Part shown: positions 1 to 64,000 of the stretch, one piece after another | Numbering within the stretch: position 1 is the first letter of the stretch | Layout: every line of letters begins with the position of its first letter | Source: an uncultured Gaiellales bacterium | Lineage (GTDB): Bacteria; Actinomycetota; Thermoleophilia; RBG-16-64-13 | Direction of reading: 5' to 3' | Length of the DNA stretch: 64,000 bases | Assembly (NCBI GenBank): GCA_964423425.1 | Contig: CAYRES010000001.1 | Coordinates: 298,191 to 362,190, forward strand | Notes under the pieces: model-generated | What the model was told of the DNA's origin: nothing | Seen by the model: the letters and a program-made list of their open reading frames with translations, nothing else | Databases searched by the model: none | Made by a program: the position numbers and the translations under genes

Positions 1-370
1 CGGCAAAGACCCGTCGAAAGTCGACCGTTCCGCGGCTTATGCCGCCCGCTACGTGGCGAAGAACATCGTGGCCGCCGGCCTGGCTGAGCGCTGCGAGGCA
101 CAGCTCGCCTACGCCATCGGTGTGGCGCACCCGGTGAGTGTCATGGTCGACTGCTTCGGTACCAATACGGTCGACGAAGCCCTCATCCAGAAGCTGGTGG
201 GTGTGCACTTCGATCTGCGGCCGGCCGCCATCATACGCGATCTCGATCTGCTGCGGCCCATCTACGAGAAGACGGCTGCCTACGGTCATTTCGGACGCGA
301 TGACCACGATTTCACGTGGGAACGAACCGACAAGGCGTCTGTGCTGCGGAAGGAAGCGGGCCTGGCATAG
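1..370 (+). CDS. metK: S-adenosylmethionine synthetase, C-terminal part (5' end outside the window)
   Basis: The reading frame is open from position 1. The tail [28 protein letters not shown]...[12 protein letters not shown] matches the MetK C-terminus. The ORF-track M at 53 is internal. Confidence 0.85.
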
Positions 371-414
371 GCACAGGCGGCTCAAGGGGGCACCCGGGCC
401 CACCCATCCTCCGG

Positions 415-2598
415 GTGGTTCCCTGCGTCGGTCTCAGGGCTCTGCCGAGCACCGAGTTCGACTACTTGCCGCCGCTTCCTGGAGGGGGTGACCCCGTGCC
501 CTCGCAGGGGGCGGTGGTGGCCGTGCCGTTCGGTTCTCGTACCGTGCGCGCCGTGGTCGTGGGGACGGCCGAGACGCCGGCGGTCGACACCGCGGCCTTG
601 CGCCGGGTGGAGAAGGTGTTTGAGTGGCGTGTATCCGGCGAACTCTTCGAGCTGGCGCGAGAGCTCTCCGCTCACTACCTCGCCCCGCTGGGAGCGTGCC
701 TGCGCCTCGTGCTCCCGCCACACACCACCTCGAGGGGGGCGGCTTCGCGCAAGGTCAAGTGGATACTTCCCACGGGAGCGGATCCGGATGGCGTGCGGCT
801 CACGGCCAAGCAGCGTCTGGTGCTGCAGCAGATGGCCGGCGAGGCTCGCCCGGTCGCGACGGTACTTGCCGCTGCGGGTGTCTCCCGGAGCGTACTCGGG
901 GGGCTTGTGAAGTCCGGCGTGGTGTGCCTGGAGGAGCGCGCCGCGACGGACGACACGGCGGGTTCGAACCCGGCTTCCGGCGGCGGGGGGCCCGGTCAGG
1001 CTGTGCCCGTCCCCACCGAGGAGCAGGCGGCTGCCCTTCGGGAGCTCAGCGAGCACCTCACAGCCGGAGAGCCACGGCGCGCACTTCTGTGGGGAGTGAC
1101 CGGCAGTGGGAAGACGGAAGTCTACCTCCGGCTCATCGAGGAGAACGAGGCCCGCGGACGTTCGACCATCGTGCTCGTACCCGAGATAGCCCTGACCGGG
1201 GCCCTGGGAGATCGCTTCCACAGCCGGCTGGGAGAGAAGGTCGCCGTGTGGCACAGCGGACTTTCGCCAGCCCGGCGTCGCCGTGAGTACGGCCGCGTGT
1301 GTGAGGGACGGGCCACCGTGGTGGTGGGTGCCCGCTCGGCGGTGTTCGCGCCGGTGGAGAGGCTCGGGCTCATCGTCATCGACGAGTCGCACGATTCCTC
1401 GTACAAGCATGACGATGAGCCCCGCTACAGTGCGCGCTACGCGGCCTGGCAGCGGGTGAAGAGGAGCGGCGGCCTGTTGCTGGAGGGCACCGCGACTCCG
1501 CGCTGTGAATCGCTGCTCGAGAATCACACCATCGTGCGTATGCGCGAACGTCCCGGGGGTGCGGTGCTGCCCCACGTCGAGGTGGTGGACATGCGCCGGC
1601 AGGGTGATGGGCGCCGGTTGGCGCCCATCACCCGCGAAGCTCTGGCGGAGGTGCTGAGAAGGCGGCAGCAGGCGGTGGTGTTGCTCAATCGGCGCGGTTA
1701 CGCCGCCTTCCAACTCTGCGAGGCCTGCGGCCATGTGCTCATGTGTGATGAGTGCGACGCCTCGCTGGTTCTCCACAGGCACACCGGGCGCCTCGTGTGC
1801 CATCGCTGTGGGGCCGTCTCCCGGCCGCCCGGCATCTGTCCGGCCTGTGGTGCCGCCTCGCTCTCCCGTGGCGTTCCCGGCACCGAGCATCTGCAGGAGG
1901 AGCTCAGCTCTCTGGTGTCGTCCGACCGGCTGTTCCGTCTCGACTCGGATGTCGCCGGCACAGCCTCCAAGGCCCACGCGGTACTCTCTTCGTTTCAGCA
2001 AGCCCGTCCGGGAGTTCTCGTGGGTACGCAGATGGTTGCGAAGGGTCACGATATCTCGGGGGTGACGCTCGTCGTCGTAGCGGACGCGGACGTGGGTCTG
2101 TACCTACCCGACTTCCGGGCTGCGGAGCGGACCTTCCAGCTTCTCACGCAGGTCGTGGGCAGGGCGGGGCGAGGCTCCCTTCCCGCCCGGGCTCTCGTGC
2201 AAACTTGGAATCCAGGCGTGAGCTGCATTACAATGGCTATTGAGGGAGATGTGGCCGCGTTCTACAAGAGCGAGCTGGCCGGGCGCAAGCAGCTCGGCTT
2301 CCCCCCCTACCGGCGGCTGGCCAGGTTGGTTATCTCTTGCCCCAGGGAGCACGCGGTGCGCGATGAGGCCGAGAGAGTCGCTCAGCGGCTGCGGCGGCTC
2401 GAGTGCGGGTTTGAGGTCTGGGGACCGGCACGGTTGCCGCGGGTGCGGGGCCGGTATCGCTCTCAGGTGCTGGTCTCGGCGGCGCGTGACTCCTTGGCGC
2501 TCGAGCCCTTGGGCGCAGTGTGCGAAAAGGCGCGGCGGGTGTTGGTGAAGCAAGGCGTCGATCTCATGATCGACGTCGACCCGGAATGGTTCGGTTAG
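415..2598 (+). CDS. priA: primosomal protein N' (replication restart helicase PriA)
   Basis: Walker A GVTGSGKTEVYL, DEAH-type VIDESHD, and Cys4 zinc-binding clusters CEACGHVLMCDEC and CHRCG. N-terminus is FDYLPP-like. The start is uncertain: GTG at 316 overlaps metK, GTG at 415 was chosen. Confidence 0.8.
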   Translation: MVPCVGLRALPSTEFDYLPPLPGGGDPVPSQGAVVAVPFGSRTVRAVVVGTAETPAVDTAALRRVEKVFEWRVSGELFELARELSAHYLAPLGACLRLVLPPHTTSRGAASRKVKWILPTGADPDGVRLTAKQRLVLQQMAGEARPVATVLAAAGVSRSVLGGLVKSGVVCLEERAATDDTAGSNPASGGGGPGQAVPVPTEEQAAALRELSEHLTAGEPRRALLWGVTGSGKTEVYLRLIEENEARGRSTIVLVPEIALTGALGDRFHSRLGEKVAVWHSGLSPARRRREYGRVCEGRATVVVGARSAVFAPVERLGLIVIDESHDSSYKHDDEPRYSARYAAWQRVKRSGGLLLEGTATPRCESLLENHTIVRMRERPGGAVLPHVEVVDMRRQGDGRRLAPITREALAEVLRRRQQAVVLLNRRGYAAFQLCEACGHVLMCDECDASLVLHRHTGRLVCHRCGAVSRPPGICPACGAASLSRGVPGTEHLQEELSSLVSSDRLFRLDSDVAGTASKAHAVLSSFQQARPGVLVGTQMVAKGHDISGVTLVVVADADVGLYLPDFRAAERTFQLLTQVVGRAGRGSLPARALVQTWNPGVSCITMAIEGDVAAFYKSELAGRKQLGFPPYRRLARLVISCPREHAVRDEAERVAQRLRRLECGFEVWGPARLPRVRGRYRSQVLVSAARDSLALEPLGAVCEKARRVLVKQGVDLMIDVDPEWFG

Positions 2599-2599
2599 C

Positions 2600-3139
2600 A
2601 TGTCAAAGGCAACGAAAGCCCAACCCAAAGCGGCAACTCTCGGCGCATACAGGGTGCGCAGATTCGGCGATCCCGCCCTCAAGGGGCGTTGTCCCGAGGT
2701 CACCTCGTTCGACGAACGCTTGGTCGCCTTGGCGGAGGCCATGTTCCGCATCATGGACGAGGAGGACGGCGTGGGTCTCGCGGCGCCGCAGATCGGGATA
2801 CAGAAGCGTCTTGCGGTGTGGTGCCACCCCGAGACGGGTGAGCGCTATGTGCTTGTCAATCCGCGCTTCGTGGAGATGTCCGAGTCCACCACCGTGGAGG
2901 CAGAGGGGTGTCTGTCGGTGCCCGGCTACGCAGTGGACATCCCCCGGGCCGACAGAGTGGTGGTGGAGTGTGAGAACGTTGAAGGCACGACGACGAGAGT
3001 CGAACTGGAGGGCCTTCTCGCGCGCATCGTCCAACACGAGACAGACCATCTCGACGGCGTCCTCATACTCGATCGCACCACGCCGGAGGAGCGCAGGCGG
3101 GTGCTCAAAGAGATGAGGGAGCAGGCACTCACTCAGTGA
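2600..3139 (+). CDS. def: peptide deformylase
   Basis: Motifs GVGLAAPQIG, EGCLSVPG and HETDHLDG are the three conserved deformylase motifs. Confidence 0.9.
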   Translation: MSKATKAQPKAATLGAYRVRRFGDPALKGRCPEVTSFDERLVALAEAMFRIMDEEDGVGLAAPQIGIQKRLAVWCHPETGERYVLVNPRFVEMSESTTVEAEGCLSVPGYAVDIPRADRVVVECENVEGTTTRVELEGLLARIVQHETDHLDGVLILDRTTPEERRRVLKEMREQALTQ

Positions 3140-4086
3140 GAGTCGCTTTCGCTGCCACCCCCGGTTTCGGTGCCCTGGTACTCGAAGGGTTGCTCGAGCG
3201 GGGCGTGGTGCCGGCGGTGGTGCTCACGCAGACCGACCGTCCGCGGGGGAGGGGAAGGCGCGAGTCTCCTTCCGTCTGCGCATTGGCCGCCGAGAGGGCG
3301 TCTCTTCCCTGCAACAAGATAGACGACATCAACGACCCGGGTGTGGCCGCGCATCTCCGGTCGCTCAAGGTGAAAGCGGTGGTGGTTGCGTCATTCGGGC
3401 AGATTCTCCGCCCTCCGTTGCTCGAGGAGTTCCTGTGCCTCAATGTGCACGCGTCCCTGCTCCCTCGGTATCGTGGTGCATCGCCCATCCAGGCGGCGCT
3501 CAGAGCAGGTGACCGCGTCACCGGCGTGAGCATCATGCGTATGGTGGCTGAGCTTGACGCGGGGCCGGTGGCTCTGCGGCGGGAGGTATCGCTCACCGTC
3601 GGTGACGATGCCGGTACCGTGGAGCGGGTGTTGGCACTGCTCGGTGCGCTGGGCATGGCTGAGGTACTGGAGCAGTGTGAGGCGGGGACGGCGGTGTTCG
3701 AGGCCCAGGAGGGTGAGCCCTCTTGGGCCCCCAAGCTCACTGCGGCCGACCGGGTGTTCCGGCCTGATTTGGAGGCCCTCAGGTGCCACGACTACGTTCG
3801 CGCCCTGTCGCCCGAGGTGGGGGCGTCGGCCGAGTCGGATGGACTCAAGCTCAAGATATGGAGAACCCGGCCACTCGGGGTGGCTGGAGGGGTGTCGCTC
3901 CCGGCAGGAGTCGAACACATCGCCGGCTTTCCCGGGCGGGTGGCGGTGGAGGGCGGTCGTCTGTTCGTCGGCTGTGCCGAAGGGGCGGTTGAGCTACTCG
4001 TGCTTCAGCCGGAGGGCCGGCAAAGGATGCCGGCCGCCTCCTTCCTGCGCGGCTACGGTGCCAAGATGGGAGAGCATGTGCGATGA
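3136..4086 (+). CDS. fmt: methionyl-tRNA formyltransferase
   Basis: N-terminus MRVAFAATPGFG, and the formyltransferase core HASLLPRYRGASPIQ. It overlaps the def stop, the typical def-fmt arrangement. Confidence 0.9.
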   Translation: MRVAFAATPGFGALVLEGLLERGVVPAVVLTQTDRPRGRGRRESPSVCALAAERASLPCNKIDDINDPGVAAHLRSLKVKAVVVASFGQILRPPLLEEFLCLNVHASLLPRYRGASPIQAALRAGDRVTGVSIMRMVAELDAGPVALRREVSLTVGDDAGTVERVLALLGALGMAEVLEQCEAGTAVFEAQEGEPSWAPKLTAADRVFRPDLEALRCHDYVRALSPEVGASAESDGLKLKIWRTRPLGVAGGVSLPAGVEHIAGFPGRVAVEGGRLFVGCAEGAVELLVLQPEGRQRMPAASFLRGYGAKMGEHVR

Positions 4087-4123
4087 TGGCCTTACCGTCC
4101 AGGTCGAGAGGAGAGGGGCGAAC

Positions 4124-4822
4124 ATGACGATACCCGCTGGTGCGTACGGTGAACGGCTGGTGCTCCCCTCTCTTCTCTCCGCCGACTTCGGCCGTCTGGC
4201 CGAGGAGATAGCCGTGGTGACCGATGCGGGTGCACGGATGCTGCACATGGACGTGATGGACGGCCATTTCGTACCAAACATCACCATCGGCATGCCGGTG
4301 ATCGCGGCCTTGTCGCCGGTGGTGCACGCCGCCGGCGCCTTGGTTGATGTTCATCTCATGATCGCGGAACCAGATCGCTACCTCAAAGACTTCGTCTCCG
4401 CCGGCGCCGATGGTCTCTCCGTCCACATCGAGACCTGCCCTCACATCCATCGTACGCTGTGTCAGATCAAAGAATTGGGGCTTGCGGCAGGCCTGGTCCT
4501 CAATCCCGGTACCGATGTCTCTCTGGTCCGGGAGGCGCTCAAGTTCGCCGACTACGTGCTGGTCATGAGTGTCAATCCCGGCTTCGGCGGGCAGTCCTTC
4601 ATCCCTGAAGTGCTCGAGAAGGTGAAGGCCATCCGCGACCTGTTGCCCGAGGGGGCCGCCGTCGAGATCGACGGCGGCATTGACGCCTCCACCATCGAGA
4701 GTGCAGCCGAGGCGGGAGCGAACTGGTTCGTGGCGGGCTCTGCCGTGTACTCAGGGGGCGATGCCGCAGGTGAGTACCGGCGGCTGGCCGGCTTGGCGGG
4801 GGCGTTCGTCCGGGCGAGGTGA
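4124..4822 (+). CDS. rpe: ribulose-phosphate 3-epimerase
   Basis: Sequence LPSLLSADFGRL...HMDVMDGHFVPNITIG...DVHLMI...MSVNPGFGGQ matches Rpe. ATG at 4124 follows SD GGAGAGGGG. The long upstream ORF extension (3554..) overlaps fmt and was rejected. Confidence 0.9.
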   Translation: MTIPAGAYGERLVLPSLLSADFGRLAEEIAVVTDAGARMLHMDVMDGHFVPNITIGMPVIAALSPVVHAAGALVDVHLMIAEPDRYLKDFVSAGADGLSVHIETCPHIHRTLCQIKELGLAAGLVLNPGTDVSLVREALKFADYVLVMSVNPGFGGQSFIPEVLEKVKAIRDLLPEGAAVEIDGGIDASTIESAAEAGANWFVAGSAVYSGGDAAGEYRRLAGLAGAFVRAR

Positions 4823-4883
4823 ATTTGTGGCGGTCGGGCCGCCGTGGTACCATGCAGGTGCGCTTTCTGTGGAGAGCGAGAGA

Positions 4884-5008
4884 TGTGGTCTTCGGGGTCG
4901 GGTGCGATTCCCTACCGGCGGTGAGAGCCCGCGAGCGACGCTGAGGCGCGCAGACCAGGTGGAATCCCTGGGCCGACAGTGACAGTCTGGACGAGAGAAG
5001 ACCGAGCC
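4884..5008 (+). promoter_or_regulatory. FMN riboswitch (RFN element) upstream of the rib operon
   Basis: GGTCTTCGGGGTCGGGTGCGATTCCCTACCGGCGGTGAGAGCCCGCGAGCG...GACCAGGTGGAATCCCTGGGCCGACAGTGACAGTCTGGACGAGAGAAGACC matches the conserved RFN core. P1 pairs GGTCTTC with GAAGACC. It lies directly 5' of ribD. Confidence 0.85.
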
Positions 5009-5038
5009 GGCGGTTTCCACCGCCTGCCCGTGCCTACC

Positions 5039-5066
5039 TGACCCCGTGCGAAGAGGGGTCTTTTTT
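5039..5066 (+). terminator. intrinsic terminator (riboswitch expression platform)
   Basis: Stem GACCCC-(9 nt loop)-GGGGTC followed by TTTTTT. Confidence 0.7.
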
Positions 5067-6197
5067 GTGGGTGTGAACGAGGCCGACAGAGGGTTCTTGG
5101 AGCAGGCTCTGAGCTTGGCCGGGCGCGCGCGGGGACGCACGAGTCCGAATCCCCTTGTGGGCGCGGTGTTGGTGGGCGAGGGGGGCGTCGTGGCCCGTGG
5201 TTTTCACAAGGGGCCCGGCCTCGATCACGCGGAGATAGTGGCGCTCAAGTCGGCTGCGTCCGCAGGGGTGAGCACCGAGGGCACCACTGTCTACGTCACG
5301 CTGGAGCCCTGTTGCCACCATGGGCGTACTCCTCCCTGCACCCAGGCACTGATCGCCGCCGGGGTACGACGGGTGGTGATCGGCGCCATCGATCCTTCGC
5401 CCAAAGTGAATGGCAAGGGTGTCGAGGAGTTGAGGTCCGCGGGCATCCATGTCGACCTGGCCGATGACGACATCGCCCACGCTGCTCGCCGGCAGAATGA
5501 CCCCTTCAGAAAGCATGCACGCACGGGTTCGCCCTTCATCACCTACAAGTACGCCATGACCATGGATGGCCGCGTGGCCACCGAGTCGGGCCACTCCTCC
5601 TGGATATCAGGCGAGGAGAGCCGCCGGTTGGTGCATCGCCTGCGGGCGTGGTCCGACGCCGTCATGGTCGGTGCGGGCACACTGGAGCGCGACGATCCTT
5701 TGCTTACCGCGCGGGATGTCGATGCGCACCGGCAGCCGCTGCGGGTGGTGGCTGACGGCCGCCTGAGCATCAGGGCCCGCTCGTCCCTCGCGGCGTCGCT
5801 TGAGGAGGGGCGGGTGCTCGTGTTCTGCGACGAAGATGTCGATAGTGTCCGCCGCGCCGAGGTCGAAGGGTGGGGCTTTGAAGTCGTCCCGGTGCAGTCA
5901 TCTGCGGATGGCCTGCTCAAGTGGCCGCTCATGGCAAAGGAGCTCGGGGTGCGAGGGGTGCAGAGCCTCCTCCTGGAGGGGGGCCCGCGTTTGGCGGCAT
6001 CCGCGTTCGAGAGCGGCCTCATCGATAAGGTCATGTGCTTTCTGGCTCCGGTGATAGCGGGTGGGGCGGAGGCGCCCGGCCCGCTGCCCATCAAAGCCTA
6101 CGGCCGTATGGACGAGGCCCCCCGTCTCTGGGAAGTCACCATGGAGCGGTGCGGGGACGATGCACTGCTCAGCGGATTCTTGACGGAGGCCTACTGA
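5067..6197 (+). CDS. ribD: bifunctional diaminohydroxyphosphoribosylaminopyrimidine deaminase / 5-amino-6-(5-phosphoribosylamino)uracil reductase
   Basis: Deaminase motifs HAEIVAL and LEPCCHHGRTPPC, plus a C-terminal reductase domain. The ORF-track start at 5046 lies inside the terminator stem. In-frame GTG at 5067 or 5073 is more plausible. Confidence 0.85.
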   Translation: MGVNEADRGFLEQALSLAGRARGRTSPNPLVGAVLVGEGGVVARGFHKGPGLDHAEIVALKSAASAGVSTEGTTVYVTLEPCCHHGRTPPCTQALIAAGVRRVVIGAIDPSPKVNGKGVEELRSAGIHVDLADDDIAHAARRQNDPFRKHARTGSPFITYKYAMTMDGRVATESGHSSWISGEESRRLVHRLRAWSDAVMVGAGTLERDDPLLTARDVDAHRQPLRVVADGRLSIRARSSLAASLEEGRVLVFCDEDVDSVRRAEVEGWGFEVVPVQSSADGLLKWPLMAKELGVRGVQSLLLEGGPRLAASAFESGLIDKVMCFLAPVIAGGAEAPGPLPIKAYGRMDEAPRLWEVTMERCGDDALLSGFLTEAY

Positions 6198-6198
6198 C

Positions 6199-6885
6199 GT
6201 GTTCACGGGGCTGGTGGAAGAGGTGGGCACGGTTCTCAGGTTGGTGAGGCGCGGCGAGGGCGCGCACCTCTTCGTGCGGGCCGCGGCCGTGCTCGAGGGA
6301 ACCCGCGTAGGCGACTCTATTGCCGTCGACGGCGCCTGTCTCACCGTGGTTTCTCTCGACGACTCAGCCTTTGCCGTTGATTGTATGGCCGAGACCCTGT
6401 CGCATACCACGCTGGGGCGGCTTCGCCCGGGTGACAGGGTCAACCTCGAGAGGGCTCTGGCTCTGGGCGACCGGCTGGGGGGCCACCTCGTGCTCGGCCA
6501 CGTCGATGCCGTCGGCGAGGTACGTTCGGTCCGCACCCGGGGTATCGCCTGGGAGGTGCGTGTCGGGCTTCCGGCGGCTCTTGCCGCCTACGTCGCCCCC
6601 AAGGGGTCGGTAGCCATCGACGGCATCTCACTCACTGTCACCGATGTCAGTGCGGATGAGTTCGGAGTGGGCGTGATCCCGCACACGCTTTCGGCGACCA
6701 CGCTCGCTTCCATTGCACCGGGGTGTCTCGTGAATCTGGAAGCGGACGTGCTCGCGCGCTATGTGCGGCAGGCTCTCGGATCCTTCGCCGGCACAGATGG
6801 CGGTTCTTTGCCCCCGTCGGTTCCGGGGGGTGACATGGTGGACGGAGGCCTTACGGCCGACAAGCTCAAGGAGTACGGGTTCTGA
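6199..6885 (+). CDS. ribE: riboflavin synthase (alpha subunit)
   Basis: N-terminus MFTGLVEEVGTV and the internal duplicated lumazine-binding repeat GDSIAVDGACLTV / GSVAIDGISLTV. Confidence 0.9.
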   Translation: MFTGLVEEVGTVLRLVRRGEGAHLFVRAAAVLEGTRVGDSIAVDGACLTVVSLDDSAFAVDCMAETLSHTTLGRLRPGDRVNLERALALGDRLGGHLVLGHVDAVGEVRSVRTRGIAWEVRVGLPAALAAYVAPKGSVAIDGISLTVTDVSADEFGVGVIPHTLSATTLASIAPGCLVNLEADVLARYVRQALGSFAGTDGGSLPPSVPGGDMVDGGLTADKLKEYGF

Positions 6886-6970
6886 CGCTGCAGAGGCATA
6901 CGCTCGGGCATATGAAGGAGTACCAGGGGCTGGGAAGATGCCCCGGAGACACTGGAAAGGTTGATGAACG

Positions 6971-8230
6971 ATGAATGATTCCGGCTCGCCCTTTGCCACC
7001 ATCGAGGAAGCCCTCGAGGACATGAAGTCCGGCCGCATGGTGGTGGTGTGTGACGACGAGGACCGCGAGAACGAGGGCGATCTCACCATGGCCGCCCAAT
7101 TCGTCACCCCCGATGCCGTGAACTTCATGGCGAAGCACGGCCGGGGTCTCATATGCTTGACCCTCACCGCGGAGAGGTGCGACGAGCTCGGCCTTCACCC
7201 CATGACACGAAGCAACCAGTCTCGTTTCGAAACCGCGTTCACGGTGTCGATCGAGGCGAGGGAAGGCGTGTCGACGGGCATCTCGGCCGCCGACCGGGCA
7301 CACACCATCCAGGTCGCCATCGACCCCACCTCCACCATGCGTGACATCGTGCAGCCCGGCCATGTGTTCCCGCTGCGGGCGCGCCCCGGAGGAGTGTTGG
7401 AGCGTACCGGCCAGACCGAAGCGGCGGTCGACCTTGCCCGCTTGGCCGGCCTGTATCCGGCGGGAGTCATCTGCGAGATCATGAACGACGACGGTACCAT
7501 GGCGCGTGTGCCCGACTTGGTCAAGTACTGCGCCGCGCACGGCCTGAAGATGATCACCGTCGCCGACCTCATCAAGTATCGCCGCCGTAACGAGAAGCTC
7601 ATACGCCGGGGAGCGGAAGTCAGACTGCCCACGGTGTGGGGGGAGTTCGCTGCCATCGGGTACGAGAGCCTTCTCGACCACGAGCAACACTTGGCACTGG
7701 TGGCCGGCAACGTGAGCGAACGAGAGGACGTGCTGGTACGTGTGCACTCGGAGTGTCTCACGGGTGACGTGTTCCACTCTCTCCGCTGCGATTGCGGACA
7801 GCAACTCGTCTCCGCCATGGAGATGATCCAGCGTGAGGGCTACGGAGTACTGCTGTACATGGCCCAGGAGGGGAGGGGGATAGGGCTCCTCAATAAGCTG
7901 GAGGCCTACAGGCTGCAGGAGAAGGGCTTGGATACCGTCGAGGCCAACGTCGAGTTGGGCTTCCCGGCCGACCTGCGCGACTATGGCATCGGAGCCCAGG
8001 TGCTCGCCGATTTGGGACTGTCGTCCATTCGGCTGCTGACCAATAACCCGCGCAAGTTGGTGGGTCTGGAAGGATATGGTCTCACCATCACGGAACGAGT
8101 GCCTCTGGAGATGGACCCCTGTGATGAGAATGTGCGGTACCTATCGGCGAAGAAGAACAAGCTTGGACACATGTTGCATCATCAAGGGCTGTGCTTGGAC
8201 GACATCGAGGTTGAGGAGGGAGACAAGTGA
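6971..8230 (+). CDS. ribBA: bifunctional 3,4-dihydroxy-2-butanone-4-phosphate synthase / GTP cyclohydrolase II
   Basis: DHBP synthase N-terminal half ([11 protein letters not shown]) and GTP cyclohydrolase II C-terminal half (CDCGQQL...[10 protein letters not shown]). Confidence 0.9.
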
Positions 8231-8715
8231 GCGAAGCGAAGAGCAGAGTCTTCGAGGGGGTCCTTCAGGGCGAAGGGCTGTCCGTGGGCATCGTTGTCGC
8301 ACGTTTCAACGAGTTCATCTCCGGCAAGCTCCTGTCGGGCGCTCTCGACAGCCTTCACAGGCACGGAACCAACCCGGCCAACATCGAGATCGCCTGGGTG
8401 CCGGGTGCCTACGAGATCCCTCTGGTGGCCAAGAGGCTTGCAGCGAGTAAGCGGTACGACGCCGTCATCTGTCTGGGCGCGGTCATCCGGGGTTCTACAC
8501 CTCACTTCGACTACGTGGCGGCGGAGGTGGCCAAGGGGGTGGCCCAGGTGGGCCTGGAGGCAGAGGTGCCCGTGGTCTTCGGTGTACTCACCACCGATAC
8601 CATCGAGCAGGCGGTGGAGCGGGCCGGCACGAAAGCCGGCAACAAGGGCTGGGACGCAGCCATGGCTGCGCTCGAGATGGCCAATCTCCTCCGGTCCTTA
8701 CCGGCCGGGGAGTGA
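8227..8715 (+). CDS. ribH: 6,7-dimethyl-8-ribityllumazine synthase
   Basis: Sequence [15 protein letters not shown]...[14 protein letters not shown] matches lumazine synthase. It overlaps the ribBA stop. Confidence 0.9.
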
Positions 8716-8744
8716 CCTCCGTGAGGCGGACCGGTGCAGGCAGA

Positions 8745-8790
8745 GAGACGGAGGAGCCACAGCCTGCACGGCTGTGGCTCCTCCGTCTAC
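8745..8790. terminator. GC-rich 19/20-bp hairpin between convergent ribH and rpmB (putative bidirectional terminator)
   Basis: GAGACGGAGGAGCCACAGCC-tgcac-GGCTGTGGCTCCTCCGTCTA. There is no strong U-tract on either side. Confidence 0.5.
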
Positions 8791-8815
8791 GTGAGGTCAG
8801 GCAGAGGCGAGTGTG

Positions 8816-9022
8816 TCAGACAGCCTTGCTGTGTATGGCCTTGGTGACCTTGTTGGCCTTCAGGCATTTCGTGCAGACATAGGCCCGGGTGGTCTTGCCT
8901 TCGAGCACCATGTTGACCTTCTGAAGATTGGGGTTCCAGCGTCGCCGGGTGGCGCGCATGGAGTGGCTGCGGTTGTTCCCGAAACCGGGTGTCTTCCCGC
9001 AGATGACGCAGACTCTCGACAT
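8816..9022 (-). CDS. rpmB: 50S ribosomal protein L28
   Basis: [34 protein letters not shown] matches the L28 signature. Confidence 0.9.
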
Positions 9023-9295
9023 ATCGTGATCCCTTCACGGAAGAAGTAGGCGCACAGGGCATCATAGTATGCCTTCCGCCGCCGCGGATGGCAAGGTAAG
9101 GTCCACGTGGTCCGGCTCTGTTCGCGGTGCGCCTTTGACTGTGAGGGGGATGGGCGCTGCCTGCAAGAGAGGGGGAAGGAGTGGGCGCCGCGAGGCGTCC
9201 CGAAGCCTGGGAATCGGTTAGACTACCGGGTCCGGAGCCTGGGTGCGTGGTGTACAATAGGCCAATGTTCTTCTCGAGGCACACAGGAGCGAAGC

Positions 9296-9682
9296 GTGTC
9301 GAGAGCATCAAAAGATGAGCGTAGAACGGCCGGAGCGGAGAGCGAGTGGGGGACGGTTGTGGTCTCCGAAAGGGCCATAGCGGACATCGTCGCCTACACG
9401 GTCCTCGAATGCTACGGAGTCGTGGGTATGGCCTCTCCCAATGCGTACCAGGGGGTCGCGAGGCTGCTGAGCAGAGACAAGCTGCATCAAGGCATCAAGG
9501 TGGAGCGGGACAAGGGCCATTTCAAGATATCCATCTATGTAGTCGTTGAGTACGGCCTGAACGTGGCCGAGGTTGCGGGCAATGTGCGGTCGCAGGTGGC
9601 GTACAACGTGGAGAAGGCCACGCGCGAACGGGTCACCGACCTCCACATCCACGTCCAAGGAGTGCGAGTTGGCGGACAGTAA
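9296..9682 (+). CDS. Asp23/Gls24-family alkaline shock protein (YloU-like)
   Basis: Sequence ...RAIADIVAYTVLECYGVVGMA...GIKVERDKGHFKISIYVVVEYGLNVAEVAGNVRSQV matches Asp23. GTG start follows SD AGGAG. The ORF-track start at 9107 was rejected as an N-terminal over-extension. Confidence 0.75.
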   Translation: MSRASKDERRTAGAESEWGTVVVSERAIADIVAYTVLECYGVVGMASPNAYQGVARLLSRDKLHQGIKVERDKGHFKISIYVVVEYGLNVAEVAGNVRSQVAYNVEKATRERVTDLHIHVQGVRVGGQ

Positions 9683-11309
9683 CGGGCCTGCCATCAGTGT
9701 CCGGTCGGCGCTCGAGGTGGTCGCGGCCGGGTTCCATGTTCTTGAGGGCCGCAAGCAAGAGGTCAACGATCTGAATGTGTATCCGGTACCCGACGGCGAC
9801 ACGGGTACCAACCTTGCCCTCACGGTGAAGTCCATCCTGGAAGACCTGCAACGGGCGCCCAGTGATCTGACCCCGCCGGAGGTTTGCAACGCCATCTCCG
9901 AGGCCGCCCTTATGGGCGCGCGCGGCAATAGCGGTGTGATTCTCTCGCAGATGGTGCGCGGTGCCATGGAAGCCCTCTCCGAGGCGCCGGTACTTGAGCC
10001 TGCTGTGCTCGTAGCCTGCTTGCATAGAGCCACGGAGGCCTCCTACCGGGCCATCAGGAAGCCTGTGGAAGGTACCATGCTCACGGTTCTCAGGGAGATG
10101 GCCGAGGCGGCCGAGGAGCTCTGTGCATCGGATGGGGCCCCTCCGCCCGAATTGTTTGAGGAGGTACTGCGTGAGGGGTGGGAGAGCGTGCGCCGCACGC
10201 CCGCCCTGTTGTCCGTCCTGGCCGAAGCCGGAGTGGTCGACGCGGGTGGGTTCGGCCTTGTTCTGATTCTTGAGGGCTTACTTCTCGGTGGCTCGGGCGG
10301 TGAGTTCATGATGGTTGACACCAGTGATCTCGCGGTCATGCCCCACAGAGACGAGGCCGAGGAGCATGCCGCCAGCAAGTACACATACTGCACGAGCTTC
10401 CTCGTCAAGGGCAGCGATCTCGATGCGGAGGATTTGGAGGCACTGCTGTCGCCTTTGGGCGACAGCCTTCTCGTGGTGGGCAGTACGGCCCAGCTCAAGG
10501 TCCACGTCCACACCGATGCCCCCGGTGAGGTACTCAACCTGGCCACTGGGCTGGGTACTCTGCATGTGGTCGAGATAGACAACATGAAGGAACAGACGGC
10601 GGAGCGCGATCGCCGCCTCCGCGCCCAGGAGGCCGCGGCCTCACCCGTATCGGCGCTCACGCAGGTCGTGGCTGTGGTCAATGGTGAGGGCAACAAGGCC
10701 TTGTTCTCCAGCATGGGAGCCGACATTCTGGTGGAGGGCGGGCAGACCATGAACCCTTCGGCGGAGGAGCTCATCAACGCGGTGAAGCAGGCCAGCGCCC
10801 CTTCCGTCATCATTCTGCCCAACAACAAGAACATCATTCTGGCGGCCGAGCAGATCGTGGGCCGGGTCGAGAGAGAAGTGTTTGTGGTGCCCACCCGCTC
10901 CCTGCTCGCGGGGCTCTCTGCTCTCGTGGTCTTTGATTCGGAGACCGACGGCGCCTCCAATCACGAAGAGATGCGAGCGGCCATCGCCGGAGTCTCGAGC
11001 GGTGAAGTGACCCGGGCGGTGCGTGCCTCCAGTGTGAACGGCCTTGCCATCGAACAGGGCGCGTTCATCGGCTTGGTGAACGACGAAGTCATCGCTACCG
11101 GTCAGAAGTTCGACGTCGTTGTCGACGCGGTGGCGGCGACGATGGTGAACGGCACGAGCGAGGTCATGACCGTGCTCTTGGGGAACGGTGAGGACGCCGA
11201 GCCGGCGCGGTTGGCGGCGGAGCGCCTGCGGGAGCGCTACTCAGACCTCGAAGTGGAGATCCATGTGGGCGGGCAACCGCTGTATCCGTTGCTCGTGTCG
11301 GTGGAGTAA
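9669..11309 (+). CDS. DAK2 domain fusion protein YloV
   Basis: LNVYPVPDGDTGTNLALT is the DAK2 motif, and the long C-terminal YloV-type domain is present. It sits directly after the Asp23 gene, as in Bacillus yloU-yloV. TTG start is proposed; the ORF-track start at 9573 overlaps asp23. Confidence 0.75.
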   Translation: MADSNGPAISVRSALEVVAAGFHVLEGRKQEVNDLNVYPVPDGDTGTNLALTVKSILEDLQRAPSDLTPPEVCNAISEAALMGARGNSGVILSQMVRGAMEALSEAPVLEPAVLVACLHRATEASYRAIRKPVEGTMLTVLREMAEAAEELCASDGAPPPELFEEVLREGWESVRRTPALLSVLAEAGVVDAGGFGLVLILEGLLLGGSGGEFMMVDTSDLAVMPHRDEAEEHAASKYTYCTSFLVKGSDLDAEDLEALLSPLGDSLLVVGSTAQLKVHVHTDAPGEVLNLATGLGTLHVVEIDNMKEQTAERDRRLRAQEAAASPVSALTQVVAVVNGEGNKALFSSMGADILVEGGQTMNPSAEELINAVKQASAPSVIILPNNKNIILAAEQIVGRVEREVFVVPTRSLLAGLSALVVFDSETDGASNHEEMRAAIAGVSSGEVTRAVRASSVNGLAIEQGAFIGLVNDEVIATGQKFDVVVDAVAATMVNGTSEVMTVLLGNGEDAEPARLAAERLRERYSDLEVEIHVGGQPLYPLLVSVE

Positions 11310-11382
11310 TAGTTGGTGGGCGAGGGGTGGCAGGGGGGCCCGCCGGACGGCCGGCCCGACAACAAATCAGGCAGGTGGGGAG

Positions 11383-12276
11383 ATGACAGAAGCGGGCGAA
11401 GCTCAGATTCTCAATCGACAGAACACCGTGGTGGTGGTTGATTCCACCGCCGACCTTCCACAGTACCTGGTCGACGATCCCAACATCAGGATGATTCCTC
11501 TCCGTGTCCATTTCGGCGACGAGATCTACAAAGACTGGGTAGACATCAAGCCGGTGGAGTTCTTCGAGCGACTAGTGAAGGCCGACAAGCTTCCCACCAC
11601 GTCACAGCCCTCTCCGGGCGAATTCGCCGACCTCTATCGTGTGCTCCGCAAGAACTACGACAATATCCTCTCTCTGCACCTCAGCAGCCGCAACAGCGGC
11701 ACCGTCGAGAGCGCCCGTCTGGCGGCGAAGATGGTCGAGGGCGTGAGCGTGGTCGACACGCGCATGGTGTGCAGCGCGAACGCGCTTCTGGCCGATCGCG
11801 TGCTCACGCGGCTCGACGGGGGCGTGGACAAGGCTGAACTCGAGCGCTACATCGAGTGGTTCATCGGCGCACGAGGCTTTGCTTTTCTACTCGACACCCT
11901 CGACTACATCTACAAGGGGGGCCGCATCGGCCGGGCCAATCACCTGGCGGGCACACTCCTCCACATCAAACCCATCCTCACGTATGACGCCGAGGGTGTG
12001 GTGGCACCTTTGGGCAAGGTGCGCGGGGAGAAGAAGGCGCTCAGTTTTGTTCGTAACTACTTCCTCGAGCATACACGCAGTGGTTCCCCCGTGTACGTGG
12101 GCATCGGGCACGGCGTGGCGCCCGAGAAGGGGCAGAAGCTCGCCGATCTCTTACGTTCCACCGATCGCGAGGTCGATGTCCGCTTCGTCAGCGAGGTGGG
12201 GTCGGTCATTGGCACCTATTCTGGTCCGGGGGCGCTTGCGTTCTACTTCATCCAGGACGCCGATTTTCCCGGGTAG
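11383..12276 (+). CDS. DegV family fatty-acid-binding protein
   Basis: Sequence VVVVDSTADLP...IPLRVHFGDEIYKDWVDI...TSQPSPGEF matches DegV. ATG follows SD GGTGGGGAG. Confidence 0.85.
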   Translation: MTEAGEAQILNRQNTVVVVDSTADLPQYLVDDPNIRMIPLRVHFGDEIYKDWVDIKPVEFFERLVKADKLPTTSQPSPGEFADLYRVLRKNYDNILSLHLSSRNSGTVESARLAAKMVEGVSVVDTRMVCSANALLADRVLTRLDGGVDKAELERYIEWFIGARGFAFLLDTLDYIYKGGRIGRANHLAGTLLHIKPILTYDAEGVVAPLGKVRGEKKALSFVRNYFLEHTRSGSPVYVGIGHGVAPEKGQKLADLLRSTDREVDVRFVSEVGSVIGTYSGPGALAFYFIQDADFPG

Positions 12277-12330
12277 CGCGCGGGGGCGCTCGTCACGTCC
12301 GACTTCATCCACGCAGAATCCGGTGCCGAG

Positions 12331-14490
12331 GTGATTCACTATCCCCTCGGCACCTCCGCGACGCGCGAGCCCCTGCCCCCGCTGCCACGTGCAGGTCTTC
12401 CCAAGTGCCCGGGCGCGGCGCTACAAGCGCCCCTCGATTCGCTTCATGGCATCGGGTCGACGAGGGCTGCGCGTCTCCATTGTCTCGGTCTCGACACCGT
12501 GGAAGATCTGCTGCTGTATCTACCCTTCCGCCATGAGACCCCCGCTCGATTGTCGCGTGTCTCAGAACTCAAAGAGGGTGCGGTGTGCACCATCCAGGTG
12601 CGGGTCGGGCCGTGCAGCATACGGCACGGACGTAGGCGTGGTCTGCGTATTCTGGAAGCCCTTGTGGCTGATGACAGTGGGTCGATTGTTGCCGTGTGGT
12701 ACAACCAAGAGTACCTTCGCGAGGCCTTTGCGGGCCGCCCGGAGGTGTTGGTGAGGGGCCGCATGTCCTTCCGGAACCGCACGCCCAGATTCATAGTACA
12801 GCGCCATGAGATCATCGGCCACAAAGAGTCCGGGCCCGGTGGCATACTCGCACTCACCCCCGTCTACCCGGCGACTGCCGACGTGAGTTTGCGCCTGATA
12901 CAAGCCGCTGTACGCTCGGCCCTGCCGGTCGCCCGCGATTTCGTAGATCCCTTACCGGCCCGTCTCCTCGCCGCGCGCTCCTACCCAGGCAAGGCCGAGG
13001 CCATCGCCTGCGCCCACTTCCCGGCTACCGAGTCATCCGCCGTTCGGGCCCGGAAGCGTCTGGCGTTCGAGGAGCTACTCCTGCTTCAAGTGGCACTGCT
13101 CGAGCGCAGGCGGGCGCAGAAGGTGCATCCCGCTGTGGGGCTGGGTTCTCCAGGGCCTCTGTGCCACGCCTTTTTGAAGGAGTTGCCCTATCGCCCGACC
13201 GGGGCTCAAGAGAGGGTCATGGCAGAGATCGACTCCGACCTCAGAGCGCACACACCCATGCTCCGCCTCCTCCAGGGTGACGTAGGGTCGGGAAAGACGC
13301 TCGTGGCGGTGTACGCTCTTCTTCGGGCGCTGGATGCGGGCGGTCAGGGTGTTCTCATGGCACCGACCGAGATCTTGGCCGATCAACATGCCGAGCGCCT
13401 CCGGGAAGCACTCGAGTCTGTCGGGGTTGAGATCTTGACGTTGAAGGGGAGCCTCCCGGTCGGCCACAAGAGGCGCGTGAAGCGAATACTCGGTCGGGGG
13501 CATCCCGCCTTGGTCGTCGGCACCCACGCGCTCATCCAAGAGGATGTGAGTATCCCGAACCTCCGCGTGGTGGTGATCGACGAGCAGCACCGTTTCGGCG
13601 TGGGGCAGCGCGACGCTCTGCTCATGACTGCAGAGAATGAAAGCCGTCCGCACGTGTTGCATATGACGGCGACACCGATACCACGCACCCTCAGCCTCAC
13701 CGTCTACGGCGACCTCGACGTGAGTGTGATCGACGAAATGCCACCCGGCCGACGGCCGGTGAAGACGAAGTGCGTGCGTCCGGAGCAGGAAGGACGGGCC
13801 TGGCGGCTCCTGCGCAGGCGCCTCGACGAGGGCGGACAGGCCTATGTTGTATGCCCCCTCATCGAGGAGAGCCCGGCGCTTCAAAGTGCCGCCGCCACCT
13901 CCACGTACGAAGCGCTCAGCGCGGGTGAGCTGTCCGGTTACGCGGTGCGCCTTCTTCACGGGCGGATGCCGCCCGCAGAGAAGCGTGATGCCATGCAGGC
14001 CTTCGCCCAGGGGAGGGTGCAGGTTCTCGTCTCCACGACAGTGATCGAGGTGGGCGTCGACGTCGCCAATGCCAGCGTCATGGTCATCTTGGGTGCCGGC
14101 CGTTTCGGCCTCTCCCAATTGCATCAGTTGCGCGGCCGGGTGGGCCGGGGGCAAGACGAATCGATGTGCCTGCTCATGGTTGGTGCGAATGACCTCGAGT
14201 CCGGTGATCGCCTCGCCCTGTTCGCCCGCAACCCGGACGGCTTCCAGCTGGCGGAGCTCGACCTCGCCGCCCGCGGGGAGGGGCAACTTTTCGGAGAACG
14301 GCAAACGGGACTCGGCGACCTGAAGATCGCTCGGTTGCGGACCGACCGGGAGTTGCTCGAGGACGCCCGGCGTGAAGCGCTGCACATGTTCGAGGCCGAC
14401 CCCGGCCTCTTGCGCCCCGATCACGCACTTCTGGCCTGGTGTGCGGCGCAACGGTTCGCGGGGGTGGTCGAGCGCTTGGAGCGGGCGTAG
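12331..14490 (+). CDS. recG: ATP-dependent DNA helicase RecG
   Basis: Wedge domain, DVGSGKTLVA Walker A, VIDEQHRFGV and TATPIPRTL motifs. Confidence 0.9.
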   Translation: MIHYPLGTSATREPLPPLPRAGLPKCPGAALQAPLDSLHGIGSTRAARLHCLGLDTVEDLLLYLPFRHETPARLSRVSELKEGAVCTIQVRVGPCSIRHGRRRGLRILEALVADDSGSIVAVWYNQEYLREAFAGRPEVLVRGRMSFRNRTPRFIVQRHEIIGHKESGPGGILALTPVYPATADVSLRLIQAAVRSALPVARDFVDPLPARLLAARSYPGKAEAIACAHFPATESSAVRARKRLAFEELLLLQVALLERRRAQKVHPAVGLGSPGPLCHAFLKELPYRPTGAQERVMAEIDSDLRAHTPMLRLLQGDVGSGKTLVAVYALLRALDAGGQGVLMAPTEILADQHAERLREALESVGVEILTLKGSLPVGHKRRVKRILGRGHPALVVGTHALIQEDVSIPNLRVVVIDEQHRFGVGQRDALLMTAENESRPHVLHMTATPIPRTLSLTVYGDLDVSVIDEMPPGRRPVKTKCVRPEQEGRAWRLLRRRLDEGGQAYVVCPLIEESPALQSAAATSTYEALSAGELSGYAVRLLHGRMPPAEKRDAMQAFAQGRVQVLVSTTVIEVGVDVANASVMVILGAGRFGLSQLHQLRGRVGRGQDESMCLLMVGANDLESGDRLALFARNPDGFQLAELDLAARGEGQLFGERQTGLGDLKIARLRTDRELLEDARREALHMFEADPGLLRPDHALLAWCAAQRFAGVVERLERA

Positions 14491-15057
14491 GTGGGCGAGC
14501 TCCGCATCATCGCCGGCCGGCAGCGAGGCCACCGGATACAGGTCCCCAGGGGAGAGGTGCGGCCGACCGCCGAGCGGGTGCGCGAGGCTGTCTTCGCGGC
14601 TCTCGATTCGCTCGACGCAGTCTCGGGCTCCAGGGTCCTCGACCTCTTTGCCGGGTCGGGCGCACTCGGTCTGGAGGCGCTGTCTCGAGGTGCAGCCCAC
14701 TGTTCCTTCGTGGAGTCAGACCGGCGGGTGGTGGGTGTGTTGAGAGCCAACATCCGCGCACTGGGGTTGGGCGCCGAAGCCACCGTCATGGCCATGCCGT
14801 ACCAGAAGGCCCTCAAGCTGGTAGCAGGAATCGACCCCGGGTATGATGTACTCTTTGTAGACCCGCCGTACCGGATGCTGGAGGCGGTCACGGGCACGCT
14901 CACCGGCTTCCTGCCGGTTATCATGCGGCCGGGTGGTATTGTGGTGATTGAAGGGCCACGCCACGCGGTGGTCGAGGTGGGCATGCCGGCTACGTTCGTA
15001 CGTCACTACGGTGACACGAGCATAACCATGGTCGAGATAGGAGCGGAACACCCGTGA
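14491..15057 (+). CDS. rsmD: 16S rRNA (guanine966-N2)-methyltransferase
   Basis: Sequence RIIAGRQRGHRIQVP...DLFAGSGALGLEALSRGA...VDPPY matches RsmD. The GTG start abuts the recG stop. Confidence 0.85.
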   Translation: MGELRIIAGRQRGHRIQVPRGEVRPTAERVREAVFAALDSLDAVSGSRVLDLFAGSGALGLEALSRGAAHCSFVESDRRVVGVLRANIRALGLGAEATVMAMPYQKALKLVAGIDPGYDVLFVDPPYRMLEAVTGTLTGFLPVIMRPGGIVVIEGPRHAVVEVGMPATFVRHYGDTSITMVEIGAEHP

Positions 15058-15545
15058 AGATCGCGCTTTGTCCCGGAACCTACGATCCGGTCACGAACGG
15101 CCACCTCGACATCATTACGCGAGCGGCGGCGAAGTTTGACAGCCTGGTGGTGGCGGTGGTCAAAGACCCTCCCCGTAAGACCGCCCTGTTCTCCACCGAG
15201 GAACGTGTTCACTTCGTGACAGAGACCACCAAGCATCTGGACAACGTCCGGGTGACCCTTCTCGAGGGTCTGGTGGTGGACATCGCCCGCCGGGAGGGCG
15301 CGCAGTTCTTGATCAAGGGTCTCCGGGCGGTCATGGACTTCGAATACGAGTTCCAGATGGCGCAGTTGAACAAGATGCTCGACCCGGATCTCGAGACCAT
15401 CTACTTCATGGCGTCACCCAGATGCGGCTTCATCAGTTCAAGCGGCGTGAAGGAGATCGCGGCTTTTGGCGGAAGTGTGTTGGGGTTGGTTCCCGACATG
15501 GTGGCGGCGCGGTTCGGGGAGATTTACGGTTCGCAGGAGGCGTGA
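15054..15545 (+). CDS. coaD: phosphopantetheine adenylyltransferase
   Basis: MKIALCPGTYDPVTNGHLDII matches CoaD. It overlaps rsmD by 4 nt. Confidence 0.9.
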   Translation: MKIALCPGTYDPVTNGHLDIITRAAAKFDSLVVAVVKDPPRKTALFSTEERVHFVTETTKHLDNVRVTLLEGLVVDIARREGAQFLIKGLRAVMDFEYEFQMAQLNKMLDPDLETIYFMASPRCGFISSSGVKEIAAFGGSVLGLVPDMVAARFGEIYGSQEA

Positions 15546-15547
15546 CG

Positions 15548-16003
15548 ATGGACGTCCTGGTTCTGATCGACAAGCTTGACGACCTGGTGCACGGCGCGAG
15601 CACCTTCCCCATGACCGACAAGGTGATGATCGATCGTGACCAGATCTATGAACTCCTCGACCAGATGCGCGCCACCATCCCCGACGAGATCAAGCAGGCC
15701 CGCTGGATAGTCAAGGAGCGTCAGGAGATGCTCCAAGAGGCCCGTGAGGAGGCTGAGCGCCTGCTCGGCGAGGCGAGAGACGAAGCCGCCCGCCTGGCAG
15801 GAGAGACGGAGATCGTGCGGCGGGCGGAGAGAGAAGCCGAGCACATCCTGCGCGAAGCCGAAGCTCGGGAACGGGAGATCAGGTTGGGAGCGGAGGACTA
15901 CGCCGATCAGGTGCTCGAGACCCTGGAGACCAATCTGGCCAAGTTCCTCGGCGCGGTGCAGCGGGGGCGGCAGCGCCTGCAGGGCACCGGCCGGGAGGAG
16001 TGA
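15548..16003 (+). CDS. hypothetical coiled-coil protein (E/R-rich)
   Basis: ATG follows SD GCAGGAGG, 2 nt after the coaD stop. It has a charged heptad-like C-terminus. No family was recognised. Confidence 0.5.
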   Translation: MDVLVLIDKLDDLVHGASTFPMTDKVMIDRDQIYELLDQMRATIPDEIKQARWIVKERQEMLQEAREEAERLLGEARDEAARLAGETEIVRRAEREAEHILREAEAREREIRLGAEDYADQVLETLETNLAKFLGAVQRGRQRLQGTGREE

Positions 16004-16081
16004 CTCCGGCCCCGATCGCTCGGTAGCCCCCCTCGCCGCTTGGTGTAGCGGGAGGCTGGAGCCGATTCACCAGGGAAGTCA

Positions 16082-16609
16082 ATGTCCGATACCACGCACA
16101 TCAGTCTGGACCTACGCGGTACTCTGCTCACTCCCGGCCAGCGCCTCGAACGCTCCTTCGAGATGGAAGTGGAGCCGATCTGTGTCGGCGGCCAGATCTA
16201 CGAGGCACTCGTGGAAGAAGGGTCCGCCCGCGTGAAGGTGGAGAGGGTCTCCGGAGGGTACTTGGTGACTGTTGACCTGCGGGCCGCCCTGTACGGTCCC
16301 TGCGTCCGCTGTCTCGACGAGGTCAAGGTGGCGGTCGACGCAGAGCAGCAGGAGTTCGTCCCCGTCGAGTCCGAGAAGTGGAAGGGTACCGAGGTCTCGG
16401 AGTTCGTGAACGATCTCGTGGTGGATCTGTCCGGCCTCTCCCGTGAAGCACTCATCCTCGCGCTTCCCGCGAAACTTCTCTGTGCGGAGGACTGCGTTGG
16501 CCTCTGCCCGCAGTGTGGCAGGCGGCAGGGCCACCCGGAGTGTTCCTGCTCGAAGGACGCGGTCGACCCTCGCTTCGAGAAACTGCGCCACCTCTCCATC
16601 GAACCTTGA
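16082..16609 (+). CDS. yceD: YceD/DUF177 family protein
   Basis: Conserved CVRCL...CPQCG cysteine pairs, and position immediately upstream of rpmF. Confidence 0.8.
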   Translation: MSDTTHISLDLRGTLLTPGQRLERSFEMEVEPICVGGQIYEALVEEGSARVKVERVSGGYLVTVDLRAALYGPCVRCLDEVKVAVDAEQQEFVPVESEKWKGTEVSEFVNDLVVDLSGLSREALILALPAKLLCAEDCVGLCPQCGRRQGHPECSCSKDAVDPRFEKLRHLSIEP

Positions 16610-16693
16610 AATCCTCCGGTTTTTGGGGTACAACTCCACAGCCGAAGAACAACCGGGCTGCAGCTGCTTCCCGGCGCGAAAAGAGGAGATTCG

Positions 16694-16873
16694 TTGGCCG
16701 TTCCCAAGAAGAAGACGTCCCAGTCGAGGAGAAACAAGAGGCGGGCGACACACCGGGTGTTCGCGCCGGGCATCGTGGAGTGTGCTCAGTGCCATTCACC
16801 CAAACTGCCTCACCGCATCTGCCCGAACTGTGGGGTGTACGCCGGTCGCCAGGTGGTTGAGATCGAGGAGTAG
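16694..16873 (+). CDS. rpmF: 50S ribosomal protein L32
   Basis: TTG start after SD GAGGAG. The protein (M)AVPKKKTSQSRRNKRRATHR...CAQCHSPKLPHRICPNCGVYAGRQVVEIEE has 59 aa. It is not in the ORF track and was found by reading the DNA. Confidence 0.8.
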   Translation: MAVPKKKTSQSRRNKRRATHRVFAPGIVECAQCHSPKLPHRICPNCGVYAGRQVVEIEE

Positions 16874-16889
16874 TGGTGCCTGAGCACCT

Positions 16890-17246
16890 GTGCCCGGGCG
16901 ACAACCGTCCTACGAGGCGGCAGGCATCTGGGGGCAAGTCCGGAAGAGAGGCCCCATTGTGGGCGAGTCAACCACTTTTCACTGCGAGAGCTGTGGGTAT
17001 CGTTCTGCAACTGTGCGCTGGGGAGTGAGCGCCTCCAACCCCCGCCGCAGATTTCTTCCGGCTCACTGCGCGCATTGTCGCGAATACGTCGAGATAGACA
17101 TCACAGGGGCCGATATTCTCGTCGACGTCATCTGTTGCCCCATCTGCGGAGAGGAAGTGTTCTTCATCGACAGAGCCGAGTCCTATCGGTGCCCACGTTG
17201 CGAAGGGCCCGGTCTCAAGCTGACACAGGGACCAGCCTATTGGTAG
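16890..17246 (+). CDS. double zinc-ribbon protein, function unknown
   Basis: Four CxxC pairs (CESCG, CAHC, CPIC, CPRC). The true start may be the internal GTG near 16962. Confidence 0.5.
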   Translation: MPGRQPSYEAAGIWGQVRKRGPIVGESTTFHCESCGYRSATVRWGVSASNPRRRFLPAHCAHCREYVEIDITGADILVDVICCPICGEEVFFIDRAESYRCPRCEGPGLKLTQGPAYW

Positions 17247-17273
17247 GAGCGGACACGGAAGGGTAGCCGCACC

Positions 17274-17522
17274 ATGCAGATCATAGTTCAAGAGGGCAGG
17301 GCCATAGTCAGCCTGCGCTTCCCCATCCAGGCCCACGACGACGCGCTTCGCACCACCTCCATAAACGAGATCACTGATACGGTCAAGGCATACTACCGCG
17401 ATCATGAGCTCATCCGGGTGGAGATGAAGGAGGGCACCATCGACGTGGTTCCGTCGGCCATTTCCGGTGTGTTCTGGATCGAGAAGGGGCGGCGGTATCA
17501 GCTCAAGGTCACCGGTGGTTGA
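17274..17522 (+). CDS. hypothetical 82-aa protein
   Basis: ATG follows GGAAGGGTAG. Beta-rich sequence with no recognised family. Confidence 0.45.
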   Translation: MQIIVQEGRAIVSLRFPIQAHDDALRTTSINEITDTVKAYYRDHELIRVEMKEGTIDVVPSAISGVFWIEKGRRYQLKVTGG

Positions 17523-17640
17523 CGGAGAAGCGCCTCAGGCGTTGCCCCTCCCCCTACGAATAACACGCCCACTGGGCTACAATGATTGACTCCATGCTGG
17601 GCGTGTCATATCCGGTTCACAAGGTATCGTGAGCATGGCT

Positions 17641-17671
17641 GCCGTCGCCTGAGTGACGGCGTTTTTGTTGG
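17641..17671 (+). terminator. terminator-like hairpin plus U-tract in the EF-G-paralog leader
   Basis: GCCGTC-gcctgagt-GACGGC followed by GTTTTTGTTGG. It lies 70 nt upstream of the EF-G-like start and 120 nt downstream of the previous gene. Confidence 0.45.
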
Positions 17672-17740
17672 AGAAGGAAGGTGCACGGTGGGCGGGCGCT
17701 CCAGTCCGCGGCCGGCCCGGACGAATCTGAGGAGGATTCG

Positions 17741-19828
17741 ATGTCGCTCTTTGACCCGGCGAGAATTCGTAATGTCGCTGTTGTAGGCCACCGCGGGGCC
17801 GGGAAGACGTCGCTCATCGAGGCTCTCCTTTTCACGAGTGGGGCCAAGAACCGTCTGGGTCACGTCGTTGACGGCACCACGGTCATGGATTACGACGATG
17901 ACGAGATCAGACGGCAGATGACCATCTCGGCGGGCTTGGCCCACGTGGAGTGGAACAAGACCAAGGTCAACCTGGTCGACACCCCTGGAGAGGCGTCCTT
18001 CATCAACGACTCGCTTGCGAGCCTCGGGGTGGTCGATGCGGCGCTCATGGTGGTGAACGCCGTCACCGGGGTCGAGGTACAGACCGAGAGGGTGTGGAAG
18101 AAGGCCTCCGAGCTGGGCATAGGGTGCATGGTCGCCCTCAATATGATGGACAGGGAGCGCGCCCATTTCGACGAGGCCTTGGCCTCTCTGCGCGACAGGC
18201 TTGACCCGGCGGTTGTCCCCCTCCAGATCCCCATCGGCCAGGAAGAAGGCTTTCGGGGAGTCGTCGACCTTCTCGAGATGAAGGCCTACGTGTACACGGA
18301 TGACTCCGGCAAGGCACAGCGGGAGGACATCCCGGGCGACCTCACTGAGGCTGCCGAGAAGGCGAGGGAGGAGTTGATCGAGGCGGTAGCCGAAGTCGAC
18401 GACGCTCTCATCGAGAAGTACCTCGAGGGTGAGGAGATCTCCCTCGAGGAGCTGGCGGCAGCGCTGCGGAGCGGAGTGCGTGATCGGATGCTCTTCCCCC
18501 TCGCACTGATCTCGTCCACAAAGAACATCGGCACCGACAGGCTGCTCGAGGCGACGGTCGGCGCAGTACCTTCTCCCGCCGACATGGGACCGCGGAGGGT
18601 GTCTTCGGGTGATGGTTCCGAAGAAGTGGATGTTCTACCCGATCCAGGGGAACCATCGTCTCTGGTCGTCTTCAAGACTCTGTACGACCAATTCTCTGGG
18701 CGCATCAACCTCGTCCGCATTTTCTCGGGCCGCATAGGCACCGACACCCATCTCGTCAATGCCCGCAACGGTGAGCGTGAGCGCACTGGCAACATCTTGG
18801 TGGTGCAGGGGAAGGAGACCAAGGGGTTGGATGAAGCCGGAGCGGGCGATATGGTTGCTCTCGCGAAACTCAAAGATACCGGCACGGGCGACACCCTGAG
18901 CGACGCCTCGCGTCCCGTGAGGTTCCGTCCCCACGAGTTCCCCCCTCCGGCGATCTCTTTCGCTCTCGAGCCCAAGAACAAGGGCGACGAGGAGAAGGTG
19001 TCGGGGGCGCTTCGCCGCCTCTCCGAGGAAGATCCGGCCATGCAGCTTCGTTTCGATCAACAGACCAAGGAGATGATCATCTCCGGCACGAGCCAGGTGC
19101 AGGTCGAGGTCATACTCGAGAAGATGCAGCGCCGCTTCGGTGTGGAGGTCAACCTCAAGCCCCCGCAGGTGCCCTACCGGGAAACCATACAGCGCTCAGC
19201 CAAAGCCCAGGGCAGGCACAAGAAACAGACGGGCGGCCGCGGGCAGTTCGGAGATTGCTGGATCGAGATCTCTCCCGCCAGCCGTGGAGAGGGCTACTCG
19301 TTCGAGGATGCCATCTTCGGAGGATCCATCCCTCGCAACTTCATCCCCGCTGTGGAGAAGGGCATCGTCGAGGCCATGGAGCGCGGTGTGGTGGCCGGAT
19401 ATCCGGTGGTTGACGTCAAAGTGAAGCTCTACGACGGCTCCTACCACACGGTCGACTCCTCTGAGCTCGCTTTCAAGTTGGCCGGTGCACTGGCCCTGAA
19501 CAAAGCCATGGAAGCTGCCTCTCCGGTGCTCTTGGAGCCGGTCATGAACGTCGAGGTCATCGTGCCCGAGGAGAACCTGGGTGACATCATGGGCGACTTG
19601 TCGAGCCGGCGGGGCAGACCGCAGGGCAGTGAGAGCATGGGGGAGATGAACATCATTCGGGCGCAGGTACCCTTGGCCGAGATGCTCACCTATGCCCCGC
19701 AGCTTCGTTCCATGACCGGAGGTAGGGGTTCGTTCACGCTTGAGTTCGACCACTACGAGGAAGTACCCGCGCACATGGTGGAGAAGATCGTTCAGGAAGC
19801 GAAGGCCCGGGAGAGCGCTGAGGGGTAG
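17741..19828 (+). CDS. elongation factor G family GTPase (divergent paralog)
   Basis: G1 GHRGAGKTS, and EF-G domain II-V architecture is recognisable throughout. ATG follows SD GAGGAGG. Switch II reads DTPGE rather than DxPGH, and G4 reads NMMD rather than NKMD. Confidence 0.85.
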   Translation: MSLFDPARIRNVAVVGHRGAGKTSLIEALLFTSGAKNRLGHVVDGTTVMDYDDDEIRRQMTISAGLAHVEWNKTKVNLVDTPGEASFINDSLASLGVVDAALMVVNAVTGVEVQTERVWKKASELGIGCMVALNMMDRERAHFDEALASLRDRLDPAVVPLQIPIGQEEGFRGVVDLLEMKAYVYTDDSGKAQREDIPGDLTEAAEKAREELIEAVAEVDDALIEKYLEGEEISLEELAAALRSGVRDRMLFPLALISSTKNIGTDRLLEATVGAVPSPADMGPRRVSSGDGSEEVDVLPDPGEPSSLVVFKTLYDQFSGRINLVRIFSGRIGTDTHLVNARNGERERTGNILVVQGKETKGLDEAGAGDMVALAKLKDTGTGDTLSDASRPVRFRPHEFPPPAISFALEPKNKGDEEKVSGALRRLSEEDPAMQLRFDQQTKEMIISGTSQVQVEVILEKMQRRFGVEVNLKPPQVPYRETIQRSAKAQGRHKKQTGGRGQFGDCWIEISPASRGEGYSFEDAIFGGSIPRNFIPAVEKGIVEAMERGVVAGYPVVDVKVKLYDGSYHTVDSSELAFKLAGALALNKAMEAASPVLLEPVMNVEVIVPEENLGDIMGDLSSRRGRPQGSESMGEMNIIRAQVPLAEMLTYAPQLRSMTGGRGSFTLEFDHYEEVPAHMVEKIVQEAKARESAEG

Positions 19829-19870
19829 GGAGTACCAGAGCGGCGATACACGGGTGGAGAAGGAAAGTAG

Positions 19871-19915
19871 GTGGCGGCCCTCGCCGGAAGGCGAGGGCCG
19901 CCACCATTCTTTGTG
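19871..19915 (+). terminator. intrinsic terminator after the EF-G paralog
   Basis: Perfect 15-bp stem GTGGCGGCCCTCGCC-GGAA-GGCGAGGGCCGCCAC followed by CATTCTTTGTG. Confidence 0.6.
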
Positions 19916-20013
19916 CCTTGCGCCGGCTTTCGGCTCTCGCGACGGGAGAAGGATTGCTGCAACGAACGTTGTAGTATAATTCGGATGCAATCTCCTTGTG
20001 AAAGTTAGGGCCG

Positions 20014-20877
20014 ATGGACGAAGGCAAGAGCAGGCGCGTGAGCGAGCTTCTCGAACACGGGTTCGACGGTTTTTCGCGCTCCCAGAAGGCCGTCGCACGC
20101 TACATCATCGACCACCTGGAGGAGATTGGATACCTGAGTGCCGAGGAGTTGGCCCGCAAGGGTAATACCTCGAGTTCCACTGTGGTCCGCTTTGCGCAGT
20201 CTCTCGGCTTCGCCGGATATCCGGAGCTGCAGAAGGCCGCCCGCGAGGAGTATCGCCTGGGTGCGAGCACGCGGCCCATGGTGCACAGCGACCAGTTGCT
20301 GTTCGTGGTGGAGGAGGATTTCCTCACCAGGGCCCTTCGCACCGACATCCTCAGCCTGGAAGAGACGCTGGCGAAGAACACGTTGGCCGAGTTCGACCGG
20401 GCGGTGGAGATCCTTGCGCACGCCGGCCAGCTGCTCATCGTGGGCATGCATGAAGCCGCGTCCCTCGCGCGTCATGCCGCGTATGTGTTCGAGCTTCTGG
20501 GTGTCGCAACCCACGTGGTGGAGGATGGTTCGGAGGCACATCACGCCCGTCTCCTCCAGCTCGGGCCGGGTGACGCCCTCATGGCCATCGGTTTTCGGCG
20601 TGCGCACCGCCTCACCGTCCTCTTCACCGAGCAAGCGGCCACCCGGGGTGTCGGCACGGTGGTCATCACCGACAACAGTCTCTCCGAGTTGGCCGGCAAG
20701 GGTGACGTGACCCTACTCACCGACATCGATTCCACCTTCTTCGCCCATTCACTCGTGGGTCCGCTCAGCTTGATCGGCGCGCTCGCCGCGGCTGTGTATG
20801 CACGCGACCCGGAGATGTTCGAGAGGCGCCTGCAGGATCTGCGCCGGCAGATAGACGAGTCGGGTTGGCTGAAGTAG
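20014..20877 (+). CDS. MurR/RpiR family transcriptional regulator (HTH plus SIS domain)
   Basis: N-terminal HTH_6-like segment (RSQKAVARYIIDH...ELARKGNTSSSTVVRFAQSLGF) and a C-terminal SIS fold (LLIVGMHEAASLA...). Confidence 0.85.
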   Translation: MDEGKSRRVSELLEHGFDGFSRSQKAVARYIIDHLEEIGYLSAEELARKGNTSSSTVVRFAQSLGFAGYPELQKAAREEYRLGASTRPMVHSDQLLFVVEEDFLTRALRTDILSLEETLAKNTLAEFDRAVEILAHAGQLLIVGMHEAASLARHAAYVFELLGVATHVVEDGSEAHHARLLQLGPGDALMAIGFRRAHRLTVLFTEQAATRGVGTVVITDNSLSELAGKGDVTLLTDIDSTFFAHSLVGPLSLIGALAAAVYARDPEMFERRLQDLRRQIDESGWLK

Positions 20878-20996
20878 AAAGTCGTCTTGACCGAGGACGG
20901 CCGCATGTGCAGCGACGCGTCCACTGGTGCCGTTGAAGGGTACCAGAGGGTCGGCTAAACTCTGTGTATCAAGCGCCCTTATAAGAGGAGTCTGCA

Positions 20997-21881
<885 letters not shown>

Positions 21882-21901
21882 GGCCTTTGGGGTCGCGGGG
21901 C

Positions 21902-22537
21902 ATGACACCATTGGTCGGGGTCCTGGCCCTGCAAGGGGCATTCAGGGAGCACGGCCACATGTTGCGTGACCTCGGAGCCGAGGTGAGGGAAGTCCGGCTG
22001 GCCGCCGACCTGCACCACCTCGACGGTCTCGCCATTCCCGGTGGCGAGAGCACCACCATGAGCAACCTCATGAAGGTCTTCTCGCTCACCGACGCGCTGC
22101 GCGACTTCGCCACCCGCCGGCCGGTGCTCGCCACGTGTGCGGGCGCCATATTGCTCGCGGAGAGCATCGAGGACGGCCCAGTCGCCCGTGGCCCTTTGCG
22201 GCTTCTCGACATCTGTGTGCGCCGGAACGCCTGGGGCAGGCAGGTGCACAGCTTCGAGTCATCGGTCACACTCCTTCCTCCGGTGCCGAGCGCAGGCAGG
22301 AGCTTCCCCGGCGTCTTCATCAGGGCCCCCCGCATCGTGTCGGTGGGTCCTCGTGCCAGGCCCATCGCCGTACTGGAGCAGGAGGTGGTGGGGGTGCTGC
22401 AAGGAGGCATCATGGCGCTCACCTTCCACCCGGAACTCACCTCCGACACCCGTATTCACCGCATGTTCCTCGATATCATCAAGAAGCGGGGGAGCGCCGG
22501 CGCGCTCGAACCGTCTGTCATATACGCGGAGGTGTAG
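21902..22537 (+). CDS. pdxT: pyridoxal 5'-phosphate synthase glutaminase subunit
   Basis: Sequence MTPLVGVLALQGAFREH...GLAIPGGESTTM matches PdxT. ATG at 21902 is preferred over the TTG at 21887. Confidence 0.9.
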   Translation: MTPLVGVLALQGAFREHGHMLRDLGAEVREVRLAADLHHLDGLAIPGGESTTMSNLMKVFSLTDALRDFATRRPVLATCAGAILLAESIEDGPVARGPLRLLDICVRRNAWGRQVHSFESSVTLLPPVPSAGRSFPGVFIRAPRIVSVGPRARPIAVLEQEVVGVLQGGIMALTFHPELTSDTRIHRMFLDIIKKRGSAGALEPSVIYAEV

Positions 22538-22540
22538 ACC

Positions 22541-23296
22541 ATGTCAGGGCACTCGAAATGGGCCGGCATAAAGCACAAGAAGGCTGCCGTCGACGCCAAG
22601 AGAGGCAAGGTCTTCGCCAAGCTCTCGAGGGCGATCACGGTCGCGGCCCGCGAGGGCGGGGGTGACCCCGATCACAACGCCACGCTCGTGCAGGCCATCC
22701 AGAAGGCCAAAGACGCGAACATGCCGAACGACAACATAGAGCGGGCCATCAAGAAGGGTACTGGTGCCGACAGTGAGGACAGCACCTTCCTCCACCTCAC
22801 GTACGAGGGCTACGGACCGGGTGGCGTTGCCGTCTATCTCACGGTGCTCACCGACAACAGGAATCGCTCCGCAGCCGACGTCCGGCACATCTTCGACCGC
22901 TCGGGTGGCAAGCTGGGCACCGATGGTTCGGTCAGTTGGCTGTTCGAACGCAAAGGCGTGATCCTCATCGATGGCACCGGTGTCGATGAGGATGAAGTGA
23001 TGGAGGCCGCCTTGGAGGCGGGAGCGGAAGACATCCTTACTGAGGGCCACATCTACGAGATCCGTACCGACCCGGCCGACTTCATGAAGGTGCGGGAGAC
23101 ACTGGAGGCCGGCGGGTACGAGTTCACCTCTGTGGAACTCACCATGATACCGAAGACGACCGTCGGCCTTGATGAGCCCGAGGCCAAGAAGACACTGCGT
23201 CTCATCGATCAACTCGAGGATCACGACGATATCCAGGAAGTCTTCGCAAACTTCGACATACCGGACGACGTGATGGAGGCGATCGCCGCGCAGTAA
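22541..23296 (+). CDS. yebC: YebC/PmpR family DNA-binding regulator
   Basis: MSGHSKWAGIKHKKAAVDAKRGKVFAKL is the family signature. Confidence 0.9.
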   Translation: MSGHSKWAGIKHKKAAVDAKRGKVFAKLSRAITVAAREGGGDPDHNATLVQAIQKAKDANMPNDNIERAIKKGTGADSEDSTFLHLTYEGYGPGGVAVYLTVLTDNRNRSAADVRHIFDRSGGKLGTDGSVSWLFERKGVILIDGTGVDEDEVMEAALEAGAEDILTEGHIYEIRTDPADFMKVRETLEAGGYEFTSVELTMIPKTTVGLDEPEAKKTLRLIDQLEDHDDIQEVFANFDIPDDVMEAIAAQ

Positions 23297-23309
23297 GACA
23301 AGGAGCTTG

Positions 23310-23843
23310 ATGACGACCCGTGTCATCGTCGGACTCGACCCCGGCACCGCTACGTTCGGCTATGGGGTGATATCCACGCTGGGGAACCGTTTCCGCCCCG
23401 TCGAATTCGGTGTGATCGAAACCACGGCCGACATGCTGCCCCACCTGCGTCTGTCCTCCATCTTCGACGCGGTGACGGCGCTCATCGGCAGAGTCGGCCC
23501 GGAAGCTGTGGCTGTGGAGTCTCTCTACTTCAACGTGAACGTACGCACTGCCCTCGCCGTCGGCCAATCGCGCGGCGTGGCCTTGCTCGCCTGCGCCCGG
23601 GCGGGCTGCGAGGTATTCGAGTACACTCCACAACAGGTGAAACAGGGTGTGGCGGGCTACGGCAAGGCCGACAAGGGTCAGGTACAGGAGATGGTGCGGC
23701 TGCTCTTGGGCCTCTCTGAGTGTCCTCGCCCCGACGATGCCGCCGACGCTCTCGGGGTGGCGATATGCCACGCCAACAGCGTCGGCTTCCGCAGTCGCGT
23801 GGGTGATGCCCTGCGTGGTAGGGAGGGCAAGAGTGATCGATAG
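23310..23843 (+). CDS. ruvC: crossover junction endodeoxyribonuclease RuvC
   Basis: Sequence VIVGLDPGTATFGYGVIS...E...D matches the RuvC catalytic residues. ATG follows SD CAAGGAGC. Confidence 0.9.
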   Translation: MTTRVIVGLDPGTATFGYGVISTLGNRFRPVEFGVIETTADMLPHLRLSSIFDAVTALIGRVGPEAVAVESLYFNVNVRTALAVGQSRGVALLACARAGCEVFEYTPQQVKQGVAGYGKADKGQVQEMVRLLLGLSECPRPDDAADALGVAICHANSVGFRSRVGDALRGREGKSDR

Positions 23844-24435
23844 GTTGTCGGGACAGGTGGCCGCCCTCTACGGCGCCTCCGTCGTCATGGACGTGAGTGG
23901 CGTGGGTTTCCGGCTTGAAGTGTCGACCAACACTCTGAGGGATGTGGGAGGCGTGGGGAGTACGGCCTCTCTCTTCACCCATCTGCACGTGCGCGAGGAT
24001 GCCCTCCAGCTCTTTGGTTTCTCCACCGAAGAGGAGCGGGCGCTCTTCCAGCTCCTCATCAGCGTGAGCAAAGTGGGGCCCCGGTTGGCCCTTGGGGCGC
24101 TTTCCAGCCGTCGGCCAGGGGATCTGGTACGGGCCATCGCCCTGGGTGATGCCGGAGTGTTCCAAGCGGTACCCGGTATCGGGAAGAAGACGGCAGAGAG
24201 ACTCATTCTCGAACTCAAAGACAAGATCGAGGGCGCGGGTGAGACGACGGCCACGGGCGGAGGCGCGGTGTCCCTGGGATCTTTGGGGGATGATAACCTC
24301 CTCTTGGCGCGGGCCGCCCTCCTGGAGTTGGGTCTCAGCGCGACAGAGGCCGAACATGCCCTGCAGGGGGTCGACCGGGAGGAGCCGGTGCAGGCCATCA
24401 TCACCCAGGCAATCCGGAAGAGAAGAGAGGGATAG
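23833..24435 (+). CDS. ruvA: Holliday junction DNA helicase RuvA
   Basis: GTG start reads (M)IDRLSGQV, followed by the helix-hairpin-helix motifs GIGKKTAERLILELKDK. It overlaps ruvC by 11 nt. The ORF-track start at 23647 was rejected. Confidence 0.85.
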   Translation: MIDRLSGQVAALYGASVVMDVSGVGFRLEVSTNTLRDVGGVGSTASLFTHLHVREDALQLFGFSTEEERALFQLLISVSKVGPRLALGALSSRRPGDLVRAIALGDAGVFQAVPGIGKKTAERLILELKDKIEGAGETTATGGGAVSLGSLGDDNLLLARAALLELGLSATEAEHALQGVDREEPVQAIITQAIRKRREG

Positions 24436-25509
24436 ATGCCCCCGGAGTTCGACGATAGTCCTTCTCCGACACCTGCCGAGTCCGCAAGGCTCGCCGAACC
24501 GGGTGAGGTTGCCGACGACCAAGAGTTCGACGGTTCGCTCCGGCCCCGCTCCCTCTCGGCCTTCGTCGGGCAGCCCGTACTGCGCGAGCAGCTGTCCATC
24601 TTCATCCAGGCGGCGCTCTCGCGAGGGGAGCCTCTCGACCACATACTTCTCGCCGGCCCCCCGGGTCTCGGCAAGACCACTCTCGCCACCATCATCGCTC
24701 TGGAGATGAGGGTGGGTGTCACCACCACCTCGGGGCCTGTGCTCGAACGGAAGGCCGACATGGCGGCCATCCTCACCAACCTGGCCGAGGGAGATGTGCT
24801 GTTCATCGATGAGATCCATCGCCTCAACCGCGCGGTGGAGGAGATCCTCTACCCGGCGATGGAAGACTTCCAGATCGATATCGTCTTGGGCCAGGGTCCG
24901 GCGGCAAGGAGTATCAGGCTCGAGCTTCCGCGCTTCACCCTCATCGGAGCCACCACGCGATCGGGGCTCATCACCACACCGCTTCGGGATCGCTTCGGCT
25001 TCTCCCAGCGGGTGGAGCACTACTCCATCGACGATCTGGCGGCCATTGTTGTCCGCTCGGCGGGCATCCTGGGTGTAGTGATAGACGGCGAGGGAGCACA
25101 CGAGATAGCTCTTCGTTCCCGCGGCACCCCGCGCATAGCAAACCGCCTGCTGAAGCGGGTCCGCGACGTCGCCGAGGTGAGGCACGAAGGCAAGGTGACC
25201 GCCGACGTGGCCCGGTCGGCACTCGATCTCTTCCAAGTCGACGAGAAGGGTCTCGACCGGGTGGACCGGGAGATACTCACCCTCATCCTGGATAAGTTCG
25301 ACGGGGGGCCGGTGGGCCTGTCGACTCTCGCGGTGGCCGTCGGGGAGGAACCCGACACCATCGAGGACGTGTATGAGCCCTATCTGCTTCAGCGTGGCTT
25401 TCTCAAGCGTACGCCACGGGGCCGTGTGCTCACGCGACTGGGATACGAGCATTGCGGAGTGAAGATGCCTTTGGCGGGAGACGGCAAGGCTACCCTTTTC
25501 GAAGCATGA
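24436..25509 (+). CDS. ruvB: Holliday junction branch migration ATPase RuvB
   Basis: AAA+ motifs [13 protein letters not shown] and [12 protein letters not shown] is adjacent to the ruvA stop. Confidence 0.92.
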
Positions 25510-26042
25510 GATCCTCTCTGTTGTTGCACATATGCTGTGGGCCGTGCGCGACGGCAACGGTGGAGTACTGGCGCGGCCAGGGTGTGGAGCCCACGGGCTA
25601 TTATTTCAATCCCAATATCCAGCCGTATCAGGAATTCGAGAAGCGGTTGGAGGGGGTGCGCGCGTTCGCTGCCGCCACAGAGCTTGCTCTTCGGGAAGAC
25701 CTCACTTACGACCCGGTGGAGTGGTTTCGCTGCGCCGGGTTGGCCGGCGAGGAGCGCTGCCGCCGTTGCCTCGGCCTACGCTTGACTGCCGCGGCTGCAG
25801 AGGCGGCAGACCGTGGTTTCCCGTCCTTAAGCACGACGCTCTCAATCAGCCCGTGGCAACGCCACGACTTCATCAAAGAAGAGGGTGCCCGTGCTGCAGA
25901 GGAACACGGGGTGGAGTTCCGTTACGTGGATCTGCGTCACATCTATCGGAAGTCCCAACGGATGGCGGTCGCCCTCGGGCTCTATAGGCAGAAGTACTGT
26001 GGCTGCGTGGTGTCGGAATGGGAGCGATATCGTGGGGCTTGA
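25506..26042 (+). CDS. queH: epoxyqueuosine reductase QueH (DUF208)
   Basis: [13 protein letters not shown] is the DUF208 signature, with the later CRRC pair. ATG overlaps the ruvB stop (ATGA). Confidence 0.8.
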
Positions 26043-26250
26043 ACCGCTCGGCCGCCTTCTGATTGCACTGGGTGTGGGCATAGCCCTCCTCGGTGCGCTG
26101 TTTCTCCTTCTCTCGAAGCTGGGAGTGAGCAGTATGCCCGGCAACGTGGTGTTTCGCGGGGAGAGGATCACGGTGCTCATACCGATCGGCCTCTCCATTC
26201 TCGTGAGCGTACTGCTCACTGTCGTCCTCAACCTCATCCTCAGGCGCTGA
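26032..26250 (+). CDS. DUF2905-family small membrane protein
   Basis: About 72 aa, two hydrophobic helices with a central GNVVFRGE loop. GTG start assumed. Confidence 0.5.
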   Translation: MGLEPLGRLLIALGVGIALLGALFLLLSKLGVSSMPGNVVFRGERITVLIPIGLSILVSVLLTVVLNLILRR

Positions 26251-26275
26251 GCCGAGCGCTGTCCGCGAATCTCAG

Positions 26276-27439
26276 GTGCGACTCGAGGAACTCGACTACC
26301 CGTTCTTTGCGGAGCTGATCGCCCAGCGCCCTGCCGAGCCGCGCGATTTGAGCCGACTCCTGGTGCTTGATGCCGCATGTGGGGGGGTGCGGCATCGGCG
26401 GTTCCGCGATCTCCCCTCGCTGCTTCGGAAGGGCGACCTCCTGGTGGTGAACGACTCCCGGGTGCTCCCGGCCCGCATCCATGCGCTGAAGCCCACGGGG
26501 GGCGTGGTCGAGCTCGTGTTCCTCCGGCCTTGCGGGGGCGAGGAAGGCGGGAGGAACGGAACGGTCGACACGCGAACATGGGAGGTCCTCGCCAAACGGT
26601 CCCGACGTCTGCGCGAGGGGAGCCACCTGCGGGTCGTGCCTGCACCCGGTTTCCGTGGGCATGGTGAGCCGGAGGTTGTCGAGAGCAGCGGCGGGGAGCC
26701 GGTGGGGCTGTACCTGGAGGCGAGCCTTGGCGAGGGGCGGTGGCTGGTACGCCTGCCGGCGGATACCAGCGCACAGGAGCTCATGGAGGCTCACGGTGAG
26801 CTACCCCTGCCCCCTTACATCAGAACACCCCTGCGTACCGCCTCCGACTACCAGACGGTCTATGCGTCCCAGCCCGGCTCAGCCGCGGCACCCACAGCGG
26901 GCCTGCACTTCACCTCCCGGGTGCTCCGGGAGTTGGAGGAGGCCGGCATAGAGAGGGCGACCGTGACCCTCCACGTGGGCCTTGACACCTTCCGGCCCCT
27001 GAGCGGCGACACCGTGGAGGACCACCCCATTCACACCGAGTTCTACACCGTGCCGCCGCAGGAAGCGGCTCGGATCGACCGGATCCGCGCGGAGGGCAGA
27101 CGAGTGGTGGCGGTGGGTACCACCACCGTGAGAGTGTTGGAGACCCTGTACCGTCACTCAGACGCGGATGGGCCGCCATCAGCCCCTCTGTCGGGAGCCA
27201 CCGATCTCTTCATCACTCCCGGCTTTGCCTTCCGAGCGGTTGACGCGCTGATTTCCAACTTCCACCTGCCACGGACCTCATTGCTCGCCTTGGTAATGGC
27301 CTTCGCGGGTGTCGACCACATTCGCTCGGCTTATGCCGAGGCCGTCAAGGAACGGTATCGCTTCTTCAGCTTCGGCGATGCCATGCTGATCGACTCCGGC
27401 CCTCGGGCCGCGAGGGCATCAGCCGGGGAGAGGGTATGA
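26276..27439 (+). CDS. queA: S-adenosylmethionine:tRNA ribosyltransferase-isomerase
   Basis: Sequence LDYPFFAELIAQRPAEPRDLSRLLVL...LPPYI matches QueA. Confidence 0.9.
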   Translation: MRLEELDYPFFAELIAQRPAEPRDLSRLLVLDAACGGVRHRRFRDLPSLLRKGDLLVVNDSRVLPARIHALKPTGGVVELVFLRPCGGEEGGRNGTVDTRTWEVLAKRSRRLREGSHLRVVPAPGFRGHGEPEVVESSGGEPVGLYLEASLGEGRWLVRLPADTSAQELMEAHGELPLPPYIRTPLRTASDYQTVYASQPGSAAAPTAGLHFTSRVLRELEEAGIERATVTLHVGLDTFRPLSGDTVEDHPIHTEFYTVPPQEAARIDRIRAEGRRVVAVGTTTVRVLETLYRHSDADGPPSAPLSGATDLFITPGFAFRAVDALISNFHLPRTSLLALVMAFAGVDHIRSAYAEAVKERYRFFSFGDAMLIDSGPRAARASAGERV

Positions 27440-28626
27440 ACGAGGCGAACGGCCCGCAGCAGCTTTCTCCGGCCGCCAAGGCGTGTGTCTCCCGTGATGA
27501 AGGGCTTCCCTCATTCCCCTTCGCAGTGGAGGCGCGCGATGGGTCGGCGCGCGCCGGACTTCTCGCCACTCCCCGGGGCGTCGTGCAGACTCCCTGCTTC
27601 ATGCCGGTGGGCACGAAGGGAACAGTGAAGGCCATGTCTCCCGAGCGGCTCGCGCGCGTCGGCGCCCGGATCATCCTGGCCAACACCTACCACCTCGCCC
27701 TCCGGCCGGGCAGCGGTGTGGTAAGCACCCTTGGGGGATTGCACCGCTTCATGGGCTGGGACGGGCCCATCCTGACCGACAGCGGTGGTTTCCAGGTATT
27801 CAGTCTCAAACACACCGCCAAGGTTGACGATGGAGGTGCGGCCTTCGACTCGGTGTACGATGGCTCCCGGCAGGTCTTCACGCCCCGCAGGTCCATCGAG
27901 GAACAGCACCGCCTGGGTGCCGACATCATCATGTGCTTCGACGAATGCCCACCGGGCGACTCGCCCCGGCAGCTCGTGGAGCGGGCCGTGAGGCGCACAT
28001 CGCTGTGGGCCGCCGCCTGCAAGGAGGTCCATCTCGAGACCGGCGGTGAGGGCGCCGACGGCCCGCAGATGCTCCTCGGGATCGTGCAGGGTGGGGTCCA
28101 CACGGATCTCAGGGCCCGCAGTGTGTCCGAGTTGTGCGGCATCGGCTTCCCCGGCTACGCGCTCGGGGGGCTGTCGGTGGGTGAGGAGCGGCAACGTATG
28201 CTCGACATCGCTGCCTTCACCGCCGAGCGGCTCCCAAAGGAGCGTATTCGCTACTTCATGGGTATCGGGGATCCGGCCGGTGTGCTGGAGGTCGTAGAGA
28301 GAGGCATCGACCTCTTCGATTGCGTACTCCCCACGAGAACCGCCAGGATGGGCACTGCTTTCACGGAGGAGGGGCGGGTCAACCTGCGCAACGCCCGCCA
28401 CATCCGCTCAACCGACCCGCTTGACGAGGATTGTCCCTGTACAGCCTGCCGGACCTTCTCGCGAGGGGTTCTGCGCCACCTGGTCATGCAGAAGGAGATC
28501 CTGGGTCTGGAACTACTCTCCGAACACAACCTCACCTTCATGACCCGTCTGGTGGCGGCGGCCCGGGAGGCCATCATCGCCGGCAGGTTTGCTTCTTTCA
28601 AACGGGGCCTTGTGGGGAAGTGGTAG
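27436..28626 (+). CDS. tgt: tRNA-guanine transglycosylase
   Basis: Sequence TPCFMPVGTKGTVK...DSGGFQV...CxC...CTAC matches the Tgt zinc site. It overlaps the queA stop. Confidence 0.9.
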   Translation: MNEANGPQQLSPAAKACVSRDEGLPSFPFAVEARDGSARAGLLATPRGVVQTPCFMPVGTKGTVKAMSPERLARVGARIILANTYHLALRPGSGVVSTLGGLHRFMGWDGPILTDSGGFQVFSLKHTAKVDDGGAAFDSVYDGSRQVFTPRRSIEEQHRLGADIIMCFDECPPGDSPRQLVERAVRRTSLWAAACKEVHLETGGEGADGPQMLLGIVQGGVHTDLRARSVSELCGIGFPGYALGGLSVGEERQRMLDIAAFTAERLPKERIRYFMGIGDPAGVLEVVERGIDLFDCVLPTRTARMGTAFTEEGRVNLRNARHIRSTDPLDEDCPCTACRTFSRGVLRHLVMQKEILGLELLSEHNLTFMTRLVAAAREAIIAGRFASFKRGLVGKW

Positions 28627-28754
28627 TCGAGCGAAGACGGCGTGGTAACATATGCTGCGTTTGCGGGGTTACCTCCGCGACCCGGCTGTACCCAGTTTCG
28701 AATGATTTGATGATTTTGGACACTTGAGCGCATGCACGCGCAAAGGAGGCGGGT

Positions 28755-29231
28755 TTGAATAATATCGGACTGCTCGCGATCTACGTGGTGGGCTTCATCG
28801 CCATCTTCTACTTCCTGGCGGTACGCCCGCAGCAGAAGCAGCGTCGCGCTCATCAGCAACTCATCGATTCGGTCAAGCGCGGTGACCGCATTGTGACCAT
28901 CGGTGGCATCTTCGGCAAGGTCAAGAGGGTCGAAGAGGGGCTGGTCGTGATCGAGATCGACAAGGGCGTGAAGATCAAAGTCGCACGCAAGGCCATCGCC
29001 GAGATTGCGAGTGCTGAGCAGAGAGCCAAAGCCGTCGCCGTGCTCGAAGACGACGATGACGAAGATCTCGAGGACACGGTCGCCGAACTCGAAGCCGCTG
29101 AGTACGAACAGGAAGAAGGTGGAGAGGAAGGCGACGAGGACTACGTGGAGGACGAAGACCTCGTAGAAGGCGACGATTACGAGGGCGCCGAGGTCGGCGA
29201 GGAAGAAAAGGAAGAGCAGGCCAAGGGCTGA
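28755..29231 (+). CDS. yajC: preprotein translocase subunit YajC with a long acidic C-terminal tail
   Basis: YajC core RPQQKQRRAHQQLIDSVKRGDRIVTIGGIFGKV. TTG follows SD AAAGGAGG. The final ~60 residues are extremely D/E-rich. Confidence 0.85.
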   Translation: MNNIGLLAIYVVGFIAIFYFLAVRPQQKQRRAHQQLIDSVKRGDRIVTIGGIFGKVKRVEEGLVVIEIDKGVKIKVARKAIAEIASAEQRAKAVAVLEDDDDEDLEDTVAELEAAEYEQEEGGEEGDEDYVEDEDLVEGDDYEGAEVGEEEKEEQAKG

Positions 29232-29368
29232 TCGTGCACTGCTCCCGCCGCCCGTAGACGGCGCTGAACCCGGAAGGGTATGTGAGCCCCTGTTGTTGAC
29301 AGGGGCTCAGCCGTGACTTATGCTCCGTTGCCGTGCGTGCGCACAGGCTTCTTCGAAAGGGTAGTTTG

Positions 29369-30772
29369 TTGTCGACGAACCGGAAGAACATCATCATATT
29401 GGTGATCGTCGCGCTGCTTGTGGGAGCAGCCGTCTACTTCATCTACCCTCCGGGGTCGAGCACCCGCTTGGGGCTTGACCTACAGGGTGGGCTGGCCGTC
29501 ATGCTCGAGGCAAAGGATTCTGAGCGCGCCCCCCGCACTGAGGAAGGCCTGCAGCAGGCCGTCAGCATCATCGGCGAGCGCATCAACCGTTTGGGCGTCA
29601 CCGAGCCGGAGATCCAGCGCCAGGGCGATTGGAAGGTGAGCATCCAACTCCCGGGAATCGACAATCCGGAGCAGGCTCTCGCCCTCATCGGCAAGACGGC
29701 GCTTCTGGCCTTCTACGACGTCAACGAGCAGTTCGGCACCCCTTACGCCACCGAGGAAGAGGCGCTGGCTTCGGCCGGCGTGCAGTCCGAGGACGAGCTT
29801 CCGGCCAGCAGCAACCTCATACTCTGGCCGGGGGAGGAGAGTGGGGAGGCCGATGCCTGGTTCCTCGTGACCACCCCGCCGTTGCTCACGGGCGGCGATT
29901 TGTCGAAGGCCGGTGTCGGCTTCGACTTCAACAATATGCCCAAGATCGATATGGAGTTCACCTCCGAAGGTGCGAATACGTTTGCCGAGGTCACCGACCG
30001 TATGGCAAAGACGGCGCAACTCACCGGGCAGACCCAGCTCTTGGCCATCGTGCTCGACAACAGAGTCGAATCAGCTCCGCGGGTCAACGAACGCATCGAC
30101 GGCGGTAACGCCGAGATCACGGGCCGCTTCACGCTCGAGGAGGCCCGCCAGCTCGCGCTCGTGCTGCAGACGGGGGCCCTTCCCCTCGAACTCGAAGTCA
30201 TCGATCAGCGCTCTGTGGGGGCCACCCTGGGTAGAGCGTCGCTGGAACAGGCAATGTTCGCGGGACTCATCGGCTTTGCCCTCGTCTTGGTGTTCATGGT
30301 CGCCTACTATCGGGTCCTCGGCCTCATCGCCGACGTGGCGCTCATCATCTACGGCCTCCTCCTGTGGGGCCTCCTGAACGCCATCGGTGCCACTCTCACG
30401 CTTCCGGGCATCGCCGGCATCGTGCTCACCCTGGGCATGGCGGTCGATGCCAACGTCATCATCTTCGCCCGTGTCAAGGAAGAGGTGCGAGCCGGGAAGA
30501 CACTTCGCACGGCGGTTGCGGCCGGCTTCAAGAAGGGCCTCCGTGCCATCATCGATGCCAATGTCACCACTCTCATCACGGCCGTCGTCCTGTTCTTCAC
30601 GGCCACCGGCGGGGTGCGTGGTTTCGCGCTGACCCTGGGTATCGGCATCCTGCTCTCGATGCTCACGGCGATCATGGTCACCCGCTCAGTACTCGAACTA
30701 CTCGCCCATACCGGGCTCTTCCATAGGCTGGGGCCGCTCGGCTTGGCCCCACGGAGGGAGACGTCGGCATGA
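29369..30772 (+). CDS. secD: protein translocase subunit SecD
   Basis: Sequence LGLDLQGGLAVMLEAKD and the periplasmic domain with 6 TM C-terminus match SecD. The start is uncertain: GTG 29333, or TTG 29366/29369 after AAAGGG. Confidence 0.85.
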   Translation: MSTNRKNIIILVIVALLVGAAVYFIYPPGSSTRLGLDLQGGLAVMLEAKDSERAPRTEEGLQQAVSIIGERINRLGVTEPEIQRQGDWKVSIQLPGIDNPEQALALIGKTALLAFYDVNEQFGTPYATEEEALASAGVQSEDELPASSNLILWPGEESGEADAWFLVTTPPLLTGGDLSKAGVGFDFNNMPKIDMEFTSEGANTFAEVTDRMAKTAQLTGQTQLLAIVLDNRVESAPRVNERIDGGNAEITGRFTLEEARQLALVLQTGALPLELEVIDQRSVGATLGRASLEQAMFAGLIGFALVLVFMVAYYRVLGLIADVALIIYGLLLWGLLNAIGATLTLPGIAGIVLTLGMAVDANVIIFARVKEEVRAGKTLRTAVAAGFKKGLRAIIDANVTTLITAVVLFFTATGGVRGFALTLGIGILLSMLTAIMVTRSVLELLAHTGLFHRLGPLGLAPRRETSA

Positions 30773-31662
30773 GAGTCTATCCGTTCATGCGCTACAAGAC
30801 GTGGTACCTGGTTGTCCTGGGTCTGGTCACCCTGCTCGGCATCCTGGGAGTGTTCATCATCGGCCTTCAGTTGGGCATTGAGTTCCAGGGTGGCGCGCGG
30901 GTGGAGGTCAGGTTCACCGAACCCGCTACCACCTCCGATGTGCGCAGCCAGGTGGAGGCCGTGGGGGTGACCGGGGCGGTCGTGCAGCCCGTGGGCGCCG
31001 ATTCCTTTCTCATCACGTCGGCGGCCATGACCGATGAGCAGTTCAATCAACTCATCGACGCTATGCACGACTCTTACGGAGCCGACAAGGCGGCGGCTTC
31101 TCTTGAGAGAGTGGGTCCAAGCTTCGGCCGCGAGACCGCCCAGAGGGCGCTCATCGCAGTGCTGATATCCATCGTGGTGATGATCGGCTATATCAGTTGG
31201 CGATTCGAGTTCAAGTACGCGTTGTGTGCGATCGTCGCTCTCATCCACGACGTGGCGCTTACGCTGGGCATCTACTCGGTCACCGGCCGTTTGGTGACCA
31301 CCGCTACTGTTGCCGCCATCCTCACCATCCTGGGTTACTCAGTCAACGACACCATCATCGTCTTCGACCGCATTCGTGAGAACACCCCCCTCATGAAGCG
31401 GGAGACCTACTCGGACATGGTCGACCTCTCCATCAGGCAGACCATCGTTCGCTCCATCAACACCTCGCTCACCACACTCTTGCCCGTCACGAGCATCCTC
31501 CTCTTCGGCGGGGCCACGTTGAAGGACTTCGCGTTCGCTCTCTTCATCGGCATTCTGGCCGGGGCCTACTCATCCATCTTTGTGGCCTCCCCGCTTCTTG
31601 TGATCTTGAAGCAGCGCGAGAAGCGGTATCGCAAGCGCCTCGAAGCAGCGAAGAACTCCTGA
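30769..31662 (+). CDS. secF: protein translocase subunit SecF
   Basis: Sequence GIEFQGGARVEV matches SecF, with the conserved TM region. It overlaps the secD stop. Confidence 0.9.
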   Translation: MRVYPFMRYKTWYLVVLGLVTLLGILGVFIIGLQLGIEFQGGARVEVRFTEPATTSDVRSQVEAVGVTGAVVQPVGADSFLITSAAMTDEQFNQLIDAMHDSYGADKAAASLERVGPSFGRETAQRALIAVLISIVVMIGYISWRFEFKYALCAIVALIHDVALTLGIYSVTGRLVTTATVAAILTILGYSVNDTIIVFDRIRENTPLMKRETYSDMVDLSIRQTIVRSINTSLTTLLPVTSILLFGGATLKDFAFALFIGILAGAYSSIFVASPLLVILKQREKRYRKRLEAAKNS

Positions 31663-31663
31663 G

Positions 31664-31695
31664 GCACACCTCTCCGGCCGCACGCCTCTCCGGCC
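31664..31695 (+). repeat. tandem 16-bp direct repeat (GCACaCCTCTCCGGCC / GCACgCCTCTCCGGCC)
   Basis: Two adjacent copies with one mismatch, immediately after the secF stop. Read directly from sequence. Confidence 0.6.
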
Positions 31696-31866
31696 AAGCG
31701 CTCACGTGCCCATCATCCCCGGCCTGTCGCACTGGGGTCTTCGGGCCGGCGCCGCTCCGCGCATCCGGGTCACACTCCAGGTGTTCACCCAGAGGGGAGA
31801 GGGTAGGTGTAGACTGAATGCGAGCACTGCCGGGACCATCTCCGTCTAGGGAAAGGGTGAAGACCA

Positions 31867-32277
31867 ATGGTCGATACCGGGAGCGACACCGGCGCAGGAG
31901 CGCCGCAGGAGACCAGTTCGGGGGTACAGGTCAGAGACCTTCTTGAGAAGGCCTTTCTGCTCGGCGTGGGGGCCGCCACCATCACCTTCGAGAGAGCCGG
32001 GGTGGTGGTGGACGACTTCGTGAAGCGTGGGCATATCTCGGCGGAAGAAGGGCGCAAGCTGGCCGAGGAAGTGAGCGAGCGCAGCCGGGAGGAGATCAGC
32101 CATGTGCTCGGCCGCATGCAGACGGGTGTAGAGTCGACCTATCGCGATGCCGGCCTGGCCACCAAGAGAGACTACGAGGATCTCGACTTCCGCATTCGCC
32201 AACTGGAGCATCGGGTGCGGCTGCTGGAGGAGTCGGCTGATGCGGCGTCGTCAGAGTCCGCGCATACCGCCGTCTGA
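31867..32277 (+). CDS. phasin-like (PHA-granule-associated family) coiled-coil protein
   Basis: Sequence LLEKAFLLGVGAATITFERAGVVVDDFVKRG resembles the phasin TIGR01837-type N-terminus, with a charged coiled-coil tail. Confidence 0.5.
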   Translation: MVDTGSDTGAGAPQETSSGVQVRDLLEKAFLLGVGAATITFERAGVVVDDFVKRGHISAEEGRKLAEEVSERSREEISHVLGRMQTGVESTYRDAGLATKRDYEDLDFRIRQLEHRVRLLEESADAASSESAHTAV

Positions 32278-32304
32278 CGGCGCGGCCTCACGGCTATCGG
32301 CATA

Positions 32305-33981
32305 ATGGCGCCACTGCGCAGACGATACGGGTTTTCCCGCATAAGGAATCTGGAGCGGATAGGAGCGATCGCCCAAGTCGCCGTCAAGCACGGGTTCGGC
32401 TACGTCATCGAACACTACCACCTCTGGAACCTCGTTCCCGGTCGAAGAAGGGTTGACCCGGTGCCGCCCGACCGGGGTCGCAGGGTACGCTCCATGCTCG
32501 AGGAGCTCGGCCCCACGTTCGTGAAGTTCGGGCAGCTTCTCAGTACCAGGCCCGACCTGATCCCCGCCGACATCATAGAGGAGCTCGTCAAGCTGCGCGA
32601 TCAGGTGTCGACCTTCGACGCCGAGGAGGCCGCCGCCGTGATCGAGGAGGAGTTCGGGCTCACCCTTGAGCGGGTGTTCGAGGAGATCAGCGACGAGCCG
32701 ATAGCCGCCGCCTCGATCGGCCAGGTGTACAGGGCGGTGCTACCCGGTGGGCGGGCCGCCATGGTGAAGGTGCAACGGCCCGAGGCGGCCACTCGCGTCC
32801 GGCAGGACGTGGATCTCTTCTACCAGATCGCGCGGATGGTGCGCGACCAGGCGGGCGGCCAGATGGTGGTCGATCCCATCGAGCTGGTGGACGAGTTCGC
32901 GAGGGCGGTGTCCCGGGAGCTCGACTACACCCTCGAAGCGCGTAACGCCGAGCGTCTGCACAAGCTCTTCGCGGACAGCGAGAGTGTGGTTGTTCCCCGG
33001 GTGATCCGGCCGTTGACAACACGCCGGGTGCTCACCCTGGAATTCATTGACGGGCCCACCATGAACGAAATGTCGTTGTCCGACCTCACTCTGCGCGAGC
33101 GGAGGGATCTTGCCGAGACGCTGACTCACACCTGGTTCAAGCAGGTTCTGTCCTACGGTTTCTTCCATGCAGATCCTCACCCGGCGAACATCGTCTTCCT
33201 CTCGCCGGAGCGTATCGGCCTGCTTGACTTCGGGGTGTGCGGCGCCTTGTCGGAAGCGGACATGGAGAACGGCCTGCGCTTGTTTACCGAGATACTGGAT
33301 CGCGAAGGATACGGAGTGAAGAAGACGCTCCGGAGACTCGGTATCCGCTGGGGGGCGGGCAAGGACGCAGCGATGGACTCCGCCATCGAAGATGTGTTCA
33401 GCCGGTACTACGGGGCCGCGATGTCCGAAGTGGACCCGGCTGAACTGTTGCACGACGCCTTCACGCTTGCGCGAGTGGTGGAGGCCAAGATACCTTCGCG
33501 CTTTCTGCTTCTCGAGAAGACCCTCATCACCCTCGAAGGTGTCGTGACAGAGCTGTACCCGGACCTCAACCTGTTTGAAGTGGGACGCCCCTATGCACGT
33601 TCTCTCATGCTGCGCCGGGCCATGCCCGACGCGGTTCTTGGCCGGGCAGCCCGCAATGTGACCGCATACCGGGAAGCTCTCGAGAACTATCCCTTTCAGG
33701 TGCGTGACCTCTTCGACCAGATCAATCGTGGAGAACTACGCATCAACTTCCTCCACCGCGGGCTCGATGCGTTCGGTCACAAGCTCGACATACTCACCAA
33801 CCGGGTGGTCGTGGCCCTGGTGGTGGCCACGCTGGCCCTCGCGAGTGCCATCGTCGCCGTGTTCGTGGAGGAGGGCCCGAAACTCGCCGGTCTGTCCATC
33901 TGGGGCGTACCCGGCTTCTTGGGGGCCTTCCTTTTCGGTGCGTGGCTGGTGTGGGCCATCTTCCGCTCCGGGCGGCTCTAG
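32305..33981 (+). CDS. ABC1/UbiB family atypical kinase
   Basis: Sequence LGPTFVKFGQLLSTRPDLIP...AAASIGQVYRAVL...HADPHPANI, with a C-terminal TM helix. Confidence 0.85.
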   Translation: MAPLRRRYGFSRIRNLERIGAIAQVAVKHGFGYVIEHYHLWNLVPGRRRVDPVPPDRGRRVRSMLEELGPTFVKFGQLLSTRPDLIPADIIEELVKLRDQVSTFDAEEAAAVIEEEFGLTLERVFEEISDEPIAAASIGQVYRAVLPGGRAAMVKVQRPEAATRVRQDVDLFYQIARMVRDQAGGQMVVDPIELVDEFARAVSRELDYTLEARNAERLHKLFADSESVVVPRVIRPLTTRRVLTLEFIDGPTMNEMSLSDLTLRERRDLAETLTHTWFKQVLSYGFFHADPHPANIVFLSPERIGLLDFGVCGALSEADMENGLRLFTEILDREGYGVKKTLRRLGIRWGAGKDAAMDSAIEDVFSRYYGAAMSEVDPAELLHDAFTLARVVEAKIPSRFLLLEKTLITLEGVVTELYPDLNLFEVGRPYARSLMLRRAMPDAVLGRAARNVTAYREALENYPFQVRDLFDQINRGELRINFLHRGLDAFGHKLDILTNRVVVALVVATLALASAIVAVFVEEGPKLAGLSIWGVPGFLGAFLFGAWLVWAIFRSGRL

Positions 33982-34072
33982 CCGGGGGAGGGACGGCCCG
34001 CCGCCGTGTTCGGTCCGGGGGTGGCGGTATACTGCCCTCGACATCAATGTGGCTCTTCGAGAGGGATGATTC

Positions 34073-36604
34073 GTGTTCAACCGTTTCGACTGGAAGACGG
34101 CCCCGTGCTCGTTCGACGCGGCTGAGAGTATAGCTGCGGAGTTGCATCTGCCTCCTCTCGTGGGTACCGTGCTGGCCCGCCGGGGCTTCTCCACCGCGGC
34201 TGAGGCCCGGGCCTTCTTGGACGTGAATCCCCACGTTCCCGATCCCTTTCTCCTTGAGGGCATGGAGGCGGCTACGGCCGCACTCGAGCAGGCCCTTGGG
34301 TCCCGTCGGCGTATCGTCGTCCACGGTGACTACGATGCCGACGGTCTCTCGGCGGCTGCGCTCATGGTCTTGGAGTTGCGCCGGTTGGGAGGGCGGTGCG
34401 AGGCGTACATCCCCCAGCGTTTCCGCGAAGGCTACGGCCTGTCCGAGACGGCGGTCCGCGCCATAGCCGCGGAAGGTGATGCTCTCCTCGTCACCGTCGA
34501 CTGCGGCGTCAATTACCCGGCCGAAGTTGCGCTGGCCCTCGAGCTTGGCCTCGAGGTGGTGGTGACCGACCACCACGAGCTCGGCGAGGTCTTGCCTTCA
34601 TGCCCAGTGGTGCACCAACAACTCGGTTCGTATCCAGGCGCCGAACTCTGCGGGGTCGGCGTGGCGCTGAAGACTCTGCACGGGCTTCACGCGCGAATGG
34701 GCACGGCTGAGCGCACACTGCTCCCCGAAGCTCTGCTCGAGTATCTGGACATCGTGGCTCTCGGCACCGTCGCTGATATCGTCCCCCTGCGAGGCGAGAA
34801 CCGCTACTACGTTCAGGAAGGTCTCCGGCGTCTCAGGTGGAGCACACGTCCGGGCCTTCGCACTCTGGCGAGAGTGGCGGGTGGTGCGGCTGCCGGCGAC
34901 GCCTCCAGTATCGGCTTCCGCCTGGCTCCTCGTATCAACGCCGCCGGCCGCATGGGCGACCCGACCAAGGCGCTTGCCCTGCTCCTCACCGACGACGAAA
35001 CGGAAGCCGCCGCGCTGGCTCTCGAGCTCCACGAACTCAACCTGGTACGCCAAGCCACCGAGCGCGACATCATGGCGGGCGCTCAGGCCGACATCGAGGC
35101 CCTGCCCGCTCTCCCTCCTGTCCTGGTGCTTGCCCACGAGCAATGGCACGAAGGTGTGGTCGGCATCGTCGCCTCCCGTTTGGTGGAGCGCTTTCATCGG
35201 CCGGTCGTGCTGCTGGCCGTGAAGGAGGGCCGGGCGCGGGGCTCCGGCCGCAGTATCACCCGGTACGACCTCATGGAGGGGCTCAGGTATTGCAGCGATC
35301 TCCTGACGGTCTTCGGGGGGCACAGCCAGGCCGCCGGCCTTACCCTGAGCGCCGAGAACATCGACCTCTTTGCCGACCGGCTGCGCGATCACGCGGCGAG
35401 CCACCTTCGCCCCGAAGACTTGGTCCCCGCCTTCGCTCCCGATGCGGTGGTGTGCGGCGAGGAGCTCACTCTGGAAACGGCTGAGGGTCTTGCCCGTCTG
35501 GCGCCGTTCGGGAGCGGGAACCCACCGGTCAGGCTCTTGGCTGTGGGGGTCGATCTGAAGGAGCCACAACTCACCCGCACCGGCGACCATCTTCGCTGCA
35601 GCCTCGAGGTGGACGGTATTCGCACCAAGGGCATTGGTTTCCGCCTCGGGCCGGCGCTCGAGAAGCTCGAGGGCGTCACGGGGAGGGTGCATGCAGCCTT
35701 CGAGTTGGGCATCAACGAATGGAACGGCCTTTCCCGCCCCGAGCTCGTGCTCCACAGCCTATATGAGAGCGAGGACAGGGGAGAGGCGGCACTCGGTTGC
35801 ACGCCCCAGTGCCCGTTCCTCGACGAGCCGTCATCCGGGGCTCCATGCGCACATTGCGCCGACCCGTATGCGGGTCTCTACCGCGAATCCTTGCCTACAG
35901 GTGGCGGCGTGCGCAGAGGCGCTCCCTCGTATTCACGCATTGCGCAGATACTCTCGTGCGGTGAGCCCGCAGCGATCATCAGTGCCTCGGTACCGATACG
36001 GCTCCGGGCGGTGGTGGCCGCCCTTCCCCTGGCCAATCTCGGCGTGGGGGGGGTGGACTGCGTGAGCCGCCTGTGCTGGCGCACGCGGTCGCTTGAGTTG
36101 AGGCCCGACGCCCTGCTGTTCGCCGACTGGACGGCGGTACTGCGAAGAAGCGAACTCCTCGAGGGCAAGGCGCACGTGGTGGTGCTCGATCCGCCCTACA
36201 GTCACAGTCATACGCACGTGCTGTCCCAGGCGGCCGGCAGTGGCTCGCGCATCCACTGCCTCTACGGCGAGCGAGAACGGGAGTTCACGGCCAATCTCCT
36301 CAAGTTCATGCTCCACCCTCGCCCGGCCATGGTGGGCGTGTACCGGGCCCTGGCCGAGATCGGCCCTGGTGATGCGTGTGCCCCGGGGGAAGTCCTTCGG
36401 CAGGCGGCTCAAGCCATGTGGGAGAGCCAAGGCTTCCAACCCGCCTTTGACGAGTTGCACCTCGCATGGCGTATCCTTAGAGATATGGGTATAGGCGACG
36501 GTGACAGGCAGAAACAACCAACACGCGAGCCCGAGGATGTGGGCTTGTTCAGAGAGGCGGTCGCATCGTACCAGGAGGCGGTGGGGCTGTGCCGCACGCT
36601 GTAG
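34073..36604 (+). CDS. recJ: single-stranded-DNA-specific exonuclease RecJ with a ~280-aa C-terminal extension
   Basis: DHH domain (VVHGDYDADGLSAAAL, VVTDHHE), DHHA1 (GGHSQAAG) and an OB-like domain extend to about aa 565. The tail then carries CTPQC...CAHC and VVVLDPPY. Confidence 0.85.
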   Translation: MFNRFDWKTAPCSFDAAESIAAELHLPPLVGTVLARRGFSTAAEARAFLDVNPHVPDPFLLEGMEAATAALEQALGSRRRIVVHGDYDADGLSAAALMVLELRRLGGRCEAYIPQRFREGYGLSETAVRAIAAEGDALLVTVDCGVNYPAEVALALELGLEVVVTDHHELGEVLPSCPVVHQQLGSYPGAELCGVGVALKTLHGLHARMGTAERTLLPEALLEYLDIVALGTVADIVPLRGENRYYVQEGLRRLRWSTRPGLRTLARVAGGAAAGDASSIGFRLAPRINAAGRMGDPTKALALLLTDDETEAAALALELHELNLVRQATERDIMAGAQADIEALPALPPVLVLAHEQWHEGVVGIVASRLVERFHRPVVLLAVKEGRARGSGRSITRYDLMEGLRYCSDLLTVFGGHSQAAGLTLSAENIDLFADRLRDHAASHLRPEDLVPAFAPDAVVCGEELTLETAEGLARLAPFGSGNPPVRLLAVGVDLKEPQLTRTGDHLRCSLEVDGIRTKGIGFRLGPALEKLEGVTGRVHAAFELGINEWNGLSRPELVLHSLYESEDRGEAALGCTPQCPFLDEPSSGAPCAHCADPYAGLYRESLPTGGGVRRGAPSYSRIAQILSCGEPAAIISASVPIRLRAVVAALPLANLGVGGVDCVSRLCWRTRSLELRPDALLFADWTAVLRRSELLEGKAHVVVLDPPYSHSHTHVLSQAAGSGSRIHCLYGEREREFTANLLKFMLHPRPAMVGVYRALAEIGPGDACAPGEVLRQAAQAMWESQGFQPAFDELHLAWRILRDMGIGDGDRQKQPTREPEDVGLFREAVASYQEAVGLCRTL

Positions 36605-36636
36605 ACAAGGGGTCGAAGAGGCAAGTGGAAGAACAG

Positions 36637-38865
36637 ATGGCAGGCGAGGGTGAGGCGCCTGCCAGTCAGGAGCTGAACGCCGAAGCACGCGGACTGCTCG
36701 ACGATCTGTTCCGCGCCATTGTGCGGTACAACCCCAACTTCGACCGCGACCTGATTCAGCGCTCCTTCGAGTTGGCCGTCTATCAGCACCGCGAACAGCG
36801 CCGTGCGAGCGGCCAATACTACATCTACCACCCGGCTGGAACAGCCCGCGTCTGTGCCGACCTGAGGCTTGATTCGGCCACCATCGCAGCGGCATTGCTG
36901 CACGACGTCGTCGAGGACACCGACATGTCCATCGACGTCATCAGTGAGCAGTTCGGTGACGAGGTGGCCCTCCTGGTCGACGGTGTGACCAAGCTTGGCC
37001 AGATGTCCTTCAAGAGCGTTGAGGAGGAACAGGCCGAGAACTATCGCAAGATGATCCTCGCGATGGCCAAGGACATCCGCGTGGTCCTCATCAAGTTGGC
37101 CGACCGGTTGCACAACATGCGCACGCTCTCCTACTTGGGCAAAGAGAAGCAGATCGAGAAGGCGAAGGAGACACTCGAGATCTACGCCCCACTGGCGCAT
37201 CGGCTCGGTATCGAATCCATTCGCTGGGAGTTGGAAGACCTGGCCTTCCAGACCCTCCACCCGCGGAAGTATCAAGAGATACAGCACATGGTGGCGCAGC
37301 GCCGCGTTGATCGCGAGAGGTACATCGAGGATGCCGCCGCCCAGCTCCGAGCCGAACTGAACAGGCTTCACATCGATGCAGATATCTCCGGCCGGGCGAA
37401 GCACTTCTATTCCATCTACGACAAGATGGTGCGCCGGGGCAAGGAGTTCAACGAGATATACGATCTCACCGCCCTAAGAGCGATAGTCAGCTCCGTACGT
37501 GACTGCTACGCCACCCTGGGAGTCATTCACTCCATGTGGAAGCCCGTGCCGGGCCGCTTCAAAGACTACATCGCCATGCCCAAGTTCAATATGTACCAGT
37601 CTCTTCACACGACCGTCATCGGGCCGCAGGGCAAGCCGCTCGAGATACAGGTGCGCACGCGCGAGATGCACGAGACGGCTGAGTACGGCATCGCCGCCCA
37701 CTGGATCTACAAGGAGAAGGCCGCCGACGGGAGCAGGGGTGAGGGCAGTCTCGACAAGCTCCAGTGGCTGCGCCAGATAATCGACTGGCAATCAGATACC
37801 GCCGACGCCTCTGAGTTCATGGAATCGCTCCGGGTGGATCTGTTCCAAGACGAGGTCTATGTGTTCACCCCCAAAGGAGAGGTGAGGAGCCTCCCCGCGG
37901 GCTCCACGCCGGTCGATTTCGCCTACGCCATTCACACCGATGTGGGGCACCGCTGTGTGGGTGCCCGTGTGAACGGCCGTATCGTGCCGCTCACCTATCG
38001 TCTGCAATCGGGCGACATCGTCGAGATACTCACCTCCAAGACACCCCAGGGGCCGTCTCGCGACTGGCTCACCTTTGTGAAGAGCACTTCGGCCCGTAAC
38101 CGCATCCGCCAGTGGTTCAAGAGAGAACGCCGGGAGGACTCCCAGCATCAAGGCAAAGATGCCCTACTCGAATCACTCCGCAAACATGGCTTGCCTGCCC
38201 AGAAGCTCATCAATTCCGAGACTCTCAACGATGTCATCAAAGACATGGGTTTCCAGAAGCGTGATGACTTCTTCGTGAGCATAGGCACCGGCAAGACGCC
38301 CGCGCAGCAGGTCATCGGCAAGCTCATGCCCCGTTTGGACAAGAGCTTCGCCGAGATGAAGCCAGACCTGGTGCCTGCCTTCCAGAAGCGTCCCCGGCCG
38401 CACCCCGCCAAAGAGGGCATGGGGGTGAGAGTAGAGGGCATGGACGATGTGGCGGTGAGGGTTCCACAGTGCTGCCGGCCGGTACCGGGAGACGATGTCG
38501 TCGGATACATCTCTTTGGGCCGGGGTGTCACCATTCACCGGCGCGATTGTCCTAACGTGAAGGCGCTTGAGAAGAACCCCGAGCGCTTCGTGCCGGTCAG
38601 CTGGGATATGTCGAGCGTGGGGCCGTTCCTGGTGGAGATCATGATCGAGGCTCATGATCGCCAGCACCTCCTCGAAGACATCAGCCGGGCGCTCAGTGAA
38701 TGCAACGTCAACATCATGGCTGCCACCATTCAGACCACAGGCGACAACCAGGTGAAGGACCGCTTTGTCTTCGAAGTGCCCGAGATCGACTACCTCGACT
38801 CCGTTCTGCAGCGCATACGCCGCATCGACACGGTATACGACGCCTATCGCATCACCCCCAACTGA
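36637..38865 (+). CDS. relA: bifunctional (p)ppGpp synthetase/hydrolase
   Basis: HD hydrolase (HDVVEDT), synthetase (RAKHFYSIYDKM), TGS and ACT domains. ATG at 36637 is preferred over the overlapping 36589. Confidence 0.9.
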   Translation: MAGEGEAPASQELNAEARGLLDDLFRAIVRYNPNFDRDLIQRSFELAVYQHREQRRASGQYYIYHPAGTARVCADLRLDSATIAAALLHDVVEDTDMSIDVISEQFGDEVALLVDGVTKLGQMSFKSVEEEQAENYRKMILAMAKDIRVVLIKLADRLHNMRTLSYLGKEKQIEKAKETLEIYAPLAHRLGIESIRWELEDLAFQTLHPRKYQEIQHMVAQRRVDRERYIEDAAAQLRAELNRLHIDADISGRAKHFYSIYDKMVRRGKEFNEIYDLTALRAIVSSVRDCYATLGVIHSMWKPVPGRFKDYIAMPKFNMYQSLHTTVIGPQGKPLEIQVRTREMHETAEYGIAAHWIYKEKAADGSRGEGSLDKLQWLRQIIDWQSDTADASEFMESLRVDLFQDEVYVFTPKGEVRSLPAGSTPVDFAYAIHTDVGHRCVGARVNGRIVPLTYRLQSGDIVEILTSKTPQGPSRDWLTFVKSTSARNRIRQWFKRERREDSQHQGKDALLESLRKHGLPAQKLINSETLNDVIKDMGFQKRDDFFVSIGTGKTPAQQVIGKLMPRLDKSFAEMKPDLVPAFQKRPRPHPAKEGMGVRVEGMDDVAVRVPQCCRPVPGDDVVGYISLGRGVTIHRRDCPNVKALEKNPERFVPVSWDMSSVGPFLVEIMIEAHDRQHLLEDISRALSECNVNIMAATIQTTGDNQVKDRFVFEVPEIDYLDSVLQRIRRIDTVYDAYRITPN

Positions 38866-38950
38866 GCCGGCGGCTCGCCGTGGGGTCAGGGCAGCCCGGG
38901 CATGACTGGCGGCTGTGGCGCGGGCCTGGAAAAGCGTCGGACGGCCCCTT

Positions 38951-38959
38951 TGCTACAAT
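38951..38959 (+). promoter_or_regulatory. extended -10 promoter element TGcTACAAT
   Basis: TGnTACAAT lies 38 nt upstream of the MBL-hydrolase ATG. SD TGGAGGT follows. Confidence 0.4.
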
Positions 38960-38996
38960 AGCGCGGGTCCACTGAACAATTGGAGGTCACCCTCTC

Positions 38997-39632
38997 ATGA
39001 ATATCGTCTGCATGCCCGTCGGCCCCATTCAGGGCAATTGCTACATAGTAAGCGATGACAACAACGTGGCCTGTGCCATCGATCCCGGCGGCGAGCCTGA
39101 TCGCATCGTGCTGACCGCCGCCAAGAGGCAGCTCACGATCACCCATATCCTTCTCACGCACGGTCACTTTGACCACATGGCTGCCGCCGGCGCGGTGGCC
39201 AAGGCCACCGGCGCCGTCGTCTGCTGTGCGCCGGAAGTGGCGCCGATGGTGCGTGATCCCGATCGGCACATCCCATTCCCTGGCTTCGGTGGTGTGCCCG
39301 CCTATGAGCCCGACGTCCTCCTCGCGGACGGCGATACGGTGACCTTCGGCGATCTGGAGGCCGAAGCCATCTACACTCCGGGCCACTCCCCCGGTGACAC
39401 CACGTTCGACATCGCGGGCAGCCTGTTCTGCGGCGATCTGCTCTTCTTCCGCTCGGTGGGCCGTACCGACTTGGAGGGAGGCGATTTCGATACGCTCCTA
39501 CGCTCGGTGAAGAGGCTCATCGACCTGTATCCGCCCGACACCCCCGTGTACCCCGGCCACATGCAGGCAACCACGCTCGGGGGAGAGCTCGCCGCAAACC
39601 CCTTCCTGCGGGGGTTGGCTCCCCGTGGCTGA
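38997..39632 (+). CDS. MBL-fold metallo-hydrolase
   Basis: HILLTHGHFDHMAAAG is the HxHxDH motif. Confidence 0.8.
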   Translation: MNIVCMPVGPIQGNCYIVSDDNNVACAIDPGGEPDRIVLTAAKRQLTITHILLTHGHFDHMAAAGAVAKATGAVVCCAPEVAPMVRDPDRHIPFPGFGGVPAYEPDVLLADGDTVTFGDLEAEAIYTPGHSPGDTTFDIAGSLFCGDLLFFRSVGRTDLEGGDFDTLLRSVKRLIDLYPPDTPVYPGHMQATTLGGELAANPFLRGLAPRG

Positions 39633-40914
39633 CGCGAAGGCCGAGCCGCTCAGTGCACCAAAGGGCACGTACGATATCCTGCCCGAGGACCAACCGGTAC
39701 GGTCGTGGATTCTGGCTGCGGCTGAGGACATCTTCAGGCGCTACGGCTACGGTCGGTTGGACACACCTACCTTCGAAGAGACCCGCCTGTTTGCCCGCGG
39801 TGTAGGGGAGGCCACCGACATCGTGCGCAAAGAGATGTACACGTTCGTCGATCAGGGCGGGAGGTCGCTCACACTGCGGCCCGAGGGTACTGCACCTGCC
39901 GCCCGGGCGTACGTGGAGCACGGCATGCATACACGTCCCCAGCCGGTGAAGCTCTGGTACCTGTGGCCCATGTTCAGGTACGAGAGTCCCCAGAGCGGAC
40001 GCTACCGCCAGCATTATCAGATCGGCATCGAGGCCTTCGGGTCGCCGTCGCCGTTGCTCGATGCAGAGGTTATCGCCGTTCTTGGCACCCTCTACGAGAC
40101 CGTGGGTCTCACCGGCGTCGAGCTTCGCCTCAACTCCATGGGCTGCCCCTGCTGCCGTGCGCCCTACAGGGAACGGTTGGCCTCGTATCTCGCTGCCCAT
40201 GACACCGAGCTGTGCGGCGAATGCCGTGAACGTGCCGTCGCCAACCCCCTGCGGACCTTCGACTGCAAGGTGTCGGTGTGCCGCGAGGTGCTCGAAGGCG
40301 CTCCCCGGCTGCCCGACGGCTTGTGCCCCGATTGCGCCGCCCATCACGAGGTCGTGAAGCAGGCCCTTGCGGTCCAAGGGTTCGCCTTCGTGGAAGACCA
40401 TCGCTTGGTGCGAGGCATGGACTACTACACCCGCACCACCTTCGAATTTCAATCGTCGCTCTTGGGCGCCCAATCGGGAGTGGGAGGGGGTGGGCGCTAC
40501 GACCAGCTGGTGGAAGACATCGGCGGCCCACCCACTCCCGGCGTGGGCTGGGGCACGGGGGTCGAACGTATCCTGTTGGCCCTGAGGCAGACCTTCGACA
40601 ATCTGCCGACGGCGGTGCCTCCGGTGGCCTATCTCGTGGCTTTCGGCGAGCGCGCGCGCGCCGAGGTGTTTGCCTTGGCGCACGAGTTGCGTCGCAAGCG
40701 AGCCTCCGTTGAATTCGACTACATGGAACGCAGCGGCAGGGGCCAGATGAAACAGGCGGGTAGGAGCGGAGCCCTCTTGGCCCTCATCATCGGGGATGAC
40801 GAACTGGACACCGGTACCATCACGGTTCGCCGGCTGGCCGAGGGCGTGGAGACGAGAGTTGCCAGGGATGAGGCGCTCTCGATGGTCATCGAAGCGGAAG
40901 AAGGCCGGTCATGA
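39625..40914 (+). CDS. hisS: histidine--tRNA ligase
   Basis: Sequence PKGTYDILPED...LRPEGTAPAARAY matches class II motifs. It has an HisS anticodon-binding C-terminus. Confidence 0.9.
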   Translation: MADAKAEPLSAPKGTYDILPEDQPVRSWILAAAEDIFRRYGYGRLDTPTFEETRLFARGVGEATDIVRKEMYTFVDQGGRSLTLRPEGTAPAARAYVEHGMHTRPQPVKLWYLWPMFRYESPQSGRYRQHYQIGIEAFGSPSPLLDAEVIAVLGTLYETVGLTGVELRLNSMGCPCCRAPYRERLASYLAAHDTELCGECRERAVANPLRTFDCKVSVCREVLEGAPRLPDGLCPDCAAHHEVVKQALAVQGFAFVEDHRLVRGMDYYTRTTFEFQSSLLGAQSGVGGGGRYDQLVEDIGGPPTPGVGWGTGVERILLALRQTFDNLPTAVPPVAYLVAFGERARAEVFALAHELRRKRASVEFDYMERSGRGQMKQAGRSGALLALIIGDDELDTGTITVRRLAEGVETRVARDEALSMVIEAEEGRS

Positions 40915-42665
40915 GTTACAGGAATGCCTGGTGCGGCGAAGTGCTCGAGGATCTCGTCGGCACCCGAGTGGCTCTTGCGGGATGGGTGCACCGCCGCCGC
41001 GATCACGGTGGGCTGGTGTTCGTCGACCTCCGGGACCGCACGGGTTTGGTGCAGCTCGTGTTCGATCCCGCGGTGAACGAGCGGGTTCACGAGACGGCGC
41101 ATCGTCTTCGCAGCGAGTTCGTTGTTTCTGCCGAGGGTACCGTGGTCCCGCGGGGCGAGGAGCGTGTGAACCCCAACATGAAGACCGGGCACATCGAGAT
41201 AGCCGTCGATTCGCTTACCATCTTGGCTGAGGCCAAGACCCCTCCCTTCACGCCCGGCGAGTTCGGCCACGTCGACGACAACACTCGCCTCCGCTACCGC
41301 TACATCGATCTCCGCCGCAGCCGGATGCAGGAGAATCTCCGTCTGCGTGACGCGGCCGTGCAATCGGTGCGGCGATACTTCGGTGAGCACGGCTTCCTCG
41401 AAATCGAGACGCCCATCCTCACCAAGAGCACTCCCGAGGGCGCGCGCGACTTCCTCGTGCCCAGCCGGCTGCAACCGGGAGCCTTCTATGCCCTCCCACA
41501 GTCGCCCCAGCTGTTCAAACAACTCTTGATGATCGCGGGTTACGAGCGCTATTACCAACTTGCGCGTGCGTTCCGCGATGAAGACCTGCGCGCCGACCGC
41601 CAGCCCGAGCACACCCAGATCGATCTCGAGATGAGTTTTGTCGAAGAGCGGGACATCCAAGAGTTGGTGGAGGGCATGATGGTGCAGGTGTTTCGTGACG
41701 TGTTGGATATCGAGGTGCCGCGCCCTTTTCCCCGCCTCACCTACGCAGAAGCCATGCGCCGTTTCGGGAGCGACAAGCCCGATGTCCGCTTCGGCTTGGA
41801 GATCATCGATATCTCTGAGCTGGTTTCCGGGTCGGGCTTCAAGGTCTTCGCCGACACTGTGGCCCGGGGGGGTGCCGTCCGGGGCATATGCGTGCCGGGG
41901 GCAGGCGCCTTCTCCCGCAAAGACGTTGACGATCTCGCTGCAGCTATCGCTCCCCACGGGGCCAAGGGTCTCGTACCCGTGTGGGTGGAGGCCGGAGGAA
42001 TCCGTTCTCCGATAGCCAAGTTCCTAAGTGTGGAAGTCGTCACGTCACTGCTTTCGACGGTGGAGGCGCAACCGGGCGACATACTCCTATTGGTCGCCGA
42101 TGAGCGTCCCATTGTCGAAGCCGCTCTGGGTGCTCTGCGGCTCCACCTTGCCGAGAAGCTGTCGCTCGAACGGGAGGGGTGGGAGTTCTTGTGGATCATC
42201 GACCCACCCATGTTTGAGTGGGATGAGAAGGAGAAACGGTTGAAGGCCCAACATCACCCCTTCACCAAACCGCGGGTGAAGGCCCCTTCTGAGCTGGCCG
42301 AGCGGCCGCTGGACATCGGCACCTATGCCTACGACTTGGTGCTGAACGGTGTGGAGTTGGGCAGTGGTTCGCTGCGTATCGCCGACCCGGCTCTTCAAGA
42401 GGCCGTATTTGAGGCTCTGGGCCTGTCGGCCGAGGAGATCGAGGGGAAGTTCGGCTTCCTGGTGGAGGCCATGGACTACGGTATTCCGCCGCACGGCGGC
42501 ATGGCGATGGGGCTCGACCGCCTCGTTATGCTGATGGCCGGCGAGAAGTCCATACGGGAGGTCATCGCCTTCCCGAAGACCCAGAGCGGCGGGTGCCCCC
42601 TCACGGCAGCCCCCTCGGGAGTGGCCGTCGAGCAGTTGCGAGAGCTTCGGATAAGGCCCCTCTAG
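40911..42665 (+). CDS. aspS: aspartate--tRNA ligase
   Basis: OB-fold N-terminus (GWVHRRRDHGGLVFVDLRD), sequence FRDEDLRADRQPEHTQID, and a class II core. It overlaps hisS by 4 nt. Confidence 0.92.
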   Translation: MSYRNAWCGEVLEDLVGTRVALAGWVHRRRDHGGLVFVDLRDRTGLVQLVFDPAVNERVHETAHRLRSEFVVSAEGTVVPRGEERVNPNMKTGHIEIAVDSLTILAEAKTPPFTPGEFGHVDDNTRLRYRYIDLRRSRMQENLRLRDAAVQSVRRYFGEHGFLEIETPILTKSTPEGARDFLVPSRLQPGAFYALPQSPQLFKQLLMIAGYERYYQLARAFRDEDLRADRQPEHTQIDLEMSFVEERDIQELVEGMMVQVFRDVLDIEVPRPFPRLTYAEAMRRFGSDKPDVRFGLEIIDISELVSGSGFKVFADTVARGGAVRGICVPGAGAFSRKDVDDLAAAIAPHGAKGLVPVWVEAGGIRSPIAKFLSVEVVTSLLSTVEAQPGDILLLVADERPIVEAALGALRLHLAEKLSLEREGWEFLWIIDPPMFEWDEKEKRLKAQHHPFTKPRVKAPSELAERPLDIGTYAYDLVLNGVELGSGSLRIADPALQEAVFEALGLSAEEIEGKFGFLVEAMDYGIPPHGGMAMGLDRLVMLMAGEKSIREVIAFPKTQSGGCPLTAAPSGVAVEQLRELRIRPL

Positions 42666-42898
42666 GCGGTGGTGCGTGGGGGGGTTTGTGGGAGAAATGG
42701 CCCTGTGATACATTTGAGGTGCTCGACCTTGTTCGTGATCTGCTGCAATCTTGAGCCAACACATTCGAATCGGGAGGTCGGCTCTTCCGGTCGGTGGAAC
42801 GACCCTCCGGTGGCCGCCACCCACCTGCTTAGGCAGGTTCAAGATTCCTCCAGACACGGCAAGGTGGAGCATTTTCTTTTCCTTGATGGGGGTGCGGC

Positions 42899-43423
42899 AT
42901 GAGTAGAAGGCGCTCGTGGGGCCGAACAAGCCCTGTCGGTTTCATCGGTGTGGCGGCATGGTTCGTGCTTGTGTGCGGCCTGCTGTTCTTGGCTGGGTGC
43001 GGCGGCACCACGACGACCAGTACGGTTGCACCCATAACTCCCACCACGGCTGCTCCCGTGCCGGGTGAAGGCATCATGGGCCGCGAGATCACAGCTTCCG
43101 AGGATACCCCCTTTGAGGTAGCGCGTGCTTTCTCAGAGCAACAGCCCGTAGTGGTGTTGTTCTATGTCGCCGGTGGATCCGACGACCAGCCGGTTCGCGA
43201 CGCGTTGAGCCGTATTGCAGCCCGCTACCCCGACATCGCCTTCGCCCTCTACGACTACAAACTGCCGGAAGCGTACGGCGACCTCGCCGTCGCGCTCGCA
43301 GTCGACTATACGCCGTATACTGTCTTCATCGGTGCCGACGGTATCGTTGCACACACTGTGACCGGTTTTGCCGACGAGGCGGTACTGCAGCAGTTCGTCG
43401 AGAACCTTCAGCAGGGAACATAA
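42899..43423 (+). CDS. lipoprotein with thioredoxin-like domain (no CxxC)
   Basis: Signal peptide with LAGC lipobox and a Thr/Pro linker. The Trx-like segment reads VVVLFYVAGGSDDQ where WCxxC would be expected. Confidence 0.55.
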   Translation: MSRRRSWGRTSPVGFIGVAAWFVLVCGLLFLAGCGGTTTTSTVAPITPTTAAPVPGEGIMGREITASEDTPFEVARAFSEQQPVVVLFYVAGGSDDQPVRDALSRIAARYPDIAFALYDYKLPEAYGDLAVALAVDYTPYTVFIGADGIVAHTVTGFADEAVLQQFVENLQQGT

Positions 43424-43431
43424 GGCGTGTC

Positions 43432-44571
43432 GTGACAGATGGTTTCCGCCCTTCCGGGCAGCGGCGGGGGGTACTCCTAGCAGTAAGCGGAGGCGTCGAT
43501 AGTGGGGTCGCCGCCCTCCGGCTCCTGCAGCAGGGTTACTGGGTGGAGGCCGTCACTTTCAGCCTGTGGACCGACCCCGATGCCTCGAAACCCAACCGCT
43601 GCTGTGCGGCCGACGCCATCCTGGCCGCCCGCGATTTGGCCGATCACCTGGGTATCGTGCATCACTTGGTCGACCTCCGCGAAGAGTTCCTGAGTGAGGT
43701 AGTATCGTACTTCGTGGAGACGTACGCCGATGCCCGCACTCCCAATCCCTGCGTGCAATGCAACGCACACCTACGGTTTCCGGTGCTTGTCCGTATGGCC
43801 GAAGAGCTGGGTCTGGATCACATCTCGACGGGCCACTATGCCCGCCTCGATCCCGGTTCGGACTGTTTACTTCGAGGCCACGACAATCACAAGGACCAGT
43901 CATACGTCTTGGCGCACGTCTCGCCCGCCCTGTTGCGCCAGTCTCTATTCCCGGTGGGAGATCTCACCAAGGGAGAGGTCCGCGCCTGTGCACGGGAGCA
44001 CGGCCTGCCGGTGCACGCCTCTCCGGAGAGCCAAGATATCTGCTTCATCCCGGACGGGGACTACCGGCGCTTCCTCGCCACCAGGATACGGAGCGGGGAG
44101 GGCCCTATCCTCGACAGGGAGGGGAAGGTGCGGGGCACCCACTCCGGCCTCTATCGTTACACGATCGGGCAGCGGCGCGGTCTTGGCATAGCCGACACAG
44201 AGCCCCTGTATGTGGTGGAACTGCGCCCCTCCCGCAACGCCCTCGTGGTGGGCAGGTGGGAAGACCTCGAGGTGACGAGCCTTGAGCTGACGGATGTCGT
44301 CGTACACGCGCCACTGCACGTCGGTGATGATGCCCCGACCGTGGTGCAGTACCGCTCCACGGGGGACTCGGTGCCTGTGGTCCCGCCACGGTATGACCAC
44401 GACACCGACAGCCTCCTCCTCACACTGAAGCGCCCTGCCCAGGGTGTTTCCCCGGGGCAGCTTGCCGTCGTGTACCAGGGTGCCTCCGTACTCCTTTCCG
44501 GCACCATACTGTGCGCTTCTCCCCGGACCGGGGGAAGGGTAGAGCCAGCAGGCACCCGAGCCCCGGGCTGA
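43432..44571 (+). CDS. mnmA: tRNA-specific 2-thiouridylase
   Basis: PP-loop LLAVSGGVDSGVAA, and sequence CVQCNAHLRF matches MnmA. Confidence 0.9.
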   Translation: MTDGFRPSGQRRGVLLAVSGGVDSGVAALRLLQQGYWVEAVTFSLWTDPDASKPNRCCAADAILAARDLADHLGIVHHLVDLREEFLSEVVSYFVETYADARTPNPCVQCNAHLRFPVLVRMAEELGLDHISTGHYARLDPGSDCLLRGHDNHKDQSYVLAHVSPALLRQSLFPVGDLTKGEVRACAREHGLPVHASPESQDICFIPDGDYRRFLATRIRSGEGPILDREGKVRGTHSGLYRYTIGQRRGLGIADTEPLYVVELRPSRNALVVGRWEDLEVTSLELTDVVVHAPLHVGDDAPTVVQYRSTGDSVPVVPPRYDHDTDSLLLTLKRPAQGVSPGQLAVVYQGASVLLSGTILCASPRTGGRVEPAGTRAPG

Positions 44572-44682
44572 GGAAGGCCGCCCGTCTTGCCGTGAGGGGC
44601 CTATCGTGTATCCTAGGGGTACGGTCAAGCGTGAGGCGGTCGTCTTTGCGCCGGCTCGAGTCATCGCGGAAGGGGAGAGTGC

Positions 44683-45063
44683 ATGGAATCTGATGCGGGC
44701 GCATTCATGAGGATCGCCATCGGAGTCTTCTTCTTGCTGTTTGGGATGGGACTGGCCTATATGCTCTATCGATTGGCCACCACCTTCTCGGCGGCCGCGG
44801 AGATGATCCAGGACGTGAACAAGGAGGTTGTCCCCATCCTCTCCCGGGTACAGACCACCCTCGACGAGGTCAATTCCGAACTCGGTAAGATCGACGAGCT
44901 CACCGGCACGGTGGTGGCGGTGGCCGACAAGCTCGAATCCACGACTTCCGCGGCGCAGAGTGCAGTGGCGGTGCCGCTCAAGAAGGTCGGCGGCCTGGCT
45001 GCCGGGCTCAGCCGGGGCGTCTCGAGCTTCTTCGAAGGCAGAAAGGCGGGCGGCCATGGGTAA
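44683..45063 (+). CDS. DUF948 domain membrane protein (YtxG-like)
   Basis: N-terminal TM helix, then an apolipoprotein-like helix VNKEVVPILSRVQTTLDEVNSELGKIDELTG. Confidence 0.6.
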   Translation: MESDAGAFMRIAIGVFFLLFGMGLAYMLYRLATTFSAAAEMIQDVNKEVVPILSRVQTTLDEVNSELGKIDELTGTVVAVADKLESTTSAAQSAVAVPLKKVGGLAAGLSRGVSSFFEGRKAGGHG

Positions 45064-45334
45064 GCTGGTGTTCTGTACGGTGGCCCTCCTCGGCACTGTG
45101 GCCGGGGCGGCCGTGGTCACCGCGTTGCAGATCTCCCGCCGCACCGGCCGTCCCTTCGTGGAGGCCCTTTCCGAGGTACCGACCGAGGCCAAGCGTTGGC
45201 TCGACGACGTGAACTCCAGGCTGAAGGTTGCCGTTGAAACAGGCAAGTCGGCGGCGGCGGCCAAGGAGGAGGAGATCGAACGGGTGCTGCAGGGCGACGA
45301 TCACCTCCCGGTCTCGCCGGAGTCGGTGGTGTAG
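45056..45334 (+). CDS. YtxH-like small protein
   Basis: ATG at 45056 overlaps the DUF948 end. N-terminal hydrophobic helix plus a charged tail. It pairs with DUF948 as ytxG-ytxH do in Bacillus. Confidence 0.5.
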   Translation: MGKLVFCTVALLGTVAGAAVVTALQISRRTGRPFVEALSEVPTEAKRWLDDVNSRLKVAVETGKSAAAAKEEEIERVLQGDDHLPVSPESVV

Positions 45335-45340
45335 GGCGTT

Positions 45341-45742
45341 GTGGTGGCAGTCGACACCGTCACGCTGACTCTTCCCCGTGGGGCCGGCTATCTGGCGCTG
45401 TTGCATCTGGTGTTGGGTGGGATAGCACTTCGGAAGGACCTGAGCTTCGACGACTTGGACGACGTGCAGCTCGCCGTCGACAGTATCCTGGCTGAGGATC
45501 CGGGTCGGGTGGGCGACGTGGAGATGAAGGTGTCCCTCGAGGAGGAGGGCCTGCGTATCCGGCTTGCCGCTTTCTCCAACCAGAGCATGAAGGCCTCGCT
45601 CGGCGGCAGTTCTCGGTCGCCTGCGCCTGAACCGCAGCACCTCGACATGGGCGTGCTCCTGGAAAGCCTCTGCGACAGCTTCGTGGTTGAGGACTTGAGG
45701 GGCGATTGTTATGCCATCGAATTGTGGAAGCGGACAGGTTAG
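45341..45742 (+). CDS. RsbW/UsfX-like anti-sigma factor (short, degenerate ATP-binding motifs)
   Basis: N-terminus LTLPRGAGYLALLHLVLGGIA...DDLDDVQLAVDSILAED resembles RsbW. The C-terminus is RsbW-like, LLESLCDSFVVEDLRGDCYAIELWKR. It sits directly upstream of the SigB-like gene. Confidence 0.5.
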   Translation: MVAVDTVTLTLPRGAGYLALLHLVLGGIALRKDLSFDDLDDVQLAVDSILAEDPGRVGDVEMKVSLEEEGLRIRLAAFSNQSMKASLGGSSRSPAPEPQHLDMGVLLESLCDSFVVEDLRGDCYAIELWKRTG

Positions 45743-45749
45743 CCCCCGT

Positions 45750-46589
45750 ATGGTGCAAGAGCCCCACGATGCGTGGCATAGTTCAGCGGGATTCCACGAG
45801 AATCTCGCCGACGTACCGGAGAAGGAATTGCTGCGTCGGGTCCACGAAGAGGGTGACCGCGCCGCGCGGGACGAACTGATCACGAGATACCTCCCACTTG
45901 TGCGCAGTCTGGCGCGGCGATTCGCTGCGCGGGGGCAATCGGTAGAGGATCTCACGCAAGTCGGCTCCATAGGTCTCATCAAAGCCATCGACCGCTTCGA
46001 CGTGGAGAGAGGAGTGGAGCTCTCCACCTACGCGACGCCGACCGTGATGGGGGAGATCAAGCGCTACTTCAGGGATAAGGGGTGGGCGGTCAAAGTACCG
46101 CGGGCCCTGCAGGATCTCAACGTTCGCCTCAATCGGGTCATCGAACAACTCACGGTCGAACTGAAACGCTCGCCCACCATTGCCGACATGGCTGAGGCGT
46201 GCGATGTGAGCGAGGAGGATGTGCTGGAGGCTCTCGAAAGCGGCCGTGCCTACAGTTCGCTGTCGATCTACGGTGGAAGCACTTCCGAAGATGACGATGC
46301 ATTTGAGATACTTGATTGTCTCGGTACCGAGGAGCGGGAGTATGAATTGGTGGAACAGCGCCGCTTCCTCGCACCGGCAATGGAGAAACTGGACGAGCGA
46401 GAGCGTCTGATACTGCACCTTCGCTTCTTCGAAGGCATGACCCAGACGCAGATCGCGGCACGTGTGGGCATCTCGCAGATGCACGTCTCGCGGCTCATCA
46501 GGAAGTCCCTGGAGGTGCTCCGCACTGCCATGGCTGACACTGGGGCGGTCTCACCTGCGGAACAGGTGAAGGGCAGCACCGGCCACTGA
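45750..46589 (+). CDS. RNA polymerase sigma factor, SigB/SigF group
   Basis: Sequence LITRYLPLVRSLARRF...DLTQVGSIGLIKAIDRFD...TYATPTVMGEIKRYFRDKGWAVKVPR, and a region 4 HTH. Confidence 0.85.
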   Translation: MVQEPHDAWHSSAGFHENLADVPEKELLRRVHEEGDRAARDELITRYLPLVRSLARRFAARGQSVEDLTQVGSIGLIKAIDRFDVERGVELSTYATPTVMGEIKRYFRDKGWAVKVPRALQDLNVRLNRVIEQLTVELKRSPTIADMAEACDVSEEDVLEALESGRAYSSLSIYGGSTSEDDDAFEILDCLGTEEREYELVEQRRFLAPAMEKLDERERLILHLRFFEGMTQTQIAARVGISQMHVSRLIRKSLEVLRTAMADTGAVSPAEQVKGSTGH

Positions 46590-46660
46590 CCGCCTGGTCG
46601 AGCCGTCCGTCTCAGATTCTCCAGGCACATACAAGGGAAATACTGGAAAGGGCCTCTTTC

Positions 46661-49279
46661 GTGAAGACAAGCGAACTCAGGAAGCTGTTCCTCGAGTACT
46701 TCGTGCAGAATGGACACCTCCTGGTGCCCAGCTCATCTCTCATACCGCATCGTGATCCTTCGGTTCTTCTGACCACTGCAGGCATGCAGCAGTTCAAGCC
46801 CTACTACCTCGGAGTGGAGGAGCCTCCCAGCCGGCGTCTCGCCAGCTGCCAGAAGTGTTTCCGTACCACCGACATCGATCGGGTCGGCTCCACCGCCAGG
46901 CACTGCACCTTCTTTGAGATGCTGGGCAACTTCGCCATCGGCGATTACTTCAAGAGGGAAGCCATTCACTTTGGATACGAGTTCTCGGTGGACTACCTGG
47001 GCTTCGACCCCCAACTGCTGTGGGTGTCGGTATTCGAGGGTGACGACGAGGTACCTCCCGACGAGGAGGCCATCGAGGCGTGGGAGCAGATGGGTATACC
47101 ACGCGACCGCATGGTACGGCTGCCGCGCAGCGAGAACTTCTGGGGGCCGGCCGGTCCCACCGGTCCCTGCGGGCCCTGCTCCGAGCTGTACCTGGATCGC
47201 GGCCCCGGCGTGGGCTGCGGCGAGCCGGACTGCAAGCCTGGATGTGAGTGCGACCGCTTCATCGAGTATTGGAACCTCGTCTTTACCCAGTACAACATGG
47301 GCTCCGACGGACGGGTTTCGCCGCTGCCTTCGAAGAACATCGACACGGGCATGGGTTTGGAGCGGGTGGCCGCCCTCGTCCAAGGCGTCGATTCCGTGTT
47401 CATGAACGACGTGTTCCAACCTCTCATCGAGCTGGGGGAGGAGCTCGCGGAGGTGCCGTTCGGACGGGACGAGAGGGCCGACGTCGCTCTCAGAGTGTTG
47501 GCCGACCACTCACGGGCCATGACCTTCCTCATTGCCGACGGGGTTCTTCCGGGCAACGAGGGCCGGGGCTATGTGTTGCGGCGTGTCATCCGCCGCGCTG
47601 CCCGGGTCAGTCGCACCGTCGACATGCAACCGCCCTTCCTCGGCCGCTTCGCCGAGCGGGTCATCGAGGTCCTCGGTGACGCATACCCGGAGTTATGTGA
47701 GCGCCGCGACACCATAGTCCGCATCGTGGACGCAGAGGAGGAACGCTTCAACCGCACGCTGGACCAGGGTCTCGTGCTGCTCAATCAGGAGATCGCCCGG
47801 ACGCTCGAGGAAGGCAGCGGCACCCTTGCCGGCCGCGTGGCCTTCGTTCTCCACGACACGTATGGTTTTCCGGTGGAGGTCACCCGGGAACTCGCCTCCG
47901 AACGAGGTCTCTCCCTCGACACGGAGGAGTTCGCCCAAGCCATGGATGAACAAAGGGCCCGGGCGCGGAGCTCGCAGCAGGTGAGTAGCGAGGACAAGGA
48001 AGTGCTCGAGTTCGCCCGCGGGGTGGAGCAGCCCACTGAGTTCTGTGGATACGAGCGCGATGAGCTCTTCACCGTGATCCAGGATGTGCGTGAGGTTGGT
48101 GAGGGGCGCATGGTCGTGTCTCTGCGGGAGAGTCCCTTCTATGCGGAGAAGGGGGGACAAACCGCCGATATTGGTTGGCTTGAGTCTGACACGGGTAAGG
48201 CCGAGGTGCTCGACGTCCAAGAACACGGTGCGGTTCAGATCATTGCGGCCCGCATTCTTCAGGGTAGCGTTCGCGCCGGCCAGCGCGTGCGGGCGGCCAT
48301 CTCCACCGTGCACCGGCATTCAGTGGCTGCGAACCACACTGGCACCCATCTGCTCCACTATGCCCTGCGCACCATCCTGGGGGACGACGCCACCCAGGCC
48401 GGCTCGGCGGTGCGTGCCGACAAGTTCCGCTTCGATTTTGCGTACCCCGGCCCCTTGGGTTCGGAGCGGGTGGCCGATATCGAGGAGCTGGTGAACCGCA
48501 AGATCGTGGAGAATCACCCGGTGCGGGTCTTTACCACTACCCTCGAGCACGCGCGCGATCTGGGCGCGACGGCGCTCTTTGGCGAGAAGTACAGCGATTT
48601 CGTCCGCGTGGTCGAGGTCGATGATTTCAGTCGAGAGTTGTGCGGAGGCACCCATGTCTCCACTACCAGTGAAATTGGTGCCTTTAAGATACTGTCAGAG
48701 GCCAGCGTGGGGGCCAACGTGCGCCGCATCGAAGCGGTGACCGGACGCAAGGCGGTGGAGTACTACCGCGAGCGTGATCACATGCTGTCGCTGGTGGCAG
48801 AGGAGCTCCAAGTCCGTGACGATCAGGTTCTCCCTGGAGTGGGCAGGCTCAAGCAGCGCATCTCCGAACTGCACGAGGAGATACAAGAACTCCGTTCGGG
48901 AAAGACGGCCGACGTGGTGGGAGACTTGGCGGCCCAGGCCACCAAGGTGGGTTCGGCGGCATATGTGGTGGCGACCATCGAAGCCCGCGATCTCGAGCAG
49001 ATGCTCGGGGTGGTCGACAAGGTGAGAGACCGGCTGAAGCAGGGTGTGGTGGCCTTGGGTGCCCAAGTGGACGGTAAGGCCCTTCTCGTGGTGGGCACAA
49101 CGAAGGACTTGGACGGAACCCTCCACGCCGGTAACCTGGCCAAGGAGGCGGCTTCCCGGGTGGCGGGGGGTGGAGGAGGCACGGCGACTCTGGGCAGGGC
49201 CGGAGGTGGAGATCTCTCCGGCCTCGACGACGCGCTTGCCACCATACGCAGAGCGATTGAGGAAGCTCTGAGAGCGTAG
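46661..49279 (+). CDS. alaS: alanine--tRNA ligase
   Basis: N-terminus KTSELRKLFLEYFVQNGH...PHRDPSVLLTTAGMQQFKP. The editing domain reads HTGTHLLHYAL...CGGTH. Confidence 0.92.
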   Translation: MKTSELRKLFLEYFVQNGHLLVPSSSLIPHRDPSVLLTTAGMQQFKPYYLGVEEPPSRRLASCQKCFRTTDIDRVGSTARHCTFFEMLGNFAIGDYFKREAIHFGYEFSVDYLGFDPQLLWVSVFEGDDEVPPDEEAIEAWEQMGIPRDRMVRLPRSENFWGPAGPTGPCGPCSELYLDRGPGVGCGEPDCKPGCECDRFIEYWNLVFTQYNMGSDGRVSPLPSKNIDTGMGLERVAALVQGVDSVFMNDVFQPLIELGEELAEVPFGRDERADVALRVLADHSRAMTFLIADGVLPGNEGRGYVLRRVIRRAARVSRTVDMQPPFLGRFAERVIEVLGDAYPELCERRDTIVRIVDAEEERFNRTLDQGLVLLNQEIARTLEEGSGTLAGRVAFVLHDTYGFPVEVTRELASERGLSLDTEEFAQAMDEQRARARSSQQVSSEDKEVLEFARGVEQPTEFCGYERDELFTVIQDVREVGEGRMVVSLRESPFYAEKGGQTADIGWLESDTGKAEVLDVQEHGAVQIIAARILQGSVRAGQRVRAAISTVHRHSVAANHTGTHLLHYALRTILGDDATQAGSAVRADKFRFDFAYPGPLGSERVADIEELVNRKIVENHPVRVFTTTLEHARDLGATALFGEKYSDFVRVVEVDDFSRELCGGTHVSTTSEIGAFKILSEASVGANVRRIEAVTGRKAVEYYRERDHMLSLVAEELQVRDDQVLPGVGRLKQRISELHEEIQELRSGKTADVVGDLAAQATKVGSAAYVVATIEARDLEQMLGVVDKVRDRLKQGVVALGAQVDGKALLVVGTTKDLDGTLHAGNLAKEAASRVAGGGGGTATLGRAGGGDLSGLDDALATIRRAIEEALRA

Positions 49280-49281
49280 CC

Positions 49282-49761
49282 TTGCGGGTACTCGCGGTCG
49301 ACGTCGGTACCGCCCGGAGCGGTCTCGCTCTCTCCGACCCCAGCGGGCTCATCTGCCGACCTCTCGACATCATCGAAGAGAGAGACCACGAAGCTCTTGC
49401 CCGGACGGTGGCGGAAATCGCCACACGGGAGGGTGCGGGCATGGTCCTGGTCGGGGTGCCGCGTTCCCTGCGCGGCCATCCCAACAAGCAGTCGATTCTG
49501 TCGGAGAGGTTCGCCGGCCTGCTGCGCGCCCGTTTCGAGGGGCAGGTGGTGATGTGGGATGAGCGCTTCACCACCACACTCGCCCGCAGACTGAGCCCGC
49601 GGGGCCATATGCCCGACGATGCCCGGGCGGCATGCTACCTTCTACAAAGCTACCTCGATGCTCCCCGCGAGGCGAGGGCAGGTATAGTTACTCGTGATGA
49701 GACATCCACGTCGAACAAACGAGACGACAGCAGTCGTAGCGGTCACAGAGGCGGTAGATAA
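49282..49761 (+). CDS. ruvX: Holliday junction resolvase-like protein RuvX/YqgF
   Basis: (M)RVLAVDVGTARSGLALSD matches RuvX. TTG start. Position after alaS is typical. Confidence 0.85.
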   Translation: MRVLAVDVGTARSGLALSDPSGLICRPLDIIEERDHEALARTVAEIATREGAGMVLVGVPRSLRGHPNKQSILSERFAGLLRARFEGQVVMWDERFTTTLARRLSPRGHMPDDARAACYLLQSYLDAPREARAGIVTRDETSTSNKRDDSSRSGHRGGR

Positions 49762-50849
49762 TGCCTGAGGAGATACATACGCCCGCCCGGAGAACCGGCC
49801 GGAAGGCGACCACACGGCGGAACCGGTTCCTCGTGCTGGCGGGTTTCGGTGTGCTCATCGTGGTGGCCGTCATCATCGTGGTTGCCGCCGCCGGCGGTCT
49901 GCGTGACAGAGGGGCCACCACGGCCTCAACCTCGCCGACGGGGCCGATCCACGTCACCATAGAGACCGGTCTGTCTGCCGTGGCCATCGCAGAGCTACTC
50001 GAAGAGGCGGGTGTAGTGACTTCGGCCCGGGGGTTTTTGAACGATGTGAAGGCCGCGGGTGCGGAGACGCAGCTTCGTCCCGGGCGGTACGCCTTTGGCG
50101 CCCTCGAGCCCCACGAATCGATCATCACCAAGCTGTCAACCGGCCAGCAGGATGATGTCGCGAAGATCACCATTCCCGAGGGTTTGAGCATAGACCAGGT
50201 GGCGGCCAGGCTCGAAGACACGGTGGACGTGGACGGCGCCGACTACGAAGCATTGGCGCACAGCCCGAGCAGCTTCTCCGTGCCACGAGTGGCGGGAGAC
50301 CGACTGGAGGTCGAAGATCTCGAGGGCCTACTCTTTCCGAGCACGTATTACGTAGAGCCGGGTTTCTCCTCCGAGCAGCTTATTGCCATCCAGCTTGCGA
50401 CGTTCGAACAGAAGACGGCTTCTCTGCCCTGGTCCAACGCAGCTGGTCTGGGGCTCACGCCGTATGACATCATCATCATCGCCTCTCTGATCGAGAAAGA
50501 GACCAGCATTCCCGAGGAGCGACCGCTGGCGGCGGCAGTCATCTATAACCGGCTGGACAAGGACATGCGTCTCGAGTTCTGTTCGAGCGTGCGTTTCGCC
50601 CTCAAGAAGTGGACAGGCGCCCTCACCACGAGTGACCTTGAGACCGAATCTCCGTATAACACCTACAGGAACAGGGGTCTGCCGCCGGGTCCGGTGTCGA
50701 GTCCGGGCCTCGATGCTCTTGAGGCGGCGCTCAACCCGGCGGATGTCGACTACCTGTATTTCGTCCTGATCGATGAGGATGGGCATCACTTCTTCACCTC
50801 GTCGTACGACGATTTCCTGGAAGCCAAGCGCCGGTCCCCCGGCCAGTAG
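49761..50849 (+). CDS. mltG: endolytic murein transglycosylase MltG (YceG-like)
   Basis: N-terminal TM helix, and the YceG domain with catalytic region IIIASLIEKETSIPEERPLAAAVIYNRL. It overlaps the ruvX stop (TAATG). Confidence 0.88.
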   Translation: MPEEIHTPARRTGRKATTRRNRFLVLAGFGVLIVVAVIIVVAAAGGLRDRGATTASTSPTGPIHVTIETGLSAVAIAELLEEAGVVTSARGFLNDVKAAGAETQLRPGRYAFGALEPHESIITKLSTGQQDDVAKITIPEGLSIDQVAARLEDTVDVDGADYEALAHSPSSFSVPRVAGDRLEVEDLEGLLFPSTYYVEPGFSSEQLIAIQLATFEQKTASLPWSNAAGLGLTPYDIIIIASLIEKETSIPEERPLAAAVIYNRLDKDMRLEFCSSVRFALKKWTGALTTSDLETESPYNTYRNRGLPPGPVSSPGLDALEAALNPADVDYLYFVLIDEDGHHFFTSSYDDFLEAKRRSPGQ

Positions 50850-50970
50850 AGGGTTCAGCGCAGGGTTCTCCGCGCCGGGGTGCCAAGAGAGGCCCCAAGT
50901 CGTATGAAACTCACGCGCCGTGCGTAGTAGGGTGGGGAAGGCGGGTGGGTTCGACCAGGAGAGGGGAACA

Positions 50971-51834
50971 ATGGCCGCTGCCATCTCGGGCTCGACGAAG
51001 GTTCTGGCATTGCTGGGTCATCCCGTGGCGCATTCACTGTCGCCGCGGCTTCACAATGCCGCCTGTGAGGCTCTTGGCCTCGATATGGTCTATGTCACGT
51101 TCGACGTCGAGCCCGCCGCTCTCCCTGCCGCGGTCGACGGCCTCCGCGCCCTGGGCGTGGCCGGTGCGAATGTCACCGTGCCCCACAAGGAGCGGGTGGC
51201 TGCTTTGCTCGACACCTTGGAGGGCGCTGCCGCCTCGCTTCGCACGGTGAACACCATCGTGAATCGTGACGGCCGCTTGAGCGGTCACAACACCGACGTT
51301 GCGGGTTTCAGCCGCGCCCTCTGCGCAGGGCTCCCAGGGAAGCCTGCCGGAAGCCGGTACGTGGTCTTCGGGGCGGGCGGGGCCGCGCGGGCCGTGGTGT
51401 GGGGGCTCGTAGCCCTCGGCGCGGCGCGTGTCTCCATCTACAACAGGACTCACGAGAAGGCGGTGGCCTTGGCGGCCGAAGCACGCAACTGGGCCTCTCC
51501 CGAGGGTGCGTGTGAGGTCGAAGCAACCGTCCTCTCCGGCCTGGCCGCACGTATCGACGACGCCCAGGTGGTGGTGAACGCCACCAGTGTCGGTTTGGAA
51601 TCCGGCCTCAAGGACATTCCCTTTCCTGTCGATAGTCTATCTAGCAAACACACGGTGATGGATTTGGTGTACGACACACAACCAACGGTGTTCCTACAAA
51701 AGGCGGGGGAGAAGGGCGCTCACCTCATCTCAGGTGTGTCCATGCTTCTGGAGCAGGCCGCGCTCTCTTTCACTCTCTGGACGGGGCGGAAGCCCCCGCT
51801 CTTGGACATGAAGAGGGCACTGGAGCTGGTGTGA
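50971..51834 (+). CDS. aroE: shikimate dehydrogenase
   Basis: Sequence LALLGHPVAHSLSPRLHNAA...VFGAGGAARAV matches AroE. ATG follows SD GGAGAGGGG. Confidence 0.88.
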   Translation: MAAAISGSTKVLALLGHPVAHSLSPRLHNAACEALGLDMVYVTFDVEPAALPAAVDGLRALGVAGANVTVPHKERVAALLDTLEGAAASLRTVNTIVNRDGRLSGHNTDVAGFSRALCAGLPGKPAGSRYVVFGAGGAARAVVWGLVALGAARVSIYNRTHEKAVALAAEARNWASPEGACEVEATVLSGLAARIDDAQVVVNATSVGLESGLKDIPFPVDSLSSKHTVMDLVYDTQPTVFLQKAGEKGAHLISGVSMLLEQAALSFTLWTGRKPPLLDMKRALELV

Positions 51835-53552
51835 TGCAATTGCCGAACGAAGAGCTCTCTCAGCGCAGACAGACGAAGAAGCGTACAGGTGAGATCCTGG
51901 TGGAGATGGGTCTCATCACCCCGCAGCAACTCATGGAGGCGCTCGAGGAGCAGAAGGTCAGCCATCGGCGCATTGGAGAGATCCTGGTTGAGCGCAAATG
52001 GGTCAAGAACTACGAGCTGGCCGAAGCCTTGGGCCGTCGGCTCGGTGTGCGTTTTATCGATCTCTCTGAGACCAGGATCGATCCCGCCGCCGCCAGCCTC
52101 ATCTCTGAACGTGATGCCAGACGCTATGCGGCGCTGCCGGTGGCATTCGATGATGATCATACCCTTGTTGTGGCAATGGCCGATCCGGCCAACATCTTTG
52201 CCATAGATGATCTGCGTATCCTCACCGGCTGCGACATTGAGCCGGGCATCGCCACAGAGGAAGACATCTTCGAACAGATCGGCCAGCTGAACCGGCTCGA
52301 TGAGAGGGTGGGGCAGGATCTCGAAACCGCTGCGGAAGAAGACGCCTCTGACCAAGACATCCGCGACCTCTTGGAGAGGGTCGACGAGGCCCCCATCGTC
52401 AAGCTCGTCAACAGCATCATTGCTCAGGCCGCCGAGGACGGGGCCTCCGACATACACTTCGAGCCACAGGCCAAGGAGATGACTGTGCGGTTCCGCCAAG
52501 ACGGCGTGCTCCACGAGGTGATGTCGGTACCGCGCAGGCTGCAATCAGGCGTATTGTCCCGGCTCAAGATCATGGCCGACCTCGACATCGCCGAACGCCG
52601 TGTTCCGCAAGATGGGCGCATCGGGCTCATGGTGGGCGGCAAACCCATCGACATGCGGGTCGCCAGCCTGCCCACCGTGTACGGAGAGAAGATTGTCATC
52701 CGTTTGCTCGACCGGTCCAGCGTGCTCATGCGTCTTGAAGACCTGGGCTTCGGTGAGAAAGCCCTCGCCCGCTACCGTAAGTCGTTCACGAAGCCCTACG
52801 GGGCCATCCTGGTGACGGGCCCGACTGGATCGGGCAAGTCCACCACGCTCTATGCGACGCTGAACATCTTGAACTCGCCGGAGAAGAACGTGATCACGGT
52901 GGAGGACCCGGTGGAGTACCGCCTCCCGGGCATCAACCAGGTGCAGACCAACACCAAAGCCGGGCTCACGTTTGCTTCGGGCCTCCGTTCGATCCTGCGT
53001 TGTGATCCCGACATCGTCATGATCGGCGAGATTCGCGACAAGGAGACCGCTCAGATAGCCATCGAATCGGCCCTCACCGGCCATCTCGTGCTCTCCACAC
53101 TGCACACGAACGATGCTCCCGGAGCGCTGTCCCGGCTCACGGAGATGGGCATCGAGCCCTTCCTCACCGCTTCCGCAGTCGATTGTGTGCTGGCCCAGAG
53201 GCTGGCGCGGCGCCTTTGCGACTTCTGCAAAGAAGCTTACAAGCCGACGAAGGAGATGCTGCGCCGTAACGACTTCCCCCAAGAAGTGGTGGATGACTGG
53301 GAGTCCGTGACGCTCTACCGCGCCCAGGGCTGCAAGCGCTGCAACGGCACCGGCTACAAGGGCCGTTTGGGCATCTACGAGGTCATGCTGGTCTCTGAAG
53401 CCATAGAAAGGCTAACGGTAGAACGCAAGAGTGCCGATGAAATAGGCAGAGTGGCTCAAGCTGAGGGCATGAAGAGCCTTCGTGAGGATGGCATCGACAA
53501 GGTACTCGACGGCATCACGAGCATCGAAGAGATTGCCCGCGTGATCGTGTAG
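51831..53552 (+). CDS. pilB: type IV pilus assembly ATPase PilB (GspE family)
   Basis: N-terminal GSPII domain, Walker A ILVTGPTGSGKSTTLY, a Cys tetrad (CDFC...CKRCNGTG), and a His box. Confidence 0.9.
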   Translation: MMQLPNEELSQRRQTKKRTGEILVEMGLITPQQLMEALEEQKVSHRRIGEILVERKWVKNYELAEALGRRLGVRFIDLSETRIDPAAASLISERDARRYAALPVAFDDDHTLVVAMADPANIFAIDDLRILTGCDIEPGIATEEDIFEQIGQLNRLDERVGQDLETAAEEDASDQDIRDLLERVDEAPIVKLVNSIIAQAAEDGASDIHFEPQAKEMTVRFRQDGVLHEVMSVPRRLQSGVLSRLKIMADLDIAERRVPQDGRIGLMVGGKPIDMRVASLPTVYGEKIVIRLLDRSSVLMRLEDLGFGEKALARYRKSFTKPYGAILVTGPTGSGKSTTLYATLNILNSPEKNVITVEDPVEYRLPGINQVQTNTKAGLTFASGLRSILRCDPDIVMIGEIRDKETAQIAIESALTGHLVLSTLHTNDAPGALSRLTEMGIEPFLTASAVDCVLAQRLARRLCDFCKEAYKPTKEMLRRNDFPQEVVDDWESVTLYRAQGCKRCNGTGYKGRLGIYEVMLVSEAIERLTVERKSADEIGRVAQAEGMKSLREDGIDKVLDGITSIEEIARVIV

Positions 53553-53580
53553 CGGCACGCAGACGGCAGGGAGGTACAAC

Positions 53581-54645
53581 GTGGATCTGGCCGACATTCT
53601 GCTTGAGGTATTGGAACGGGGGGCATCCGACCTTCACCTCACGGTGGGGGTGCCTCCTGCGGTTCGCATCAACGGTACCCTCGAGCATCTCGATTATCCA
53701 CGCCTGAGCCTCACCGACACCAGAGAACTCGTCTACAGCATCCTCACCCAGGAGCAGCGACAGCGCTTGGAAACCGACTGGGAGATCGACTTCTCCTACT
53801 CCGTACCCGGGGCAGCCCGCTTCCGTGTCAATGCCTTCTTCCAGCGGAACAGCCTGGGCGCCGCGTTTCGCTTGGTGCCGCTGAACGTTCTGAATATCGA
53901 CGACCTGTCGTTGCCGAAGGTGGCGCATACCTTCTGTACGAAGGCTCGAGGCATCATCCTGGTTACGGGCCCCACCGGTTCGGGGAAGTCCACCACGCTC
54001 GCGGCCATCATCGACGAGATCAACGATATCCGCTCCGACCACATCATGACCATCGAAGATCCCATCGAATTCCTTCATAAGCACAAGAGCTGTATCGTGA
54101 ATCAGCGCGAGGTCGGCACGGACACCAAGGGGTTCGGCCGGGCGCTGCGCTCGGTACTCCGGCAGGATCCCGACATCATTCTCATCGGCGAGATGCGCGA
54201 CTTGGAGACCATACAGACCGCGCTCACCGCGGCCGAGACGGGCCACTTGGTCTTCGCCACCCTTCACACGCAGGACTGCCCGCAGACCATCGACCGGATG
54301 ATCGACGTCTTCCCCCCTCATCAGCAGGAGCAGATCAGGGTCCAGATCGCAGCGACCATCCAGGGTGTGCTGTCACAACAGCTTCTGGCCCGTAGGGACG
54401 GCCACGGGCGAGTGGTGGCCTGTGAGGTGTTGATTCCCACGCCGGCGGTGCGCAATCTCATACGCGAGGGAAAGACCCATCAGATCTACACCATTATGCA
54501 GACCGGCACCAAGTTCGGCATGCAGACCATGGATGCAGCCCTCGCCGATCTCGTGAGACGCAAGCTCATCACCCGCGAGATGGCGGAGACCCACGCATCC
54601 AACCCGGAAGACCTGGGCAGGTTGCTCATGAGCGGCGCTGCGTAG
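53581..54645 (+). CDS. pilT: type IV pilus retraction ATPase PilT
   Basis: Sequence ASDLHLTVGVPPAVRINGTL, Walker A ILVTGPTGSGKSTTLA, and the AIRNLIREGKTHQI motif. Confidence 0.9.
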   Translation: MDLADILLEVLERGASDLHLTVGVPPAVRINGTLEHLDYPRLSLTDTRELVYSILTQEQRQRLETDWEIDFSYSVPGAARFRVNAFFQRNSLGAAFRLVPLNVLNIDDLSLPKVAHTFCTKARGIILVTGPTGSGKSTTLAAIIDEINDIRSDHIMTIEDPIEFLHKHKSCIVNQREVGTDTKGFGRALRSVLRQDPDIILIGEMRDLETIQTALTAAETGHLVFATLHTQDCPQTIDRMIDVFPPHQQEQIRVQIAATIQGVLSQQLLARRDGHGRVVACEVLIPTPAVRNLIREGKTHQIYTIMQTGTKFGMQTMDAALADLVRRKLITREMAETHASNPEDLGRLLMSGAA

Positions 54646-54683
54646 GCGGCGGTGTGTGAGCGGAGGAGCGGGGGAGGGATACA

Positions 54684-55904
54684 GTGACAACCTATGTGTA
54701 CACCGCTCGAGGTGACCGGGGAGCCTCACAGCGCGGCGAGGCTGACGGTGCCTCCAAGGCTGCGGTAGCCGCTGAGCTGCGGCGGAAGGGTCTGACCGTA
54801 CTCACCCTCGACGAGAAGCGTGGCCAGAGCCTCAAGGCCCTCGACGACTACCTGCAGAACTTGACCACCATCAAGATGCGCGATCGGGTAGTGTTCTCGC
54901 GGCAGTTCGCCACGATGATCAACTCCGGGCTGGCCATCCTGCGTTCGCTCTATATCCTCGAGGAACAAACCGCCAATCCGCGATTCAAGAAGATCATCGC
55001 CGCCGTACGGAACGACGTGGAAGCCGGTCTACCCATCTCCGATGCTATGGAGAAACATCCGGCGGCCTTCAACACACTCTACGTAGCCATGGTCCGTGCG
55101 GGAGAAGTGGGGGGCGTACTCGACCAGACACTCGACAGGCTGGCGACTCAGCTAGAGAAGCAGGACAGCCTCAGGCGGACCGTCAAGTCGGCCATGACCT
55201 ACCCGATTCTCATCGGAGTCTTCGCCATCCTCGTCATGTTTGGCATGATCGTCTTCCTCATTCCCATGTTCGAGAACATGTATACCGAACTCGGGGGCAC
55301 TCTGCCGCTCCTCACCCGGATCATGGTGGGCATCAGTAACTTTGTGCGCAGCTGGTGGTTCATCGTGTTCCCCGCCCTCATCGCGCTCATCTTCGGTCTT
55401 CGTGAACTCAAGCGCAGCAAACAGGGTGTGAGAGTCTGGGATCGCGTCAAGCTGAAGACCCCCATGCGAATCGGCGACATCATCCGCAAGATCGTGATGG
55501 CACGTTTCAGTCGTACCCTGGCGACGCTGGTCACTTCCGGGGTCCCTATTCTGCAGGCCATCGACATCACGGGCAAGACCGCCGGTAACAGCGTAGTGGA
55601 AGAAGCCATGCATGACACCAAGGAACGCATCAAGGCGGGTGACTCCATAGCCCGGCCCTTGGAGAGGTTCCCCATATTCCCTCCCATGGTCACACAAATG
55701 ATCGCCATCGGGGAAGAGACCGGCGCCCTCGACAGCATGCTGCATAAGATCGCCGATTTCTACGAGGATGAGGTCGATGCCGCCATCAAGTCTCTGACTT
55801 CCATCTTGGAACCCATAATGATGATCCTGGTGGGAGGCCTGGTGGGAGTCATCGTCATCTCGATGTACCTGCCCATCTTCAACATGTTCAACCTGGTGCA
55901 GTAG
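54684..55904 (+). CDS. pilC: type IV pilus inner-membrane platform protein PilC (GspF family)
   Basis: Two T2SSF repeats with conserved GLPISDAM and VAIGEETGALD motifs. Confidence 0.88.
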   Translation: MTTYVYTARGDRGASQRGEADGASKAAVAAELRRKGLTVLTLDEKRGQSLKALDDYLQNLTTIKMRDRVVFSRQFATMINSGLAILRSLYILEEQTANPRFKKIIAAVRNDVEAGLPISDAMEKHPAAFNTLYVAMVRAGEVGGVLDQTLDRLATQLEKQDSLRRTVKSAMTYPILIGVFAILVMFGMIVFLIPMFENMYTELGGTLPLLTRIMVGISNFVRSWWFIVFPALIALIFGLRELKRSKQGVRVWDRVKLKTPMRIGDIIRKIVMARFSRTLATLVTSGVPILQAIDITGKTAGNSVVEEAMHDTKERIKAGDSIARPLERFPIFPPMVTQMIAIGEETGALDSMLHKIADFYEDEVDAAIKSLTSILEPIMMILVGGLVGVIVISMYLPIFNMFNLVQ

Positions 55905-55913
55905 GAGAGGATC

Positions 55914-56759
55914 GTGCCGGCAACCGCACAACTGGCGAGCGTAGAGGCCTCGGCCGGCTCCCGGGTCGAGTCCCGCGACATGTTGCTCGGCAGGGCACCG
56001 CAGCCCGGCCGGCACACGTCTGAGACGAACGAGGCCTGGGCGAGCTGTTACCAGAGAACCGGTTGTCTGACCTGCCTGGATACCCTTGTGGAGGCCAACG
56101 AGCCGCTCCTGCATCACACCTTGCGACGCTTCCGTTCCAGCAACGAACCCTACGAAGACCTGTTCCAAGTCGCCCGCATGGGCCTGTTGAAGGCCGCACA
56201 GCGCTATAAGCCCGACCGGGGCACGCGCTTCTCCACGTACGCGACCGCTATAGTCGACGGTGAAGTCCGACATTACCTGCGCGACAGTCTGCTTATGCGC
56301 CAGCCCCGATGGGCACGACGTCTCTACGGTGAGGTCGAACGTGCGCAGGCCGACTTCTTTCGGGAGCGCGGTCGGTATCCGACGGTGTCGGAAATCGGCG
56401 AGGCCATCAACGTGCGCGAGGAAGGTGTCACCGAGATTCTTCGTGTGTGGGCTCAGCTCAATATCCATTCCTGTGACGAGCCCGATGTCTTGGAGGAGTC
56501 TCCTTCGGTGGATCGGAGCCTCGTACGTAGCGCACGCAGAGAGAGCTTCAGCTTACCCGTAGAAGATCGCATCGCGCTGTACGACGCGCTGTCGACTCTG
56601 TCTGAGCTGCAGCGGCGCATCATCTACCTGGTGTTCTTCAAAGACCTCACGCAACAGCAGGTGGCCGATGAGGTCGGCCTGAACCAACGGGCCGTCTCGC
56701 GAGAACAGATGAGAGCCCTGTCGCGCCTGAAGGGCATACTCACCAAGAAGGTCTTCTGA
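55914..56759 (+). CDS. RNA polymerase sigma factor, group 3 (FliA/WhiG/SigB-like)
   Basis: Regions 2, 3 and 4 are recognisable (YEDLFQVARMGLLKAAQRY...FSTYATAIVDGEVRHYLRD...LTQQQVADEVGLNQRAVSR). GTG follows SD AGGAGAGG, directly after pilC. Confidence 0.8.
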   Translation: MPATAQLASVEASAGSRVESRDMLLGRAPQPGRHTSETNEAWASCYQRTGCLTCLDTLVEANEPLLHHTLRRFRSSNEPYEDLFQVARMGLLKAAQRYKPDRGTRFSTYATAIVDGEVRHYLRDSLLMRQPRWARRLYGEVERAQADFFRERGRYPTVSEIGEAINVREEGVTEILRVWAQLNIHSCDEPDVLEESPSVDRSLVRSARRESFSLPVEDRIALYDALSTLSELQRRIIYLVFFKDLTQQQVADEVGLNQRAVSREQMRALSRLKGILTKKVF

Positions 56760-56930
56760 GCGGTTACCGGCCCAGCCGAGGCCGGTGCGCACCCGTCATC
56801 CGGCAGTAAGTGACAATGGGCGCCGCTCGGCCTCTTGGTCGGTCGGGTATCGGTGAAGAAGGCGCCGGAAGATGAGGCAATCGCGAATGAGTTGCGCCTC
56901 CCCACGTTTCCCTCCTGCTCTCACGCGCGA

Positions 56931-56944
56931 TAATGTACATTATG
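56931..56944. repeat. 14-bp perfect palindrome ATAATGTACATTAT in an AT-richer convergent spacer
   Basis: Read directly from sequence. It lies inside the 409-bp gap between the sigma gene end and the MerR gene end. Confidence 0.6.
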
Positions 56945-57168
56945 TCAAGTAGACATCGGCACGCGCATCCGACTCCACAAGGTGAACCTTTCGTTGCGTC
57001 TCTGAGGACTCTCAGATTCCTCAACCCCCCACCCCTGGCCCAACCCCGCGGATGCCGGTCGCATAGGGTGGCGCGCAGCCGCGGACCGTGTTCTCGCCGC
57101 GGCGCGGAATCTCAGCGCGGCTTTGTGCCGCCAACGTGTGGGGTCTGCCGCGAGGTGATCGCGGCCGT

Positions 57169-57927
57169 TTACGAGGACGTCAGGGAGCGGCCGAAGCGGC
57201 GCATCTCCTTGTACAGCAGCAACTGCCGCAGGTTGCCGAGCAACGTGCCCAGTTCCACCAGGAGCTCCCGTCCCTCTTCTCTACGCTCGCGGTTGTGGGA
57301 GTGCAGAGAGGGTGCCACCACCTGTTCGACCAGGGAGAACTCCCGCTCGACCGATGAGCGCAGGAGCCGCAGATTCCGAGGCTCCAACCCGTACCTGCCG
57401 AACCGGTGGCAGATACGCGCGATCTCCACATCGCTCTCCCCGAGCAGCCCGCTCAGGCCGTCCTCCCGGCGATCTATGAGCCGGAACTCCACCAGTTGGG
57501 CCAGGAAATCCTCACTCACCCCCAGGACCTCAAGAGCCTCGTCCCAGGTCATCTCTGACTCCTGGCGTATCAGGGCATCTGAGCGCTCGGGAGTATGAGA
57601 ACCGGGTATGGCGCCGCTCACCGCCGAGGCCGTACCCCTATCCAAGCGATCCTTGATGACGTTGAGGGGCAAGTATTGATCGCGCTGCAGCTGCAGAGCC
57701 GTTCTCAAGCGGTGGACATCAGCGGCCGCGTACTTCCGGTAGCCGCCGGAGGTGCGCCGAGGGGTGATGATGCCACGATCTTCGAGATAGCGCACCTTGC
57801 TGATACTGACATCGGGGAAGTCGGAGATGAGCTGTTTCACCACCTGGCCGATGGTGAAAAGACGTTCCTGGGTGCCGCTGGAAGCGAGAGGCTTCGGTTC
57901 TCTGGGTTGCTCCACGCCGCTCATCAC
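57169..57927 (-). CDS. MerR family transcriptional regulator (FtsR/Rv1828-like)
   Basis: N-terminal MerR HTH FTIGQVVKQL...SKVRYLEDRGIITPRRTSGGYRKY. A second domain resembles the actinobacterial Rv1828 type. It sits next to an FHA gene. Confidence 0.8.
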   Translation of the reverse strand: MMSGVEQPREPKPLASSGTQERLFTIGQVVKQLISDFPDVSISKVRYLEDRGIITPRRTSGGYRKYAAADVHRLRTALQLQRDQYLPLNVIKDRLDRGTASAVSGAIPGSHTPERSDALIRQESEMTWDEALEVLGVSEDFLAQLVEFRLIDRREDGLSGLLGESDVEIARICHRFGRYGLEPRNLRLLRSSVEREFSLVEQVVAPSLHSHNRERREEGRELLVELGTLLGNLRQLLLYKEMRRFGRSLTSS

Positions 57928-57937
57928 CCCGCCCGGC

Positions 57938-58408
57938 CTAGCTTTGCGCCTGTTCCAAGAACACGAGCTTGAATTTGCCGATCTGCAGCTCGTCGCCGTC
58001 CTTCAGGCGCTGGCGCTCCACGCGCGTACGATTGACGTAGGTTCCGTTGAGGCTGTTCTGGTCCTCAACCAGCAGACCCGTGGCGTCACGCATGATGCGG
58101 GCGTGATGCCGCGACACCGTGACATCATCCAGGAACAAGCCGCTCTCCGGCGTACGTCCGATAGTGAGGGGCTCGTCCGTGAGGGGTATCTCCTCCCCTT
58201 CGCGCCCTCCACCGGCACGAATGATGAGCATGGGTGCTTCGCGTGGGTAGACAGTCTCGTATTCCTGGTCATGCGGCTCGCATTCGGCCACCGACTCGAG
58301 CACGGCCGTCGTGTGCGCTGCGTCCGATGGTACAAGGCGATTGCCACAACGGCTGCAGAAATTGGCGTCGTCGCTGTTCTCGAAGCCACACTTGGCGCAC
58401 CCGATCAT
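57938..58408 (-). CDS. FHA domain protein with N-terminal zinc ribbon (GarA/OdhI-like position)
   Basis: Zinc ribbon CAKCG...CSRCGN at the N-terminus. The FHA core reads TIGRTPESGLFLDDVTVSRHHARI...NSLNGTYVNRTRV. Confidence 0.8.
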   Translation of the reverse strand: MIGCAKCGFENSDDANFCSRCGNRLVPSDAAHTTAVLESVAECEPHDQEYETVYPREAPMLIIRAGGGREGEEIPLTDEPLTIGRTPESGLFLDDVTVSRHHARIMRDATGLLVEDQNSLNGTYVNRTRVERQRLKDGDELQIGKFKLVFLEQAQS

Positions 58409-58415
58409 CTATCGC

Positions 58416-58733
58416 CTAACCCTTCTTACTCCGTACGTCCATCACGGCGTAGTCGACTTTGTACTGATAGAGCCGGCCGGCAAGCTGATTCTCGATACCC
58501 TCCACTATTTCGGGTTTCTCCACCAACCGGGCGCGGGAATCCTCACTGGTGTTGTTCAGCACATATGGTTCGGCCAGCACCTCATCGAAACGCTTACCAC
58601 TCTGCATCTCGGCGACGATGTGCCGCACGACCCGCTGTTCTCGCACCCCACCCCTCATGTTCGCGAAGAAGTCTCTCGTAGCTTCAATGGCCCGCTCAAG
58701 CATTACTCTTACCCCCTTGCCACGTCGCCACAA
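58416..58733 (-). CDS. hypothetical protein
   Basis: ORF between the FHA gene and gcvH on the same strand, 8 nt from the FHA start. No family recognised. Alternative start MLERAIEA. Confidence 0.4.
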   Translation of the reverse strand: MWRRGKGVRVMLERAIEATRDFFANMRGGVREQRVVRHIVAEMQSGKRFDEVLAEPYVLNNTSEDSRARLVEKPEIVEGIENQLAGRLYQYKVDYAVMDVRSKKG

Positions 58734-58867
58734 CCCTAAACCTAAAGTGTACCTGCAGAGGGGCCCTTGTCAATACGGCACCCCGCCTCACGTGGCTCCT
58801 CCCGCTCGGCTTGGAGCAAGGCCGTGACCCCCTGTCACGTCTCGGGCAGTGCACACCCGGCGGTGTG

Positions 58868-59167
58868 TTATTCCGAGGCCGGCGGATCGACCGGCTCGTC
58901 TTCCACCAGGCCGCGAGAGCTCAGGATCGACGACAGCCGGGTGATGTCGGCCTCGTCAAACAGCGGCCTGCCCTGCCGATGCTTGTCGCGCAGGCGCCTC
59001 ACCATCTCCGCACGAATGATATCGAGCTGACCGTGCAGCAGGCGACGCTTCTTTGATATCTCGCGTTCCTCGGTCTCCAAACGTGCCGACAGTGTCTGTA
59101 GGTCATCATCGCTGTAGGATTGGATGTTGACCAGTAGATCGAACGAAGACGTGTCCTGTTCACTCAT
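58868..59167 (-). CDS. hypothetical coiled-coil protein; candidate single-motif RsiG-like anti-sigma factor
   Basis: 99 aa. EREISKKRRLLHGQLD fits E-x3-S-x2-R-x3-(Q/H)-x3-D at 4 of 5 positions. This is a candidate only. Confidence 0.4.
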   Translation of the reverse strand: MSEQDTSSFDLLVNIQSYSDDDLQTLSARLETEEREISKKRRLLHGQLDIIRAEMVRRLRDKHRQGRPLFDEADITRLSSILSSRGLVEDEPVDPPASE

Positions 59168-59228
59168 GCGGAGTACCCCTGCTCGAATGGGTGTCGGGAA
59201 CGAAAGGCTTCACTGGCGGTACTTCAGG

Positions 59229-59615
59229 TTATTCCCCTTGCTCGGCCAGCATAGCCTCGTATTGCTCATGCGACATGAGCGCATCAAGCTCCTCCATGTG
59301 GGAAAGACGCACCTTGACCAGCCAGCCCTGCTCGTAAGGACTGGAGTTAAGCAGCTCGGGAGCATCGACGACCTGCTCGTTCGCCTCGAGCACAGTACCG
59401 GTCATGGGCGCGAACACATCGGACACCGCCTTCACCGACTCGATCTCCGCATACGGCTCGTCGGCGGCGAGTTCGGTGCCCACTTCGGGCAACTCCACGT
59501 ACACGATGTCACCAAGGGACTTCTGAGCGTAGTCGGTGATGCCGAAGGTGCCGACATCTCCCTCCACACACACCCAGTCGTGCTCCTTGTGGAACTTGAG
59601 GTCCCTGGTGTTCAC
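59229..59615 (-). CDS. gcvH: glycine cleavage system H protein
   Basis: Sequence EHDWVCVEG...ELPEVG...ESVKAVSDVFAPMTG carries the lipoyl-lysine. GTG follows SD AAAGGAGC. The ORF-track 190-aa version is over-extended. Confidence 0.88.
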   Translation of the reverse strand: MNTRDLKFHKEHDWVCVEGDVGTFGITDYAQKSLGDIVYVELPEVGTELAADEPYAEIESVKAVSDVFAPMTGTVLEANEQVVDAPELLNSSPYEQGWLVKVRLSHMEELDALMSHEQYEAMLAEQGE

Positions 59616-59789
59616 CTGCGCTCCTTTCTTGGCCGGGTACGGCTGCTTGTCATGATAGCATGGGGCTGGGACGCGGTTTCCCTCCAGCCTCGGAGGTGAT
59701 TCCCGGAGGCCCCCTCCTGCTCCGCACCGGATGGCCGGCTTCGTCGTTATCACCAGTACACATCCACGCTGAGTCCTGACCGGCCTTTT

Positions 59790-59798
59790 TGTTATACT
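59790..59798 (+). promoter_or_regulatory. extended -10 promoter element TGtTATACT upstream of mglB
   Basis: TGnTATACT lies 43 nt upstream of the mglB ATG in the gcvH/mglB divergent region. Confidence 0.4.
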
Positions 59799-59840
59799 CA
59801 CGCGGGCTTCGCGCCGCCTTCATGCCGAGAGGAGCGCCTC

Positions 59841-60332
59841 ATGGGCACCCGAAAAGCTCTCGTGTTCAGCAATCGTCAAATGAGACGGGTGGATGAGATC
59901 TTGGTGCGCCTGCGCGAAGCCTCGGGCTCCCGCTTCATCGCTCTCGTGTCGACAAGCGGTCAGCCCATCACCTCGAGTTCCGTCGATGCATCCCCCGATG
60001 CCCTCTCGCTCGCTTCGCTGGCGGCGAGTTCCTTCGCGGCTACCCAACAGTTGGCCGAGATTCTGGCGGAGCGTGAGTTCACCCTCCTCTTCCACGAGGG
60101 GCGGGATTCCAATCTGCACGTCTCGCCCGTGACCGAACGGGTACTCTTGGTATTGACCTTCGGCAGGGAGACCCAGCTCGGCAAAGTCCGCCTCTACACC
60201 AATAGGGCCGTCGAAGCGCTCGCCCCCATCTTCGCCGATGCGGAGCGCGATGAGGAGGATTTGGCCATAGACAGGGAGTATTCCGCGAAAGCCGACCAAG
60301 CAATCGAAGACCTCTTTGCCGATGCGGAGTAG
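59841..60332 (+). CDS. mglB: Roadblock/LC7 domain protein MglB (GAP for MglA)
   Basis: Sequence MGT...VDEILVRL...FIALVSTSGQPI...SLASLAASSFAATQQLAEIL...FHEG...RVLLVLTF...LGKVRLY...EDLFAD aligns along its length with Myxococcus and Thermus MglB. ATG follows SD GAGAGGAGCG. Confidence 0.8.
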   Translation: MGTRKALVFSNRQMRRVDEILVRLREASGSRFIALVSTSGQPITSSSVDASPDALSLASLAASSFAATQQLAEILAEREFTLLFHEGRDSNLHVSPVTERVLLVLTFGRETQLGKVRLYTNRAVEALAPIFADAERDEEDLAIDREYSAKADQAIEDLFADAE

Positions 60333-60338
60333 CGTACA

Positions 60339-60923
60339 GTGCCACTGATCAATTTTGCTGCGCGCGAAATCAATTACAAGATTGTCTACTATGGTTGTGG
60401 TCTGTGTGGAAAGACTACGAACATCCAGTACATCCACCGCAAGGTCAATCCCTCGGCACGGGGAAAGCTCGTGAGCATCGCCACCGAGGAGGAGCGGACG
60501 CTGTACTTCGACTTCCTCCCCCTCTCTCTCGGTACGGTCAAGGGCATGAACACCCGTTTTCACCTCTACACAGTCCCTGGGCAATCCCACTACAATGCGT
60601 CGCGGAAGCTCGTGTTGCAAGGGGTGGATGGAGTCGTGTTCGTTGCCGACAGCCAGATCAGCCGCTTGGACGAGAACGTGGAGAGCTACCTGAACCTGTG
60701 GGACAACCTTCTCGATCAGAGCGACGACCTGTCGCGGCTCCCCACCGTCCTCCAGCTCAACAAGCGCGACCTCACCGACATCTTCTCGGTGGCCGACCTC
60801 ACCGAGCTTCTCAATCACACCTCGTCACTGGTGGTGGAGGCGTGTGCCCTGACTGGGGTGGGTGTGTTCGAGACCCTCAAGCTCATCTGCAAACAGGTGA
60901 TAGCCCGCACAGCCCAGGCCTGA
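60339..60923 (+). CDS. mglA: small Ras-like GTPase MglA
   Basis: Sequence INFAAREINYKIVYYGCGLCGKTTNIQYI...RTLYFDFLPLSLG...RFHLYTVPGQ...GVDGVVFVADSQ...NKRDL closely matches Myxococcus xanthus MglA. Confidence 0.85.
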   Translation: MPLINFAAREINYKIVYYGCGLCGKTTNIQYIHRKVNPSARGKLVSIATEEERTLYFDFLPLSLGTVKGMNTRFHLYTVPGQSHYNASRKLVLQGVDGVVFVADSQISRLDENVESYLNLWDNLLDQSDDLSRLPTVLQLNKRDLTDIFSVADLTELLNHTSSLVVEACALTGVGVFETLKLICKQVIARTAQA

Positions 60924-60997
60924 GGAGGATCACCGGACCGGGCAAGCGGGCCTGAACAACCCGGCCGAGGAGCCGTGAGGGGCTACGAATGCCCGCC

Positions 60998-62749
60998 TCA
61001 GGCTCCCACTCTCACGATGTAGTCCTTGGGGGCGTACTCGCTGTTGAACGTGTCTTCGAAGAGCACGTGCCCCTCAGGGCCGTACACCAAGCGATGTACC
61101 TCGGTCATACGTCCGGGAATGCCCTCCTCCACTTCCGAGCGCGAACCTGGGGGCAGGGTCGGATCACGCAAGACGCGCGGCTTGTCAGGAGAGCTGAGGG
61201 GCGGCACCGGGTCGCCGGTCTCGATGACCCGGTAGTCGACCTCCCTCTCCCACGAGGGGGCGGAGAGGGAAACCTCCACCCATGTCTCTCCCGTGCTCAC
61301 GCTGATGAGGATCACCTGGTCGCTATCGTTGCGAAAGCGGAAATCCTGCGAGCCGTAGGAGACCGTTGCATCGCGGCCCAAGGGATAGCGATCGATGAGA
61401 AAGGAGTGAGGCCAGCGTTCCACCACGGGCAGGCCGGCAAAGAAGACGGCGTTGAAGAGCGTGGTCGACACCTGGCAGATACCCCCTCCCACTCCCGGGC
61501 GCAGCACCCCTCCACTGATGACCGGGGCCACGTCGAAACCGGCGGCAACGGTGCGGGGACCGACCGTGGTGTTGAAGGAGAACTCCGTTCCCGGAGAGAC
61601 CACCACTCCATCCAAGAGGCCGGCAACCTGGCGTATGTTGTGCGCCCTCGCTTCATTGGCCGGACTGAAGAAGGTCCGGAAGGAGGCCACCGGCCTCCGT
61701 GTGGCCAACAGGAGCGCATCATCTGTGGACAGTTTCGGTTTGGCCACGGTGGTGGGGATGGCGACCAGGCGGCGGGCGGGCTGGGCTGCTACTCGTTCCA
61801 TGGAGGCCACAAGGGCTTCCCACTGAATGACCGTGCCATCGCTACTCTCGCGCACCACAAACCCCCGCCCGTCCTCCGCGGGGATTATCTCCGCTTCCAC
61901 CGGAGGTCTCTCCACCCCGGTGAGCAGGGTCTCCAACTCGCTCATCGTCTGCTCGGGTGAGAGCATGAGCGGTCTACCGACGGCGATGCCGGCGATATTC
62001 ACCAGGACAAGCCGGGCCAGATCATCCACCGTTACCACGTATTCCTGGTCGCGATAGGTCAACACGAGCGGCGCGGAGAGAAACACCTGGGCCGCTTCGA
62101 GGGCTTCCAGGGCGGCAGAGGTCGTCACCGCCGGCTCGACCTGCTCGAGCGGCAGGGCGACCTTCCTCCGTCCCTGGGCAAGCGCCTCCTCCACCCGCGT
62201 GCGCAGAAGGCCCTCGTCCACGGCCACGCCGGCCTCGCCGGCCACCACCTTCGCCACCCCCTCGACGACGACGAGGGAGGCCTCTTGGGGGAGGCGTTCG
62301 TGCTTCAACGCGATGGCGTCCAGAGTTGTTCTCCAAGAGGGTTCGTCCACCACCAACACACCTTCGATCGATTCCGCCCTAATCCAGGTACGGGCCCTGG
62401 CTGCCAGGCCGGTGAAGAACGCTCCCCTCCCCAGCTGAAGCGCCTTCACTGCCGTCGCCGAGGCGTCGAGGGAGAAACCGGCAGCTCGGGGCACGATCTC
62501 CGAGTGCGTCTCGACACGTCCGTTCTCGCTCTCGAGCACGAGTGAGAGCGGAGTATCGAGGCGGGGAGCGGCAGCCTGCTGCACAGCCGCGACTAACGCC
62601 TCACCGCGAAGTCCGTCGAGCCGCTCCCCCCACAGCTCGACCCCTCGATGGACGCCGCCCCGGTAGGCGACATAATCGAGAAGGGAGAGAACCAACGTCG
62701 TCGCGACCACGGCCATGAGCACCACAAGGCCGACACGTATCACTCTCAT
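60998..62749 (-). CDS. VanW family protein (N-terminal TM plus PG-binding-like and VanW domains)
   Basis: VanW motif GGGICQVSTTLFNAVFFAGLPVVERWPH, plus an N-terminal membrane anchor. Confidence 0.8.
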   Translation of the reverse strand: MRVIRVGLVVLMAVVATTLVLSLLDYVAYRGGVHRGVELWGERLDGLRGEALVAAVQQAAAPRLDTPLSLVLESENGRVETHSEIVPRAAGFSLDASATAVKALQLGRGAFFTGLAARARTWIRAESIEGVLVVDEPSWRTTLDAIALKHERLPQEASLVVVEGVAKVVAGEAGVAVDEGLLRTRVEEALAQGRRKVALPLEQVEPAVTTSAALEALEAAQVFLSAPLVLTYRDQEYVVTVDDLARLVLVNIAGIAVGRPLMLSPEQTMSELETLLTGVERPPVEAEIIPAEDGRGFVVRESSDGTVIQWEALVASMERVAAQPARRLVAIPTTVAKPKLSTDDALLLATRRPVASFRTFFSPANEARAHNIRQVAGLLDGVVVSPGTEFSFNTTVGPRTVAAGFDVAPVISGGVLRPGVGGGICQVSTTLFNAVFFAGLPVVERWPHSFLIDRYPLGRDATVSYGSQDFRFRNDSDQVILISVSTGETWVEVSLSAPSWEREVDYRVIETGDPVPPLSSPDKPRVLRDPTLPPGSRSEVEEGIPGRMTEVHRLVYGPEGHVLFEDTFNSEYAPKDYIVRVGA

Positions 62750-62751
62750 CC

Positions 62752-63450
62752 TTAGTCCTCGACCCGCGTCGCGTACTGGAAGAGAGGCGTCCGGTCGACA
62801 GAGGGAACATGAAGCTGCTCCTGCCGGTGCACTTCGACATGTACTCCGGGGAGGCTGCCAAGGCGGGCGGCGAGGCCGCCGGGCATGAGTAGCGCCGAAT
62901 GCAGCTCGGCCGGGTTGCCCAAGGCCACGATGTCGTAGGGCGGCGAGATGTGGCGCCCCGACATGAGGATGCCCGCCGCGCCTTCGGAGAAGCCGGTATT
63001 GAAATCAACCCTGTGGCCATTCACGGCTATGGCCCTCGCTGCCGCCACGCGAAGCTCGTTGATGATTTCGCACATGTCATACGGGCCGACGAGGCTGCCC
63101 CGAGTATCGGTCAACACCATCCGTACCCCGGGGCCCACAGCTGAGATCGCCCCGGTCACCAGCTCGAGTTCATCTCGGCTGCGCCTCCGCTCGTCTACCA
63201 TTTCGGCATCGGTCTTGCGCGCATACTGGGAGCCGATGAGCTCCAGTCGTAGGTCGACCACCTCAGCCTGAAGGCGCTCCGACTCACGACTGAGGGTCGC
63301 GACGAGCACGCTCAGCTCGTCGACGCTCATGGAAGCGAGATCGGCCTCCACCTGCTGGTGCGTACGGAACTGCAGCACGAGCAGAAAACCCAATACGGCA
63401 AACGTGAGGAACAGGCCCCAGCCGATGCGTGTTGAACGAAGCGCCGCCAT
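62752..63450 (-). CDS. DUF881 domain protein
   Basis: N-terminal TM helix, a coiled-coil, and the DUF881 region VRMVLTD...IINELRVAAARAIAVNGHRV. It is adjacent to sbp. Confidence 0.75.
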   Translation of the reverse strand: MAALRSTRIGWGLFLTFAVLGFLLVLQFRTHQQVEADLASMSVDELSVLVATLSRESERLQAEVVDLRLELIGSQYARKTDAEMVDERRRSRDELELVTGAISAVGPGVRMVLTDTRGSLVGPYDMCEIINELRVAAARAIAVNGHRVDFNTGFSEGAAGILMSGRHISPPYDIVALGNPAELHSALLMPGGLAARLGSLPGVHVEVHRQEQLHVPSVDRTPLFQYATRVED

Positions 63451-63466
63451 GTCACGCCCAGGCCAT

Positions 63467-63808
63467 CTACTTCACGATGAGGCGTCGGATGACGGCCAGG
63501 TTCTGGAACAGCCTCACTCCAAAGGCGACCACAGCGGCCAGGTACAGATTCACACCCAAGCGGTCGCCCAAGAAGGTGATAAGAGCGGCGAGTATGGTGT
63601 TGGTGACGAACCCGGAGATGAAGAGGCGGTCGTTGAACGTGCGTTCCATGAGCGCCCGCACCCCTCCGAGAGCCGAATCGAGTGCGGCGAGGACGGCCAC
63701 GGACAGATAGCGCGCGTACGTGGGAGGCACGTCGTAGCGTATGAGGAGACCGATGCCCACGCCCAACGTCAGGCCCAGAATGGGAAGGTAGTACAGCCTC
63801 TTCACCAC
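63467..63808 (-). CDS. sbp: small basic protein Sbp (DUF1290)
   Basis: Sequence RLYYLPILGLTLGVGIGLL...YARYLSVAVLAALDSALGGVRA...LYLAAVVAFGVRLFQNLAVIRR. GTG start follows GGGAGCG. The ORF-track start at 63889 was rejected. Confidence 0.7.
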   Translation of the reverse strand: MVKRLYYLPILGLTLGVGIGLLIRYDVPPTYARYLSVAVLAALDSALGGVRALMERTFNDRLFISGFVTNTILAALITFLGDRLGVNLYLAAVVAFGVRLFQNLAVIRRLIVK

Positions 63809-63821
63809 GCACGCTCCCGCT

Positions 63822-64000
63822 TCACTGCACACGCTCCACCATCTCGCCCGGCGACAGCCGGCCTTCATATGCGGGCAGAAGCAGCTCACCCCTTTCTTCG
63901 ATCCTCACCCGGAGACCGAACCGGCGGGCATAGTCTTCGACCAGTAGTCGTGCATCTTCATTCTCCCTGAGTGCTCGGGACAAAGACCCGGGGTCGCCTA
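63822..64000 (-). CDS. C-terminal fragment of a second DUF881-like protein (5' end outside the window)
   Basis: Reverse-strand frame reads ...GDPGSLSRALRENEDARLLVEDYARRFGLRVRIEERGELLLPAYEGRLSPGEMVERVQ*. The stop is 13 nt upstream of the sbp start, fitting a DUF881-sbp-DUF881 arrangement. Confidence 0.4.
   Translation of the reverse strand, partial: GDPGSLSRALRENEDARLLVEDYARRFGLRVRIEERGELLLPAYEGRLSPGEMVERVQ

Follow-up and report, generated by a model that had tools for sequence, protein, structure and literature searches.

Introduction

The pyrBI genes of Escherichia coli have a coupling-type attenuator, in which the leader ORF reaches or passes the terminator and a ribosome that follows closely blocks the hairpin, with no elaborate antiterminator. 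This attenuator senses UTP via polymerase pausing at U-runs. The rplL-rpoB region has an intercistronic attenuator within a translation-gene operon, and the uORF attenuators of leaderless or short-leader transcripts in mycobacteria mostly involve Rho or runs of codons specific for an amino acid. Mycobacterial RNA polymerase also terminates at terminators formed by a hairpin plus a U-tract. In the mycobacterial cases premature termination is tied to translated uORFs (for context, 10.1101/2022.06.01.494293). Attenuators in rpsL/fusA leaders have been predicted by Naville & Gautheret directly upstream of streptococcal fusA; these form part of the str operon (rpsL-rpsG-fusA), with S7 as their presumed binding partner (PMC2965389). 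The tet(M) leader of Tn916 (Ptet / srn0030) has a terminator in its 5' UTR, gives short transcripts and shows inducible read-through, and the role of its leader peptide is disputed (10.1101/2021.03.24.436905).

EFG II/EF-G2 paralogs are widespread and their regulation is largely unknown, so a promoter-proximal terminator ahead of such a gene would be a concrete and testable control point. Conditional expression of this class has been reported in Bacteroides (PMC6989115). The spacer described here lies upstream of an EF-G-like gene in the window, which is the whole 64-kb stretch of DNA that was analysed, and it probably represents the familiar bacterial control by premature termination in an undescribed version. 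The main reading, to which a probability of about one half is given, is that this spacer would consist of a promoter and a 5' leader of an EF-G2-type gene with an attenuator, possibly a ribosome-dependent one.

The EF-G-like gene and its neighbours

The spacer is 218 nt long (17523-17740) and separates an 82-aa ORF (ORF82), with its stop codon, from the ATG of the EF-G-like gene at 17741. The cluster upstream of it is formed by yceD (16082-16609), rpmF (16694-16873) and the Zn-ribbon ORF82, which has no Pfam or NCBIfam match. The two genes that border the spacer are:

17274..17522, + strand: 82-aa ORF (ORF82), from the ORF list, last gene of the yceD-rpmF cluster
17741..19828, + strand: EF-G-like gene of predicted EFG II / EF-G2 type, 695 aa, from NCBIfam and the G motifs

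Homologs of ORF82, which end in ..RRYQLK.., are found 5' of the EF-G-like gene in nearly all relatives and are its constant upstream neighbour. The EF-G-like product is an elongation factor G according to the NCBIfam models NF009381 (916 bits) and TIGR00484 (725 bits), and the scores of the tet-protection models are far under their cutoffs. Its G domain contains the motifs GHRGAGKT (G1), RQMTI in place of RGITI (G2) and DTPGE in place of DTPGH (G3), the last of which has the catalytic His substituted. The chain that best matches its N-terminal 154 residues is 9k0z (DTPGY), and Thermus EF-G-2, 1wdt (DAPGY), ranks fourth; the canonical EF-G chains in these G-domain alignments have AHIDAGKT, RGITI and DTPGH. 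Members of the EFG II subfamily, as described by Margus et al., keep GhxxxGKT and have a relaxed G2 motif, in which RGITI is changed to a variant of each subgroup (PMC3150367). The EF-G-like product likewise keeps GhxxxGKT and has a variant G2. Its assignment as an EFG II/EF-G2-type paralog is supported by its sequence, and the label of EF-G paralog that the original prediction had given to the gene is borne out by the three G motifs and the G-domain matches.

A terminator-type hairpin ahead of the gene

The following elements are found between ORF82 and the EF-G-like gene, from a promoter-like element to the ribosome-binding site:

17575..17583, + strand: predicted -10 element GGC-TACAAT of the EF-G-like gene, in a conserved block, with a predicted start site at ~17588-17591
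17640..17661, + strand: intrinsic-terminator-type hairpin of 9 pairs with loop CUGA, from the terminator scan
17662..17671, + strand: U-tract TTTTTGTTGG, from the sequence and the terminator scan
17680..17718, + strand: G+C-rich second hairpin between the terminator and the ribosome-binding site, from the fold of 17672-17745 (z = -1.3)
17722..17740, + strand: 7-bp hairpin from the fold, whose loop contains part of the Shine-Dalgarno sequence GAGGAGG (17729-17735)

The terminator-type hairpin has a GCCGTC/GACGGC core that extends to nine pairs (17640-17648 with 17653-17661), of which six are G-C, one is A-U and two are G-U, and its loop has 4 nt (CTGA in DNA). TTTTT begins at 17662, straight after the last stem pair. 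The G+C-rich stem, whose length is within the range of the class (~5-14 bp), the short loop and the immediate U-tract are the sequence features of intrinsic terminators, and by its form the hairpin with its T5 is a canonical, textbook example of them. The distance from its start to the ATG of the EF-G-like gene is 100 nt. The local fold of the hairpin has -17 kcal/mol (z = -2.6), while the whole leader does not fold unusually in comparison with shuffled sequences (z = -0.8), for which reason the entire leader as one structured RNA was rejected. The sequence of the hairpin occurs once in the 64-kb window, so that it is not a repeated element either.

A strict terminator search of both strands of the 64 kb, which demands a perfect stem of 8 or more pairs with no fewer than 5 G-C among them and a TTTT no more than 1 nt away, returns this hairpin as its sole match, and simulated sequences contain a mean of 0.45 such matches per 64 kb. 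The terminator-like hairpin of the original prediction is therefore found in its place and is above chance as the only strict match. The same simulations give one strict site somewhere in 64 kb about one third of the time, and this fits with a reading in which the hairpin is not a terminator in vivo but a stem-loop near the 5' end that serves in stabilisation or processing, or else a hairpin that arose by chance in an insertion specific to the lineage. The absence of the hairpin from the nearest relatives agrees with this, as does the homologous hairpin of one relative (L085), with which the transcript would begin, as is usual for stabilising stems. However, when the simulated rate is scaled to the sense strand of the 218-nt spacer, the probability of a chance hairpin there is ~0.001; U5 directly after the stem is the signature of a terminator; and two thirds of the relatives have an analogous element about as far from their start codon. 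Of the explanations weighed here, a non-terminator stem is the least probable.

Sequence-variable hairpins were read by eye at the place of the second hairpin (17680-17718) in several relatives. The Shine-Dalgarno sequence and the ATG of the EF-G-like gene are kept in all of the relatives.

The predicted promoter and transcription through the hairpin

The spacer of the window was aligned with those of L163, L164, L166, L168 and L081 (alignment A5). T.GG.TA.AAT is the sole invariant block of the spacer in this alignment, besides the ribosome-binding site and the start codon, and since it is the only one shared with the nearest relatives, TACAAT at 17578-17583 is very probably the -10 of the EF-G-like gene's own predicted promoter. 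The conserved form of the promoter in the nearest relatives is GGCTAGAAT, and the spacers of L163, L164/165, L166/167, L168-170 and L081 contain (C)GGCTAGAATAC. In the 64-kb window, GGCTASAAT has one occurrence. From the usual spacing after a -10 element, transcription is predicted to start at ~17588-17591, and with this start site the terminator-like hairpin would be ~50 nt inside the transcript.

There is no TANNNT between the hairpin and the ATG, and 17662-17740 has no TA dinucleotide at all, which rules out a promoter there. Because the sole promoter-like element is upstream of the hairpin and no TANNNT is downstream of it, the sequence supports that the EF-G-like gene must be transcribed through the terminator-like hairpin. 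The same had been claimed in the original prediction, which saw no recognisable promoter in the last 70 nt and TACAAT in the 26-nt loop of an inverted repeat. TACAAT is indeed present between the arms of this repeat, the statement on the last 70 nt is strengthened by the lack of any TA dinucleotide, and transcription through a terminator-like structure agrees with the conserved upstream TACAAT and with the recurrence of hairpins in about two thirds of the orthologous loci.

A strong -10 and a strong terminator that are ~80 nt apart could also delimit an independent small RNA of ~83 nt (~17589-17671), to which the read-through into EF-G2 would be secondary, and the discrete short transcripts that come from the tet(M) leader were originally listed as an sRNA (10.1101/2021.03.24.436905). 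Nevertheless, EF-G2 has no promoter after the terminator, so the two units are inseparable, and the segment is unconserved in the nearest relatives and has no Rfam match, which makes an independent small RNA improbable.

With a terminator between a conserved -10 and the start codon and no later promoter, the spacer has the layout of an attenuator. The search of the window leader with Rfam 15 finds nothing relevant at E <= 10, and ARAGORN finds no tRNA or tmRNA. The regulated leader that the original prediction had proposed, as attenuation or as something similar to a riboswitch, is supported in part: the order of promoter and terminator would suit attenuation, and there is no sign of a riboswitch, given the Rfam result and the ~50 nt that lie between the predicted start site and the hairpin.

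The inverted repeat around the promoter

A 9-bp inverted repeat, with arms that are 26 nt apart, straddles the promoter:

17563..17571, + strand: 5' arm of the repeat, ACACGCCCA, located before the predicted start of transcription
17598..17606, + strand: 3' arm of the 9-bp inverted repeat, TGGGCGTGT, within the predicted transcript and able to pair weakly with the 5' arm of the terminator

The repeat is present where the original prediction had placed it, and its proposed role as an RNA hairpin of the leader was rejected on three grounds. As its 5' arm precedes the predicted start site, the repeat would not be a hairpin of the EF-G-like mRNA. It is not seen in the relatives. Its frequency is also close to chance, as the window has 23 perfect inverted repeats that are 9 bp or longer and have spacers of 3-40 nt, versus 12.8 +/- 4 in simulated sequences. 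The repeat that flanks the promoter is unlikely to act as an RNA hairpin, and may be due to chance or be a site at the DNA level.

Short ORFs and alternative pairing in the leader

Two short ORFs precede or overlap the hairpin:

17594..17632, + strand: candidate leader ORF MLGVSYPVHKVS*, 12 codons, from the ORF scan, with an alternative in-frame ATG at 17582
17635..17652, + strand: mini-ORF MAAVA* (ATG GCT GCC GTC GCC TGA), which overlaps the 5' arm and the loop of the hairpin

The mini-ORF, to which the original prediction had drawn attention, is present and overlaps the 5' arm, and as a functional feature it does not stand: it has no good Shine-Dalgarno sequence and no conserved counterpart in the 33 orthologous leaders, and MAAVA was rejected as a leader peptide since none of the relatives has a counterpart. 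As the leader holds three ATGs and stop codons are frequent, we estimate that a five-codon ORF is expected there by chance. The ORF at 17594-17632 is the better candidate for a leader ORF. Its ATG is 10 nt past the -10 element and ~5 nt from the predicted 5' end, and its stop codon TGA (17630-17632) is 7 nt ahead of the first paired base of the hairpin. This candidate has no good Shine-Dalgarno sequence and its sequence is unconserved in the relatives, which have short ORFs at the equivalent position.

An alternative pairing of GGGCGUG (17599-17605) with CG.UCGCCU of the 5' arm was evaluated by a fold of 17589-17651, which was compared with shuffled sequence, and is not significant (-19 kcal/mol, z = -0.18). 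An exchange between antiterminator and terminator is found neither in the window, which has no significant structure of this kind, nor in 18 relatives, in which the 5' arm has no consistent partner. A direct occlusion of the hairpin by a ribosome at the stop codon of the leader ORF is possible.

Closest relatives without the hairpin

An identical EF-G-like protein is found on 23 of the contigs read, which represent two places, and the leader is identical in both. After it, the next EF-G has 74% identity and there are no closer relatives in the collections searched; the further relatives, 69-74% identical, belong to uncultured Thermoleophilia and to other Actinomycetota. In total, 33 distinct orthologous loci were examined, and rpmF and/or ORF82 is directly upstream in nearly all of them.

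L163, L164/165, L166/167 and L168-170 are the four lineages whose EF-G is most similar (73-74%); they have the same gene order, with the RpiR and PdxS genes also found downstream. These four lineages and L081 have only the promoter and lack the hairpin, and when the window is aligned with its nearest relatives, its hairpin falls in a stretch of ~85 nt that is unique to the window. The orthologous loci without the conserved hairpin are 11, and among the loci that have none are L009, L011 and L088-L090, with short spacers of ~50-60 nt, and L082, which has an unrelated stem instead. The comparison with orthologous leaders, by covariance, that the original prediction had named as a check gives a divided answer: the four closest lineages without a hairpin count against it, and the hairpins at a similar distance in about two thirds of the loci count in its favour.

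A conserved hairpin motif in the leaders of other relatives

Approximately 22 of the 33 orthologous loci have a hairpin of the form GGGACGC(U/C)GCC - loop - GGC(G/A)GCGUCCC, which is followed by a U-rich tail (mean of 5.25 T per 10 nt, versus 18% T in the window). It starts 58-115 nt before the ATG, mostly 88-105. Its positions are paired in 91-92% of cells, and compensatory changes are found in 5 of the 12 pairs, with most positions nearly invariant; three pairs are invariant and several near-invariant, at an EF-G identity of ~70%.

The models of this motif (R1/R2) were built in the present analysis. In the 798 kb of fetched loci the covariance model finds the motif only at the EF-G2 leader position, and it does not find it in the EF-G homologs of other phyla, which are ~50% identical. 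Members that had been held out are recovered by the second model (L173 with 76 bits, L171 with 63, L172 with 21 and L085 with 16). The search of the relatives' leaders with Rfam 15 gives no match at the gathering score or at E <= 1, and this hairpin motif is undescribed and absent from Rfam. It is specific to its locus and maybe linked to short ORFs, and would be a candidate cis-regulatory element in many uncultured Actinomycetota.

The leaders that have the motif show different layouts. In type A (17 loci), a linear box ATG/GTG ... AAGGAUCG ... CGGCAUUG ... GACA begins at a fixed distance of 67-69 nt before the hairpin in most loci, and ORF82 is too close to the hairpin for a promoter to fit in between, so that the hairpin is intercistronic. 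In type B (L002, L010 and L087), a strong -10 (TACAAT, TAGAAT or TATCAT) precedes a GAGGUGA ribosome-binding site and a short ORF, M-G-R-x-S-V-G-N/S, which has synonymous changes. In L085, TAGAAT is just 10 nt before the hairpin. Among the relatives read by eye, a good match to a -10 between the hairpin and the ATG is found only in L001, L091 and L024, so the gene would be read through the hairpin in most relatives too.

These layouts bear on the explanation of the hairpin as a terminator or insulator that is constitutive and partly leaky, which would end the transcripts of yceD-rpmF-ORF82 and set a fixed low ratio of EF-G2 with no switch by a signal. The type A relatives, with no room for a promoter after ORF82, are in agreement with it, no conserved alternative structure was found, and the hairpin is repeatedly lost, or the genes are simply joined by a 58-nt spacer, as is predicted for a tuning device. 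But the window has a promoter between ORF82 and the hairpin, so that the transcripts specific for EF-G2 also meet the terminator, and the stem of the relatives is conserved far past the need of a plain terminator, with its three invariant pairs at ~70% EF-G identity. A constitutive leaky terminator is unlikely, and if the hairpin were nothing else, the locus would have an ordinary operon architecture.

The short ORF of the relatives stops 1-13 nt before the hairpin (L008, L013, L010, L087 and L172) or continues past its start. Of 18 sequences, 15 have no stop codon between the conserved start and the hairpin in the frame of the conserved 5' box; the corresponding numbers are 7 and 5 for the other sense frames and 10-12 for the reverse frames. 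The variability at the three codon positions is 0.23/0.39/0.39. The invariant CGGCAUUG and GACA cross codon borders, and the frame that runs through the hairpin differs between loci; these sequences give equivocal evidence for a coding function of the relatives' ORF. The terminator is the only consensus structure that RNAalifold finds in the relatives. A small stem around CAUUGSAU was rejected, being paired in 42% of cells, and so was a conserved antiterminator, as the partner of the 5' arm varies among the shortened folds of 18 relatives.

The conservation of the stem and of the 5' box (CGGCAUUG ... GACA) at the nucleotide level, across codon borders, and a rare AUU codon that is invariant in the G+C-rich setting of the relatives would be compatible with a riboswitch or a protein-binding leader, in which a ligand or a protein (e.g. 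EF-G2, a ribosomal protein or the ORF82 product) sets the termination. Against such a leader, Rfam gives nothing for the window at E <= 10 or for the relatives at E <= 1, the RNAalifold consensus is formed by the terminator alone, with the small stem at the 42% given above, and the leader of the window has ~50 nt ahead of its hairpin and no 5' box. A binding leader is highly improbable.

The relation between the hairpin of the window and the motif of the relatives is closer in position and form than in sequence. Both belong to the same gene with the same neighbours and have a G+C-rich stem and a preceding short ORF; the hairpin of the window is in the spacer between ORF82/rpmF and the ATG, 100 nt before the latter, and has a U-rich tail. 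The two stems differ at about half of their positions, and the leader of the window does not have the CGGCAUUG ... GACA box. A covariance model that was built without the window gives its leader 1.9 bits (E = 0.48 within 601 nt), and the search of the full window with such a model gives no match. Pairwise local alignments of the window leader with 22 leaders of the family reach z <= 2.6; the patches CCGGTTCACAAGGTATCGT, compared with CCCGTTCGCAAGGATCGT of L083, and CGGCGTTTTT, shared with L007, are suggestive and not significant. With these values (1.9 bits; z <= 2.6), homology of the window leader to the motif is not demonstrable. The motif of the relatives is a strong analogy to the hairpin of the window, and homology is possible.

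Proposed mechanism of attenuation

In the preferred reading, an attenuator in the leader of the EF-G2-type gene, transcription would start ~6-8 nt after the conserved -10 TACAAT (17578-17583). About 50 nt further on, the polymerase would meet the 9-bp stem (17640-17661) and the U5 tract that are read in the sequence, and as no promoter is present past the terminator, each EF-G2 transcript would have to read through it. The hairpin would then be a checkpoint of premature termination, an attenuator that limits the transcripts that reach the coding region. Speculatively, its modulator would most likely be a ribosome on the ORF at 17594-17632, which would cover the 5' arm and block the hairpin, and the start of this ORF at 17582 might be used on transcripts that arrive from the rpmF cluster. 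Read-through might in this way depend on how closely translation follows transcription, and a blocking of this type, coupled to the ribosome, would explain the absence of a conserved antiterminator. As the closest lineages have no hairpin and homology between the window and the family is not demonstrable, regulated attenuation remains an inference.

A more far-reaching and quite doubtful proposal is that the module of short ORF and terminator before EF-G2 is a sensor of translocation or ribosome recycling in this Thermoleophilia-like clade. If this were true, a limitation of EF-G would leave a lingering ribosome that masks the terminator, and the GTPase-deficient EF-G paralog would be switched on; the relatives would have the conserved motif and the window a remodelled version of it, and together they would form a new class of autoregulatory leader for a translation factor, absent from Rfam.

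Comparison with known systems

Among the genes of the EF-G superfamily, the closest described case is the tet(M) leader. Both leaders precede a gene of the EF-G superfamily and contain a Rho-independent terminator together with a putative short ORF. The tet(M) gene, however, is a resistance gene of mobile elements of Firmicutes, whereas the gene of the window is a chromosomal EFG II paralog located by rpmF, and the tet(M) leader has no sequence similarity with the leader of the window.

In the manner of its putative control, the window resembles pyrBI, since it has no conserved alternative structure and the stop codon of its ORF is 7 nt before the first paired base. It differs from pyrBI in that no pause tract or metabolite logic is evident in its leader, and its ORF is a candidate. 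The mycobacterial uORF attenuators are also actinobacterial, and the ORF of the window, like theirs, is near the predicted 5' end and lacks a Shine-Dalgarno sequence; unlike them, it has no codon run, and the terminator of the window is of the intrinsic type. The rplL-rpoB attenuator and the fusA leaders share with the window a partial terminator between genes of ribosomal proteins and a downstream gene of translation or transcription. The fusA leaders are unrelated to the leader of the window, which has a yceD-rpmF-ORF82 context and belongs to an EFG II paralog and not to fusA.

Leaders of the relatives

In the relatives' loci L001, L003-L008, L012, L013, L019, L024, L083, L084, L086, L091 and L171-L173, the EF-G2 gene (EF-G-like, of the EFG II type) is preceded by a conserved leader motif (e.g. 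L005:938-1043), which has the following parts:

Linear box, upstream of the conserved hairpin: ATG/GTG ... AAGGAUCG ... CGGCAUUG ... GACA
Conserved hairpin: GGGACGCUGCC...GGCGGCGUCCC, then a U-rich tail

The distance from the start of the box to the hairpin is fixed at 67-69 nt in most of the loci named. The EF-G2 locus is the sole place where the motif occurs in 798 kb, and the motif has no counterpart in Rfam. Type A leaders, the layout with this box, also have a conserved GCCTNAGGC-like palindrome (e.g. L005:1074-1082), which contains a stop codon and is located 14-17 nt 5' of the EF-G2 ATG, immediately 5' of the ribosome-binding site.

A second layout is found in three loci:

L002:1690-1815
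L010:3815-3935
L087:2320-2441

These leaders have a strong -10 element (TACAAT, TAGAAT or TATCAT), followed after about 100 nt by the ribosome-binding site GAGGUGA and, 8 nt further on, by a short ORF, M-G-R-x-S-V-G-N/S, whose codon changes are synonymous. The same conserved hairpin as in type A comes after the short ORF.

In the nearest relatives, the leaders have no such hairpin:

L164:1379-1500
L166:1079-1200
L168:1036-1200

Direct repeats, CCCTGATTCAA or CCTTGAYACAACC, are present here, together with a short ORF, M-A-x-x-D-S/T-T-L, which starts 9 nt 3' of the -10 element.

Elements around the leader in the window

17274-17522: ORF82, the 82-aa ORF of the rpmF cluster
17529-17555: small hairpin AGCGCC-UCA-GGCGUU, directly 3' of the ORF82 stop codon
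17609..17582, minus strand: promoter-like match, ATGACA, 16 nt, AATCAT
17669-17683: purine tract GGAGAAGGAAGG, then GTG 17681

ORF82 has no match in Pfam or NCBIfam. The relatives, nearly without exception, have this ORF next to the EF-G2-type gene on its upstream side, and it may be a functional partner. The C-rich tract GCCCCTCCCCCT comes after the small hairpin; this hairpin could be a distinct end of the rpmF cluster transcripts, either U-tract-less or of Rho type. The minus-strand match is directed away from EF-G2 and is probably due to chance. GTG 17681 shares the frame of EF-G2 and could be an alternative start, which would add 20 codons; it is not conserved among the relatives.

The EF-G2 gene and its product

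17741-19828: EF-G2 gene; product with GHRGAGKT, RQMTI and DTPGE (residues 16-23, 57-62 and 80-84)
19870-19905: perfect 16-bp G+C-rich hairpin, directly 3' of the EF-G2 stop codon

The 19870-19905 hairpin is accompanied by only interrupted T-runs on either strand. It is probably the gene's true 3' end, and its style differs from that of the leader hairpin. The protein has DTPGE in place of the catalytic DTPGH of canonical EF-G and this motif, together with GHRGAGKT and RQMTI, suggests an EFG II paralog whose GTPase activity would be altered or absent.

Follow-up and report, generated by a model that had tools for sequence, protein, structure and literature searches.

The gene at positions 17,741–19,828 of the forward strand of the window (the whole 64,000-nucleotide stretch of DNA that was analysed) encodes a protein of 695 residues which, on sequence criteria, falls within the EFG II (EF-G2) subfamily of elongation factor G paralogs, in a sub-group of Thermoleophilia and related Actinomycetota. 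As judged from residue conservation, selection has fixed a remodelled catalytic centre, with Ile-Asp of the P-loop replaced by Arg-Gly, Gly-Ile of switch I by Gln-Met, the catalytic His by Glu, and the G4 Lys by Met. The product would most likely be an alternative translocase or ribosome-binding factor, in which ribosome-activated GTP hydrolysis is slow or absent. The EFG II kind is already known, and replacement of the switch-II His is normal for the subfamily.

Results

Gene, protein and subfamily assignment

The open reading frame extends over 17,681–19,828 (+), with the ATG at 17,741 as start codon, yielding 695 amino acids plus the stop; its annotation as an EF-G2-type coding sequence draws on the list of open reading frames, Pfam, NCBIfam, signature residues, and AF2. 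A Shine-Dalgarno sequence, GAGGAGG (17,729–17,735, +), lies 5 nt before this ATG, and the block AGGCGAGGAGGA preceding the ATG is kept across orthologous loci. Pfam recognised all five EF-G domains (GTP_EFTU, EF-G_D2, EFG_III, EFG_IV, and EFG_C), and a phmmer search against the PDB matched EF-G of S. aureus and T. thermophilus end to end (E about 1e-186), in line with the sequence-only reading, which had placed the protein in the EF-G family over its full length. The AF2 model has a pLDDT of 92.8, and its top match among solved structures is the ribosome-bound EF-G 7n2v (TM 0.94). Contigs bearing the identical 695-residue protein were found in several independent samples.

The EFG II subfamily, also termed 'EF-G2' or 'EF-G-like' (CDD PRK12740), was described in 2011 (Margus, Remm and Tenson, 2011, PLoS One 6:e22789). 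All five of its type-I signature residues are present in the query (G16, L25, T313, G357, and K376), the canonical counterparts being A, T/L, I/V, A, and G, respectively; in 1WDT numbering these positions are Gly16 and Leu25 in the P-loop, and Thr291, Gly333, and Lys352 in domain II. The domain II residues T313, G357, and K376 are shared by 112–138 of 140 relatives. The RGITI motif of switch I is relaxed to RQMTI with the Thr kept, Ser being more usual in the subfamily (106/148). In a distance-based neighbour-joining tree (53 taxa, 688 columns, spdEFG sequences left out), the four canonical EF-G, represented by Dictyoglomus, Gluconobacter, and two low-GC sequences distant from Thermoleophilia, formed a clade of their own with 100/100 bootstrap support, apart from the query, from T. 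thermophilus EF-G2, and from every other relative. The query nests within a clade characterised by GHRG and an acidic switch-II residue.

The best-scoring protein family model was NF009381 (PRK12740.1-5, 'elongation factor G' subfamily), at 916.1 bits (cutoff 583). The EF-G equivalog TIGR00484 also scored above its cutoff (725.5 vs 659.4 bits), so this model does not discriminate the EF-G2-type paralog, which accounts for the plain name 'elongation factor G' given to its homologs in databases. Two EF-G2 equivalogs remained below cutoff: NF009377, for actinobacterial EF-G2 of the mycobacterial type (637.3 vs 890 bits), and NF058620, for Bacteroides EF-G2 (582.2 vs 1000 bits). In the phmmer search against the PDB, S. 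aureus EF-G scored 624 bits versus 504, 491, and 474 bits for the characterised EF-G2s. Since canonical EF-G is closer and both EF-G2 equivalogs failed, any transfer of function from the characterised EF-G2s is an extrapolation.

Catalytic centre and its fixation

The canonical G motifs AHIDAGKTT, RGITI, DTPGH, and NKxD are replaced in the query by GHRGAGKTS, RQMTI, DTPGE, and NMMD. The P-loop, or G1 (residues 16–24; 17,786–17,812, +), carries Gly16, Arg18, and Gly19 in place of the canonical Ala, Ile, and Asp (vGHRGAGKTS vs AHIDAGKTT in the alignment with PDB EF-G). Switch I, or G2, reads RRQMTI (residues 57–62; 17,909–17,926, +) where canonical EF-G has ERGITI, and retains the Mg-coordinating Thr61, a column occupied by Thr in 110 and Ser in 10 sequences of the clade. 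Switch II, or G3, reads DTPGEASF (residues 80–87; 17,978–18,001, +) in 120/120 sequences of the clade, versus the canonical DTPGH[VI]DF; the DTPGE stretch (17,978–17,992) places Glu84 at the position of the catalytic His (nlvDTPGEasf vs niiDTPGHvdf). The G4 motif NMMD (residues 134–137; 18,140–18,151, +), aligned as alNMMDr with vNKMDk, has Met135 for Lys and retains the guanine-specifying Asp137, both in 120/120 sequences. The P-loop, switch-II, and G4 forms had all been read in this way from the sequence alone, and the alignments with PDB structures agree, the register being unambiguous, with no mis-registration. The essentials of nucleotide binding (GxxxxGKT/S, the switch-I Thr, DxPG, and the G4 Asp) are all present.

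Clade counts refer to the 120 closest homologs, which share 69–74% identity with the query and come from Thermoleophilia/Actinomycetota MAGs. E84, R18, G19, A85, S86, and M135 occur in every one of them (120/120 each), Q59 (canonical G) and M60 (canonical I) in 118–120, and position 57, a Glu in canonical EF-G, is Lys or Arg. The active-site substitutions are also kept in orthologous loci of 17 GTDB species, and 49–72% of the columns of each domain are at least 95% conserved among the closest homologs. The fixation of the motif residues in these homologs thus argues that they are neither errors nor decay.

Divergence is concentrated in the G core, whose identity to canonical EF-G is 0.34, versus 0.65 for canonical against canonical; the corresponding values for domains IV and V are 0.51, versus 0.52 and 0.50. 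Tip loop 1 of domain IV, KQTGGRGQFGD (residues 495–505; 19,223–19,255, +), is invariant in the clade and matches the canonical QSGGRGQYG, with Q496, G498, G499, and G501 invariant in 58 diverse relatives. In tip loop 2, GSYHTVDSSE (residues 566–575; 19,436–19,465, +), column counts found H569, V571, and D572 invariant in the same 58 relatives as well as in the clade. By these comparisons, the decoding-site tip and domain V match ordinary EF-G in conservation.

Switch-II residue across the subfamily

DxPGH had been regarded as universal in the sequence-only reading, a view that the wider subfamily contradicts: EFG II proteins nearly always lack the His, Tyr and Phe being commonest and Asp or Glu occurring in several lineages. 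Across 143 diverse relatives, the counts at this position include Tyr (60), Phe (36), Asp (12), Glu (4), and His (8), and four of the eight His-bearing sequences are canonical EF-G; no His was found in the 80 related genome loci inspected. Because the residue is replaced in nearly every EFG II member, the change to Glu is one lineage's version of a trait common to the family rather than a singular event.

In a hand tally over a representative set, clusters with an acidic switch-II residue more often had a basic P-loop position 3, with R/K in roughly half of them and in a few percent of the others. Desulfobulbales-type relatives, however, combine Asp at the His position with GHG[NSG] P-loops and a normal NKMD, so the pairing of Arg with an acidic residue is not general. 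Covariation across the subfamily was accordingly rejected, and the association was kept as specific to the clade.

Genomic context and leader

The gene is located after yceD-rpmF, outside the str operon (rpsL-rpsG-fusA-tuf), and relatives keep this synteny; the neighbours comprise yceD, rpmF, two small ORFs, an RpiR/SIS regulator, pdxST, yebC, and ruvCAB. No tuf or other translational GTPase gene was found in the 64-kb window, whose ends carry priA-def-fmt and VanW/DUF881 and no ribosomal operons. Similarly, tblastn with the query and canonical EF-G retrieved no second EF-G from the window or from 87 related loci. The loci of the relatives lie on chromosomes of uncultured Actinomycetota from soil, sediment, and digesters, with no mobile-element context.

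In addition to its strong Shine-Dalgarno sequence, the gene has its own terminator: the terminator scan identified a perfect hairpin of 16 bp at 19,870–19,905, 42 nt after the stop codon, which resembles a terminator on either strand. The same scan found another terminator-like element at 17,640–17,669 (+), a GC-rich hairpin followed by a U-tract, which lies in a conserved leader or intergenic region some 80 nt before the start codon. Thirteen orthologous loci have a corresponding hairpin, with compensatory changes in 3 of 11 pairs, and two orthologous loci lack the leader altogether. The motif is absent from Solirubrobacterales and Rubrobacter loci, whose upstream context differs, and is not repeated elsewhere in the window. 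A structured riboswitch was considered and rejected, as the Rfam scan of the leader gave nothing at the gathering threshold (at E ≤ 1, only a chance match at 0.65), and the terminator stem was the only leader structure supported by RNAalifold.

Discussion

Proposed function

We favour, with some reserve, the view that this EFG II member probably serves as a GTP-sparing slow translocase and/or a long-dwelling ribosome occupier beside canonical EF-G. The protein would bind GTP and dock in the ribosomal factor site and the A site as EF-G does, and the sarcin-ricin loop (SRL) would be unable to trigger fast hydrolysis or Pi release through Glu84. The slow translocation or prolonged occupancy expected from this would be put to use beside canonical EF-G, probably in nutrient limitation or stress. 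The leader with its terminator, between the yceD-rpmF operon and the gene, may conjecturally gate expression.

Studied EF-G variants and paralogs offer precedents. Bacteroides fusA2 is induced by carbon limitation, and work by Han and colleagues in 2023 reportedly found that the Bacteroides EF-G2 translocates without GTP hydrolysis. In E. coli EF-G, the H91E substitution leaves the KD for GTP unchanged (Koripella et al., 2015, Sci Rep 5:12970; PMC4532990), with ribosome-stimulated hydrolysis at 1.9 vs 202 s-1, about 100-fold slower, and Pi release at 0.25 vs 28 s-1 (PMC4532990). In switch-II His mutants of EF-G, translocation persists, with a ribosome dwell of seconds. EF-G2 of M. smegmatis, in which the His is replaced by Tyr and the P-loop is altered, is a proposed stress factor without ribosome-dependent GTPase activity, and ribosome-dependent GTPase activity and translocation have been reported for T. 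thermophilus EF-G2, which also carries Tyr at this position. The prediction of a hydrolysis-impaired factor made in the sequence-only reading is thus reasonable insofar as H91E binds GTP and hydrolyses it about 100-fold more slowly; the loss of the His is not decisive by itself, because of the two Tyr-bearing proteins T. thermophilus EF-G2 is reported to be GTPase-active and M. smegmatis EF-G2 lacks the activity. The activity reported for the former without a His makes an alternative catalytic arrangement possible.

Alternative explanations

A still-active GTPase relying on such an arrangement is rather unlikely. Glu84 might act as a general base that orients the water, Arg18 and Lys/Arg57 might supply positive charge or directly contact the SRL phosphate, and hydrolysis could be intrinsic or regated instead of lost. 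The coordinated and fixed changes at R18, G19, K/R57, Q59, M60, E84, A85, S86, and M135 give the catalytic neighbourhood the look of redesign rather than relaxation, and both the activity reported for the His-less T. thermophilus protein and the tally of basic P-loop residues point the same way. Against this stand the Desulfobulbales-type loci, which lack the Arg-acid pairing, and the finding that H91E was the most defective of the E. coli His substitutions tested (PMC4532990).

The centre is, in terms of its aligned residues, charge-swapped, with Arg18 and Lys/Arg57 for Ile and Glu, Glu84 for His, and Met135 for the G4 Lys. It is quite unlikely, although conceivable, that this reflects a re-engineered GTPase with SRL-independent or regated hydrolysis, or with altered nucleotide selectivity, which would be controlled by the leader and serve translation in starvation. 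Were this so, the paralog might, for instance, be insensitive to (p)ppGpp and sustain translation in starvation while canonical EF-G is inhibited.

A dedicated ribosome-recycling EF-G working with RRF, like Borrelia EF-G2, mitochondrial EF-G2, or P. aeruginosa EF-G1A, is improbable. Division of labour among EF-G paralogs is documented, and the RRF-contacting domains IV and V show good conservation; the recycling-specialised paralogs, however, belong to spdEFG2/mtEFG2 or EFG I rather than EFG II, the known recyclers keep the catalytic His (His145 in mtEF-G2) and the G motifs whereas the query has no His, and the EFG II member of M. smegmatis cannot recycle.

The query is very improbably a housekeeping or sole EF-G, merely divergent, driving normal GTP-dependent translocation and recycling. 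The TIGR00484 score, the public naming of homologs, the canonical-like domains IV and V, and the lack of a second EF-G in the 64-kb window and the 87 related loci would fit such a role. Nevertheless, residues of canonical G1, G2, G3, and G4 are all replaced, the gene does not lie between rpsG and tuf, and hydrolysis by E. coli H91E is 100-fold slower (PMC4532990). Moreover, according to the literature, across 305 genomes a lone EF-G always belongs to EFG I, and EFG II always occurs with another EF-G, a rule on which the expectation of a canonical fusA in the genome of the query rests. The role was therefore rejected on the EFG II signatures and the 100/100 split in the tree; together with the departure from the canonical G motifs and the location outside the str operon, these uphold the earlier statement that the gene is a paralog rather than the housekeeping fusA.

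A role in antibiotic resistance through ribosome protection, as in Tet(M)/Tet(O), is scarcely credible and was rejected on HMM score: the query belongs to that superfamily, and the tet_protect model NF012153 matches the query over its full length, but with 327.8 bits against a cutoff of 775, and the EF-G-type tip loops of domain IV are intact in a chromosomal gene with conserved housekeeping synteny and no mobile-element context. A decaying pseudogene or sequencing artefact, suggested by the unusual motifs only, has a negligible probability and was rejected on residue conservation, given the intact 695-codon frame with its strong Shine-Dalgarno sequence, the identical protein from independent samples, the 120/120 altered residues, the conserved columns of every domain, and the confident AF2 model.

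Significance

EF-G2-type paralogs are widespread, and only three have been studied, one being GTPase-active, one an inactive stress factor, and one a GTP-independent slow translocase. The present sub-group spans Thermoleophilia, Solirubrobacterales, and Rubrobacter, taxa that are abundant in soil, sediment, and digesters. The paralog represents a naturally fixed H91E in a G domain otherwise nearer to canonical EF-G than that of any characterised EF-G2, and hence a convenient natural test of the extent to which translocation depends on GTP hydrolysis triggered by the ribosome, and of the ways in which bacteria save GTP in starvation. Given that TIGR00484 and public annotation label it 'elongation factor G', fusA copy-number estimates and marker-gene phylogenies could take the wrong paralog.

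Comparison with known systems

The query resembles EFG II as described in 2011 in its five domains, five signature residues, relaxed RGITI, location outside str, and missing switch-II His, as well as in its divergence mostly within domains I–III, with IV and V conserved. It differs in G4, where the 2011 description has NKxD conserved and the query clade has N-M-[ML]-D, and in G2, where the actinobacterial sub-subgroup of mycobacterial type has 'qqRSV' and the query RQMTI.

T. thermophilus EF-G2 (TTHA1498; PDB 1WDT/2DY1) is an EFG II protein of comparable length whose fold is colinear with the query (Foldseek TM 0.80–0.84), sharing a GHxGxGKTxL P-loop and the lack of His after DxPG. Identity is however 40%, and it has Tyr (DAPGYGDF) where the query has Glu, and TKLD where the query has NMMD; its reported GTPase and translocation activity could, but need not, extend to a protein with Glu.

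M. smegmatis EF-G2 (MSMEG_6535; PDB 9K0Z/9K10), a proposed stress-specific ribosome-binding factor, is likewise an actinobacterial EFG II protein in which the His and SRL-contacting P-loop residues are replaced, and the AF2 model of the query superposes on its ribosome-bound form 9k0z with a TM of 0.90. It carries Tyr98 instead of Glu, T-K-L-D as G4, and a GPSGG P-loop that has lost the His, whereas the query keeps His17. The query matches it with 491 bits, versus 624 to canonical EF-G, and falls below the threshold of the equivalog.

B. thetaiotaomicron EF-G2 (BT_2167; PDB 7UVP/8DMF) reportedly translocates slowly without GTP hydrolysis. Carbon starvation induces it, and the same organism has a canonical fusA that is essential. 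It has 718 amino acids and 34% identity to the query, and its structure 7UVP was not the top match in a PDB search with a relative as query. Han and colleagues are said to have attributed its loss of GTPase activity in 2023 to a 26-residue region unique to that protein; the query, in contrast, is colinear with canonical EF-G and has no comparable insertion.

E. coli EF-G H91E carries exactly this substitution, His to Glu, at the switch-II apex. It is a single laboratory mutant in a canonical G domain, whereas the query combines the substitution with at least seven further fixed changes, located around the gamma-phosphate, SRL, and guanine sites.

Gene model and motif register

The gene occupies an open reading frame at 17681-19828 (+), with a functional start at ATG 17741 preceded at 5 nt spacing by the Shine-Dalgarno sequence GAGGAGG, and its 695-aa product carries all five EF-G domains (Pfam). 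Searched with phmmer against all PDB chains, the product aligned with the EF-Gs of S. aureus and T. thermophilus almost without gaps (E ~1e-186), fixing the motif register: DTPGEASF pairs with DTPGHVDF of EF-G, GHRGAGKTS with AHIDAGKTT, and NMMD with NKMD. The sequence-only reading, which had reported these altered switch II, P-loop and G4 motifs, was therefore right in both description and coordinates.

Placement within the EF-G family

Five 'type I' positions define the EFG II subfamily (Margus et al., 2011). When the true 1WDT sequence was taken from the PDB and aligned with the protein, EFG II residues were found at 5/5 positions (G16, L25, T313, G357 and K376), the canonical EF-G residues there being A, T, I/V, A and G. 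A bootstrapped NJ tree grouped four canonical EF-Gs in a clade to the exclusion of the protein, the EF-G2 of T. thermophilus and every other relative (100/100), and the clusters nearest the protein had GHRG in common with it, together with an acidic residue in switch II and a G4 without Lys. Signature residues, tree and relatives' motifs thus identify it as an EFG II/EF-G2 paralog. In sequence it lies nearer canonical EF-G than any EF-G2 that has been characterised. The subfamily itself is already known, having been described in 2011, with EF-G2 proteins studied in three species; no member has been characterised from the sub-group of Thermoleophilia, Solirubrobacterales and Rubrobacter, which combines an acidic switch-II residue with a GHRG P-loop and N[MH][ML]D.

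The top NCBIfam model was NF009381 (PRK12740.1-5, subfamily named 'elongation factor G'; 916 bits, cutoff 583). The canonical EF-G equivalog model TIGR00484 was also passed (725 bits, cutoff 659), and the protein fell below cutoff in the curated mycobacterial-type and Bacteroides-type EF-G2 models and in the tetracycline-protection models of NCBIfam. TIGR00484 scores this EF-G2-type sequence over its trusted cutoff and homologs are publicly named plain 'elongation factor G', so automated annotation does not tell it from fusA.

Conservation of the altered residues

The 120 homologs nearest to it in the database share 69-74% identity, and those named derive from 'Thermoleophilia', 'Actinomycetia' or 'Actinomycetota' MAGs. 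DTPGE, GHRG[AST]GKTS and NM[ML]D were present in 120/120, and R18, G19, Q59, M60, E84, A85, S86 and M135 each in 118-120/120 by column counts; the motif changes are not noise.

Searched exhaustively with HMMER, 1.84 billion cluster representatives yielded 150 diverse relatives at 37-54% identity. The switch-II histidine position in the 143 aligned was occupied by Tyr (60), Phe (36), Asp (12), Glu (4), His (8) or, in the rest, small residues, and 4/8 His-bearing relatives were plainly canonical EF-G (AHIDAGKTT/RGITI/DTPGH). A GTDB scan with one genome per species returned at least 595 related loci, the best 80 of which included none with His. Within these 80, Glu occurred in Thermoleophilia and Solirubrobacterales, Asp in Rubrobacter and many Desulfobulbales, Thermodesulfobacteriota and Myxococcia, and Tyr/Phe in Acidobacteriota, Methylomirabilota, Bacillota, Chloroflexota and Nitrospirota. 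Judged by these alignments, the absent histidine is a trait of the whole EFG II family, and Glu its Thermoleophilia version.

Domain anatomy and predicted structure

Identity to canonical EF-G, with canonical-to-canonical values in brackets, was 0.34 (0.65) for the G core, 0.30 (0.49) for domain II, 0.40 (0.62) for domain III, 0.51 (0.52) for domain IV and 0.51 (0.50) for domain V, the same per-domain divergence pattern as in EFG II (Margus et al., 2011). The domain IV tip loops, KQTGGRGQFGD and GSYHTVDSSE, are invariant among the closest homologs, and the core residues of both across 58 diverse relatives. In EF-G these loops touch the codon-anticodon helix.

Kept for nucleotide binding are GxxxxGK[ST], Thr61 of switch I, D80-x-P-G83 and Asp137, which specifies guanine. 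Relative to canonical EF-G, the P-loop changes from Ile-Asp to Arg-Gly, switch I from Glu-Arg-Gly-Ile to Lys/Arg-Arg-Gln-Met, switch II from His-Val-Asp to Glu-Ala-Ser and G4 from Lys to Met; the canonical counterparts serve in the hydrophobic gate, SRL-bridging metal coordination and catalysis. An AlphaFold2 model built from the family alignment was confident (pLDDT 92.8, pTM 0.85) and best fitted ribosome-bound EF-G conformers (TM 0.94 to 7n2v, 0.91 to 7pjv), with TM 0.90 to the EF-G2 of M. smegmatis bound to the ribosome (9k0z). The ribosome-interaction and decoding-site modules and the nucleotide-binding scaffold are intact; the catalytic centre is remodelled and fixed.

Gene neighbourhood and leader

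Upstream lie, in order, yceD, rpmF (L32; 16694-16875), a Cys-rich 118-aa ORF (16890-17246, +; several CxxC pairs and a sub-threshold HypA-like zinc-ribbon match) and an 82-aa ORF (17274-17522, +; no Pfam match); downstream follow an RpiR/SIS regulator, pdxS, pdxT, yebC and ruvCAB. This order is kept in relatives at ~70% identity. The locus is not the str operon, and no second translational GTPase was found within the 64-kb window. The two small ORFs, between rpmF and the EF-G2 leader, are conserved, and syntenic in related loci L005 and L006; in L011 the 82-aa ORF is absent and the leader lies directly 3' of rpmF. The RpiR-family regulator (20014-20877, +; HTH_6 and a sugar-phosphate-binding SIS domain), immediately downstream of the EF-G2 gene, keeps this position in L001, L005 and L006. 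In three Solirubrobacterales loci (L029, L043, L059), the orthologous gene (DTPG[ED]/NMLD) is found 3' of a sigma-factor gene, a context differing from that of rpmF, and the leader motif is absent. The window also holds an FMN riboswitch (4884-5006, +; RF00050, 107.7 bits) upstream of riboflavin genes (ribBA, ribH), and a 6S/SsrS RNA gene (42718-42874, +; RF00013, 72.3 bits).

A conserved leader or intergenic element (17523-17740) separates the upstream small ORF from the EF-G2 gene and recurs in L005 (9818-10000), L006 (9736-10000) and 5' of the EF-G2 start in L008, L010-L015, L019, L020, L026 and L031; it is variant in L009 and L017 and missing from L016 and L018, both of which have a short intergenic region. 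It comprises, in order, a -10-like motif (TACAAT or TAGACT), a conserved block GGCATTG that reads GGTATCG in the window, the block GACAT, a GC-rich hairpin of conserved sequence (GGACGCTGCC-loop-GGCGGCGTCC) and its U-tract (17640-17669, ~80 nt 5' of the start codon), a second, variable hairpin and the conserved ribosome-binding site AGGCGAGGAGGA. Covariation support is confined to the terminator stem, and Rfam gave no match to the leader. The element could serve as the yceD-rpmF operon terminator, form an sRNA, or act as an attenuator that gates expression of EF-G2. Another hairpin, of 16 bp, lies 3' of the EF-G2 stop codon.

Proposed mechanism and comparison with known EF-G2 proteins

By precedent, the protein would act as a slow, GTP-sparing translocase or a long-dwelling factor, a role favoured over that of a purely inhibitory protein because domains IV and V are constrained as in canonical EF-G. 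An alternative catalytic solution through Glu84 and Arg18 is possible, given that T. thermophilus EF-G2, also without the histidine (Tyr), is reported to be GTPase-active. Searches of the window, the flanking DNA and 87 related loci turned up no canonical fusA, and ribosomal operons are not near either window end. By the literature rule a lone EF-G is always EFG I and EFG II always has another EF-G alongside; extended to this genome by inference, the rule makes it very unlikely that the protein is the organism's sole EF-G. Interest would grow only if catalysis at the remodelled centre proved to be of a new type, or if canonical fusA were really missing.

Among the precedents, the Bacteroides fusA2 product reportedly (Han et al. 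2023) translocates slowly without GTP hydrolysis. E. coli EF-G H91E binds GTP normally, with 100-fold slower on-ribosome hydrolysis and ~100-fold slower Pi release (PMC4532990), and EF-G His mutants retain translocation with a ribosome dwell of seconds (PMC12775393). M. smegmatis EF-G2, with His replaced by Tyr and an altered P-loop, lacks ribosome-dependent GTPase and recycling activity and has been proposed as a ribosome trap under stress (bioRxiv 10.64898/2026.05.25.727771). In Bacteroides, carbon limitation induces fusA2 while fusA drops (PMC6989115), and the RpiR regulator beside the EF-G2 gene may recall this carbon-status control.

Follow-up and report, generated by a model that had tools for sequence, protein, structure and literature searches.

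A C-terminal extension of RecJ in Thermoleophilia is likely a strongly diverged relative of the Firmicutes RecJ C-terminal domain

The RecJ protein encoded in a 64,000-nucleotide stretch of DNA from an uncultured Gaiellales bacterium (the window) carries a 278-residue C-terminal tail that is likely a RecJ accessory domain of the PF10141 (ssDNA-exonuc_C) family, in an actinobacterial (Thermoleophilia-type) version that has diverged strongly; by analogy, it would function as a non-catalytic docking or DNA-binding module. The architecture, conservation, restriction to RecJ, fold and remote homology of the tail were established directly by computation. The initial annotation had suggested a lineage-specific regulatory or zinc domain. 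Its idea of an accessory domain holds in spirit, but the lineage-specific origin does not, because a chain of profile-profile comparisons identified the tail as a remote relative of PF10141.

The recJ ORF (34073..36604, forward strand, as are all features below; GTG start, stop codon at 36602-36604) is uninterrupted and encodes 843 aa. The NCBIfam equivalog model TIGR00644 matched aa 28-561 with 463.7 bits, above its cutoff of 396.9, and the three core domains of bacterial RecJ were present in order: the DHH catalytic domain (aa 80-232, 34310..34768; Pfam PF01368, E 3.1e-18), DHHA1 (aa 349-439, 35117..35389; PF02272, E 6e-14) and the OB-fold domain RecJ_OB (aa 457-560, 35441..35752; PF17768, E 2.8e-17), with which the canonical core ends. 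The catalytic motifs G85-D86-Y87-D88-x-D90-G91, D166-H167-H168 and G415-G416-H417 were invariant among 60 homologues. RecJ chains in the PDB aligned to the window RecJ only up to aa 561-568, the alignment with 5f54 stopping at aa 561. The tail (aa 566-843, 35768-36601) begins five residues past RecJ_OB, in agreement with the extension of about 280 residues first described behind a DHH/DHHA1/OB core, the end of which Pfam and TIGR00644 placed at about aa 561. A relA/spoT homologue (36637..38865; HD_4, RelA_SpoT, TGS and ACT domains) follows as genomic context outside the feature. This adjacency had been noted correctly, but the reported distance of 30 nt was inexact: the ATG at 36637 lies 32 nt past the recJ stop codon, whereas the GTG at 36589 chosen by gene callers gives a 16-nt overlap.

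The tail opens with an acidic linker, continues with an alpha/beta subdomain of five strands that lacks ATP-binding motifs, and closes with a helical subdomain. The Cys-rich linker (aa 566-610, 35768..35902; pI 4.2) contains Cys pair A (C576/C580) in the motif CTPQC (aa 576-580, 35798-35812) and Cys pair B (C592/C595) in CAHC (aa 592-595, 35846-35857). Both motifs were present as originally reported, but not with the x15 spacing given for them, since C576-x3-C580 and C592-x2-C595 lie 11 residues apart. The alpha/beta subdomain (aa 611-732, 35903..36268; pI 9.5) opens with an RDLRD-type motif and has five strands in the structure model (633-637, 661-664, 681-685, 701-704 and 726-729). Cys pair C (C663 and C668, 36059..36076), which co-occurs with pair A, lies within and just past strand 2, and the tetrapeptide DPPY (D706-P-P-Y709, 36188..36199) forms the turn from strand 4 to the next helix. 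The helical subdomain (aa 733-843, 36269..36601) contains HPR 748-750, YR 757-758 and C840 and matches the C-terminal half of PF10141; Leuconostoc RecJ retains only this half. The tail was modeled with a pLDDT of 90.1 and a pTM of 0.89, and full-length RecJ with a pLDDT of 93.0 and a pTM of 0.91; linker residues 570-600 had pLDDT values of 82-92 in the full-length model.

A fusion of recJ to a separate downstream gene by an assembly or indel error would also yield a long ORF. Split recJ ORFs are known from some unrelated Firmicutes assemblies, but nothing in the lineage of the window supports such an artefact. The same 843-aa protein, in a single frame and identical in sequence, was found on 22 contigs, which came from four or more assemblies (ENA ERZ27252308/282/294 and Logan SRR10872663), several of them independent, which upholds the earlier reading of a continuous ORF with no frameshift. 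More than 100 homologues from Thermoleophilia and Actinobacteria shared the ~840-aa architecture at 43-70% identity, and 120 listed homologues were 700-899 aa long, mostly with about 100% query coverage. The comparison of RecJ length and tail across relatives that the initial annotation had called for thus gave no stop codon near aa 570 with a separate downstream ORF. The GC contents at codon positions 1/2/3 were alike in tail (0.70/0.53/0.76) and core (0.75/0.47/0.78). Because of the 22 identical copies and the homologues that keep the fusion, the artefact reading is already refuted, and we give it a negligible probability. Nor was the tail merely compositional or of low complexity, an outcome that had been named as fatal to a domain: its sequence entropy was 3.99 bits, compared with 3.89 bits in the core.

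Among the 120 homologues, W686, H701, P707, P708, H728, Y731, G732, R736, H748-P749-R750, M753 and C840 were invariant or nearly so; judged from the sequences, the tail is under strong purifying selection. It was also confined to RecJ. Run exhaustively against 1.84 billion representatives, phmmer returned just 70 matches, RecJ domains lay upstream of the tail in all 10 matches scanned with Pfam, and several of the 15 shorter matches that we read started within the OB domain or within the tail, as expected of fragments; these short tail-only matches also argue against a separate gene. All tail homologues whose domains were examined were RecJ or RecJ fragments. A scan of contigs with the single protein recovered no tail and no more than seven distant RecJ cores (31-37% identity).

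The relationship with PF10141 was reached through a second actinobacterial clade. By hhalign, the window clade matched this second clade with a probability of 99.85% (E 1.4e-30), and the second clade matched Firmicutes RecJ C-terminal domains (CTDs) with a probability of 87.7% (E 3.4e-6) over 129 columns, the Firmicutes alignment consisting of three sequences only. These CTDs were obtained from the DNA around RecJ fragments (355 aa or shorter) that matched the N-terminal 203 aa of S. aureus RecJ, and their matches to PF10141 were full-length (E 1e-57 to 1e-72). The second clade scored 46.5 against Firmicutes, a value attained by none of 200 column shuffles (mean 11.0, sd 1.8, maximum 17.6); the reversed alignment scored 17.2. 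The direct comparison of the window clade with Firmicutes was weak (5.8%, E 0.0066, 42 columns), and its register was identical to that of the merged profile comparison.

The tail also resembles the PF10141 domain of the B. subtilis type, which is best known from the RecJ of Bacillus and Staphylococcus and has been solved for S. aureus RecJ (PDB 8y30, residues ~563-756), in its place immediately behind RecJ_OB within RecJ and in its similar length (~200-230 aa). The two share motifs in the same order: an (F/R)DLR(G/D) opening (FDLRG/RDLRD), a hydrophobic strand followed by D-P/L-P (hhhhDPP), P.R..F..Y..L, LG(F/L)V and S..Y. The DPP of the tail aligned with the DPP or DLP of PF10141 domains, and the neighborhood secDF...recJ...relA is common to S. 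aureus and the window. The two also differ. The Pfam model (gathering score 26.4 bits) is not sensitive enough to find the tail: at E ≤ 10 it still missed all 28 window-clade tails and all 10 tails of the second clade. Searching PDB sequences with the tail and with both actinobacterial clade profiles left 8y30 unmatched and gave insignificant matches only (NF-YA, a bromodomain protein and a GntR winged helix). Compared with PF10141, the tail has an additional strand and loop with C663/C668 plus the Cys-rich linker, the window-clade invariants W686, H701, H728, E735, HPR 748-750 and C840, and a shortened beta-hairpin after the LG motif.

The motif DPPY had been taken as a possible sign of a fused second enzyme, an amino-methyltransferase (N6-adenine or N4-cytosine) with DPPY as its motif IV. 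Like motif IV, (D/N/S)PP(Y/F/W), the tetrapeptide follows a beta strand. This strand is the fourth in an alpha/beta domain, where motif IV is topologically expected; position 709 is Y or F in 111 of 120 close homologues, and 3 of 28 family members gave sub-threshold matches to PF10237 (best E 0.085). Against this, a scan of the tail with Pfam and NCBIfam HMMs gave no family at threshold, and the glycine-rich motif I (SAM loop) expected after strand 1 was not conserved among the 120 homologues, whose consensus there was C/A-S-V-P. The tail model has five strands rather than the seven-stranded sheet of the class I methyltransferase fold, and the domain was never observed outside RecJ. Furthermore, the aromatic residue is limited to the window clade. 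In the second actinobacterial clade and Firmicutes, DPP is followed by the non-aromatic P, L, A, C, V, S or T, with variants such as DPPP, DPPL, DPPA, DLPPS and DLPTS, and the family-wide core of the motif is D-x-P. The methyltransferase reading is strongly disfavored by the present computations, and we regard it as very improbable. DPP would instead be a structural feature that marks the family as a whole, at the turn from strand 4 to the helix.

The best fold matches of the alpha/beta subdomain model, which resembles a RecA-like lobe, were helicase lobes (SF2/RecA-like lobes of XPB HD1 2fz4; the C-terminal lobes of Vasa, DDX3, Hera and Dbp5; Snf2-type lobe 2; and SecA NBD2). This likeness, together with the failure of the PF10141 model and of PDB sequence searches to find the tail, would fit a domain of separate, lineage-specific origin whose likeness to PF10141 is convergent or spurious. 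Actinobacterial RecJ could, for instance, have captured an SF2-helicase lobe that then degenerated. Unlike SF2 helicases, however, the tail has a single lobe, and the likeness is at the fold level only: Walker A, DExx and motif VI/arginine finger were not conserved in the tail family, Pfam found no Helicase_C match in it, and hhalign of the window clade against the RecG and PriA lobes of the window itself gave probabilities below 1%. The match of the second clade to Firmicutes, far above its shuffled and reversed controls, and the agreement with PF10141 in motif order, register, domain length and post-OB position also argue against a captured lobe, which we consider unlikely. The two readings can both hold if the fold of PF10141 is itself that of a helicase lobe, and the present fold matches suggest that the alpha/beta half of PF10141-type domains is helicase-lobe-like.

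The cysteines bear on a further alternative. A conserved Cys4 tetrad of C576/C580 and C592/C595, as initially proposed, was not borne out, as just 42 of 117 homologues had it complete; pair B was counted in the same number (~36%), and pair A was present in ~75%. Pair A instead co-occurred with C663/C668 (both in 86 homologues, neither in 23, mixed in 8; Fisher p = 9e-17, uncorrected for phylogeny). The tetrad 576, 580, 663 and 668 was thus complete in 86 of 117 homologues, and its cysteines were lost together; the segment with C663/C668 is deleted in several second-clade members and in Firmicutes. The conserved Cys unit is therefore probably C576/C580 plus C663/C668. As a putative metal site, these four would probably pin the linker to the alpha/beta subdomain in the window clade, with C592 and C595 as an optional addition.

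Other end-resection nucleases, namely AddB, Dna2 and Cas4, are known to contain Fe-S staples. With this precedent, the six cysteines in three pairs, their non-random co-occurrence and the C-x-P-x-C-P signature of the first pair would suit an Fe-S cluster that renders resection redox-sensitive; and H701, D706, H728, E735 and R750 could form a ligand or catalytic site instead of a docking surface, several His, Asp, Glu and Arg residues being invariant in the actinobacterial clades alone. However, roughly one in four close homologues has no Cys pairs, the C663/C668 segment is deleted throughout entire sub-clades, no hydrolase matched in fold or sequence, the polar invariants are not retained in Firmicutes CTDs, and the sequence does not reveal whether Zn or Fe is bound. 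A cofactor-bearing tail, or one with a second active or ligand-sensing site, is thus doubtful. A more specific form of it has a slightly smaller chance still of being correct: the six-Cys cluster (C576, C580, C592, C595, C663 and C668), gained in the Thermoleophilia-type clade, would form an Fe-S or binuclear zinc center that staples the linker to the helicase-lobe-like subdomain and, with the clade-invariant H701/D706/H728/E735/R750 surface, would make 5'-end resection responsive to redox state or a small ligand. If true, this control of resection would be a regulatory layer undescribed for any RecJ.

For the PF10141-type accessory domain that we favor, a non-catalytic docking or DNA-binding role is inferred by analogy with other RecJ CTDs. 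The CTD of D. radiodurans RecJ binds the SSB C-terminus and HerA and boosts nuclease activity (PMC4846377, PMC4663267), and B. subtilis RecJ was the most abundant among the SSB-C-terminus partners recovered (PMC3000357). The S. aureus RecJ CTD was reported to lack a Deinococcus-type SSB pocket (PMC11442139). The Deinococcus-Thermus CTD (domain IV; PDB 5f54/5f56, 2zxo), described as confined to Deinococcus-Thermus (PMC4663267), is likewise an extra post-OB domain of bacterial RecJ, with a demonstrated accessory role. In that domain, three helices form the pocket for the SSB C-terminus, whereas the tail is alpha/beta plus helical and about twice as large; no RecJ matched the tail when the PDB was searched by phmmer and by profile. 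In the searchable literature we found no experiment on the function of any PF10141-type domain and no paper for 8Y30, SaRecJ or ssDNA-exonuc_C. By the same analogy, the module would act as a brace for the OB fold and as a contact surface for SSB, a partner helicase or DNA, which would make the 5'-3' exonuclease core efficient on SSB-coated or duplex-flanked ends.

The tail is largely ordinary, an accessory domain of the kind expected in a housekeeping repair nuclease. Its assignment removes a tempting misannotation, the RecJ-methyltransferase fusion inferred from DPPY. With it, PF10141 likely reaches into a second phylum, and D-x-P after strand 4 emerges as a family-wide landmark, in a module that current Pfam and NCBIfam models fail to recognize in actinobacteria. 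The clade-specific Cys cluster is a candidate for metal binding, and the conserved residues of the tail can be used as targets for mutagenesis. In Thermoleophilia and related Actinobacteria, the long RecJ would end in a module of the type that Firmicutes RecJ also has at its C-terminus.

The recJ ORF was read without interruption from 34073 to 36604 on the forward strand (843 aa; stop codon, 36602-36604). Pfam recognised three domains, DHH (aa 80-232), DHHA1 (aa 349-439) and RecJ_OB (aa 457-560); TIGR00644, the RecJ equivalog of NCBIfam, spanned aa 28-561 with 463.7 bits (cutoff, 396.9), and alignments with the solved RecJ structures 8y30, 5f54, 2zxo and 1ir6 stopped at aa 561-568. Beyond this core lay a tail of 278 residues (aa 566-843; nt 35768-36601, forward strand) that matched nothing in Pfam, NCBIfam or the PDB sequences. 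The initial annotation had recognized the tail and correctly placed CTPQC (aa 576-580), CAHC (aa 592-595) and DPPY (aa 706-709) in it, although the two Cys pairs are separated by 11 residues and not by 15. The sequence entropy and codon-position GC of the tail were the same as those of the core, indicating that it is not a compositional feature only.

The recJ-tail fusion is real. Twenty-two contigs, drawn from several independent assemblies (ENA ERZ27252308, ERZ27252282 and ERZ27252294; Logan SRR10872663), encoded the identical 843-aa product, and a full-protein query listed 120 homologues of 700-899 aa, most with ~100% query coverage and 43-70% identity; the few that were named came from Thermoleophilia or Actinobacteria MAGs. 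Therefore, a stop codon near aa 570 in relatives, which had been considered as a sign of an artefact, is contradicted by these full-length products. The order secD-secF-(136 aa)-ubiB-recJ-relA-MBL-hisS was kept on a 3.56-Mb contig whose RecJ was 45% identical. The 136-aa ORF between secF and ubiB (31867-32277, forward strand; no Pfam match on record) had a counterpart of the same size and position at 1778-2188 of locus L012, in a genome whose RecJ was only 45% identical. In a second, remoter actinobacterial clade, the RecJ P0155 (886 aa; locus L013, 638-3298) lay immediately upstream of relA, and thus the recJ-relA linkage spans the clades. The relA start is ambiguous within 36589-36640: the ATG at 36637 lies 32 nt past the recJ stop, whereas the GTG at 36589 chosen by gene callers gives a 16-nt overlap with the recJ 3' end. 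Three long reverse-strand ORFs over recJ and relA (34598-35755, 35933-36895 and 36409-37404; 385, 320 and 331 aa) were treated as non-genes, their Arg/Pro/Ala-rich products being as expected of non-coding frames at 65-68% GC.

Across the 120 homologues, the tail varied over its first ~45 residues and was conserved from aa ~611 (consensus RDLRD) to its C-terminus, with W686, H701, D706-P707-P708-(Y/F)709, H713, H728, Y731-G732, R736, H748-P749-R750, M753, Y757-R758 and C840 invariant or nearly so. An exhaustive phmmer search with the tail over 1.84 billion cluster representatives returned only 70 proteins. RecJ_OB and/or DHHA1 preceded the tail in all 10 matches scanned with Pfam, and several of the shorter matches that were read started within the OB domain or the tail, as fragments would. 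No tail domain was found outside RecJ among the homologues examined, and this speaks against a mobile enzymatic module.

The tail was modelled with confidence by AlphaFold2 from 28 diverse tails (pLDDT 90.1, pTM 0.89); the model comprised a linker ordered around the Cys residues (aa 566-610), an alpha/beta subdomain with five strands (633-637, 661-664, 681-685, 701-704 and 726-729) and a helical subdomain (aa 733-843). The full-length model was likewise confident and weak only at aa ~605-620 (pLDDT 93.0, pTM 0.91), and its high pTM is compatible with a fixed position of the tail relative to the core. DPPY fell after strand 4 and before the following helix. This motif had been likened to motif IV of amino-methyltransferases, a fused second enzymatic module being one of two readings offered; of the features that define such an enzyme, only the tetrapeptide is there, and the methyltransferase reading is wrong. 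The tail had neither motif I nor a class I methyltransferase fold, the aromatic residue after DPP was lost beyond the closest clade, and PF10237 matched only below threshold, in 3 of 28 family members (best E 0.085). In the second clade, which was found by the tail phmmer search and matched the profile of window-clade tails at E 1e-11 to 1e-38, the DPP region read, for example, HVVLVDPPP, LVALDPPL, LAALDPPA or VLALDPPC. The likeness to helicase lobes is one of fold only, since none of the Walker A, DExx and arginine-finger motifs was conserved in the tail, Helicase_C did not match it, and hhalign against the lobes of the window's own RecG and PriA was null. The window encodes PriA (304-2595; 3'BD, Zn ribbon and PriA_C), RecG (12277-14487; wedge, DEAD and Helicase_C) and a RuvB-like ORF (24436-25506) assigned at the motif level by GLGKT and DEIH.

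The tail is probably, judging from shared landmarks and profile comparisons, a remote member of PF10141 (ssDNA-exonuc_C), the C-terminal domain (CTD) family of Firmicutes RecJ, and one that Pfam's own model missed. Firmicutes RecJ genes were reached through split-ORF fragments returned by the protein search, and their CTDs matched PF10141 end to end (E 1e-57 to 1e-72); that of S. aureus belongs to the protein crystallised as 8y30. In S. aureus GCA_902714925.1, recJ was broken into at least two ORFs (locus L014, 4001-5041 and 5107-6273), as it was in four further Firmicutes contigs, probably through frameshift errors or pseudogenization. The CTDs showed the same landmarks as the window tail in the same order: an opening W/Q-x-L-F-D-L-R-G corresponding to RDLRD (611-615), AYIVLLDPPPS, HVVLVDLPPS or KVVLRDLPTS to HVVVLDPPY, and P-x-R-D-x-F-K-x-Y-Y-x-L to HPR..M..YRAL, with F-x-x-L-G-F-V and D-L-x-x-S-x-x-Y-Q also shared near the end. 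In profile-profile alignments, window-clade tails matched the second clade (99.85%, E 1.4e-30, 223 columns), which in turn matched three Firmicutes CTDs with DPP on DPP (87.7%, E 3.4e-6, 129 columns). The latter score was 46.5, compared with 11.0 ± 1.8 (maximum 17.6) for 200 column-shuffled Firmicutes alignments and 17.2 for a reversed one. Window-clade tails against Firmicutes CTDs directly scored 25.7 (E 0.0066), and both actinobacterial clades merged scored 35.7 (E 1.7e-4), in the same register. The proposal of a regulatory or zinc domain is thus roughly right, although the tail probably belongs to a family already known, from which it has diverged.

The three clades had in common only the hydrophobic strand with D-x-P, some hydrophobic positions and the tyrosine of YR, which suggests that DPP is a structural turn from strand into helix. 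The actinobacterial clades' own invariants W686, H701, H728, E735 and R750 may mark a functional surface. The segment with strand 2 and C663/C668 was absent from Firmicutes and had been lost from several proteins of the second clade. The Leuconostoc litchii RecJ (locus L016, 3891-4967) matched only PF10141 positions 96-181, the helical half, indicating that the alpha/beta half with DPP is dispensable in some lineages. The second-clade profile at about aa 795-830 of the window RecJ (LRVLEELGL plus a hairpin) gave a non-significant match to the winged helix of a GntR regulator (7wjg_A; E 0.86), a hint that the C-terminal subdomain may hold a winged-helix-like element, shorter in the window clade.

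The zinc-finger-like tetrad C576/C580/C592/C595 is present, but it is not a conserved unit: of 117 near-full-length homologues, only 42 have all four residues. The pairs 576/580 and 663/668 occurred together in 86 of these, were both missing in 23 and were mixed in 8 (Fisher p = 9e-17, with phylogeny ignored), and 592/595 was seen only alongside both. Because of this co-occurrence and dependence, 576/580/663/668 is the more parsimonious candidate site for a metal, either Zn or an Fe-S cluster, and 592/595 would be an optional addition to it.

The C-terminal extensions of RecJ that have been characterised to date are accessory. In Deinococcus, the CTD, which is unrelated to the tail, binds HerA and the C-terminus of SSB, and RecJ without it shows less DNA binding and nuclease activity (PMC4846377, PMC4663267). 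B. subtilis RecJ, which bears PF10141, was the most abundant recovered partner of SSB, and its fork localisation requires the SSB C-terminus (PMC3000357). For S. aureus, the CTD is reported to be unlike that of Deinococcus and to be without its SSB pocket (PMC11442139). By analogy with these extensions, the tail might be a module without catalysis of its own, bracing the OB fold and offering a surface for docking or for nucleic-acid binding, a role to which we give about even chances. The alpha/beta subdomain is basic (pI 9.5), and the putative metal site would pin the linker to it. The tail, then, probably belongs to a known family of RecJ domains, in a diverged form whose Cys cluster is specific to its clade, and the outcome is a useful correction of annotation.
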